Assembly: GCF_900083515.1 (NCBI RefSeq)
Contig: NZ_LT671858.1
Span: 1,680,001 to 1,712,000 of the forward strand
DNA: 32,000 nt
Reading direction: 5' to 3'
Origin: Cuniculiplasma divulgatum
Lineage (GTDB): Archaea; Thermoplasmatota; Thermoplasmata; Thermoplasmatales; Thermoplasmataceae
The notes under the pieces were generated by a model that was given only the letters and a program-made list of their open reading frames with translations, was not told the origin of the DNA and made no database searches. Positions 1 to 32,000 of this stretch are shown one piece after another. The position numbers and the translations under genes are program-made. Each line of letters opens with the position of its first letter. Position 1 is the first letter of the stretch.

Positions 1-271
1 TAAACCCACCTATGGGAAGCGGTCTTTCAGGCAAAAAAGAGACGTCCCTAAAAGCAAGATCTGGATTATAATACGGAAGATGTCCCCCAACCTTTACTTC
101 ATCTTTTCCCTCTATCTTGGCCAATCCTTCTATGACAGAAATGAGTGAACTCTTTCCTACGCCATTGTGACCTATTATTATTGTAATCCCATCTACAATT
201 GACACATTAAGATCAGAGAGAGATCTATTCTTAGCATAACTTACCTTTACATGATTTACTTCAAATTTCAT
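1..271 (-). CDS. ABC transporter ATP-binding protein, N-terminal fragment (continues past window start)
   Basis: Absent from the ORF track because it is open at the window edge. My reverse-strand translation from the ATG at 271-269 is MKFEVNHVKVSYAKNRSLSDLNVSIVDGITIIIGHNGVGKSSLISVIEGLAKIEGKDEVKVGGHLPYYNPDLAFRDVSFLPERPLPIGGF. The Walker A motif GHNGVGKS sits at the position typical of ABC ATPases. The ATG overlaps the TGA of the upstream ORF (ATGA), indicating an operon. Confidence 0.75.
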   Translation of the reverse strand, partial: MKFEVNHVKVSYAKNRSLSDLNVSIVDGITIIIGHNGVGKSSLISVIEGLAKIEGKDEVKVGGHLPYYNPDLAFRDVSFLPERPLPIGGF

Positions 272-1152
272 TGATTTATCCTCCTTCTAATCCTCTTTCT
301 TACATGTCTTACTGTTAGAACTAAGAATAAGACTCCCACTATCCATATGGCAGCTATAAGATTTATATTCTCAATAAGATAATAAGTATAGTCTAAATTA
401 AACTTGACATTTGTTCTTGTTAGAGATATGGTAAAATCGCATATAACTTGATCTTTTGTTCCGAGTAATTTATTTGCGAGGGAAAAATTTCCTCCCTGCA
501 TAACCATATCTGATAAAACGTAATAAGAGCCACTTTGAGACAACCCAACCATACTTTGAGGAAATTCCTGGTAAGCAGAGTGTTGAGATGGATTTTTTAT
601 TATCGACTCATTATTAATATTTAATGGCACATATAGTCTTTCAATTGCAACTTCTCCATTTATATGAAATACATCTTGAGGCGGTCCAAAATCAACAGTG
701 TCATCAGAGCAGATGATCTTTCTTGATGCTACTTTCAACAACAGTGAACCGTATTCAAAAAATTGCCCAAATTGGGAAAGATTTCCCATAAAATAACCTA
801 TTGTGCTACCATTTCTGCTTTGAATACCTGAGATTTTAGACAGTTCAGGTTTTCCTTTTTGACTGCAGCCGTGTATACTTAATGAGTAGCTGTATTTATT
901 GTTTCCAATGCTAGTTATATTAAGATATGAACAAGGAGTTTCAAGTAAAGTTGTTCCATTTCCATCGTTCTTTAGAATGAATCCACCTATCTGATACGAA
1001 AAATTTGCACCACTACTATCTGGATTAGCCACATAATTGTTTAAAGATGTCTTCTCTATTTCTAGCGGTATAACTGAGATGGTGATTGTAGATATGATAA
1101 GTATGATCAATGTTACAACTATAAAAATTTTAAGTTTCAACCTGAGGTTCAC
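268..1152 (-). CDS. hypothetical membrane-anchored extracellular protein (N- and C-terminal hydrophobic helices)
   Basis: 294-aa ORF. N-terminal hydrophobic segment KIFIVVTLIILIISTITISVI and C-terminal TM LIAAIWIVGVLFLVLTV followed by a basic tail RHVRKRIRRR. Several N-x-S/T sequons. GTG start (TTG at 1140 is an alternative) 6 nt after the upstream stop; its stop overlaps the ABC ATPase start. No recognisable family. Confidence 0.55.
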   Translation of the reverse strand: MNLRLKLKIFIVVTLIILIISTITISVIPLEIEKTSLNNYVANPDSSGANFSYQIGGFILKNDGNGTTLLETPCSYLNITSIGNNKYSYSLSIHGCSQKGKPELSKISGIQSRNGSTIGYFMGNLSQFGQFFEYGSLLLKVASRKIICSDDTVDFGPPQDVFHINGEVAIERLYVPLNINNESIIKNPSQHSAYQEFPQSMVGLSQSGSYYVLSDMVMQGGNFSLANKLLGTKDQVICDFTISLTRTNVKFNLDYTYYLIENINLIAAIWIVGVLFLVLTVRHVRKRIRRRINQ

Positions 1153-1158
1153 CTGTTA

Positions 1159-1884
1159 CTATTGAGCAAATGATGTTCCTGCCTGTAATACTGTATTTAT
1201 GATACTAGACCAGCTTATTGATGCACCTGATTTGACTGAATATTTTCCTATATCAGATCCGTTTATTCCCCCGTTTCCTATTAGCATATACATTTCTACT
1301 GTGGTACTAGTTTTAGTTACTACGTTTACCGTGTTGAAAAATGTGAATGACCAGATATATAATGTTCCAGTTACCCCATCTTTAGTAATTTGAGTTAAGT
1401 TCATTAAAGTTCCTGTTGAAAGAGATGCTCCACCTGTCAGAATTGGATTAGGGTTAATAGATGCAGAGTTTTCAACCTTAAGCGGGATATTGCAAACTAT
1501 AACTGGATTTTGCCCTGGATATTCATAAACCTTCTTTTCTATAAGGAAAGTTAATTTACCTGTTTCTTTCACACATACTGGTGAATATTGTGGATACGCT
1601 TGAACATAGCAGGTTTGACTAAATTCAATCCCTCCTTGTCTAACTTGCGTTCTACATGTCGGTCCTCTTGATATTGTAGAACAATTGACGTTGGTAGAAG
1701 AGATTGCTGTTTGTTTATTACCACTCGTTGGAGTGTTAATATTTTTGGAGTTTCCAAAGGGCATGGCTATCATTGAAATTATGGCCAGGAAAAATAACCC
1801 CCCCCCAATTACTAATTTTATGTCAGAAAATTTAATTTCTGCATCCATCAGGGTTGAATCCCATGGTTCGTTTATCTTTTTCAT
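1159..1884 (-). CDS. hypothetical secreted or membrane-anchored protein
   Basis: 241-aa ORF with one N-terminal hydrophobic helix (LVIGGGLFFLAIISMIAM), followed by a Ser/Thr/Asn-rich region containing Cys. First gene of an apparent operon with 268-1152 and the ABC ATPase. An alternative start is M13 (nt 1848). Contains a G9 run at 1798-1806. Confidence 0.5.
   Translation of the reverse strand: MKKINEPWDSTLMDAEIKFSDIKLVIGGGLFFLAIISMIAMPFGNSKNINTPTSGNKQTAISSTNVNCSTISRGPTCRTQVRQGGIEFSQTCYVQAYPQYSPVCVKETGKLTFLIEKKVYEYPGQNPVIVCNIPLKVENSASINPNPILTGGASLSTGTLMNLTQITKDGVTGTLYIWSFTFFNTVNVVTKTSTTVEMYMLIGNGGINGSDIGKYSVKSGASISWSSIINTVLQAGTSFAQ
1798..1806. repeat. C9/G9 homopolymer inside a CDS (codes Gly-Gly-Gly)
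   Basis: Direct read: aaaataaCCCCCCCCCaatt. On the minus strand it is GGG GGG GGG, codons 27-29 of ORF 1159-1884. Confidence 0.95.
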
Positions 1885-2117
1885 AAAATCAAATTCTTTT
1901 AATGTTATATAAATATTGCTGATATTTATATCACACGATTACTTTTGTTCCAAAAATAAAATAAGATAATTGTTTTAATTTAGAACTAAATTTATGAACA
2001 ATTTTTAAACCACAATTTTATGAAAATTATACTGTTATACAAAACTTAAAAATTGCATGAATGACCATCGTTTTATTTTTGCAAAAGATTTTTACTTATG
2101 CACTAATGCCAATCCCA

Positions 2118-2768
2118 ATGGAATTTAAAGCTAAACTGGTTACGTGGGATGATATTGAGAAGTGGTGTGAGGAGATCAATAAAAAGATGCTAAAAGATGG
2201 AATTCCGGATGCGATTATTGGACTGTCTAGAGGTGGTCTTGTTCCTGCGAGAATACTCTCCGACATGATTCTTATGAAAAACCTCTATGCTATAAAGACA
2301 GAACACTGGGGATTAACTGCAACGGTTGACGGAAAGGCAGATCTGAAGTATGGTCTCAATGTGTCTATTGAGGGAAAGAATGTTCTTGTGGTGGACGATA
2401 TTACAGATACAGGACAGAGTATGAAGCTTGCATACGACTATATAAAAACACTTAAACCAAAATCTGTAAAGACTTCCACCATGCTTCACATTGGTCACTC
2501 TTCCTTTGTTCCGGATTATTATGCCCAGTTTGTTACTGACAAAGAATGGACATGGTTTATATTCCCATGGAACGTTTACGAGGATATTACTAACCTATCC
2601 TCCAAGATTGAAATGAAATCAAGTTCTGTGGACGAAATAGTAAAAAAGCTTAAAGAAAGCTTTGATCTCTCCGTGAATCATAGTGTTCTGGAAAAAATTT
2701 TGATGCAGATGGTACATATGGGAAAGGCAGAACTGAAGAACGGGGAATATACTTACATTCAGGCCTGA
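2118..2768 (+). CDS. purine (xanthine/hypoxanthine-guanine type) phosphoribosyltransferase with about 60-aa C-terminal extension
   Basis: PRPP-binding loop VLVVDDITDTGQSM, the segment IIGLSRGGLVPARILSD, and a C-terminal core motif WFIFPWN resembling Gpt. The track ORF starts at 2061, but its first 19 aa are hydrophobic junk (MTIVLFLQKIFTYALMPIP). ATGs at 2106 and 2118 are more plausible; a T/A-rich box TTTTTACTTA lies about 26 nt upstream of 2118. Confidence 0.8.
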   Translation: MEFKAKLVTWDDIEKWCEEINKKMLKDGIPDAIIGLSRGGLVPARILSDMILMKNLYAIKTEHWGLTATVDGKADLKYGLNVSIEGKNVLVVDDITDTGQSMKLAYDYIKTLKPKSVKTSTMLHIGHSSFVPDYYAQFVTDKEWTWFIFPWNVYEDITNLSSKIEMKSSSVDEIVKKLKESFDLSVNHSVLEKILMQMVHMGKAELKNGEYTYIQA

Positions 2769-3688
2769 ATAATCGTTCCTGATGTGCCTTCTATTACATT
2801 ATTTGCGTCTTTAAGTGAACCTATCCTTGCAACTTTTCCACCATGTTCCACAAAACTCATGGCTGCAAGAACCTTTGGTCCCATGCTACCGGTTGAGAAC
2901 TGACCTTCATCATAATATTTCTTTATTTCGTTCAGCTTGACTTTATTCACTGCTTTTTGAGTACTTTTACCAAAATCAATGAATGCATTCTTCACATCAG
3001 TGAGTATGACAAACTCCTCGGCGTCCAGCATGTGTGCAAGAACATATGAAGCAAGATCCTTATCTATTACTGCATTTACTCCACTGTAATAATTGCCAGT
3101 TTTGATAACTGGAACGCCTCCACCGCCTGTACATATGGGGAGGAAGCCTGCGTTTAGTGAACTTAGAATTGCATTTTTTTCCAGTATATCAAGAGGCATT
3201 GGAGAAGGGACACATCTTCTCCAGCCCTTTTCCGTCCTTATAAATTCCCAGTCTGTGCTGTTCTTTAGTTCGCTGTATTCCTGATCTGAATAAACTCTTC
3301 CAACAGGTTTTGTTGGATTCATGAAAGCCCTATCATTTTTGTCCACGATGGTTCTTGTTAGTATATTTATTGCCTCTTTCCCAATGCCATATCTTGATCT
3401 TACATTCTCATATGCTTCAATTAATATTTCTCCAATCAGACCCTGAGACATTGCGCCAAGGGTATGCATAGGCATGGGTGGAGGCAATTCCTTTGTATAC
3501 TGATTTCTCAGTATTAGATCTCCGACCTGAGGACCGTTCCCGTGAGTGATTATGACATCTTCCTTAACGATTATATCAGTCAATGACTCAAAGGCATTTA
3601 CGGCCCTTCTTACCTGTGTTTCATAATCCCTTGAATCACCGCTCTCCATCAAGGCGTTTCCTCCAAGTGCGATTACAATTTTGCTCAT
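2759..3688 (-). CDS. arcC: carbamate kinase
   Basis: MSKIVIALGGNAL N-terminus, ITHGNGPQVG, GGGGVPV and a C-terminal GTSGTII motif, all typical of carbamate kinase. I prefer the ATG at 3688 (M11 of the track ORF). The 3' end overlaps the convergent PRT gene by 10 nt. Confidence 0.9.
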   Translation of the reverse strand: MSKIVIALGGNALMESGDSRDYETQVRRAVNAFESLTDIIVKEDVIITHGNGPQVGDLILRNQYTKELPPPMPMHTLGAMSQGLIGEILIEAYENVRSRYGIGKEAINILTRTIVDKNDRAFMNPTKPVGRVYSDQEYSELKNSTDWEFIRTEKGWRRCVPSPMPLDILEKNAILSSLNAGFLPICTGGGGVPVIKTGNYYSGVNAVIDKDLASYVLAHMLDAEEFVILTDVKNAFIDFGKSTQKAVNKVKLNEIKKYYDEGQFSTGSMGPKVLAAMSFVEHGGKVARIGSLKDANNVIEGTSGTIIQA

Positions 3689-3718
3689 TATATCACGGAA
3701 AACACAGATTTGTTGCAC

Positions 3719-3726
3719 CTATATAA
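3719..3726 (-). promoter_or_regulatory. candidate TATA box for arcC
   Basis: The minus strand reads CTTATATAGG, 31-38 nt upstream of the arcC ATG at 3688. Position and composition fit an archaeal TATA box with a short leader. No experimental support. Confidence 0.3.
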
Positions 3727-3815
3727 GAGAAAGCTCAGTTTTTAAAGGCTGGTTTCTGAAACTACGGAATTTAAAATAATGAAAGAGCTTTTAAATCATA
3801 CTGCAATTTTATTAT

Positions 3816-4202
3816 ATGAATGTGGAAATTCGAATTAAGAGTAAAAAGAGCTTTGATGATTTGTGTTCAGAAGTCCCTAAAAAAGTTAGTGAAGCAGGTT
3901 TTGGTGTACTTGCTGAGATTAAGACCAGTGATGTTCTTAAGTCAAAGGGTTATGAATATGCTCCTCTGAGAACTTTTGAGATATGCAATCCAGAATATGC
4001 TTCAAAAATACTGAATACAGATATCAGATTTGAGTCCATGCTTCCCTGCAGGATTGTGATAAAGGGAACAAAAGACGGAAGTGAGGTCATAGGGCTTCTA
4101 CCTGAGGCTATGGCGGGATTAGTTGGAAACAGAGATGCAGATGAAACAATGCTTAAGGTTCAGGAACTGGTTAAAAAAATTGTTAAAAATATTGCAGAAT
4201 AA
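3816..4202 (+). CDS. DUF302 domain protein
   Basis: 128 aa. The pattern FGVLAEI...FEICNPEYASKIL...MLPCRIVI matches my memory of the DUF302 family. TTTTAAAT box at 3789-3796 upstream. Confidence 0.7.
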   Translation: MNVEIRIKSKKSFDDLCSEVPKKVSEAGFGVLAEIKTSDVLKSKGYEYAPLRTFEICNPEYASKILNTDIRFESMLPCRIVIKGTKDGSEVIGLLPEAMAGLVGNRDADETMLKVQELVKKIVKNIAE

Positions 4203-4268
4203 ATTAACTTTATTAGAAAATTAAAATATTCTGCGAACCTCTTTTATGTAATCAAGAAATACCTTATT

Positions 4269-5084
4269 ATGAAATTAACAGTAGCACACACACCAGATCC
4301 GGATGATGCATTTATGTTTTATGCGATGATCACTGGAAAAATTAAGACCAGTATGGAGTATGAACAGATAATAAAGGATATAGAAACTCTTAATCATGAG
4401 GCTGAAACAGGAATGTACGATGTTACAGCCATATCTGCAAATGCATATGCCGATGTGAATGAAACCTATGCCCTGACCAGATCAGGCGCAAGCTTTGGAC
4501 TCACCTATGGACCTTTAGTGGTTGGTAAGAGTGAAGTAGATTTTAAAAAAGCGATTATAGGTTCTCCGGGACTTGGAACCTCGTCTCACTTACTTTTCAG
4601 AATGTTTGTTGAAAAAGATGCAGATCTAAGGCCCATGAGATTTGATCTAATACCTGATTCAATTGTTAAGGGTGATATTCAGGCAGGAATAATTATTCAT
4701 GATGAACAGCTAACCTTTCAAAATAAGGGTTTGATAAAGCTTGCAGCAATCTATGATAAATGGAAAGCATATGCAGGTGATCTGCCTGTACCTCTGGGTT
4801 TTAACGCAATACGAAAGTCCCTGGGAAAGGATGTTATTGCCAACTATATCAAGGACTTCGAAAACTCCATAAAATACGCACAGCAACATGTAGAAGAGGC
4901 TGCCACTTATGCAATGAAGTACGCAAGATACAAAGACCTTGAATTGGAAACAAAATTCATACAAATGTATGTTAACGATCTTTCTGTTGATTTTGGAGAA
5001 AAGGGGAGGAAAGCACTCAAAATGTATTACGAAAGAGCATTCAAGATGGGTTTACTTCCGGAATTTAACATGGAAATTGTTTAA
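4269..5084 (+). CDS. MqnA/MqnD/SBP-family protein (COG2107-like; possible futalosine-pathway menaquinone enzyme)
   Basis: N-terminus MKLTVAHTPDPDDAFMFYAM, DIETLNHEA, DVTAISANAYA and SGASFGLTYGPLVV match the conserved blocks I recall for the MqnD / 1,4-dihydroxy-6-naphthoate synthase-like family. The exact subfamily is not resolvable by eye. Confidence 0.65.
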   Translation: MKLTVAHTPDPDDAFMFYAMITGKIKTSMEYEQIIKDIETLNHEAETGMYDVTAISANAYADVNETYALTRSGASFGLTYGPLVVGKSEVDFKKAIIGSPGLGTSSHLLFRMFVEKDADLRPMRFDLIPDSIVKGDIQAGIIIHDEQLTFQNKGLIKLAAIYDKWKAYAGDLPVPLGFNAIRKSLGKDVIANYIKDFENSIKYAQQHVEEAATYAMKYARYKDLELETKFIQMYVNDLSVDFGEKGRKALKMYYERAFKMGLLPEFNMEIV

Positions 5085-5112
5085 AAATTTATATTTATAA
5101 TTCATTTTGTTG

Positions 5113-5634
5113 TTAATTATCAAGTACATTAGATTGATACTTGAAAAGAGATTTCCCTGCATAGTTGCAAACTACAATATGGATAAAGCCTTCTGTTACT
5201 CTATTTGCAGATATTCTCCAGTATCCTCTTGGTGATAGGGCATAATTTTCAGGAGATGAATATACCATCCCAGTACCTCCTCCAGAATTTCTTCCGGGTT
5301 TTCCTGTCAGGCAACTTGCTATGCAGTTTTCTATTTCTTTTGCTGCCGATGTTTTATTTTCGCTCTTAATTAATAATAACCCCGAAACATTTGTCCTACA
5401 AACTATATTTGTAAAATTTACAGATTCTCCTATGTATATACAACCAAGCGTTTCGTTGCCATCCACCGTAAATGTTTTATTGAAAACAATCCTGTAAACA
5501 GGAGGGTATGTTACCTTGGGTATTACCCTGTTGGTTGGAGAAGTTTTATGTTCGCTCAAATGATAAAAAGTGTATCCAGCAAATATAAAAACTATTACCA
5601 ATATCACTGTTATAATTTTATTTTTATTAACCAA
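5113..5634 (-). CDS. hypothetical secreted protein (N-terminal signal anchor)
   Basis: 173 aa with TTG start. A GGAGGT Shine-Dalgarno motif (plus strand acctcc, 5644-5649) lies about 8-9 nt upstream. N-terminal helix IITVILVIVFIFAGYTFY; several Cys and sequons. No family recognised. Confidence 0.5.
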   Translation of the reverse strand: MVNKNKIITVILVIVFIFAGYTFYHLSEHKTSPTNRVIPKVTYPPVYRIVFNKTFTVDGNETLGCIYIGESVNFTNIVCRTNVSGLLLIKSENKTSAAKEIENCIASCLTGKPGRNSGGGTGMVYSSPENYALSPRGYWRISANRVTEGFIHIVVCNYAGKSLFKYQSNVLDN

Positions 5635-5721
5635 TTAAGTATACCTCCTTTTAATATATAGAGTCAAGGAACATAGATTAATACTGATTTATTTTTACCT
5701 TATTACAGATATAAATGCTTT

Positions 5722-5739
5722 TATATATATATATATATA
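5722..5739. repeat. (TA)9 dinucleotide microsatellite
   Basis: Direct read: tatatatatatatatata, within the 389-bp non-coding region 5635-6023. Confidence 0.95.
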
Positions 5740-6023
5740 CATTTCTGTTATTTTAATTTAGTTTTCACAATAATTACTTTTCTTTTTCAAGTCTAATGTT
5801 TATCGGTTATTAGATGTATAAACTATCTTAAACTCTCTCAATTCAAAGAAATTTTGTATTCAGAGCATTATAAAATAATTTTAATATGTCAAATAGTAAA
5901 ATGTTCATTGCATTGAAACATTCTAAAAATGAACTCTTCCATTTCTATAAATTGTGGAAAGACATTTTAATTTAGTAATAATTTATGCGTAGTTTAAAAT
6001 CTATTATTAAAATTTTTAAAATT

Positions 6024-7778
6024 TTAGTTTCTTACTTCCTCTGTCTTCACTGTTGAAGGAGATACAGATGGTGAAGGAGAGGATGATCCAGATTCATTTA
6101 CAACCTCCTTCTTGGAATCGTCATATATAACCCTCTTTCCCCTCAGTGCTGAAAGTATTGCTCCCACAATGAAGATGAAGAATCCAGCTATGAATGCCAT
6201 CCTTAGAGATGTCATGAATGATCCTGCCAGTGCAGTTGGGAACCATATCTTTCCTTCAAGTGTTACGATTACTGAATGTGGTATTAAGGCACTTAATCCA
6301 GCCAGTGCGGGTTCTGAAAGAATTGTACCTACTGGATTGTAGCCAAGAAATGCTGAGAACAGTGCTGAGGTTGGAGGCAGCTTATCAAATATTGGTATGA
6401 GAACAGGTGCACCGGATGTTGCAAGTGCAGGACCGAAAGAACCCGGTATGAGTCTTGTTAGATATACAAGAACGATTGTGAAGAATATACCCATACTTGC
6501 TGTTTGACCTGTGTTTTGCAAGGTCGCTCTCATTCCTGAGGCAACACCTCTTAGCTGTGGCTTTACTGAATTCATTACCGCTGTTATGTTTGGAGCAGCG
6601 AACATTCCCATTCCTGATCCCATCATAAATAGCATCAGGGCAAATGGAACGTACGCGAAGTTATATGGTAGGGTTGCAAGTAACAGGAATGCAACTGCAC
6701 TTATTACTAAGCCAACCGTGGATATAAGTCTGGCTCCTATCTTGTCCGATAAAGCGCCACTAACTGGACCGAACACCACAAATCCCAGCATCATAGGGAT
6801 GGTATAAATCCCAGCCCAGAATGGTACGGAACTGTAACTGTAACCGTGCAATGGTAGCCAGATTCCCTGAAGAAGAATGATTATCATGAACATCAGACCA
6901 CCCATTCCCATTGACTGTAGCATACTTGCAAAACTTCCAGTTGCGAACGCCCTGTTTTTGAATAATGAGAGGTTAAACATTGGCTGTTCAACTGCCCTTT
7001 CTATGAATATGAATGCAATAACCAGAATTACGCCGATCGCCATTGAAGCAATTACATACGGATTTCCCCATCCCATGCTTGAGTTATCATATGGCATAAG
7101 ACCATAAGTTACGCCGAGAAGTATCAGTGTTAGACCTCCAGCGAACGCAATATTCCCTGGAATATCCAATTTTTGTTTCTCGTGACGTGTTGAGGTTTCC
7201 TTAAGCTTTGCATATGACCATACTGTACCTATAATACCAACCGGAACACTCACCAGAAACACATCTCGCCAGTATATTGTAGCAAGTATTCCTCCAAGAA
7301 TTAAACCAATAAGGGATCCAGCAAGGGCCGCTATCTGGTTTAGCCCCATGGCTTTTCCCCTTTCATTTGCGGGGAAACTGTCTGTTATGATTGCTGCAGA
7401 GTTTGCAAATAAGAATGAAGCTCCAACTGCCTGAACCATCCTGAATAGAATTAATTCAAGTCCCGCTGTATCTCCCGTTCCGGGTGTAAGATAAAGCAAT
7501 ATGGAACCTACTGTAAAAATAAGAAAACCAAGGTTAAATAACCTGACTCTTCCAAATATATCTGATAATCTCCCAAATGTAACCAATAGCACTGCGGTTA
7601 CCATCATGTAACCCATCAGTATCCAGAGCAGATATTGAAAAGATGAACCCAGGAAAGGATTCAAATGTATACCTTTGAAGATAGCTGGTAAGGATATTAA
7701 CACAATGGTGCTGTTAATTGAAGCCATCAAAACACCAAGTGTAGTATTAGATAATGCAACCCATTTGTACTGAACCAT
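6024..7778 (-). CDS. MFS transporter, DHA2/EmrB-like (about 14 TM) drug:H+ antiporter family
   Basis: 584 aa, hydrophobic helices throughout. MFS motif A as [14 protein letters not shown] between TM2 and TM3. The N-terminus [28 protein letters not shown] is typical of the DHA2 family. C-terminal Ser/Pro low-complexity tail [13 protein letters not shown]. Confidence 0.9.
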
Positions 7779-7882
7779 CTTTAATCAAGCTTGTATTTCA
7801 GGGTTGTATAAATACTTAATTCATAATTGATTAAGTAATGAAATATTAATAACTATTTTATATGCAAATGTAATCACATCTT

Positions 7883-8410
7883 ATGTTAGGCAGAAAAGGA
7901 GCTATAGTTTTAACTGTGGCACTTCTTGTTGTATTTTCTGGAATGACTTATGTGACAATATTCAACAGCAAGACCGCCCTATCTACAACAGGCGGTTATC
8001 TGAACGTTACTGCAGCACAATCACAAAAGGATCTGGTATTTGTCAAAAGTCCCGGATGCATAGAATTTAACATAACAGTGAAGACAGACGCATCCACTGT
8101 TTCTGTATTTTCCTTTGGTAATGTTTCAACCGGTTCTGGTAGCCAAACAAACCTTACATCTTTCATCAATACGTCATCCACTTATAATGGACTGGTAGTA
8201 AATTCAACGGATAAATACAATTACATCACAGTGACTAACTTTAAGAATAATACCATAATAAACCTAAAAATGATGGTTTCATTAACTGCGTTTGAAAATA
8301 TGCAAACATTCAATCCTGAAAACAGTAACACAGTGTATCCTGTTACGATCTTGGTTATAGGATCTAACGATGGAGCTGATGGAACCGGTTTCGGTCTGGC
8401 AAAAATGTGA
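7883..8410 (+). CDS. hypothetical secreted protein, possible class III (prepilin-like) signal peptide
   Basis: 175 aa. N-terminus MLGRKG/AIVLTVALLVVFSG has a charged head, a K-G pair, then a hydrophobic stretch. The mature part is Asn/Thr/Ser-rich with many N-x-S/T sequons. Confidence 0.5.
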   Translation: MLGRKGAIVLTVALLVVFSGMTYVTIFNSKTALSTTGGYLNVTAAQSQKDLVFVKSPGCIEFNITVKTDASTVSVFSFGNVSTGSGSQTNLTSFINTSSTYNGLVVNSTDKYNYITVTNFKNNTIINLKMMVSLTAFENMQTFNPENSNTVYPVTILVIGSNDGADGTGFGLAKM

Positions 8411-8554
8411 GTAGTTAAGATATGTTATTTAGTAAAAATCAATTAAATGTAATGAAAAAACTGGTAAATACGATGCGAATTTATCTATTTATGTTTAACG
8501 GTATTTTCAAAATATTTATGAACCATAAGTTTTTAACTGACTGAGGGTGAAAAA

Positions 8555-10237
8555 ATGACGAGATTTGTATTAATATCGGATAGCACATTGAGTTATGAAT
8601 ACAGGAATTTTCCACTTTTAGATTTTCTACCCTGTGCGCCTGGAAAGGCAATACCAGAAAGAGTTTACAAATTCCTGAAGGGGCCTGCTCCCCCTGCTAA
8701 ACCAAATGGAGAAACAGTATTTGCACCATATGCCATAAGGAAGCTTGAAGCCAGTCTTCTTACTAAATTCAAGAGAGAAGAAATAGCAGTTGCACACGAA
8801 GATCATCTTGAGAATTTTATCAAGGATGACACGGAAATCATAGCTGTTTCAACTATGGATCCACTGGGTATCGGACCGACAACAATGTCCTACTATGCAC
8901 TTTTTGGAGGTAATCTCGATGCATGGGTAAGGAGAGACTGGGATAAACTGATGGATAGAATCAACGTGGTAAGGAAGGGAAAGAAGGCAAAACTGATCGT
9001 TGGTGGACCAGGAGTATGGGAATTTACAATTCTAAGAGACGAGATAGAGAAATATCATTACGACTATGTATTTTCAGGTGAGGCAGATGATATTGCACCA
9101 ATGTTATTTGATCAGATAGCATCAGGTGATATAGACAAAAATGTTTTCAGAACTGGTTTTGTAAGTTATGATGAAAACTTCAAAAGAGTTACAATAAATG
9201 ATCCACTTTTCCTTTCAAGAGGATTTTCCAAGGCAGCATACCCGAGACTTGAGGAGATACCTAGAATTGTTGCACCTTCCATGAAGGGAATGGTTGAAGT
9301 TATGAGAGGTTGTGGTGTGGGGTGTGATTTCTGTGAAGTAACACTAAGACCGCTTAGATATGAGCCTACCGAAAATATCGTTGCTGAACTTGAGATAAAT
9401 GCATCCGCCGGGATAACTAATGGGTGGCTTCACTCAGATGAATTCTTCGGTTACAAGCACGGCAATTTATTTGCACCAAATGAAGAAGCACTATCAGAAC
9501 TTCTAACGGCAGTAATGAATGTTAAGGGTATCAAGACGTCAAATCCGACCCATGGACGTGTTTCCATACCTGCAGGTTATCCAGAAATGATGGAAAAACT
9601 TTCAAAGATACTTAAAACAGGACCGAGGAACTGGATAGGTATCCAAACAGGAGTGGAGACTGGTAGTGATGAACTTGCCAAAAAACATATGCCTAACAAG
9701 ACCCTTCCACTCAGAATTGGTCCAGACGGAAGCTGGCTGGATATTGTCTGGCAGGGAGTATACGTAGAAACAAAGAATTACTGGAGACCGGCATTCACAT
9801 TACAGGTTGGTCAGAACGAAGAGACTGAAGATGATAACTGGCAAACGGTTGAAATGATAAACAGACTCAGTAACTCATACTCTGAAGGTGGCAGACCTTT
9901 TGAGTTTACAGTCACACCACTTGTAAATGTTCCTCTTGGGAGAATAAAGTCCAGATCGCTCAACACAAATATGCTCACAAAGGATATGATGGCAGTTTAC
10001 TATGCATCCTACAGACATCTTTCAAAAATGGCCACAAGAGATGGTTTCAGGGACACCGATGGTAACTTCTTATCAAGGATAGGAACAGGATCACTTATTT
10101 CCGGTGGTGGATATCTTATGATGAAATACATCGAAAAGAGGGCTGCAAAGATGGGAGTGGATATAGAGAAAGTGAAGCACTATGGAGTAGAGCATTCCAG
10201 GGAAATCACATCCCTATCGGCACTTGCAAGAGCATAA
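8555..10237 (+). CDS. radical SAM protein (B12-binding-like N-terminal domain class, COG1032-like)
   Basis: CxxxCxxC cluster motif RGCGVGCDFCEV (Cys codons at 9311, 9323 and 9332). An N-terminal Rossmann-like region precedes it (IIAVSTMDP, LIVGGPG). SD GGGTGA lies 5 nt upstream of the ATG at 8555. Confidence 0.85.
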   Translation: MTRFVLISDSTLSYEYRNFPLLDFLPCAPGKAIPERVYKFLKGPAPPAKPNGETVFAPYAIRKLEASLLTKFKREEIAVAHEDHLENFIKDDTEIIAVSTMDPLGIGPTTMSYYALFGGNLDAWVRRDWDKLMDRINVVRKGKKAKLIVGGPGVWEFTILRDEIEKYHYDYVFSGEADDIAPMLFDQIASGDIDKNVFRTGFVSYDENFKRVTINDPLFLSRGFSKAAYPRLEEIPRIVAPSMKGMVEVMRGCGVGCDFCEVTLRPLRYEPTENIVAELEINASAGITNGWLHSDEFFGYKHGNLFAPNEEALSELLTAVMNVKGIKTSNPTHGRVSIPAGYPEMMEKLSKILKTGPRNWIGIQTGVETGSDELAKKHMPNKTLPLRIGPDGSWLDIVWQGVYVETKNYWRPAFTLQVGQNEETEDDNWQTVEMINRLSNSYSEGGRPFEFTVTPLVNVPLGRIKSRSLNTNMLTKDMMAVYYASYRHLSKMATRDGFRDTDGNFLSRIGTGSLISGGGYLMMKYIEKRAAKMGVDIEKVKHYGVEHSREITSLSALARA

Positions 10238-11338
10238 TTGGGAAAAATAATAAAAAATCCTGAACCCCTGGAGACATCTTATATTCCAGGGTACCTTATT
10301 AACAGAGATAATGAGATAGATTCTTTACGGAAGAATGTAGTATTTCCAGTAATGAGAGGTTTATCAAGCAACATTTTTATCTACGGTCAGTCAGGTACAG
10401 GTAAAACTGTTACACTGAGATTTCTTGCATCCATGGAAACTGGATGTTATTTCCACTATGAAAATGCCATATCAGTAGGTTCCTTCAAGAGAATTGTGGT
10501 AAAGATACTTAGTTCACTTGGAAAACAGGTCTCCGAGAAACAGCCATTTGATTCTCTATTCATGGCACTCAAGAGATCTACCTCCATGCCCATTATACTT
10601 GTTGTGGATGAATGTCTGAATCTTGTAAAGACTGATCCAGATGGATTATACAATGTGCTCAGGTCGGCAGAGCTTTATGATCTCAGAATGGGTCTGATCC
10701 TCGCATCAGTTGATAATCCTGCCCTCCACATGACATCCAGGGAGATCAGAAGAATCGGTATTTTCAACGAAATGAAATTTAATAAATATTCAACGTCAGA
10801 TCTTTCAGGCATTCTGGATCACCGGTCTAAGGAATCGCTTTATGATGGTGTTATTGAGCCAGAAATAATTGATGGTATAGCGTCCATAAGCGAAAGATCT
10901 GGAAGTGCAAGGATGGCCATAGAAATATTGCAGAAAGCTGCATTCATCAGTGAATATGATAATCGAAGGACAATTGACATGGAAACTGTCAGGAAGGCTT
11001 CTGCAATGATCAACCCGTATATTACTGAAAGTAAATTGATGGAACTGGATCAGAAAGAACTGCTGATCCTCCTGTCTATCTGTCAGATACTTGAAAGAAA
11101 CATTGATGCAACCATGGAACATATAACCGATCAGATAGGAGTAAATTTTGAAACAAGGGATCAACCAATCCCAGATCTTCCTCTTATCTACAGGGCAATA
11201 AGACACCTGGAATCTCTTGATATAGTTGAGGGTGTGAGGGAAAGTTTAGGCAGGGGAAAGGGGGTTAAAAAGAGATTTTTCATGGGCGATCTACCAGTTT
11301 CAGTCCTTATACAGAAAATATTTGAAATAATAGAATGA
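10238..11338 (+). CDS. cdc6: Orc1/Cdc6 family AAA+ protein (paralog without adjacent origin-like region)
   Basis: N-terminus NPEPLETSYIPGYLINRDNEIDSL is the typical Orc1 lead-in. Walker A YGQSGTGKT, Walker B ILVVDE, sensor-2-like GSARMAIEILQKA. C-terminal winged-helix region LDQKELLILLSICQIL. The TTG start directly abuts the TAA of the radical SAM gene, and no in-frame ATG exists until codon 39. Confidence 0.85.
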   Translation: MGKIIKNPEPLETSYIPGYLINRDNEIDSLRKNVVFPVMRGLSSNIFIYGQSGTGKTVTLRFLASMETGCYFHYENAISVGSFKRIVVKILSSLGKQVSEKQPFDSLFMALKRSTSMPIILVVDECLNLVKTDPDGLYNVLRSAELYDLRMGLILASVDNPALHMTSREIRRIGIFNEMKFNKYSTSDLSGILDHRSKESLYDGVIEPEIIDGIASISERSGSARMAIEILQKAAFISEYDNRRTIDMETVRKASAMINPYITESKLMELDQKELLILLSICQILERNIDATMEHITDQIGVNFETRDQPIPDLPLIYRAIRHLESLDIVEGVRESLGRGKGVKKRFFMGDLPVSVLIQKIFEIIE

Positions 11339-11342
11339 AGAT

Positions 11343-13343
11343 TTAGAACCACCATGAAAGATCTGATTGCTTTTTTACAATGAGTTTGGAGAAGAGAAAA
11401 TCGAATGGCTCAAAGTTTCTAAGAAGAATCCTGGTGTAGAACTTCCTGTCAACCGGTTGATCATCAAAGTTAACAACCTTTTTTACTGAATCATTGATTA
11501 TTACATTCATGGATTGCCCTGGCATGATCTCGATCCCATCCTCCATCAGCGATTCCATTGATGCTTTCTGTATGTTCTTAATCATATAATCCTCATAATA
11601 TTTTGACGGCCTCAGAGTGAGTGAAAAATCGCTTTTCGGAAATCTGTCAATGTTTCTTACATATCTGTCTTTTAATTCTATATATCTTGTGTATATGGAG
11701 TGATCATTTACCCCCGGCTCAAGTTCTTCAAGTAGCCTCAGTATATCTTCCTGAGCCCTTATTACCAGTGACGGAGAATCTGAACGTCTAATCCCTATTC
11801 CTCTCACCTTGTAGCTCCCGTCATATTTCAGTCCGAAATATCTGTTTAACGCACCAAGACCAGATCTTGCTGGCAGAAACACCATCCACTTATAGTATCC
11901 ATCCATCACTATATTTATGGATGTGTTCTTCCTCACCCTTTTCAGAAGATTTTGTATGTTCCCATTTCCCTGAATAAACAGTGAATCCACAATTCCATGT
12001 ATGGGGGTGAAACCCTCAGATTCGCCTATCCTCATGGCCGTCTCAAGTGCCCATCTTCCAACGGAAGTTATGGCTTCATGCATCTCTATCTTTCCAAACC
12101 TTGCGTTCTTGAAACCTGTGTATCCAAAGGATGTTAGAAGAAGCCATTTCAGAACCTTATCCCTCAGTTCAAAATCTCTTCTTATCCTCTTATTATATTT
12201 GTATATAAGTCTCCTCTTGAGCAGTATGTCAAGTGATGAGGGGATGAATCCTTTCAAAACGCTGGTACTGTATGGATTATCCCCAGGGAGTTTTACCTGT
12301 TTATCTGTCCCTATTGTTTCTGGTGACATATTGAAATGATGCATTATGGATGGATACATTGACGAGAAGTCAATCTCGTAAACATTTCGATAAAATCCCG
12401 GGAGCGGCTGAAATACGTATCCTCCACGATCACTTTCCATGAAAGCACTCAGTGGCTTTGGATCTTCATGATCATCCTTGTCTGTAATTATAAGAATCCC
12501 TGATCTTATGGCCTCGTAGTTTTCCAGTGATGATACAGCAGTTCCAGGTGTTACCCTGCATACTGTCTCTGGAGAGAGCCCGGTTATGCGACTTATCTCA
12601 AATATGCCTTCAATGCCGCCTTCTTCATACATGAAAGAATTCCCATTTATTGATATCTTTCCATTTATGTGTATTGAAGGTGTGGAATATGAGACTCTTC
12701 CATATGACATGAATGATCTGCCACCACTTATTCTGTATCCTATCCTCTTACCGATGATCATGTCTATGCGTGAAAGGAATGTTGCCATTGAAGTTGCATC
12801 GTAGTATATTATTATGGGAAAACGCTGGAAATTATCCATAAAGAATTTCATGGCATCCATTTCGTTGGTGAATTCCACACCATTTATTTCAGCATGTTTC
12901 CATCTGTATCCATTGTATTTAACATTGAACTTCATGTAGGGTATTTCTGGATCATGATCCAGAGGGTTTTCTATGGAAAAATAGGTTAAATTACTGGCAG
13001 CCATGATCTTCAGTCCAGGATCGAGGAGACCATTATATATCCTGAATTTCCTTCCATATCCTATGCCCTTTATTATTTTTATGAATTCCCTTTCCCTGAT
13101 CTGTGGTATATAGATTCTCAAACCTTCAATTCTTGAATATACATCTCTTTCCACCGAATGTTCATAAACTATATCTCCAGCATCTTCCATTTGCCTTTCA
13201 AGAAATTCCATATCAAACTGGTCTCCGGTGACGAATATCCAGTTCCTCCAGTGGATCTTTTCATATTGTATTTTGCCATTTTCATAAATCCAGAGTGCAG
13301 GATTTTTCCCTGCTGTAAGATTGACTATGGTTCTACTGCCCAT
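11343..13343 (-). CDS. polB: family B DNA polymerase, degenerate catalytic motifs (PolB2/Dpo2-like 'inactivated PolB' type)
   Basis: Motif A EIDFSSMYPSIM (12342-12371) and VRGIGIRRSDS (the tRGxExxRRD signature) identify the fold. Motif C reads HGIVDS instead of YGDTDS (11976-11999). Motif B is KWLLLTSFGYTG. Exo I, II and III motifs are not recognisable. At 666 aa it is shorter than replicative PolB. Confidence 0.85.
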   Translation of the reverse strand: MGSRTIVNLTAGKNPALWIYENGKIQYEKIHWRNWIFVTGDQFDMEFLERQMEDAGDIVYEHSVERDVYSRIEGLRIYIPQIREREFIKIIKGIGYGRKFRIYNGLLDPGLKIMAASNLTYFSIENPLDHDPEIPYMKFNVKYNGYRWKHAEINGVEFTNEMDAMKFFMDNFQRFPIIIYYDATSMATFLSRIDMIIGKRIGYRISGGRSFMSYGRVSYSTPSIHINGKISINGNSFMYEEGGIEGIFEISRITGLSPETVCRVTPGTAVSSLENYEAIRSGILIITDKDDHEDPKPLSAFMESDRGGYVFQPLPGFYRNVYEIDFSSMYPSIMHHFNMSPETIGTDKQVKLPGDNPYSTSVLKGFIPSSLDILLKRRLIYKYNKRIRRDFELRDKVLKWLLLTSFGYTGFKNARFGKIEMHEAITSVGRWALETAMRIGESEGFTPIHGIVDSLFIQGNGNIQNLLKRVRKNTSINIVMDGYYKWMVFLPARSGLGALNRYFGLKYDGSYKVRGIGIRRSDSPSLVIRAQEDILRLLEELEPGVNDHSIYTRYIELKDRYVRNIDRFPKSDFSLTLRPSKYYEDYMIKNIQKASMESLMEDGIEIMPGQSMNVIINDSVKKVVNFDDQPVDRKFYTRILLRNFEPFDFLFSKLIVKKQSDLSWWF

Positions 13344-13560
13344 GATCTATTCTATCCATCATTTCCATGATTACTGATATGAGAAAGGCTGTCTCTGGAG
13401 ATAACTTTGAAAGGTCCATCTGAGAGGCATGAATCCTACCCATGAGGAGTATTTCATCAAATAACCTCCTGTCTCTTTCAGGCATGGAGCTCTCCATGGA
13501 CTTCATTGCCTTTGCAAGACTTTCCATAACCTGCCTTGACGTGTACGTGTTTCTGCCCAT
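13333..13560 (-). CDS. hypothetical small helical protein, translationally coupled to polB
   Basis: 75 aa. The ATG at 13560 is preceded on the minus strand by GGGGGTGATGAGAA, a strong SD with 5-nt spacing. Its 3' end overlaps the polB ATG by 11 nt, and its 5' end overlaps the upstream ORF by 58 nt. No family recognised. Confidence 0.5.
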   Translation of the reverse strand: MGRNTYTSRQVMESLAKAMKSMESSMPERDRRLFDEILLMGRIHASQMDLSKLSPETAFLISVIMEMMDRIDHGQ

Positions 13561-13994
13561 TTCTCATCACCCCCTGTATCTGGCATGTAAAATGCTCTCT
13601 TCATTAAGTGGTTTGTTCTCACACTTATGGGTGGTTTTCCAATGAATTCAACGAATGCAAAAAGTCCACGGGTAATGGGCCATACGGCCATTGCATCCAT
13701 CATATAGCTTACGGATTCTGAGTCCCAGTCCTCAACTGCCCTGCTATTAAGAACCATAGCACATGCTGTTGTCTCCTGCTCCCCCATCACCCTTATGAGC
13801 TGGTGAGATGTAAGTATTCTCTGTATCTTTACATTTCTGACTGAGAGATGTGAGAGGAATGAAGGGGAGAGCATTATTCCATCGGTTATAAGAAGGTTCA
13901 GTGAATCAACACCTTCGAATTTCTCCAGTATTTGTCCCTGAGCTATCTCAGAGAATGAATTGTATACAATTATGGTCAGTGAGCCTCTGTACAT
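13503..13994 (-). CDS. hypothetical protein, first cistron of the polB operon
   Basis: 163 aa, same strand as and overlapping the next cistron. A CTTATTAA box (plus strand 14018-14025) is centred about 27 nt upstream of the ATG, consistent with a leaderless transcript. No motif recognised with confidence. Confidence 0.45.
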   Translation of the reverse strand: MYRGSLTIIVYNSFSEIAQGQILEKFEGVDSLNLLITDGIMLSPSFLSHLSVRNVKIQRILTSHQLIRVMGEQETTACAMVLNSRAVEDWDSESVSYMMDAMAVWPITRGLFAFVEFIGKPPISVRTNHLMKRAFYMPDTGGDEKWAETRTRQGRLWKVLQRQ

Positions 13995-14017
13995 AAATTT
14001 GAAAACTCTTATTTCCC

Positions 14018-14025
14018 TTAATAAG
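14018..14025 (-). promoter_or_regulatory. candidate TATA box for the ORF163-ORF75-polB operon
   Basis: The minus strand reads CTTATTAA, centred about 27 nt upstream of the ATG at 13994, within the 100-bp divergent spacer shared with aroB. Confidence 0.3.
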
Positions 14026-14094
14026 CTTTGGCATGAGAAAAAAAATGAAAAAATGTAATTTTTCCGCGAAATTCAACACGAAAAGGTGGGCAAC

Positions 14095-15150
14095 ATGAGT
14101 GGAGAAACAGTGAGAAAAAAGCTTACCATAGGATATGATGAAACTGAGTATGTATGCGGAAAAAATGCAATAGAAGTTGAGAACGATGAGGGAACATTCA
14201 TTGTAAGTGAAACTATAAGTAATATTTACCCAGAGAAGATAAAAAGGTTTTCAGAAGGAAAAATTATCTTTGTTGAAGATGGTGAAAATTCAAAGAGAAT
14301 TGATAACTATGAAGAAGTCTGCAGGATTTTAATGGAACGAGAAGTGGAGAGGAACAGCTACCTGACATATATAGGAGGGGGTACCATTGGTGACCTTTCT
14401 GGTTTCATAGCATCCACGTACAAGAGGGGACTGAGACTGAAAGCAATACCAACAACTCTACTATCACAGATTGACAGTTCCATAGGTGGAAAGAACGGAA
14501 TAAATTTTTCTGGAGTAAAGAATGCCATAGGAACATTCAGGAACCCTGAAAGAATAGTGGCTGATACTGACTTTCTGATGAAAAATGATCAGATTATAAG
14601 AGAGGGCATGGCTGAGATAATAAAACACGGATTTTCCATGGATTACACTATAATTGAAACGCTCCTGAATAATGATATAGAAAGTGTGAAGAATGGAGAT
14701 ATTCTCAGAGATCTGATAGTGAAAAACGCAGATATAAAAGCTTCAGTGTGTAATCAAGATCCATATGAACTTCTGGGAAGAAGATATGTACTGAATTTTG
14801 GGCACACAGTAGCACATGGAATTGAAGCAATATCCAGAAACAGAATAACCCACGGAGCGGCAGTGATATATGGAATTATGTATGAAATGAAGATGTCAGA
14901 GATCTATGGAATGATGAAGTATGATGGGATAAGTATAATGAACAAACTGATGAAGAGATATGGCGTAAATAAGATAGCGGTCAGTGATGAAATGCTTGAT
15001 GGAAGCCTTTCATACATAATGAATGACAAGAAAATAAGAAATGGAAAAATTTCAATTCCAATGGCCACTAAACCGGGAATAACAAATATGGCAGAACTTA
15101 AAATAGAGGTTTTCAAGGAATTGTTTTTAAAAGCAGGGAGAATGATGTGA
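14095..15150 (+). CDS. aroB: 3-dehydroquinate synthase
   Basis: GGGTIGDLSGFIASTYKRGLRLKAIPTTLLSQIDSSIGGKNGINF is the classic AroB nucleotide/metal-binding block, and NFGHTVAHGIE is the His motif. I prefer the ATG at 14095, which has a GGTGG SD 5-6 nt upstream. The track starts at GTG 14086. Confidence 0.9.
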   Translation: MSGETVRKKLTIGYDETEYVCGKNAIEVENDEGTFIVSETISNIYPEKIKRFSEGKIIFVEDGENSKRIDNYEEVCRILMEREVERNSYLTYIGGGTIGDLSGFIASTYKRGLRLKAIPTTLLSQIDSSIGGKNGINFSGVKNAIGTFRNPERIVADTDFLMKNDQIIREGMAEIIKHGFSMDYTIIETLLNNDIESVKNGDILRDLIVKNADIKASVCNQDPYELLGRRYVLNFGHTVAHGIEAISRNRITHGAAVIYGIMYEMKMSEIYGMMKYDGISIMNKLMKRYGVNKIAVSDEMLDGSLSYIMNDKKIRNGKISIPMATKPGITNMAELKIEVFKELFLKAGRMM

Positions 15151-15151
15151 G

Positions 15152-15979
15152 ATGATGTATGGACTTCTTGGATCACCCGTTGGAAAGTCCTGGAGTGAGG
15201 TTCTATTCAACAGAATATTCGAACTGGAAGAAAATAATAATATTTACACAGCAATAAATGTTAGTCCTGTAACATTGAAACGGTTAATGGAAAAAATGGA
15301 TGTGAGCTTCCAGGGCTTCAACGTGACAATTCCATATAAGGAAGATATCCTCAGGTATACTGAAAACAGGGACCCGCTTGTGTGGAAGGCTGGTGTTTCA
15401 AATGTTATAAAGCGTGAGGGAAATGGTTTTACAGCCTTCAACACAGATTATGCTGGAATTGAGGAGCTATTCACTAAGAATGGTGTGAGGGTGGATGGAA
15501 AAAGAGTTGCTATAGCTGGAGCTGGTGGAGTTGCCAGAATAATGATCTATTACATACTTACAAACTTTAGCCCTGACACCATGCATATATTTACCAGAAA
15601 TCCAGAAATAACCAGAAAAAAAATTAAGGGAACATGGCAGTACGGGAACATGAAAATTAGAAGTTACGATGATATGGAAAAATATGATGTCCTGATCAAT
15701 TGCACACCACTGGGAATGAATGAAGATGACCAATCACCGTTCTCTCCATATTTTTATGACGAAAAGGCCACTGCCATAGATCTCACATACCAGTATGATG
15801 AAACAAAATTCATGAAATATGCTGCTGAAAGTGGAGGCAGGGCAATCAATGGCAGGGATATGTTCTTCAGACAGGCAGAAGAGACTTACAGGATCTTTTT
15901 CATGGATGAATGCGAAAGGGAAATATTCAGCAGGGCAAGAGGTGATACTTTAAAATGGATGACGGAACGCTTATCCTGA
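15152..15979 (+). CDS. aroE: shikimate 5-dehydrogenase
   Basis: YGLLGSPVGKSWSE N-terminus, GFNVTIPYKEDI and GAGGVARI (NADP Rossmann motif). The start lies 1 nt after the aroB stop. Confidence 0.85.
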   Translation: MMYGLLGSPVGKSWSEVLFNRIFELEENNNIYTAINVSPVTLKRLMEKMDVSFQGFNVTIPYKEDILRYTENRDPLVWKAGVSNVIKREGNGFTAFNTDYAGIEELFTKNGVRVDGKRVAIAGAGGVARIMIYYILTNFSPDTMHIFTRNPEITRKKIKGTWQYGNMKIRSYDDMEKYDVLINCTPLGMNEDDQSPFSPYFYDEKATAIDLTYQYDETKFMKYAAESGGRAINGRDMFFRQAEETYRIFFMDECEREIFSRARGDTLKWMTERLS

Positions 15980-15981
15980 AA

Positions 15982-16794
15982 ATGAATTCGGGGATATCTG
16001 TTCTCAGTGCTTTCGTGAACTGGAAAGGGGCAGCACTGGCACTGGACTATCAGATGGAAATAATGGCAAGAAAAGGAGAGGCAAAGAAAAACCAATGGAA
16101 TATAAGGAGGATGCTCTCCATATTGAAAAGCCAGTATGGGAAGGATTCAGAACTGCAGATAGATGTAAACAGGAAGATACCTTCAGGGATGGGGCTTAAG
16201 AGCAGCAGTGCTCTGGTTTCTGGAGTTGTGAAGGCTTATTCCCTATTCAATGACATTAAAATGGAAATAGAAGATATTGTGACAGTATCAAGCCGAATAT
16301 CAAGACAGATAAGAGTCTCAGCCACTGGAGCATCTGATGATCTATATGCTTCGGTGCTTGGTGGATTGTGCATAACAGATAACAGGAATGCGAAGCTGCT
16401 CAGGCATTACAGGATTAAGGAAAAACATTACATAATAATAACCTCGAAAGGAAGAAGATCGAGTTATGATTTTGGCAAGATTGATCTATCATTCCTCAGG
16501 AATGCATATGAGAGAATGTTTCAGAGACTGAATTCATACAACTTCGAGGATATTGCCATCATGAATGGATTTTATCTTGGAACAATATCGGGTATCAATA
16601 TGCCGGGTGAGATATTGAACAAACTCAGGTTCAACATAATGGGAATAAATGGTAAAGGGCCTTCCCTCTTTCTTCAGTATGAAAACCCAAAAACACTGGA
16701 AAGAGACGTGGAAATTCTCAAAAAAGATAATGTGGGCTTTCTTGTTGCCTCGAGTACAAACATTTCTTCATCTCATGAGTGGAAAAATGAGTAG
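15982..16794 (+). CDS. aroK: archaeal-type shikimate kinase (GHMP kinase superfamily)
   Basis: GHMP motif II PSGMGLKSSSALVSGV. Position between aroE and aroA. The ATG at 15982 (MNSGISVLSAF) lies 2 nt after the aroE stop; the track start at 15955 would overlap aroE. Confidence 0.8.
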   Translation: MNSGISVLSAFVNWKGAALALDYQMEIMARKGEAKKNQWNIRRMLSILKSQYGKDSELQIDVNRKIPSGMGLKSSSALVSGVVKAYSLFNDIKMEIEDIVTVSSRISRQIRVSATGASDDLYASVLGGLCITDNRNAKLLRHYRIKEKHYIIITSKGRRSSYDFGKIDLSFLRNAYERMFQRLNSYNFEDIAIMNGFYLGTISGINMPGEILNKLRFNIMGINGKGPSLFLQYENPKTLERDVEILKKDNVGFLVASSTNISSSHEWKNE

Positions 16795-18043
16795 GATTTT
16801 AATTCCGCAAGAACTAAATGGAAAGGTGGATGCCCCTTCTTCCAAGAGCATGTCACAGAGGGTTTTATTGCTTTCTGCATTCCTTCCGGGTCACAAACGA
16901 ATTGGACCGATCTCTGGATGCGATGACGAAATAATTGCACTGGGAATATGCAGTTCTAACGGAATGAAGATAATAAAGGACGGAAAATATTACAATATTT
17001 ACGGTTCATTCACTAATCCGGAGTTAATAAATGTTGGAGAATCTGGTACTGCTCTCAGAATGGTGCTTGGCCTTCTTGCATCAAGAAGATGCAGTTGCGC
17101 AATTGAGACTGAAGGGAAGCTTTTGGAAAGACCATTGAAACCACTTATAATTTCACTGGAAAGCATTGGATGCAGATTTTCAATGAATGGCAGAACACTC
17201 ATTTTTGATGGTACTAATGCCAAATATGTGAGTGAAATATCCATAAACGGAGAATTGAGTTCCCAGTTCACCAGTTCTATTCTTTTATACATGGCACTCA
17301 ACCCCATAGACGAAAAGATAGTACATATTGAAGGAGAGATTAATTCAGAAGGATATCTAAATATGACTGCAGATATACTTAGAAAATTGGGGCTGACCAT
17401 AAAAAGAACCGGAAGTGATTTCATTATAAATGGAACGCTGAATGAAATGAATACTTCATTTGAAATAGAAGGAGATTATTCATCAGCCTCATTCCTTATT
17501 GCAGCTGGACTATTACTATCAGGAAAAGGAATAGAGATAAATAATCTGAAAAAGGAAAGCATGCAACCTGATGCAAATATTCTAAATTTGCTTAATGGAC
17601 TCCTGCAATATGGAGAAAATTCAATAATTGCCATGAAAAAAGATATTACTAGTATGCTAGAGGTTGATGTCAACATAAATCCAGATCTGGCACCAGTTAT
17701 AGCCCTTCTTGGAATGTTTTCCCAAAAGGGAGCCAGCATTAAAAATTCAGATAGACTATCAGGAAAGGAGAGTGACAGGAAAATGGCCATTATTCAAATA
17801 GCTGAAGCCTTTGGGTCGGATGTAACTGAAGAAGACGAAACTCTGTATATTGGTCCATGCCGAGACGATATTTCACCTGCACTCCCAATCTCATTAGATC
17901 ACAGAATTGTTATGGAGACCATTCTGGCTCAGTCTATGGTATCAGAGAAATTCATTGTACACAATCCTGAAAGTCTTAACAAGAGTTATCCTTCATTTAT
18001 AGATGATTTAATTTCTCTTGGATTTAAGGAGGAATTGGAATAA
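16787..18043 (+). CDS. aroA: 3-phosphoshikimate 1-carboxyvinyltransferase (EPSP synthase)
   Basis: LNGKVDAPSSKSMSQRVLLLSAF, GESGTALRMVLGL and DHRIVM motifs. The track start at 16649 would overlap the shikimate kinase gene by 146 nt. ATGs at 16787 (8-nt overlap) or 16775 are the likely starts. Confidence 0.9.
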   Translation: MSRILIPQELNGKVDAPSSKSMSQRVLLLSAFLPGHKRIGPISGCDDEIIALGICSSNGMKIIKDGKYYNIYGSFTNPELINVGESGTALRMVLGLLASRRCSCAIETEGKLLERPLKPLIISLESIGCRFSMNGRTLIFDGTNAKYVSEISINGELSSQFTSSILLYMALNPIDEKIVHIEGEINSEGYLNMTADILRKLGLTIKRTGSDFIINGTLNEMNTSFEIEGDYSSASFLIAAGLLLSGKGIEINNLKKESMQPDANILNLLNGLLQYGENSIIAMKKDITSMLEVDVNINPDLAPVIALLGMFSQKGASIKNSDRLSGKESDRKMAIIQIAEAFGSDVTEEDETLYIGPCRDDISPALPISLDHRIVMETILAQSMVSEKFIVHNPESLNKSYPSFIDDLISLGFKEELE

Positions 18044-18073
18044 GGATTATTAGCAACCAAATGATTTCAAAAC

Positions 18074-19726
18074 ATGCTTTTATTTCAGGACATATTGGAA
18101 TTAACAAAGTCTGAAGCCAGAAAACACATCGAGAATCTGGATGAGAAGGATGTGATTTTTGATCAGACTGAACATGCACATATTACAGTCAGATTGGTAA
18201 GATATGAGAAAACGGTTGATAACTTTGATACTAAATTAAATGCAATAATGAATGAGCTGAAGAAACTTCCATTTGTGCAATCCCTGGAATATGAAAATGG
18301 TTACATAAATATCATTACAGATGGTTGGTATCTCCTGAATGCCATGCATGAATCCCTTCAAACTACGGGATCTTTTCCTGAATCATTTCAGGACCCGGAG
18401 AGGGTGTCTGTTGAACATACAAGCACAAATCCCACTGGTCCCATACATATGGGGAGAATTAGAAATTCCATAATAGGGGATTCCATAGCAAGACTGATGG
18501 AAAGGTATGGTTACAGGGTTGTCACTCAGTATTATGTAAATGACTCCGGTAAACAGATGGTATCACTGTATCTCGGCTATGAGAAATTCCACAAAGGTGA
18601 GACATTAACAAAGGAAATCCTGCTAGATGGATATAAAAAGATTTATGAATATTTTGAACAAAAAGGTGACGAGAAAGAAGTAGAATTACTAATGGAGAAA
18701 TATGAGAAAGGGGATGATGACCTCATAAATCAGATCAAGAATATAGCCCAGATAATGCTGGATGATATTGTTTCTGATCTAGAACTCCTCAACATAAAGA
18801 TGGATGAGTTCACATGGGAGTCAGAATTTATTGTTACTGGAGAAACAGAAGAAGTTATTAAAGATCTATCAGAGTATATACTGGACGAAAATGGGGCATT
18901 ATACATAGACGTCCCCAATGTCAGGAAGATTTTTGTCAAAAGAAAGAACGGTACAAGTCTCTATGTAACAAGAGATATTGCATACCATATGTACAAATTC
19001 TCACAGTATGACAAATGCATTGTTGTGGTAGGGGAAGATCATAAGGAACATGGAAAGATCATGGATTATGTTATGCATCAGCTCCTTGACTATAAGAATT
19101 CTCTTGATTTTGTGTATTATGGAATGGTAAATTTAGAATCTGGAAGAATGTCTACAAGAAAGGGCACGAGTGTCACCGTGAAGGAAGTTTATGAGAAGTT
19201 ATATGAAAAGGCCAGAAACGAAGTGCTGAGTAGATATAGTGAAGAAAAGGATGTTGACAAAATAAGCAGGGATATAGCAGTTTCTTCCCTAAGATTCTAT
19301 ATGCTGAAGATCAATATGCAAAAACCCATTACATTCAAGTGGGAAGATGCCCTGGATTTCAATGGAGAAACTGCTCCCTTTATTATGTATTCCTATACAA
19401 GGGCAAGTAGCATAATGGAAAAGGTAAAATCAAGTTCAGAGGAAGCGTCATCTAAAAACATTGAAAAGGAAGAAAATGATCTCATTCTTGAGATGTATAA
19501 ATATCCATATAAAATAATGAACGCAACCAAAAGCCTGAGACCAGATATCATCACAGGTTATATTCTGGATTTATCTAAAAAATTCACTACATTTTACGAG
19601 AAATGTAAGGTACTCGGTGAGGAAACAGGTATACAGGAGAGAAGATTAAACATCCTGAAAACATACATGAACATTATTGACGACAGTTCACAAATTGTTG
19701 GAATAAAGAATGTGAAAAAGATGTAA
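18074..19726 (+). CDS. argS: arginine--tRNA ligase
   Basis: SVEHTSTNPTGPIHMGRIRN is a HIGH-region variant typical of ArgRS. Also YVNDSGKQ, a GEDHKEH block, and MSTRKG in the KMSKS position. The C-terminal anticodon-binding region ends with KKM. Confidence 0.9.
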   Translation: MLLFQDILELTKSEARKHIENLDEKDVIFDQTEHAHITVRLVRYEKTVDNFDTKLNAIMNELKKLPFVQSLEYENGYINIITDGWYLLNAMHESLQTTGSFPESFQDPERVSVEHTSTNPTGPIHMGRIRNSIIGDSIARLMERYGYRVVTQYYVNDSGKQMVSLYLGYEKFHKGETLTKEILLDGYKKIYEYFEQKGDEKEVELLMEKYEKGDDDLINQIKNIAQIMLDDIVSDLELLNIKMDEFTWESEFIVTGETEEVIKDLSEYILDENGALYIDVPNVRKIFVKRKNGTSLYVTRDIAYHMYKFSQYDKCIVVVGEDHKEHGKIMDYVMHQLLDYKNSLDFVYYGMVNLESGRMSTRKGTSVTVKEVYEKLYEKARNEVLSRYSEEKDVDKISRDIAVSSLRFYMLKINMQKPITFKWEDALDFNGETAPFIMYSYTRASSIMEKVKSSSEEASSKNIEKEENDLILEMYKYPYKIMNATKSLRPDIITGYILDLSKKFTTFYEKCKVLGEETGIQERRLNILKTYMNIIDDSSQIVGIKNVKKM

Positions 19727-19819
19727 GAGGTATATTAATACTGTAGGTTATGACTCAGGGAATATAGATAATAATAGTTAATAGTTTAAATAATTTAAAA
19801 AAATTCTGAAAGGATAGAT

Positions 19820-20035
19820 TTGTCTGGTTTGTATCATGTAAAATGTCCCAATTGCGGAAATGAATTCAATGTGAATTATTCTGAGTGGAATAGTCTTTCT
19901 GACACATCATTAGGTTTGATTTTCAGGTGGGGACCTTACTCTTTCTCGGTAAAGTGTCCACAATGTCACAAGAGAGAAAGGTATCATGTTACGCCTGAAG
20001 ATGCAATTTCTCAGGAAGGACAGCCTCAGGATTAG
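19820..20035 (+). CDS. small zinc-ribbon protein (two CxxC pairs)
   Basis: 71 aa with CPNCG and CPQCH pairs 32 residues apart. TTG start and no in-frame ATG. Stands alone between argS and a convergent gene. Confidence 0.4.
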   Translation: MSGLYHVKCPNCGNEFNVNYSEWNSLSDTSLGLIFRWGPYSFSVKCPQCHKRERYHVTPEDAISQEGQPQD

Positions 20036-20151
20036 AAATATTTAAAGACTCTTACCTGTTGGAGAATCTTTTAAACTTTGATGAACTCAAAAATAAATCT
20101 ATTATGCTGTAAAATAAATTATTAATAAATTTAATTGTAAAAAATAAAGGA

Positions 20152-23103
20152 TTATTGTTTTGTGTTACTGTCCTTCTTTGGCACCTGCTTCTGGTCTGTT
20201 ATCTTTTTCTGGTTGGACTGTGGGAGAGACTGTTGCCTTACTCTTGCTGCGCCTGGGAATTTTCCCTTTGTGAGCCTGTAATACAGTAGGGCAAGTATCA
20301 GTATTATTACTATAATTGCAACTATAACCAGAAGTACTCTATCGGATGAAACACCCACACTCACAGTCTTAACAAGCTGGCCATCCTTCTGTACAAAGTT
20401 TGGCTGCGCTGAGTTAGAGGCCTGGAATGACAGGCTCTGTGAACCAGAATTAGCCAGTGATATGTTAATATCATATGTTCTGGTCTGGTTAACTGCCAAA
20501 GTTTGTGTGAATGATTTGCTTTTCAAAAGAGCACCATTATCATATACAACTATGGTAAGCCCTGTAACAGATACTTTACCATGATTCGTAACGTTTACCT
20601 GAACCTCCTTTGTAACACCTTGAGAGAAAGTTCCCGAATAATGAACACCGCTAACAAGCAGTTTTGGTCCACTGTAAGTAGTTGTGTATGAAATGTTATC
20701 ATAACCACTCAGTACAGGGTTCGTAACCTTTAGAGATATGTGGATCTTTGCAACAAGGTTGAATTGAACTTCCACCCATGCTGATCTATTCCAGACACTG
20801 GAGGAACTGTCATACTTTAGAATTGTAAGATTTGCTGTGTTCGCAGGTATTTTCGTTCCGTTTGCAAACATGAATGTCCAGTTATAGCTAAGCTTTGATT
20901 TTCCATAATATTTGTCAGCTGAGTAATTAGCTGTCAGTATCACTGGTGAACCTGCTGGGATTGCAGTAATATTCTTATTTGATGGATTCTGAATTGTTAC
21001 AACTGCACTTGGATTTGTTGTATCATTGACTATTGCCTTTATCTGAACAGACCTTGTTGTATTTCCTGCACTGGTAACGTTCAGCATTCCAAGTTTAGGG
21101 ACTCCGTTAATTGTTGGAGTTGTAAACTGGTAGTTTACGGTTGCACCTTTAAGTGTTGAATTTGGAAACATCCAACTGTAACTTAACTGAACACTGTATT
21201 TTTCTTTGTTATAGGTAAGGTTCAAGGAACTCAGTGAAGCGTCGAACGTGACCTGTGAGTTTTGTGGTACCGTTATTGATACTGTTCCTGTGTTAGCTGT
21301 TGATGACATCACTTTGTGAACTTTGCCGTTAAATGTGTATGTAAAATTTACATTTGGTGATTCAGTGTTCTTCAGCACAATGAACGTTACATTAGTAACA
21401 TTGGAGAATCCAGAGCTATCCATACCAGTAAGCAAGAACTCTGTAGTTTTCATCAACTTCAAGCTGTAGTTATAGCCATTGTAACTGGTTGTAGAATTTT
21501 TCCACATAAACGATACTGGTGACTTATACTGATATTGGCCTATAATTGGATTATAAAGAGTCTTTGACATGTTAATTGAGAATATAGTATTGTATGGAAC
21601 CACTACAAGTGTGTTTCTTGCAGTTGTGTTAATTACTGAAGAAGTTGTAACCATTCCCTTGTAATATACTACTGCATTTGAGTTTACGAAATATGGATTC
21701 TGAACCTTTCCAAAGGAAACAGTTACCATTGAACTTTTGCTTACTGGCATAATTTCAAATGGATTTCCATAGGTAACAGATGATGATGCGGACTGGACTG
21801 AAACATTGATGTTGTTGTAATTAATGTAAGTTAAATAGTTTACAGTTGATGGAGTATATTGTGTTCCTTTCTGATAAACCTTCAATACAAGATTCTTATA
21901 GTCTTTTGAAGACATTTTTGTATTTGTGTAATTGGCAAAGGTGTAAAGGCTAAGGCTGTATTTATTGTACACCAGGCTTTTCATATCCACATGGCTGTTT
22001 GTTAAATTATAATAGGAATTGTTTGCCATGAATGAATAATATGTGTTCGCAGGCATATGTCCTGCAATCTTTTCAACATCATTCACGAACCCCGTTGATA
22101 AATTATCCAACGCCTCCTGATATGATAGACTCATTACTGTACTGTTTGCCATATCAGGAAAAGCAGTTCCTGAATTCAAGTTGTAATGTGTTACTACAGA
22201 TACTGTTTGTAAATTCTTACTTAGGGAATAGTTCTTGAAAACGTTTGATGTGGATGGTATTAGTGTTAATGTTCCTGATGTGGTAATTGAAACCGGTTTA
22301 TAGCCATTAGCTGCTATCATGAACTCAGTACCACCCTGAGCACTAATATAGTATAAGCCTGAATTAAATGACACAGTTGTATAATGATTTATTGTTGAGT
22401 TGAACTCAACTATTTTAAACGAATTTATCTTTGAACCTGATTTTGAGTATACTGCTCCGAAATAGTTAACGGCACTTCTACCAAGCTCTATGGTGACAGT
22501 ATTTTTTGATTCCAGTGTGAGAATTTGAGATGTTACTCCCTGACTTGGCTCGCTGTTGTAGTAACTGTTTGCATAGAACATGGTGCCATTTGGCAGATAT
22601 GCGCTGAAAGATGAAGAATTTGTTGTCTTTGTGAAAAAGTTATAACCCTCAGTGGTGGAAAACATTAAAGTCGTGGTTTCACCATTTAGATTTTTTAAGT
22701 TAACCGTTGAATATGTGAGAACAACTGCTTTCAGATTTATTGCAACTGCCTGATTTGCAGAATTAACATCCAAATAGTAATATGTCTTGTTTGTTAGATA
22801 ATGCGCTCCACCTATTATGGAAAGTGTAGGCATTACCGTTACCAGATAACTTCCATAACTTAGTGATACATTTAAGCTGTTGCCAGTATCCGTAAATGTG
22901 TACTGACCCTGTGAGGCATTTATGTATATTACAGGGTTAACTGCGAACCCAACTTGATTTTTCCCTTCCATCACATACATGTTGAGATTAACATGGGACG
23001 TGGAGGGAGCATAAGAACTTGACGATGATGCTGCGGTGACATTTGCCATGCCCGCAAGAAATACTGCTATCAGAATTGCTGACAACACTTTTTTACTGTC
23101 CAA
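20152..23103 (-). CDS. large surface glycoprotein candidate (signal peptide, Ig/PKD-like repeats, CARDB-like domain, C-terminal TM anchor)
   Basis: 983 aa. N-terminal signal VLSAILIAVFLAGMANVTAAS. About 36 N-x-S/T sequons by my manual count. Three W-containing repeats look PKD-like (SFMWKNST, YSWMFPNST, YNWTFMFANGT). VQVNVTNHGKVSVTGLTIVVYDNG is CARDB-like. C-terminal TM LLVIVAIIVIILILALLYY is followed by a Lys/Gln-rich tail. Confidence 0.8.
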   Translation of the reverse strand: MDSKKVLSAILIAVFLAGMANVTAASSSSSYAPSTSHVNLNMYVMEGKNQVGFAVNPVIYINASQGQYTFTDTGNSLNVSLSYGSYLVTVMPTLSIIGGAHYLTNKTYYYLDVNSANQAVAINLKAVVLTYSTVNLKNLNGETTTLMFSTTEGYNFFTKTTNSSSFSAYLPNGTMFYANSYYNSEPSQGVTSQILTLESKNTVTIELGRSAVNYFGAVYSKSGSKINSFKIVEFNSTINHYTTVSFNSGLYYISAQGGTEFMIAANGYKPVSITTSGTLTLIPSTSNVFKNYSLSKNLQTVSVVTHYNLNSGTAFPDMANSTVMSLSYQEALDNLSTGFVNDVEKIAGHMPANTYYSFMANNSYYNLTNSHVDMKSLVYNKYSLSLYTFANYTNTKMSSKDYKNLVLKVYQKGTQYTPSTVNYLTYINYNNINVSVQSASSSVTYGNPFEIMPVSKSSMVTVSFGKVQNPYFVNSNAVVYYKGMVTTSSVINTTARNTLVVVPYNTIFSINMSKTLYNPIIGQYQYKSPVSFMWKNSTTSYNGYNYSLKLMKTTEFLLTGMDSSGFSNVTNVTFIVLKNTESPNVNFTYTFNGKVHKVMSSTANTGTVSITVPQNSQVTFDASLSSLNLTYNKEKYSVQLSYSWMFPNSTLKGATVNYQFTTPTINGVPKLGMLNVTSAGNTTRSVQIKAIVNDTTNPSAVVTIQNPSNKNITAIPAGSPVILTANYSADKYYGKSKLSYNWTFMFANGTKIPANTANLTILKYDSSSSVWNRSAWVEVQFNLVAKIHISLKVTNPVLSGYDNISYTTTYSGPKLLVSGVHYSGTFSQGVTKEVQVNVTNHGKVSVTGLTIVVYDNGALLKSKSFTQTLAVNQTRTYDINISLANSGSQSLSFQASNSAQPNFVQKDGQLVKTVSVGVSSDRVLLVIVAIIVIILILALLYYRLTKGKFPGAARVRQQSLPQSNQKKITDQKQVPKKDSNTKQ

Positions 23104-23154
23104 TGTGATCTTCCTCTTTTTCGCTAAATAAACTCATACTTATAAACATTCCTT

Positions 23155-24162
23155 TTAAAGTTCTATTTCCGTAGTTTCTACAGGATTCATAAGATGAAAC
23201 TTGGTTACTATCTGATATGGCGTTGGAATTTTTCCACTGAACTTAAGCCATTTCTTTTGAATTTTTATGTTCATTTGCTTGAGGAAGTTATATGGGTTCT
23301 CAAACGCCATTTTCATTATGTCTTCATGCGAGATTCTGCTGGTATTTTTTTGTATTCTATAAAGGAAATCCATTTCTTCAAAGATACTTGGATTGACAGT
23401 CATTACATTATCAGTGCCAAGCATGAGTTTAAAGCCACTTTCAACAAAGACACTGTAATCCGGTCTTATATTAAAAAAATAATTTGACCTTGGTGTTATT
23501 GCAATATTATCAGTGATTTCTTTCAGTGGAATAAGCTGATCTTTTTTCAGGGCTGTACAGTGAATCAGAAGGTCCGGTTTGAGATCATATAATGGCCCTA
23601 TGGGTTCCTGCCTATTTTCACTAAAATGAATTGACACTATGAGCCCCATTTTCTTTGCTTTTTTCCCTATTGATATAATTAAATCATTATCATCATCAGA
23701 AACTGCACTAAACCCAACTCCCTGTATTATATCCTTGATTGTTTCAAGATCTTCAATATTTTCTGGTCTTCCAAGCGTTATAGCGTTTGGCTCAGCCTCC
23801 CTTATTGCCCTTAATGTTTCAATAGATTTTGATCCAGCTTCTCTGTAGTCAAAAAAACTGCCTGTTCCAATATTCTTCATATATGAAATGGTGTTTTTCA
23901 TCTCCTTTATTATTTTTGGGTTGCCAGCATTTTTTAGATTTTTAATCTTGAACCCACCTGGGCCAACTACTTCTTCGAGCGATCCGGTTGGTTCGTCCTT
24001 GATGAATGAGTCTCCAATGTGCGTATGGGCATTAATTGGTTTTGTAATATAGAAAGCTTCTTCCTTTATATTTTCGTTCTCCTCAAATATCTTTTCGTCG
24101 GTATAATAAATGCCTTTCTTATATTCTCCGTTTAAATAGAAAGTTCCTCTGTATTCTGTCAT
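23155..24162 (-). CDS. metal-dependent amidohydrolase superfamily protein
   Basis: 335 aa. The HxH metal motif INAHTHIGDS is near the N-terminus, with later His/Asp positions (VSIHFSE, LIHCT, LGTDN) in the order expected for the amidohydrolase TIM barrel. Lies 7 nt downstream of rtcB on the same strand. Confidence 0.7.
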   Translation of the reverse strand: MTEYRGTFYLNGEYKKGIYYTDEKIFEENENIKEEAFYITKPINAHTHIGDSFIKDEPTGSLEEVVGPGGFKIKNLKNAGNPKIIKEMKNTISYMKNIGTGSFFDYREAGSKSIETLRAIREAEPNAITLGRPENIEDLETIKDIIQGVGFSAVSDDDNDLIISIGKKAKKMGLIVSIHFSENRQEPIGPLYDLKPDLLIHCTALKKDQLIPLKEITDNIAITPRSNYFFNIRPDYSVFVESGFKLMLGTDNVMTVNPSIFEEMDFLYRIQKNTSRISHEDIMKMAFENPYNFLKQMNIKIQKKWLKFSGKIPTPYQIVTKFHLMNPVETTEIEL

Positions 24163-24169
24163 CTCACAT

Positions 24170-25585
24170 TCACCCCTTTATAACCCCAATCGGTTTCAGT
24201 CTTGCGATTCCCTCTGCAATTTTTCCACCTACTATGGAATTATATATCTCATCTATATTTTTGTAACTCTCTGGTGCCTCTTCAGTGAGCGCCGAAGTAC
24301 TTGCAAACTTCATTTCAATCTTCAATGCTTCAAGCTCTTTTTCAATTAATTCTGGAGATAGTTTTTCTTTGGCCATCTTCCTTCCCAGAACTCTCCCTGC
24401 ACCATGGCAGCTGGTTGAGAATGAAATCTTGCTGTTTCCTCCTACTCCTCTCAGTACATATGAGGCTGTCCCCATACTTCCTGGAACAATTACAGGATGT
24501 CCTATTCCAGCATAATAACCGGATGTAGATTCTGGAGGGAGTGCTCTTGTAGCACCCTTTCTATGAACAAGAACCTTTTGTCTCCTCCCTTCGATATCAT
24601 TCTCCTCGAAAGCTGCAATATTATGTGATATATTGTAAACCAGTTCTGACTCATCTTCCACGAACTCATTCCCCATCACTTTTTTTAGTGCATTTCTAAT
24701 TAGACTTATGATCATTTGCCTGTTTGCGAATCCATAGTTCGCAGCCCCATTCATGGCGGAAATGTATCTTTCAGCATCCCTGCTGCTCAATTCCATATAT
24801 GATAGCTGGGCGTCCTTCAGACGTTTGTTGTGATCCAGATCCCTGATTTTCTGAATATAATCTGTTGCCACCTGATGTCCAAGACCTCTTGAACCGGTAT
24901 GAATCATTACATATACCATGTCCTTATGAATTCCAAATTCTTCTGAAATTTCACTGTTAATGATCTGATCTGCGAATTGTAATTCAATGAAATGGTTTCC
25001 GGATCCGAGTGTTCCAAAAAAGTTCATTCCCCGTGAATAAGCTTTTTCCGAAATGTTCGCTGGTTCTGCGCCAAATATAGATCCATTATAATCTGTCTTA
25101 TTTATATCGTCCTCTGTTGCCATGTCCCTGAAATATAACCACTGAATCCCTTCAGAAGTTATAGCTTCAATATCTCTCCTAGATAATTTATTTCTGCTTC
25201 TGGCCATACCTACAGGTACCTGGTTGAATATTTCTTTTAATATATCCTTAATATGCAATCTACATGTCTTTTTGTCCATCCCGGTATTCATCAATGCAAC
25301 CCCACAGTTGATGTCGTAACCTACCCCGCCTGGAGATACGATCCCGTTATCAGAATCAAATGCAATAACAGACCCGATTGGGAACCCATATCCCTGGTGA
25401 ATGTCAGGAAGACCAATAGGTATACCAATCTTTCCTGGAAGTTCTGCCATGTTGAGGAGCTGTGTAATAGCTTCAGTTCCCATTGCCTGATTTATTATAT
25501 TCTCTGTACCTATGACTCTGGCGATTGAATGACCATCTTTTATTAAATAGGAAAAATCTTTTTCTCTACTAACTTTCAGTCCCAT
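24170..25585 (-). CDS. rtcB: RNA-splicing ligase RtcB
   Basis: GYDINCGV, GSGNHFIELQ, HTGSRGLGHQV, HNIA and SCHGAGR motifs. 471 aa, so no intein. Confidence 0.95.
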   Translation of the reverse strand: MGLKVSREKDFSYLIKDGHSIARVIGTENIINQAMGTEAITQLLNMAELPGKIGIPIGLPDIHQGYGFPIGSVIAFDSDNGIVSPGGVGYDINCGVALMNTGMDKKTCRLHIKDILKEIFNQVPVGMARSRNKLSRRDIEAITSEGIQWLYFRDMATEDDINKTDYNGSIFGAEPANISEKAYSRGMNFFGTLGSGNHFIELQFADQIINSEISEEFGIHKDMVYVMIHTGSRGLGHQVATDYIQKIRDLDHNKRLKDAQLSYMELSSRDAERYISAMNGAANYGFANRQMIISLIRNALKKVMGNEFVEDESELVYNISHNIAAFEENDIEGRRQKVLVHRKGATRALPPESTSGYYAGIGHPVIVPGSMGTASYVLRGVGGNSKISFSTSCHGAGRVLGRKMAKEKLSPELIEKELEALKIEMKFASTSALTEEAPESYKNIDEIYNSIVGGKIAEGIARLKPIGVIKG

Positions 25586-25635
25586 CCCAGATGATATTTA
25601 ATAATACTTAATAAACAGTGAAATATTAACATCAT

Positions 25636-25851
25636 ATGGATGATATCCTGGAAGTTGAAACACTTGAGGCCGACTTTTCATTCAAGCTTCGTCTGGAGAT
25701 ATATCTAAGAAATACTGCAATTAGAATAAGGGCCCGCTCCAATACTCCAGAAAAATTTGATGACTATATAGCAGAAAGAGAGAAGATAATAAGGTCTATG
25801 ATAGGAAAAGAACAGAGTGTTTCAGACAAGGGCAAAATAATTTATCCATGA
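25636..25851 (+). CDS. hypothetical small protein
   Basis: 71-aa ORF divergent from rtcB with an A/T-rich upstream region. No motif recognised. Confidence 0.35.
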   Translation: MDDILEVETLEADFSFKLRLEIYLRNTAIRIRARSNTPEKFDDYIAEREKIIRSMIGKEQSVSDKGKIIYP

Positions 25852-25950
25852 AAATTCTTTATAAAATCTACTTATCACTTTGCCTAAAAAGGAAATTATA
25901 TTTTTTCTAAATAAGAATTAATATTCCTTAATGATTGTGGATGGATTATT

Positions 25951-26280
25951 GTGGCAATTGGAGATAACGTATTTAAGGAACTGCGGGATGCGCTGGAAAC
26001 CGCAAAAAGGCATATTAGTATTATTGAATCTCTTATGAGAGAACAACCCTCAGGAATTATCAAAATTTCTCAACTCACAGGTCTGCCTGATCATAAAATA
26101 AGGTATTCCCTGAGAGTCCTTGAAAAGGATGGCATTATAATACCATCAAAGGACGGAGCGATCATTACACCAGATTTTGTTGAAAAGAAGGAAGAACTTC
26201 TGGATGGTATCAGAGATATCCTGAAAGACATGAACTCACTTGAAGATGAGATAAACAAATCACTTGTGGGAAGAAAGTGA
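25951..26280 (+). CDS. winged-helix (wHTH) DNA-binding protein
   Basis: 109 aa with GTG start. IKISQLTGLPDHKIRYSLRVLEKDGIIIPSKDGAIIT has the helix-turn-helix plus beta-wing pattern of small archaeal regulators. Coiled C-terminus. Confidence 0.55.
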   Translation: MAIGDNVFKELRDALETAKRHISIIESLMREQPSGIIKISQLTGLPDHKIRYSLRVLEKDGIIIPSKDGAIITPDFVEKKEELLDGIRDILKDMNSLEDEINKSLVGRK

Positions 26281-26284
26281 ATCA

Positions 26285-26794
26285 ATGGAAGAAAACTCCT
26301 ATGAAATAAGAGTTGCCGTTCCGTCTGATGCAGCTGGCATCATTAAGTGCATGCAGAACGTAATGAGTGAAAAAATATACCTCGTAAGCGAGATATATCT
26401 TTACACAGAAAGAGGACAAAAGGATATATTGCGAAACCCCGATGATCTTACTCTTGTAACCGTTTTTAATGGGGAAATAGTTGGAACCATGAATATACAG
26501 AGAGGCTTTTATAAGAAAAATCGACACACGGCCAACCTTGGAATTGCGATTGTTTCTGAACATCGGGGAAAGGGGATAGGAAAAAGGATGATCGAGAATG
26601 GAATAAAGTGGTGCAGAGAGAATGGAATTATAAAGCTGAATCTGGAAGTATTTTCCTCAAATGAGAATGCAATATCACTCTATAAGAAGTTAGGATTTAC
26701 TTTAGAAGGACAGAGAAAAGGGCAATTTCTGGTTGAAAATAGCTATGTTGACGACATATTAATGACCATTTATCCCATGGAGCATAAAGAATAG
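26285..26794 (+). CDS. GNAT family N-acetyltransferase
   Basis: Acetyl-CoA motif A HRGKGIGKRMIE, then NENAISLYKKLGF. The ATG at 26285 lies 4 nt after the wHTH gene's stop; the track start at 26264 overlaps it. Confidence 0.85.
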   Translation: MEENSYEIRVAVPSDAAGIIKCMQNVMSEKIYLVSEIYLYTERGQKDILRNPDDLTLVTVFNGEIVGTMNIQRGFYKKNRHTANLGIAIVSEHRGKGIGKRMIENGIKWCRENGIIKLNLEVFSSNENAISLYKKLGFTLEGQRKGQFLVENSYVDDILMTIYPMEHKE

Positions 26795-27086
26795 GAACCC
26801 TAAAGGATTATGACGTTTTGAATAGAACTTACAATTTAGAAGAACAACAAAAAGATGATCAATGATTTTAGAATTGTTTAATGTTTTCAGAGATTTATAG
26901 GTATCCGCTGATCATGGAGATAGATTTATTATTTAGGATAACAGGCTACGGAATATGGTGTTATAAGTTGAAGGAAACCTTAAATTCTACTAATTTTTTC
27001 CATATAAATTTAAAATTAGAAACCGGGAGCAATTCATTTTAGACTGTGGAAAGTGATTTAAACCCTTAAAGCGATCAGTACTAATA

Positions 27087-28046
27087 ATGAGGTCGTTCGG
27101 AAAGTCAGATATATTATTTCTGATATTTTTTGCAGACATGACCGTGCTTATGTTATATGGAATGAGTGAACTTCTCAGTTACACATATATACACGGTGGG
27201 ATGGTAGCATCATCCATAACCTTGAAGAATATGTTTGTCTACTTTTACTATCCACCGAAGAATATTCTCTCCCTGTATCTCCCTATTCCATTCTTTGCTG
27301 GTATTGGTGTCCTTTTTGCACTATACCTGTATATTTTCTACTATAATTACAGGACTACCGCAAATCATAGAGGTAAAAATCCCCTTGATTCTCCAATTGG
27401 TTATATAGCTGGCATTGGCTCACTCATATACTTTTTATCTATAGTTCTGGTTCTGTTTCAGGATGCTTTGGGAGCCCCAATCAGTGCAAAGGGGATCACT
27501 GAAATTGAGAATACAGAACCCGTCTTCTTTTATTTTCAACTAATTTATGCTCCTTTTGTGGAAGAACTTGAATTCAGGATTCTTCCTATTGGTATCTATC
27601 TGGCAATAAGATATTATCTGCAGAAAAGAGATTACAAAATCTGGGAGGTATTTCTTGTTCCGGGGAAACTGATGAAGAAATTCCATAGAAAACTTGACCT
27701 GTACGACTGGATAATGATTTTTGGAACCAGCATTCTATTCGGATATGCCCATTATGCATATGGAGACTGGAGTCTTTCTAAAATACCTCAGGCTGCTCTT
27801 GGTGGATTTGCCTTTGCTATTGGATTCATGATCTTTGGTCCATTTGTGGACATTCCAATGCATTTCTTATTCGACGGTACATTTACAGTTGATATACTGC
27901 CATATGGAAGTGCAGCCCTGTCTCCAATAATAATCGGGATAGTACTGGTTTTCATATGTGCAATCATCACCATAATTCTCATAATTATCAGGTATACAAA
28001 GAATAAAATGGAAGGAAATGAGGAACCTTCAATACAGGTTCAGTAA
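27087..28046 (+). CDS. CPBP family intramembrane glutamic endopeptidase (CAAX protease/Abi-like)
   Basis: Polytopic membrane protein with the CPBP motifs FVEELEFRILP (EExxxR) and FGYAHY (FxxxH). Confidence 0.8.
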   Translation: MRSFGKSDILFLIFFADMTVLMLYGMSELLSYTYIHGGMVASSITLKNMFVYFYYPPKNILSLYLPIPFFAGIGVLFALYLYIFYYNYRTTANHRGKNPLDSPIGYIAGIGSLIYFLSIVLVLFQDALGAPISAKGITEIENTEPVFFYFQLIYAPFVEELEFRILPIGIYLAIRYYLQKRDYKIWEVFLVPGKLMKKFHRKLDLYDWIMIFGTSILFGYAHYAYGDWSLSKIPQAALGGFAFAIGFMIFGPFVDIPMHFLFDGTFTVDILPYGSAALSPIIIGIVLVFICAIITIILIIIRYTKNKMEGNEEPSIQVQ

Positions 28047-28625
28047 AAATCTATTTTTCTCTATTTTGAAGTTATTTTTGAGCATACTTTGGATTACTGC
28101 TGGATAGTATTGTAGTTCGTATTTATGAATTCTTTCCTGTAAAGATTCAGGGGAATCTTCTGCAAGAACAGGAACAGCATACTGAAAAATTACTGGTCCA
28201 CGATCAACTTCGCTGTTCACAATGTGGATTGTGAAGCCGCTGTACTGTACCCCATAATCAATGGCTGCTCTATGCACTTTGATTCCATAGAAACCCTTTC
28301 CTCCAAATGATGGAAGAAGAGAAGGATGGATGTTTACAATTCGATCTGGAAATGCCGCCAGAAGAGATGGTTCTATTATCCTAAGGAATCCTGCAAGGAC
28401 TATCATGTCTGGTTTCTTCTTTTTAAGAATCCTTGGAGTTTCTGAGTTATATTCTATGATTTCCACACCATTGTTTTTGGCTATACTTACAGCCCCTGAT
28501 TTCATTCTGTCAGAAACAAGGCTTGCCACATTGAAAGATGAATCCTTTCTGTGTGAATATTCTAGTATTGCACTGAATGTTGTACCGGAGCCAGAGGCAA
28601 AAACTATTATGGATTTTCCTTTCAT
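28029..28625 (-). CDS. purN: phosphoribosylglycinamide formyltransferase
   Basis: IVFASGSGTTFSAI, NIHPSLLPSFGG and HIVNSEVDRGPVI contain the Asn/His/Asp formyltransferase catalytic triad. The 3' end overlaps the convergent CPBP gene by 18 nt. Confidence 0.9.
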   Translation of the reverse strand: MKGKSIIVFASGSGTTFSAILEYSHRKDSSFNVASLVSDRMKSGAVSIAKNNGVEIIEYNSETPRILKKKKPDMIVLAGFLRIIEPSLLAAFPDRIVNIHPSLLPSFGGKGFYGIKVHRAAIDYGVQYSGFTIHIVNSEVDRGPVIFQYAVPVLAEDSPESLQERIHKYELQYYPAVIQSMLKNNFKIEKNRFLLNLY

Positions 28626-28718
28626 ATTGTGGTAATTATCCCTTAAATAAAAGAATGACCATTATTTGAATGGAAATCATTCGTTCAGTTTATATGTGTG
28701 ATATGTGATAAGGAATGG

Positions 28719-29672
28719 ATGGAAATCTGGATTGAGAAATACAGACCAGAAAAGGTAAGCGATGTTGCTGGTCAGAAAGAAACAGTAAAGATGCTGGAAG
28801 GTTTCATCAAGTCGGGAGAGATGCCCCATCTTATTTTTGCAGGTCCACCAGGTGTGGGAAAAACAACAATGGCTCTCTGTCTTGCAAGGGAGATGCTGGG
28901 AGAAAACTGGAGAGATCACCTGCTTGAGCTTAACGCATCTAATGATAGAGGCATTGACGTTATAAAGAATGATGTTAAGGAATTTGCAAGAAATGGATCA
29001 ATAACTGATGGGAAATTCAAGATTGTTTTCTTTGACGAGTCAGATCAGTTAACGCCAGAGGCTCAGGCAGCCCTGAGAAGAACGATGGAGATATATTACA
29101 AAAATGTGAGGTTTATATTTTCATGCAATTACAGTTCTGGTATAATTCCACCCATACAATCGAGATGCGTTATTGTAAGATTTAGAAAGATATCATTAGA
29201 AGATATGGTAGAAGCCCTTAAGAAAATTGCCGACACAGAGAAACTTCCAGTAGATGGAGAGATACTTGAGGCAATTTTTGAAAATTCTGATGGCGATATG
29301 AGAAAGGCAGTAAATATTTTACAGTCCATAAGCTTTATAGAGAAACCCACAGTAAAAGATGTTTTCGATGTGGCAGGGTCAATAGATGAAAAGGAGGTTG
29401 TGCCACTTTTAAGCAACATGAGGCATGGGAATTTTGTTGAGGCTTCAAGGATTTCTACAGGTCTCATAGTGGATAAGGGATTTTCCGCCATAGATATTAT
29501 AAAGGCGCTTCATAAATTAATATCAAGAGAACAAACATCACCAATAATAAAGAGAGAAAGTTTCATGGCTCTTGCAGAAGTTGAACTGAGGCTGGCTCAG
29601 GGTGGTTCTGATAATATACAGTTAGACTATCTTGTAGCAAGGATGTGCAAGCTGTCAACTGAAAATCTATGA
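28719..29672 (+). CDS. rfcS: replication factor C small subunit
   Basis: [18 protein letters not shown] (Walker A), VFFDESD (Walker B) and QSRCVIVRF (SRC motif). I prefer the ATG at 28719 ([10 protein letters not shown]) over the track's GTG at 28698. 317-324 aa, so no intein. Confidence 0.9.
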
Positions 29673-29690
29673 GGATTTATACTAAGGATG

Positions 29691-29715
29691 TCCATGTAGA
29701 TTATATCTAGATGGA
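29691..29715. terminator. hairpin between convergent rfcS and hef (possible bidirectional terminator or RNA-stability element)
   Basis: tccatgtagat-tat-atctagatgga forms an 11-bp stem with one mismatch and a 3-nt loop. It lies in the 71-bp spacer between two convergent stops. Archaeal termination usually relies on T-tracts, so a terminator function is uncertain. Confidence 0.3.
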
Positions 29716-29743
29716 TTGCCCGGCTTGATAATTTTCCAAATTC

Positions 29744-31279
29744 CTAATATTCGTCAATTTTTCTATTTCTCTTTGAATCCATGTCCTTCTTCATTCTTGT
29801 TACCATTACCTTTTCTTTTCTTTGACTGGAATAATAGTATGCCTGATCCCTGGTTCCACTGAATATCAGTATGTATACCTTTCCAGCCTTGAACCTACCT
29901 GTTCTTCCTCTCCTCTGGATTGTTCTTATTTCTGACGCAACTGGTTCGTAAAATATTACAAGATCTGTTGACGGTATATCCAGACCTTCTTCTGCCACAC
30001 TGGTCGCAAGCATTACATTATAGGTACCATTTTTGAATTTATCTATACCTTCCCTCTGAGAACTCTGAGACATTCCCTTATCTCCTTCCCTGTTTCCCTG
30101 GCCAACAAACCTGATTGCCCTAATGGTTGCTGAATTTTCTTCCAGATACTTCAAAAGAATTTCTGATGTTTTCCTGTAATGTGTGAATACCAGACACCTT
30201 GACTCTGGATGTTCCTTTATTAGAAGTTCTGCCATTTCCTTAACTTTTTTGAATTTAGGGTTTTCATAATTTTCTGAGGCTGTTTTAATAAGTGTTTCCA
30301 CCTGCTGAAATGTCGAATTTCTCTTCCACAGGTTCAGGGTCCTGATCAGAGACTTATCTTCTGAACTTTCCATTTCCTGCAAATAATTATTTCCTATTTC
30401 TATCCCCTGTGTTTCTATGTATTCCATCAACACATCAAGTCTGATTACTGCGGTAAAATATGGAATGGATGTAAATAATGACTTGTCTCCAGAAGTTGCC
30501 CTTTTTGATAGATCACGAATGTATTCACTCATCTCTGATCTTGATGCACCTTTCTTAACATAACTGAATTTCTTCTGGATCTGGTCCATAAAATCCTTCT
30601 TGGTTTCCCTGAGAAGTGAAATACACTTTTCCTGTTCTGGGCTGATCCTTATGAAAACGGGTTCTGTGTCCGAACCCTTAACATAAGGAGCAATATCAGG
30701 ATCTTCATCGGTTCTGATCATTACACTATTAATTTTCAGATTCTCCTTGATCTCGTCAACTTTCTCATTTTTAGAGCCTGGACTTGCGGTCATTGCAAGG
30801 ATTCTCCTGTCGGGTAGATTGTGAAATTCCTTAGCCACGTTAACGTAGGCATAGTTACCAGTTGCCCTATGTGCCTCATCCACAATGAGAAGGTAAAAAT
30901 TGTTCATAAAAACTATTTCACGCTTAATGTCCTTTTCCACCGTCTGAGGAGTTGATATTATGAACTGTCCTTCTGCCCATTCACTCATTCTCTTATCCAC
31001 AGGGTCATGCCCCGTAAGGCTTCTTATTTTGATATTCTGTCCTTCAAATAGCTTCGTCATAGTCTGAAAATGCTGGTCAACAAGTGGCCTTGTGGGTGAA
31101 ATCATAATGACTTTTTTGTTTTGCTTAATGTATGTATATGCCAGCATGGCAGAAACTAAAGTTTTTCCAAGTCCGGTTGGGAGTATCAGTAAAAGATTTG
31201 ATCTCAGTGCTTTCCTATATGCTTCTACCTGATATGGTCTTGGCCTGAGATCGTTAAATTCTGGTATGTCTTCGTCCAT
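29744..31279 (-). CDS. hef: Hef/FANCM-type SF2 helicase (helicase domains only, no ERCC4 nuclease domain)
   Basis: RPYQVEAY, LPTGLGKT (motif I), IVDEAHRATGNYAY (DEAH), MTASPGS (motif III) and QRRGRTGR (motif VI), with an inserted helical domain between the RecA lobes. The ORF ends at 511 aa with a basic tail. Confidence 0.8.
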   Translation of the reverse strand: MDEDIPEFNDLRPRPYQVEAYRKALRSNLLLILPTGLGKTLVSAMLAYTYIKQNKKVIMISPTRPLVDQHFQTMTKLFEGQNIKIRSLTGHDPVDKRMSEWAEGQFIISTPQTVEKDIKREIVFMNNFYLLIVDEAHRATGNYAYVNVAKEFHNLPDRRILAMTASPGSKNEKVDEIKENLKINSVMIRTDEDPDIAPYVKGSDTEPVFIRISPEQEKCISLLRETKKDFMDQIQKKFSYVKKGASRSEMSEYIRDLSKRATSGDKSLFTSIPYFTAVIRLDVLMEYIETQGIEIGNNYLQEMESSEDKSLIRTLNLWKRNSTFQQVETLIKTASENYENPKFKKVKEMAELLIKEHPESRCLVFTHYRKTSEILLKYLEENSATIRAIRFVGQGNREGDKGMSQSSQREGIDKFKNGTYNVMLATSVAEEGLDIPSTDLVIFYEPVASEIRTIQRRGRTGRFKAGKVYILIFSGTRDQAYYYSSQRKEKVMVTRMKKDMDSKRNRKIDEY

Positions 31280-31400
31280 TCCTCAGGTACATCCTGAGAG
31301 ATTTAAATATTCTTTCCTTCCTTTGTGCCAAGTATGTGGCAGTTTTTAATTGGTATAGAACCACTTTGATATGCTATATTTTATGATAAAAACTGACTAC

Positions 31401-31412
31401 AAATTATAATAA
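31401..31412 (+). promoter_or_regulatory. candidate TATA box for tRNA-Ala
   Basis: aaattataataa lies 23-34 nt upstream of the tRNA 5' end at 31435. Confidence 0.35.
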
Positions 31413-31434
31413 CTTTGATTAAATGCTGAATGAA

Positions 31435-31506
31435 GGGCCGGTAGATCAGGGGTAGATCGCTTGCTTCGCAAGCAAGAGGCCTCGGGTTCAAATCCCGACC
31501 GGTCCA
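31435..31506 (+). tRNA. tRNA-Ala: tRNA-Ala (anticodon CGC)
   Basis: Manual fold: GGGCCGG-TA-GATC-AGGGGTA-GATC-G-CTTGC-TTCGCAA-GCAAG-AGGCC-TCGGG-TTCAAAT-CCCGA-CCGGTCC-A. All stems pair. The G3:U70 wobble (alanine identity element) is present, and the anticodon loop reads TT-CGC-AA. 72 nt, no intron, CCA not encoded. It is the only G+C-rich island in an AT-rich spacer. Confidence 0.93.
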
Positions 31507-32000
31507 TTTAATCTATTAATCGAATACTTTTTATCCCGGCACCCGTTATGTTCTCATGACCATGCAGCCGAAGTACCAGGAACTGCTTCTTGATGATGAT
31601 GTGAGAAGGTGGTACGAGAACCTCAGGGCAAAGTCGGTTCTTACTGCGACAGTTGCATTGAGGAATCTGGGCCACTATTGTGAGCTTACCCACACAAATC
31701 CAAAGGGCATATTGAATAAAGCAAGCGCCAGCGAGAAGGATTTCAGGTACGAATTCACGGATTTTGTCAGGAGGATGGAAAAGGAAGGCAAGGCAGGATC
31801 ATACATAGCGAGATTCAAGAAGGTCATTATCTCTTGGCTGAAGTTTAACGGTATTGGTTTGCAGTTAACCGTTAACATATCCGGGGAAAACGAAACACCG
31901 ACAATCGTTAACGAGAGAGTTCCAAGCAAGGAAGAACTGGGTAGAATACTCAGGAAAGCCACATCAAGAGGGAGAGTTGCCATAGCCATTATAGCGTTTT
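31507..32000 (+). mobile_element. proximal edge of a probable tRNA-Ala-integrated element (provirus, plasmid or island), extending beyond the window
   Basis: The integrase gene starts 50 nt after the tRNA 3' end. G+C rises to about 45-48% (29/60 in the first 60 nt counted) against about 36-38% elsewhere. Codon choice shifts towards AAG/GAG/AGG. Confidence 0.55.
31556..32000 (+). CDS. int: tyrosine recombinase / phage-type integrase, N-terminal part (continues past window end)
   Basis: Absent from the ORF track because no stop occurs before the edge. My translation from the ATG at 31556 is MTMQPKYQELLLDDDVRRWYENLRAKSVLTATVALRNLGHYCELTHTNPKGILNKASASEKDFRYEFTDFVRRMEKEGKAGSYIARFKKVIISWLKFNGIGLQLTVNISGENETPTIVNERVPSKEELGRILRKATSRGRVAIAIIAF. 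This shows an N-terminal SAM-like/core-binding domain. The stretch P-S-KEEL-x-ILRKA...R-x-AIAIIAF is the usual lead-in to the first catalytic Arg box. It lies immediately 3' of a tRNA. Confidence 0.75.
   Translation, partial: MTMQPKYQELLLDDDVRRWYENLRAKSVLTATVALRNLGHYCELTHTNPKGILNKASASEKDFRYEFTDFVRRMEKEGKAGSYIARFKKVIISWLKFNGIGLQLTVNISGENETPTIVNERVPSKEELGRILRKATSRGRVAIAIIAF

Follow-up and report, generated by a model that had tools for sequence, protein, structure and literature searches.

An Orc1/Cdc6 paralog gene convergent with the PolB2 operon in Cuniculiplasma divulgatum and its relatives

Within the window (the whole 32,000-nucleotide stretch of the Cuniculiplasma divulgatum genome analysed here), an Orc1/Cdc6 paralog gene on the plus strand (10238..11338; 366 aa, TTG start at 10238, TGA stop at 11336-11338) runs tail to tail into a minus-strand operon whose third gene encodes the polymerase PolB2 (11343..13343; 666 aa, stop at 11343-11345 in plus-strand numbering). 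Rereading of the open reading frames bore out the coordinates and the stop-to-stop spacing given in the initial annotation, with four bases (agat) lying between the two convergent genes. Such spacing is nothing unusual for this genome, where crude gene calls put 33% of 322 convergent pairs at a gap of 4 nt or less or in overlap. The tight spacing is within chance; the conservation of the pairing, described below, is beyond it.

The minus-strand genes from 13994 down to 11343 make up the iRadA-PPB2-PolB2 operon, known from archaea as the PolB2 “mutasome”, in its Thermoplasmatales form. The polymerase had been described as a degenerate, Dpo2-like PolB, and its PolB2 type is borne out by a match to NCBIfam NF004416 (519.6 bits; cut-off 516) and by motif C, which reads HGIVDS, with Ile replacing the first Asp of DxD. 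This motif is invariant in 12 aligned orthologs and aligns to YGDTDS of PDB 5MDN; IVD or IID has likewise been reported for S. islandicus and haloarchaeal PolB2. Pfam DNA_pol_B (PF00136) matches at 57 bits and motifs A (DFSSMYPS) and B (KxxxxTSFGYTG) are conserved. A decayed exonuclease domain lacking its active site is a hallmark of PolB2 enzymes; in the present protein, residues 1-250 matched no solved PolB by sequence, and the protein is ~110-130 aa shorter than canonical PolB. PolB2 is thought to be a proofreading-poor family B polymerase that, with two small partners, carries out damage-tolerant (translesion or extender) synthesis. A second PolB, canonical and 793 aa long, is encoded at genome position 491,823.

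The two open reading frames upstream of PolB2, which the initial annotation had left as unknown, are conserved in relatives and are therefore real genes; they correspond to the known PolB2 partners. The second gene of the operon (13333..13560, minus strand; 75 aa) encodes PPB2 (arCOG07300 family), a small protein (~75-90 aa) encoded directly upstream of PolB2 and defined by an N-terminal “MGRT” arm. Here the N-terminus is MGRNTYTSR, with Arg3 and Arg9, and MGR(N/S/T) is unvaried across 29 orthologs; furthermore, in loci of Methanomassiliicoccales, Methanoregula, Methanoperedens and Chloroflexi, an HMM built from the family matches the reading frame that immediately precedes PolB2. The PPB2 gene shares 11 nt with the start of PolB2 and 58 nt with the 3′ end of the first gene. 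This first gene (13503..13994, minus strand; 163 aa) encodes iRadA, a RadA/RecA-like protein (arCOG07763/04294/08101) that is inactivated and truncated at its N-terminus. It is predicted to have a RecA/RadA core fold: its AlphaFold2 model (pLDDT 80.4, pTM 0.75) finds RecA, FlaH, UvsX, Rad51, KaiC and DnaB as best Foldseek PDB matches, at a moderate level (TM 0.47-0.57, E from 3e-4). The protein starts at the first core strand, so that the N-terminal oligomerisation domain is absent, and no Walker A (GxxxxGK[ST]) occurs anywhere in its 163 aa, with a Walker-B-like strand (LLITDGI) present. When the iRadA family was aligned with the RadA and RadB of this genome, the hhalign probability was below 1%, i.e., no sequence-level similarity, which makes common descent with RadA less certain and leaves the fold assignment unaffected. 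The most decayed iRadA arCOG is likewise without detectable RadA homology (Makarova et al. 2014, PMC4104785).

The plus-strand gene encodes a member of the Orc1/Cdc6 AAA+ family that, as judged from its sequence, belongs to a short, fast-evolving Thermoplasmatales lineage. It matches Pfam Cdc6_lid (59 bits) together with AAA_22/AAA_16, and TIGR02928 over its full length at 145 bits, below the 181-bit cut-off, with a weakly matched winged-helix domain (Cdc6_C, E 0.0085); Walker A (GxSGTGKT), Walker B (DE) and sensor 2 (GSAR) are kept in 29 orthologs. The canonical Orc1 is encoded 283 kb off, at genome position 1,407,439, and the paralogs form a clade apart from it in our tree (support 100/99). 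In phmmer comparisons the paralog scored 62 bits to 1FNN, 61 to ApeORC1, 57 to SsoOrc1-1 and 31 to A. pernix ORC2; orthology to crenarchaeal Orc1-2, the class to which A. pernix ORC2 belongs, was judged from these scores and is at most putative. The canonical protein scored 283 bits to SsoOrc1-1 and 256 bits to ApeORC1.

A likely ortholog of the paralog is TaCdc6-1 (Ta0451m) of T. acidophilum, which has the same size, the same convergent position beside PolB2 (in genome G027, 1,564,906 bp) and the same tree clade. The G027 protein comprises 366 aa (41.2 kDa), is ~38% identical to the C. divulgatum paralog and is encoded convergently beside PolB2; TaCdc6-1 has been reported at 42 kDa (PMC1669734, PMC2627522). 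Biochemically, TaCdc6-1 neither binds MCM nor alters MCM helicase activity (Haugland et al. 2006, 2008; PMC1669734, PMC2627522), and it is abundant in unstressed exponential cells, at 3000-4000 molecules per cell (PMC2627522). Assignment of the C. divulgatum paralog as an Orc1-1-type initiator was rejected on the basis of its phmmer scores (57-62 bits compared with 256-283 for the canonical Orc1) and of the lack of MCM binding by this inferred ortholog. The orthology to TaCdc6-1 may be a new detail, and it is a useful one, with the protein already purified and antibodies in existence.

A radical SAM gene, whose TAA stop (10235-10237) directly precedes the TTG start of the paralog, had been counted into a five-gene block. 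Genomes with neither the Orc1 paralog nor PolB2 still carry it, at ~70% identity, and it therefore stands outside the module; in G027 it lies ~170 kb away. The block reduces to four genes with an unrelated neighbour, for which annotation as part of a repair module should be avoided.

To turn to relatives, 47 sampled genomes from the same GTDB family carry the Orc1 paralog and PolB2 genes on a single contig, and in every one of them the two are adjacent and convergent. The pairing was seen across 17 of the 18 sampled genera, the eighteenth being without both genes; the genomes that have neither number three (G007, G031 and G077) and come from two separate genera. The genes flanking the pair vary from genus to genus. 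In 19 of the 29 loci where both reading frames were read, the two genes share 14-48 nt at their 3′ ends. Elsewhere in the order the arrangement differs: in family f3, 45-80 kb separate a related paralog from PolB2, and family f5 has PolB2 and lacks a second Orc1. Beyond the C. divulgatum family, 66 PolB2 loci had no Orc1 gene within 7 kb, from which it follows that the PolB2 operon can do without an adjoining Orc1. The core idea of the initial annotation, a conserved link between an Orc1 paralog and a Dpo2-like PolB2, is thus backed by comparison of genomes, and it is already in the literature. Makarova et al. (2014, PMC4104785) described an arORC2 gene near PolB2 in many euryarchaea, and orc1/cdc6 occurs in 364 of ~1885 polB2 neighbourhoods, where it was tied to Orc1-2 damage signalling (Timinskas et al. 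2025, PMC11791011); both studies describe the iRadA-PPB2-PolB2 operon with enriched orc1/cdc6 neighbours (PMC4104785, PMC11791011). The locus is an ordinary example of this published arrangement, a PolB2 operon beside its usual Orc1/Cdc6 neighbour.

Upstream of the operon, a tandem octamer on the minus strand (14043..14058; ATTACATTTTTTCATTTTTTTT here, family consensus CTCATTTnCTCATTTT) forms a candidate regulator-binding site that ends 49 nt before the iRadA start. Between the two, ~25-35 nt upstream of the iRadA ATG, lies an AT-rich element (14017..14029, minus strand; AAAGCTTATTAAG) that probably serves as the operon's TATA-like box, a reading taken from the sequence; relatives have AT-rich boxes at the same position. 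In 40 of 44 C. divulgatum-family loci, one copy of the octamer pair stands at this position, and a triple TTCATTTT is found in a second family of the order. It is absent from the family that has PolB2 without a second Orc1 and from all 61 non-Thermoplasmatales loci, and the only other match at promoter-like positions in C. divulgatum was one doublet. The octamer therefore tracks the lineage of the short Orc1 paralog, families f1 and f3 having both and f5 neither. In the Oxyplasma lineage it also precedes the orc1 paralog gene itself; in most genera it is absent upstream of that gene. The order-wide presence of tandem CTCATTTnCTCATTTT upstream of the TATA-like box may be a new detail, and it provides a sharply defined candidate binding site for an Orc1 paralog.

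We hypothesize that the Orc1 paralog, rather than being a replication initiator, would be an AAA+/winged-helix protein dedicated to the PolB2 operon, as its regulator or cofactor, with the tandem octamer immediately upstream of the TATA-like box as its site of action, and that the operon product would then bypass lesions or extend past them. The regulatory role is proposed because of the analogy with Orc1-2, which activates dpo2 in Sulfolobus. Taken as a whole, this model of a non-initiator paralog regulating iRadA-PPB2-PolB2 through the octamer, with products that handle lesions, is one whose chances we consider evenly balanced. The identities of the four genes, their adjacency throughout the family, their joint absence and the conserved promoter element were observed directly, while binding of the octamer by the paralog and, in this lineage, induction of the operon by damage are inferred. 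The model has to accommodate family f3, which has the octamer although its paralog is encoded 45-80 kb from PolB2. Further points against it are the low score of the paralog to A. pernix ORC2, the abundance of TaCdc6-1 in unstressed cells (PMC2627522) where Sulfolobus Orc1-2 is strongly induced, the absence of the octamer upstream of the paralog gene in most genera, and the 66 PolB2 loci with no Orc1 gene within 7 kb. The more specific version, in which the short Thermoplasmatales paralog is a dedicated local transcription factor that binds CTCATTTnCTCATTTT and switches the operon on after damage, is possible and put forward tentatively. If true, it would provide a single-operon euryarchaeal counterpart of the Sulfolobus global regulator Orc1-2 and would explain the 20-year-old puzzle of why TaCdc6-1 ignores MCM.

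Conserved adjacency and joint loss may be partly mechanical, since genes overlapping at their 3′ ends are hard to rearrange apart, and taken to its limit this argument would leave the paralog and the PolB2 operon without any regulatory link, the pair being kept since abutment or overlap bars breakpoints and one deletion removes both. The 14-48 nt overlaps in 19 of 29 loci, the third of convergent pairs that are as tight in this compact genome, the distant paralog of f3, the PolB2 of f5 without a second Orc1 and the 66 outside loci lacking an Orc1 within 7 kb are all consistent with such an account. We nevertheless regard it as unlikely: adjacency persists across 17 of 18 sampled genera (the eighteenth lacking both genes) despite reshuffling of both flanks, a breakpoint would be tolerable in loci with gaps of 4-47 nt and none was seen, orc1/cdc6 is independently enriched beside polB2, mostly in haloarchaea (PMC11791011 Table S1; PMC4104785), and the link from Orc1-2 to dpo2 is real in Sulfolobus genetics (PMC6061795).

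A functional link could instead operate at the protein level, with the paralog serving not as a transcription factor but as a partner of the PolB2 complex that recruits or loads the mutasome or replicative machinery at stalled forks, or that supports alternative initiation. The paralog's ATPase motifs (Walker A, Walker B, sensor 2), which are all intact and conserved, would suit such a role, as would the constitutive abundance of the T. acidophilum counterpart (PMC2627522), the clamp-binding motifs on iRadA and PolB2 in many species and the replication-related role, an alternative initiation route, proposed for the arORC2 neighbour (Makarova et al. 2014, PMC4104785). Against it, the Orc1 gene is never inside the operon and always on the opposite strand, TaCdc6-1 shows no MCM interaction (PMC1669734), and published heteropentamer models need no Orc1 subunit; we therefore consider it quite unlikely. 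It is still more improbable that the paralog is a second replication initiator for a nearby origin, with PolB2 as a bystander. The minimum of the detrended cumulative GC skew falls at genome position 1,683,696 (window 3,696), with the maximum at 1,420,532, near the canonical Orc1, and among intergenic stretches of at least 300 bp in the genome, the most AT-rich (20% G+C) is found at window positions 5635-6023, 4.2 kb upstream of the paralog. The skew, however, gives a weak signal that goes with gene orientation; between the AT-rich stretch and the paralog lie three genes; classical ORB dyads are absent at this stretch and clustered nowhere in the genome; 14 other family loci have no comparably AT-rich stretch near the paralog; and TaCdc6-1 does not bind MCM (PMC1669734). 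The initial annotation had labelled the paralog origin-less, a label best taken as provisional for this genome, given that the skew minimum and the most AT-rich intergenic region are found 4-6 kb upstream of it.

With the regulator model as the preferred reading, a close functional precedent is Sulfolobus/Saccharolobus islandicus, where an Orc1/Cdc6 paralog that is no initiator has a functional tie to a PolB2 operon (PMC6061795). The account of these genetics in the initial annotation was accurate, as dpo2 induction depends on Orc1-2 (Sun et al. 2018, PMC6061795). Comparable, too, is the promoter element that Sulfolobus regulation uses, a short T-rich motif (ANTTTC) immediately upstream of the core promoter. 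The two systems differ in that the motif here is another one, a tandem octamer; that orc1-2 is a global regulator there, whereas the octamer occurs essentially at one promoter in this genome; and that Orc1-2 is strongly induced, whereas the Thermoplasma counterpart TaCdc6-1 is abundant without stress (PMC2627522). In gene content the locus corresponds to the published class 1a iRadA-PPB2-PolB2 arrangement, with the same genes, order, overlapping coding ends and neighbouring orc1/cdc6 (PMC4104785, PMC11791011), and it shares with this class the PolB2 IVD, the PPB2 MGR(T/N/S) arm and an iRadA without ATPase site or N-terminal domain. Relative to class 1a, the iRadA of this locus is a very short protein (163 aa) whose sequence is no longer recognisable, the Orc1 gene is always convergent in the C. 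divulgatum family and usually overlaps the PolB2 3′ end, and the promoter carries the lineage-specific tandem octamer. The E. coli Pol V mutasome (UmuD′2C-RecA under LexA control) likewise combines an error-prone polymerase, a RecA-family partner, a small oligomeric subunit and a nearby regulator; Pol V, however, belongs to family Y, which is unrelated to the family B of PolB2; the RecA-like partner here has lost its catalytic site; and the part of regulator would fall to an AAA+ Orc1 paralog where E. coli has LexA, a self-cleaving repressor. In bacterial PolB2 operons, the nearby dedicated regulator is lexA.

The ORF table and the sequence of the window (G000:C1:1680001-1712000, from the single 1.94-Mb contig C1 of the Cuniculiplasma divulgatum genome G000) bear out the convergent arrangement described in the initial annotation: an Orc1/Cdc6-like ORF with a TTG start (10238-11338, plus strand) faces a family B polymerase ORF (11343-13343, minus strand), with 4 bases between their stop codons. 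Two overlapping minus-strand ORFs of 75 aa (13333-13560) and 163 aa (13503-13994) lie upstream of the polymerase, and the Orc1 TTG start directly abuts the TAA that ends a radical SAM gene (560 aa, 8555-10237, plus strand). The 4-nt gap, earlier read as a special feature, was set aside as ordinary, since 33% of this compact genome's convergent pairs are equally tight (gap of at most 4 nt) or overlap.

The locus is a known system, the iRadA-PPB2-PolB2 operon. Its polymerase passes the NCBIfam NF004416 cut-off (519.6 bits against 516) and matches Pfam DNA_pol_B at only 57 bits. In alignment with PolBs of solved structure, motif A (DFSSMYPS) is retained and HGIVDS stands at the expected YGDTDS position, so that Ile replaces the first catalytic Asp; HGIVDS is invariant among 12 PolB2 orthologs, and the Asp-to-Ile pattern is the hallmark of PolB2/Dpo2 (PMC11791011). 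A canonical PolB of 793 aa is encoded elsewhere in the genome. Two genomes of another GTDB family of the Thermoplasmatales, f6 (G005 and G018; loci L139 and L140), carry a shorter and much more divergent PolB2-like gene (about 580-610 aa, 122-134 bits against the family HMM), with no recognisable PPB2 or iRadA upstream.

The two ORFs upstream of the polymerase belong with it, as had been proposed, but they need no longer be called unknown. The 75-aa ORF begins MGRNTYTSR, and MGR(N/S/T), with Arg3 and Arg9, is invariant across 29 orthologs; an 'MGRT' arm is the defining feature of PPB2 (PMC11791011), and an HMM of the 75-aa family matches the ORF directly 5' of PolB2 in Methanomassiliicoccales, Methanoregula, Methanoperedens and several bacterial loci. 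On these sequence characters we assign the 75-aa ORF as PPB2. For the 163-aa ORF, which has no P-loop, Pfam and NCBIfam searches gave no match, and hhalign detected no profile-level resemblance to RadA or RadB of the same genome. The best PDB matches to its AlphaFold2 model (24-sequence alignment; pLDDT 80, pTM 0.75) are RecA, FlaH, UvsX, Rad51, KaiC and DnaB, and this RecA-like model, combined with the missing P-loop, points to iRadA, the inactivated RadA already known from this operon. By predicted fold and gene position, the ORF is thus assigned as iRadA in a strongly decayed form, such as that described by Makarova et al. (PMC4104785). The end of its coding region shares 58 nt with the beginning of PPB2 (13503-13560), and the protein has a genus-specific C-terminal tail ending in RQGRLWKVLQRQ, a weak PCNA-box-like motif (QxxLxxhh); in other genera iRadA ends instead in a conserved (L)YxWEE motif.

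To characterize the pairing of the Orc1 paralog with PolB2, both proteins were used as queries against 119 genomes of the order, 52 of them (18 genera) from the window's own family, f1. The two genes co-occur in 47 f1 genomes and are adjacent and convergent in every one, while both are missing from three (G007, G031 and G077, in two genera); the polymerase lies at a contig end in a further two. The positional and phyletic association anticipated by the initial annotation is present in f1. With 3' ends fixed by stop codons, 19 pairs among 29 closely read loci overlap by 14-48 nt and 9 are separated by 4-47 nt; the pair overlaps by 35 and 50 nt in two Thermoplasma-sized genomes. The genes flanking the pair differ from genus to genus, and among 80 named PolB2 loci of a species collection only the 14 from Thermoplasmataceae have Orc1 within 7 kb of PolB2. 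Family f5 has PolB2 without a second Orc1, and family f3 has PolB2 with a related short Orc1 paralog 45-80 kb away, beside the canonical Orc1 (4-5 kb from it in genomes G075, G012 and G040, loci L143-L145).

The radical SAM gene, counted as a module member in the initial annotation, does not belong there: the three genomes that have neither the paralog nor PolB2 retain it at 69-71% identity, and it lies about 170 kb away in genome G027 and is likewise unlinked in G023 and G039. Its conservation far exceeds that of its neighbours, and it is a bystander whose function is unrelated to the PolB2 module. The protein is single-copy and unusually conserved, at 69-71% identity within the family; it has a weak B12-binding-type N-terminal match (TIGR04013, 47 bits) and a sole PDB relative, 9CCB (E 2e-6).

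Upstream of the operon, a tandem octamer (consensus CTCATTTnCTCATTTT) lies about 50 nt from the iRadA start and just upstream of a TATA-like box. It occurs once at the matching position in 40 of 44 f1 loci, and the surrounding sequence cannot be aligned between f1 genera. Family f3 has a triple TTCATTTT repeat as its version, which at L143-L145 still stands at the PolB2 operon though the paralog is not adjacent; the element is absent from f5 and from all non-Thermoplasmatales loci examined. Its distribution parallels the short Orc1 paralog lineage, a correlation drawn from very few independent events. A scan for sigma-70 promoters and terminators was uninformative in this archaeon.

Three readings of the octamer were rejected. 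A loose pattern gives 117 matches in G000, among which no genome-wide regulon is evident: just two sites stand in promoter-like positions, a doublet at 593,052/593,143 and the promoter of the PolB2 operon. That doublet, of TGAATCATTTTTTACATTTCATCATAA (G000:C1:593,052-593,156), spaces its copies by 91 nt and precedes a 92-aa ORF. Autoregulation of the paralog would place the octamer ahead of the paralog as well, which is the case in Oxyplasma meridianum and relatives (L035, L045, L046 and L048; ACCATTTACTCATTTTTTT within the 77-nt spacer that precedes the gene), where both convergent units thus share the element; outside the Oxyplasma lineage it was not seen at this position, either in other genera or in f3. 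Identity with the Sulfolobus ANTTTC motif fails as well, because ATTTTC appears in some variants and is missing from many, including that of the window, and the resemblance is too short.

In the paralog the Walker A/B and sensor 2 motifs are intact and a Cdc6 lid is present; the winged helix is matched weakly, and the score falls short of the TIGR02928 cut-off. G000 encodes four Orc1 homologs, this paralog among them; the canonical Orc1 lies at 1,407,439 (379 bits). In a maximum-likelihood tree, canonical Orc1 forms one clade and the PolB2-linked paralogs another (support 100/99 each), and the short paralogs of families f2, f3 and f7 group on the paralog side (80/96), so that the paralog lineage predates the adjacency in f1. 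The other two homologs (G000:C1:65,238-66,185 and 1,721,287-1,722,234, the latter beginning about 9 kb beyond the window end) are near-identical to each other and sit on a very long branch; the regions around them, 7-8 kb long, share homology in part (DNA identity of 79-94%) and are probably two related integrated elements with their own initiator.

In genome G027, which we take to be that of T. acidophilum, the PolB2-linked paralog (366 aa, 41.2 kDa, at about 478.8 kb) and the canonical Orc1 (404 aa, 45.6 kDa) can be compared with characterized proteins. By size they match TaCdc6-1 (Ta0451m, 42 kDa) and TaCdc6-2 (Ta0636, 46.5 kDa), respectively, of which only TaCdc6-2 binds and stimulates MCM (Haugland et al., PMC1669734, PMC2627522). 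The paralog is thereby tied to published biochemistry that argues against its being an initiator. The initial annotation's description of it as origin-less agrees with this and with the lack of any cluster of classical ORB dyads (TTCCAnTGGAA and variants) near either Orc1 gene, but sits less easily with its surroundings. Detrended cumulative GC skew is lowest at 1,683,696 (window 3,696) and highest at 1,420,532, near the canonical Orc1; 2 kb from the minimum lies a 389-bp stretch of 20% G+C (window 5635-6023, genome 1,685,635-1,686,023), the most AT-rich intergenic region of at least 300 bp in G000 and a possible site of either origin or terminus of replication. Since this stretch lacks ORB-type repeats and no comparable one accompanies the paralog in the other genera examined, we consider an origin at this site a lesser alternative to a role of the paralog alongside PolB2.

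That role has precedents. The PolB2-iRadA-arCOG07300 operon, with an arORC2 gene nearby in many euryarchaea, was described by Makarova, Krupovic and Koonin in 2014 (PMC4104785); Timinskas et al. 2025 (PMC11791011) modelled a heteropentameric mutasome, found orc1/cdc6 in 364 of ~1885 polB2 neighbourhoods and tied these neighbours to Orc1-2 damage signalling; and dpo2 induction requires Orc1-2, acting via the ANTTTC promoter motif (Sun et al. 2018, PMC6061795). The initial inference of a conserved functional link is therefore sound but not new, and in this lineage the link is plausible. The main text of a cold-shock proteome paper on C. divulgatum names neither the Orc1 paralog nor PolB2. Both TaCdc6 proteins are abundant in growing cells (Haugland et al., PMC2627522), so that TaCdc6-1 is constitutively abundant, whereas Sulfolobus Orc1-2 is strongly induced. 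The gene order iRadA-PPB2-PolB2 corresponds to class 1a of Timinskas et al. (PMC11791011), and to this published system the conserved upstream octamer would, as a sequence element, be an addition.

Follow-up and report, generated by a model that had tools for sequence, protein, structure and literature searches.

The window analyzed here, a 32,000-nt stretch of the genome of Cuniculiplasma divulgatum, a member of the Thermoplasmatales (GCF_900083515.1, NZ_LT671858.1:1680001-1712000), carries three mutually overlapping minus-strand ORFs that encode proteins of 163, 75, and 666 aa, the last of them a family-B DNA polymerase (Table 1). Base-level reading bears out the ORF bounds and overlaps given in a first-pass annotation of this DNA: ORF163 and ORF75 share 58 nt (13503-13560), and ORF75 and the polymerase gene, polB2, share 11 nt (13333-13343). 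Purifying selection acts on each of the three (dN/dS 0.07 to 0.12). Both small ORFs have homologs in conserved gene order, and their dN/dS values are 0.12 (ORF163) and 0.07 (ORF75); they are therefore real genes.

Table 1. Features of the polB2 locus, in window coordinates
Feature	Position	Strand	Basis
Orc1/Cdc6-family AAA+ gene, convergent, 4 nt from polB2 stop; candidate regulator	10238..11338	+	Pfam, TIGR02928
PolB2, Dpo2-like family-B DNA polymerase with decayed exonuclease domain; third cistron	11343..13343	-	ORF, profile and structure-sequence alignments
Putative PCNA-binding canonical PIP box QSDLSWWF, PolB2 C terminus	11346..11369	-	translation
KxY motif, reading NRY	11838..11846	-	translation, alignment
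Motif C HGIVDS; DTD to IVD, second Asp (D453) kept	11982..11999	-	translation, alignment
Motif B KWLLLTSFG; K399 retained, with N, S, and Y changed to L, T, and F	12123..12149	-	translation, alignment
Motif A EIDFSSMYPSIM; catalytic D325 retained	12342..12377	-	translation, alignment
DRGG, PolB2-specific D(K/R) motif in loop before motif A	12420..12431	-	family alignment
ORF75, PPB2 (arCOG07300), small three-helix PolB2 partner, 75 aa; second cistron	13333..13560	-	ORF, model, homology
ORF163, probable iRadA (highly degenerate ATPase-dead RadA homolog), 163 aa; first cistron	13503..13994	-	ORF, synteny, weak profile links
58-nt dual-coding overlap, ORF163 C-terminal tail (KWAETRTRQGRLWKVLQRQ) on PPB2 N terminus	13503..13560	-	base-level reading
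PPB2 N-terminal arm MGRNTYTSR (Arg3, Arg9)	13534..13560	-	alignment, base-level reading
Shine-Dalgarno GGGGGTGAT for PPB2, within ORF163 coding sequence, 5 nt upstream of ATG	13566..13574	-	base-level reading
IQRILTSHQL, best-conserved ORF163-family core motif, resembling RadA/Rad51 ARAFNxxHQ	13797..13826	-	hhalign
TATA-like box CTTATTAA, centered about 27 nt upstream of ORF163 ATG	14018..14025	-	sequence reading
Tandem (A/T)CATTTT units (ACATTTTTTCATTTTTTTTCTCATGCC), conserved promoter-proximal element, candidate operator	14028..14056	-	cross-locus conservation

The 666-aa protein matches Pfam DNA_pol_B (E = 1.9e-15) and, in phmmer and profile searches, archaeal PolB structures with E values down to 1e-51; homology to solved PolBs extends over palm, fingers, and thumb. 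It also passes, narrowly, the cut-off of NF004416, the curated NCBIfam equivalog for the Thermoplasmatales-type 665-aa PolB (519.6 versus 516 bits, residues 15 to 657), and this, together with the IVD state of motif C, bears out its earlier placement in the PolB2/Dpo2 clade. The readings of motif B, HGIVDS, and NRY made by eye were confirmed by translation and their register by alignment to solved PolBs, which pairs ihGIVDSlf with iyGDTDSlf, lKwllltsFGy with lKvmanamYGy, and nRY with kRY and so keeps the diverged states in the places of an intact DTD and KxxxNSxYG. Motif A had likewise been recognized, but the range given for it (12342-12371) spans DFSSMYPSIM only and stops short of the full motif. 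Among 14 PolB2 family members, the motif residues D325, K399, D453, R501, and Y502 are invariant, as are H449, G450, V452, D453, and S454 of motif C. The family also conserves D305, G307, and G308 of the D(K/R) motif, which contacts the PPB2 arm in published models (PMC11791011, section 3.3.2), and region 280-304 (ILIITDKDDHEDPKPLSAFMES), with K289, D291, and E293 invariant; a Rad51-oligomerization-like beta-alpha motif that binds iRadA is a described PolB2 trait. The strict PIP pattern seen at the C terminus recurs in just 5 of 80 relatives, and looser L-x-x-aromatic tails are common.

No Pfam exonuclease domain was matched in PolB2, with DNA_pol_B_exo1 absent at E ≤ 1, and all alignments of the family profile to solved PolBs begin at or after residue 239. 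The loss of the exonuclease noted in the first-pass annotation is thereby confirmed, at the level of sequence, as decay of the domain. The stretches it had assigned to the three exonuclease motifs (KFNVKY, YDATSMATF, and YEEGG) are best taken as guesses, with alignments beginning only near residue 240.

ORF75 is PPB2. In nearly all loci, polB2 is immediately preceded by a gene for a protein of 72 to 92 aa starting with MGR(T/N/S), and such homologs range from Thermoplasmatales to Methanomassiliicoccales and Methanoregula; residues 1 to 5 (MGRNT) are invariant, and conservation of R9 is 90% or more. By tblastn, ORF75 matches the PPB2 of locus L074 (E = 3.8e-7), which adjoins a Rad51-positive iRadA, and its homologs bear Pfam PF26485 in precomputed annotation. 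The AlphaFold2 model (pLDDT 71) has a free arm (residues 1 to 7) and helices at 8-24, 28-47, and 55-72. In published models, PPB2 forms a homotrimer with a coiled-coil pillar, and the arm is placed between PolB2 and iRadA, near DNA (PMC11791011; section 3.3.1 for the arm). A reported sigma-factor-like similarity was not reproduced in a Foldseek comparison of our model with the PDB, where the best E value was 3.9 and no sigma factors were matched. Neither small protein had been thought to contain a nameable motif, but ORF75 has the PPB2 MGR(T/N) arm with its two arginines, and ORF163 has a RadA-like RxxTxxQ core motif.

The C-terminal tail of ORF163 is overprinted on the PPB2 N terminus, which is the constrained partner. 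Between the window and locus L002, changes in the overlap are 5 synonymous and 1 nonsynonymous in the PPB2 frame, versus 0 and 6 in the ORF163 frame. The tail includes QGRLWKVL, whose codons are dual coded with S8-R9-Q10-V11 of PPB2 and whose substitutions follow the PPB2 frame. Overlaps of 25, 37, 55, and 58 nt occur among the loci, all in one common relative frame. A C-terminal clamp-binding (PIP) motif is frequent, although not universal, in iRadAs, and those of Methanomassiliicoccales end in QTTL(D/E)EF. The Shine-Dalgarno sequence ahead of PPB2 is as strong as had been noted; matches of at least 5 nt precede PPB2 in 40 of 58 loci, against 7.6% of background positions, while those ahead of the first cistron (10% of loci) are at background level.

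ORF163 is 100% identical to the C. divulgatum "hypothetical protein" WP_021790374.1, and several lines of comparison point to a RadA homolog in an extreme state of decay, or iRadA (arCOG07763/04294/08101), as its most likely identity. In about 68 loci, a protein of this kind takes the iRadA place ahead of PPB2, and it is fused to PPB2 in three cases (P0152, L015, and L031). At loci L071 and L074, the proteins in the same position score above the Pfam Rad51 threshold and match RadA/Rad51 structures (E = 2e-8). These Rad51-positive iRadAs are the top three nonfamily matches, all subthreshold, of the ORF163 family HMM among 2,406 ORFs; in the reciprocal search, also subthreshold, 19 of the 27 best nonself matches are ORF163-family members. 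Comparison of the family with the Rad51-positive iRadAs by hhalign (P = 0.005) pairs IQRILTSHQL, in which R59 and Q65 are invariant, with IARAFTAHQL, which in turn aligns with YARAFNSNHQM of RadA. A relaxed alignment is collinear and places N83 (VLNS) at the Walker B Asp. No Walker A motif (GxxxxGK[ST]) was found across the 163 aa, and the RadA N-terminal helical (HhH) domain is missing. The AlphaFold2 model, of moderate confidence (pLDDT 61), opens directly in the beta/alpha core and consists of alternating beta and alpha elements.

It is conceivable that ORF163 does not derive from RadA and that an unrelated, lineage-specific alpha/beta protein, perhaps still a PolB2 partner, displaced iRadA in the acidophilic Thermoplasmatales. 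Direct searches with ORF163 found no significant RadA match in Pfam, in NCBIfam, or with the family profile against PDB sequences, and the family is tiny (18 matches among 1.84 billion representatives). Its Foldseek matches, which include UvsX, FlaH, and KaiC, are weak (best E value 0.012) and intermixed with unrelated flavodoxin-like folds, lumazine/riboflavin synthase and BioF folds scoring on par with RecA-like ones. However, the subthreshold HMM matches are reciprocal and position specific, hhalign falls on exactly the equivalent of the RadA ARAFNxxHQ motif within a collinear alignment, and fusions to PPB2 occur as they do for described iRadAs. An iRadA arCOG detectable only by HHpred is, moreover, already on record (Makarova 2014, PMC4104785), and we regard displacement as unlikely. 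Next to no probability attaches to the view that the small ORFs are chance or miscalled frames and polB2 the sole gene. Neither small ORF matches Pfam or NCBIfam in our local libraries, and an overlap of 58 nt is unusually long, but homologs are 49 to 99% identical, both models show defined secondary structure, and the homologs of ORF75 carry PF26485. The order and frame relation kept in dozens of genomes and dN/dS values far from those of neutral substitution effectively refute miscalling.

A different objection concerns the polymerase itself, which the first-pass annotation had called an inactivated PolB. If it were catalytically dead here, a PolB2/iRadA/PPB2 complex might act with Orc1/Cdc6 in a nonenzymatic capacity, for instance in origin use or at stalled forks, a possibility also raised by Makarova 2014 (PMC4104785). 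The loss of the first motif C Asp to Ile, the N-to-L and Y-to-F changes in motif B, and the NRY reading of KxY would fit such a role, as would the tight, conserved linkage to orc1/cdc6. Yet the Dpo2 enzymes of S. islandicus and S. solfataricus, in which the first motif C Asp is likewise lost, are robust polymerases; the S. islandicus enzyme has the matching change to Ile (IID) and is missing only the exonuclease (PMC8764526), and Sulfolobus Dpo2 is an active extender of mismatches and lesions without proofreading (Feng 2022, PMC8764526). Furthermore, the metal-ligand and dNTP-binding residues listed above are invariant under strong purifying selection, and the dpo2-linked Orc1 paralog in Sulfolobus regulates transcription in the damage response and does not serve as an initiator (PMC6061795). 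We consider a dead enzyme quite improbable; by analogy with Dpo2, C. divulgatum PolB2 is probably not inactive. Because motif B and KxY are diverged beyond canonical PolBs, activity in this lineage would nevertheless not be guaranteed.

The operon context, thought unexplained when this DNA was first annotated, is in fact in print: the operon of PolB2, arCOG07300, and inactivated RadA, with an adjoining orc1/cdc6, was published in 2013/2014 (PMC4104785), and a PolB2:iRadA:PPB2x3 heteropentamer was modeled in silico in 2025 (Timinskas et al., PMC11791011). We put at about 85% the probability that the trio is the C. divulgatum copy of the type 1a archaeal PolB2 mutasome operon (iRadA-PPB2-PolB2), with the convergent orc1/cdc6 alongside. 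Shared with that operon type (Makarova & Koonin 2013; PMC4104785; PMC11791011) are gene order, orientation, and tight coupling; a three-helix PPB2 with the MGR(T/N) arm; the IxD motif C, D(K/R)GG motif, and decayed exonuclease domain of PolB2; a small ATPase-dead protein in the iRadA position and an orc1/cdc6 neighbor; and iRadA-PPB2 fusions among relatives, with a Shine-Dalgarno sequence ahead of the PPB2 coding part. The C. divulgatum locus differs in that its iRadA lies at the extreme of decay, at 163 aa and without database-significant RadA similarity; in the 58-nt overprinting of the iRadA tail on the PPB2 start; and in a PIP box located on PolB2, the rarer arrangement (PMC11791011). The operon is thus a known system whose small proteins carry "hypothetical" annotation. 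Both very probably associate physically with the polymerase, so that the earlier hunch of accessory subunits was right, if anticipated in print between 2013 and 2025. What the present analysis adds is the overprinted ORF163 tail, the PolB2 PIP box, and a tandem TCATTT promoter element across Thermoplasmatales.

The sequence data themselves establish the gene structure and its synteny, the PolB2 and PPB2 family assignments, the purifying selection, the states of the motifs, and how the promoter element is conserved. Transcription would start just upstream of ORF163, probably giving a leaderless message, with PPB2 translated from the strong internal Shine-Dalgarno sequence within the iRadA coding sequence and PolB2 translation coupled via the 11-nt overlap. 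How the proteins assemble and in what ratio, catalysis, PCNA binding, damage induction, and the regulator are inferred by analogy with Sulfolobus data and published in silico work. On that basis, PolB2 would be a competent but proofreading-deficient polymerase whose role in translesion synthesis is to extend primer termini that are mismatched or paired with a lesion. It would act together with a single ATPase-dead RadA-like protein (ORF163) and a trimer of PPB2 whose MGR arms may lie between PolB2 and iRadA, near DNA. The complex would be brought to PCNA probably through the C-terminal PIP box of PolB2. Expression would probably be DNA damage inducible, possibly through the neighboring Orc1/Cdc6 paralog acting at the TCATTT repeats.

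The Sulfolobus PolB1 holoenzyme reportedly also joins an archaeal B-family polymerase to two small accessory subunits, PBP1 and PBP2 (Yan et al. 2017, Nat Commun). Unlike PolB2, however, PolB1 is replicative and has intact catalytic and exonuclease sites, and PBP1 and PBP2 are unrelated to ORF163 and ORF75 and are not known to have an operon linkage of this type. The translesion extender Dpo2 of Saccharolobus/Sulfolobus islandicus (Feng et al. 2020 and 2022; PMC7390963, PMC8764526) is likewise a B-family enzyme with the first motif C Asp replaced by Ile, no exonuclease active site, and encoded PPB2 and iRadA partners. Sulfolobus Dpo2 belongs to another phylum, is about 550 to 630 aa (666 aa here), and is annotated as split genes in some strains; it alone has been assayed, and damage induction has been demonstrated in Sulfolobales only. 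Escherichia coli Pol V (UmuD'2C-RecA-ATP) is analogous as a damage-responsive assembly of a translesion polymerase, a small oligomeric accessory protein, and a RecA-family subunit (PMC11791011), but it is a Y-family rather than a B-family enzyme, is LexA regulated, and uses active ATP-bound RecA instead of a dedicated dead paralog, and UmuD' is unrelated to PPB2.

The Orc1/Cdc6 neighbor shows the family's arrangement of AAA+ domain, lid, and winged helix: it matches Cdc6_lid (E = 3.7e-16), AAA_22, weakly Cdc6_C, and TIGR02928 (E = 2e-42, below the curated cut-off). It falls far under all initiator equivalog cut-offs, scores that are only suggestive of the noninitiator arORC2/Orc1-2 clade. An adjacent, convergent orc1/cdc6 gene is present in about 50 loci, in line with the association reported previously (PMC4104785, PMC11791011). 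The TATA-like box lies about 27 nt from the ORF163 ATG, implying that the first cistron is probably leaderless or near-leaderless. Directly upstream of this box, the tandem TCATTT element is kept across Thermoplasmatales whatever the upstream neighbor: in 80 loci, 35 of 36 occurrences of strict TCATTT-N1-4-TCATTT fall in the 100 nt preceding the iRadA start, and the units are 19-fold enriched.

It is tempting to propose, at somewhat under even odds, that the TCATTT(T) repeats are an operator through which the convergent Orc1/Cdc6 paralog controls the mutasome and, separately, that the ORF163 family (about 140 to 165 aa) is the most reduced RadA derivative known, with a tail created by overprinting on PPB2. 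If the operator proposal is true, the Orc1-2/ANTTTC damage-response circuit of Sulfolobus would have a euryarchaeal counterpart in this locus, and the cis-element would offer a means of finding the DNA damage regulon of Thermoplasmatales. In Sulfolobus, dpo2 induction depends on Orc1-2 (PMC6061795), and the circuit of Sulfolobales (Sun et al. 2018, PMC6061795) resembles the present locus, with its candidate operator and regulator, in pairing a dpo2-associated Orc1/Cdc6 paralog with a short, T-rich promoter-proximal motif that borders the core promoter on its upstream side. Many Thermoplasmatales units (CATTTTCTCATTT) contain ATTTTC, compatible with the ANTTTC of Sulfolobales, whereas the tandem TCATTT(T) repeats of the window are without ANTTTC, just an AATTTC occurring at about -79. 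ANTTTC is present in 33 of 69 promoter regions, versus 12.7% of background windows, and the dominant element is the tandem TCATTT repeat.

The first-pass annotation described three overlapping minus-strand ORFs, and their coordinates, their overlaps as read from the DNA (58 nt for ORF163/ORF75 and 11 nt for ORF75/polB), and the strong Shine-Dalgarno (SD) sequence of ORF75 (GGGGGTGAT, 5 nt 5' of its ATG) were all borne out. It also held that existing knowledge did not explain the operon context. This claim fails because the operon, its partners, its orc1/cdc6 link, and the activity and induction of the Sulfolobus PolB2, Dpo2, have already been published. Makarova et al. 2014 (PMC4104785) predicted an operon that joins PolB2 to an inactivated RadA (iRadA) and to arCOG07300, a small alpha-helical protein, with an arORC2 (orc1/cdc6) gene beside it in many euryarchaea, and reported one iRadA group so deteriorated that its similarity to RadA was detectable only by HHpred. 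Timinskas et al. 2025 (PMC11791011) renamed arCOG07300 as PPB2, catalogued the gene orders (type 1a being iRadA-PPB2-PolB2), found iRadA-PPB2 fusions with internal SD motifs, and modelled a PolB2:iRadA:PPB2x3 heteropentamer. The intuition that the small ORFs encode accessory subunits was correct, these being the known PPB2 and, most likely, iRadA. Already known, then, are the operon with its accessory subunits and orc1/cdc6 linkage, as well as the finding that the polymerase is not dead; potentially new are only the TCATTT repeats specific to this operon's promoter and the overprinting in the tail of the ultra-reduced iRadA (ORF163).

Features of the PolB2 operon and its surroundings (window coordinates)
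Feature	Position	Strand	Remarks
ORF163, first cistron	13503-13994	minus	163 aa, ORF call
ORF75, second cistron	13333-13560	minus	75 aa, ORF call
polB, third cistron	11343-13343	minus	666 aa, ORF call
PIP box QSDLSWWF	11346-11369		closes the PolB2 C terminus
Tandem (C/T)TCATTT(T) units	14028-14056	minus	conserved, just upstream of TATA-like box
Orc1/Cdc6-family AAA+ gene	10238-11338	convergent	directly downstream, 4 nt from polB stop; predicted TTG start at 10238
Radical-SAM-domain gene	8555-10237		560 aa, weak Pfam match; stop at 10237
Divergent gene run	14086-18043	plus	first gene 3-dehydroquinate synthase (Pfam DHQ_synthase)
tRNA gene	31435-31506		Rfam match at gathering threshold

ORF75, annotated as hypothetical, is PPB2. 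Pfam and NCBIfam searches with it gave no match, and Foldseek with its AlphaFold2 model, which has three helices behind a free N-terminal arm, returned nothing significant, only noise (HIV integrase fragments and similar). Its N terminus reads MGRNTYTSR, in which the first five residues (M1, G2, R3, N4, T5) never vary and R9 is kept in 90% or more of sequences; published PPB2s have a conserved "MGRT" arm at the N terminus, including Arg3 and Arg9, that is contacted by the D(K/R) motif of PolB2 (Timinskas et al. 2025, PMC11791011). Immediately 5' of polB2, nearly all of the 80 genomic loci collected, which span Thermoplasmatales to Methanomassiliicoccales and Methanoregula, encode a protein of 72 to 92 aa that starts with MGR(T/N/S), and tblastn matched ORF75 to the PPB2 of one of these loci (L074; E = 3.8e-7). 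The ORF75 homologs P0011-P0019 carry a precomputed annotation as Pfam PF26485.1, probably a recent PPB2/arCOG07300 family. At two loci (L072 and L075), no PPB2 or iRadA ORF adjoins the PolB2 homolog upstream, which may reflect operon decay or relocation.

We assign ORF163, identical (100%) to the Cuniculiplasma divulgatum "hypothetical protein" WP_021790374.1, to iRadA with a probability of about 0.85. The chief rival reading is non-orthologous displacement, in which an unrelated protein has taken the iRadA position. Direct searches with ORF163 were negative: Pfam and NCBIfam gave no match, and in an exhaustive profile search 1.84 billion representatives yielded just 18 relatives. An AlphaFold2 model of moderate quality (pLDDT 61) alternates beta and alpha elements, and with it Foldseek gave no match at E ≤ 0.001 (best E = 0.012); the weak matches included RecA-superfamily proteins (UvsX, FlaH, and many KaiC chains) among other flavodoxin-like folds, an enrichment that is suggestive only. 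RPA3 and the BK-channel RCK domain, which arose when the family profile was compared with PDB sequences (E = 0.08 to 1), were set aside as chance-level and unrelated.

Indirect evidence is in line with iRadA. ORF163 has no Walker A motif and is not long enough to hold the RadA N-terminal domain. Of the proteins at the same position in other loci, two, from L071 and L074, score above the Pfam Rad51 gathering score, and their profile matches RadA, Rad51, and DMC1 structures with E values down to 2e-8. In a search of 2,406 ORFs that was blind to gene position, the three best non-family matches of the ORF163-family HMM were the iRadA-position ORFs of L079, L074, and L078. Reciprocally, ORF163-family members, 2.8% of the pool, supplied 19 of the 27 best non-self matches (not mutually independent) of the Rad51-positive iRadA profile. 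In hhalign, IQRILTSHQL of ORF163 was paired with IARAFTAHQL of the iRadAs (P = 0.005), the very segment that aligns to YARAFNSNHQM of RadA, and a relaxed alignment was collinear over 139 columns; a global-mode alignment was rejected as meaningless. At about 68 loci, an ORF163-family member sits where iRadA is encoded in other operons, and an ORF163-like domain is fused to a PPB2 domain in protein P0152 and in loci L015 (3321-3980) and L031 (upstream of 3729-3974), the internal PPB2 "start" of the L015 fusion being VGRTVPTVRQ. In some Methanoregula, the iRadA gene of the operon is apparently in ORF pieces of ~70 aa (L077:2909-3124 and L080:2939-3170). A separate curiosity is P0010, a 167-aa metagenomic protein with Pfam PF08501 (shikimate dehydrogenase N-terminal domain), whose residues 123-164 are 95% identical to residues 1-42 of ORF163; encoded on a 1.2-kb contig, it is probably a chimera that arose in gene calling or assembly.

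Neutral substitution of the small ORFs is ruled out by the dN/dS values against a 90%-identical relative (L001), which are 0.12 for ORF163 and 0.07 for ORF75, with 0.075 for PolB2. The iRadA/PPB2 overlap has a clade-specific length of 25, 37, 55, or 58 nt and one relative frame throughout, so the "W-x-E" of iRadA and the "MGR" of PPB2 share the same bases. Here, the overprinting on the PPB2 N terminus takes in the last 19 residues of ORF163 (13503-13560). Between this 58-nt overlap and that of L002, synonymous and nonsynonymous substitutions number 5 and 1 in the PPB2 frame versus 0 and 6 in the ORF163 frame (small numbers). Because the substitutions follow the PPB2 frame, it is the PPB2 arm that is under constraint, and the ORF163 tail with its PIP-like QGRL is largely a by-product. 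We therefore rejected QGRL as primary evidence of a PIP-like motif, since it is dual coded with the conserved S-R-Q-V of PPB2 and evolves as the passenger frame.

The third product, annotated as "type B DNA-directed DNA polymerase," clears the cut-off of the NCBIfam equivalog NF004416 by a small margin (519.6 versus 516 bits), and its first-pass placement in the PolB2/Dpo2-like clade was correct. The eroded polymerase motifs claimed for it hold up in a register checked both by aligning the product with family-B polymerases of solved structure and by translating the exact positions: in motif B, KWLLLTSFG keeps the K but has L for N, T for S, and F for Y; motif C has become HGIVDS, with IVD in place of DTD; and KxY is NRY. 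Motif A is EIDFSSMYPSIM, and residues D325, K399, H449, G450, V452, D453, S454, R501, and Y502 are invariant in a 14-member family alignment. Exonuclease decay is also real, because an exonuclease-domain profile gave no match to the product and even the family profile can be aligned with solved PolBs only beyond about residue 240. As no alignment reaches the N-terminal 240 residues, the Exo I, II, and III positions named in the first pass are tentative. What is outdated is the reading of this polymerase as "inactivated": Sulfolobus Dpo2, with an IID motif C, polymerizes robustly, lacks proofreading, and extends termini that are mismatched or paired with a lesion (Feng et al. 2022, PMC8764526).

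The PIP box at the PolB2 C terminus is canonical. Only 5 of 80 relatives have the strict pattern, looser L-x-x-aromatic tails being common, and Methanomassiliicoccales iRadAs end in QTTL(D/E)EF instead, which fits the published picture of a clamp-binding motif carried by iRadA or else by PolB2 (Timinskas et al. 2025, PMC11791011).

PPB2 has an SD match of 5 nt or more before it in 40 of 58 loci (versus 7.6% of background positions), the first cistron in only 7 of 68, and a TATA-like CTTATTAA is found ~27 nt before the ATG of ORF163. These observations suggest a first cistron that is leaderless, a second that is driven by its SD, and a third that is coupled, a layout in part predicted. The (C/T)TCATTT(T) repeats recur at about -80 to -40 from the iRadA start (L001-L069). 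TCATTT units are 19-fold enriched upstream of that start, and when both strands of the 80 loci are counted, 35 of the 36 occurrences of strict TCATTT-N1-4-TCATTT fall within 100 nt upstream of it. We rejected the block as a divergent aroB promoter, since the tandem element is present in Thermoplasmatales loci with or without aroB as upstream neighbour. The repeats partially resemble ANTTTC, which occurs in 48% of iRadA-upstream regions versus 13% of background windows and is bound, in damage-responsive promoters, by Orc1-2, the Sulfolobus Orc1/Cdc6 paralog needed for dpo2 induction (Sun et al. 2018, PMC6061795). They are a candidate operator, possibly, by analogy with Sulfolobus, for the neighbouring Orc1/Cdc6 paralog.

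As to complex formation, activity, and regulation, we infer from the literature that a damage-tolerance extender polymerase would most likely act as a PolB2-iRadA-PPB2(3) complex, most likely tethered to PCNA. The PolB2 mutasome is the main damage-induced mutagenesis route in the archaea so far tested. To our knowledge, no experimental structure of it exists. Our assignments correct the annotation of WP_021790374.1 and the 75-aa protein from hypothetical proteins to iRadA and PPB2 subunits, and they offer biochemistry a compact version of the complex from a cultivable, moderately thermophilic acidophile.

Around the operon, the radical-SAM-domain gene abuts orc1/cdc6 without a gap, and the two may be cotranscribed. 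The ORFs that follow 3-dehydroquinate synthase in the divergent run look by eye like more shikimate-pathway genes, and the tRNA gene is the sole Rfam match at the gathering threshold within the window.
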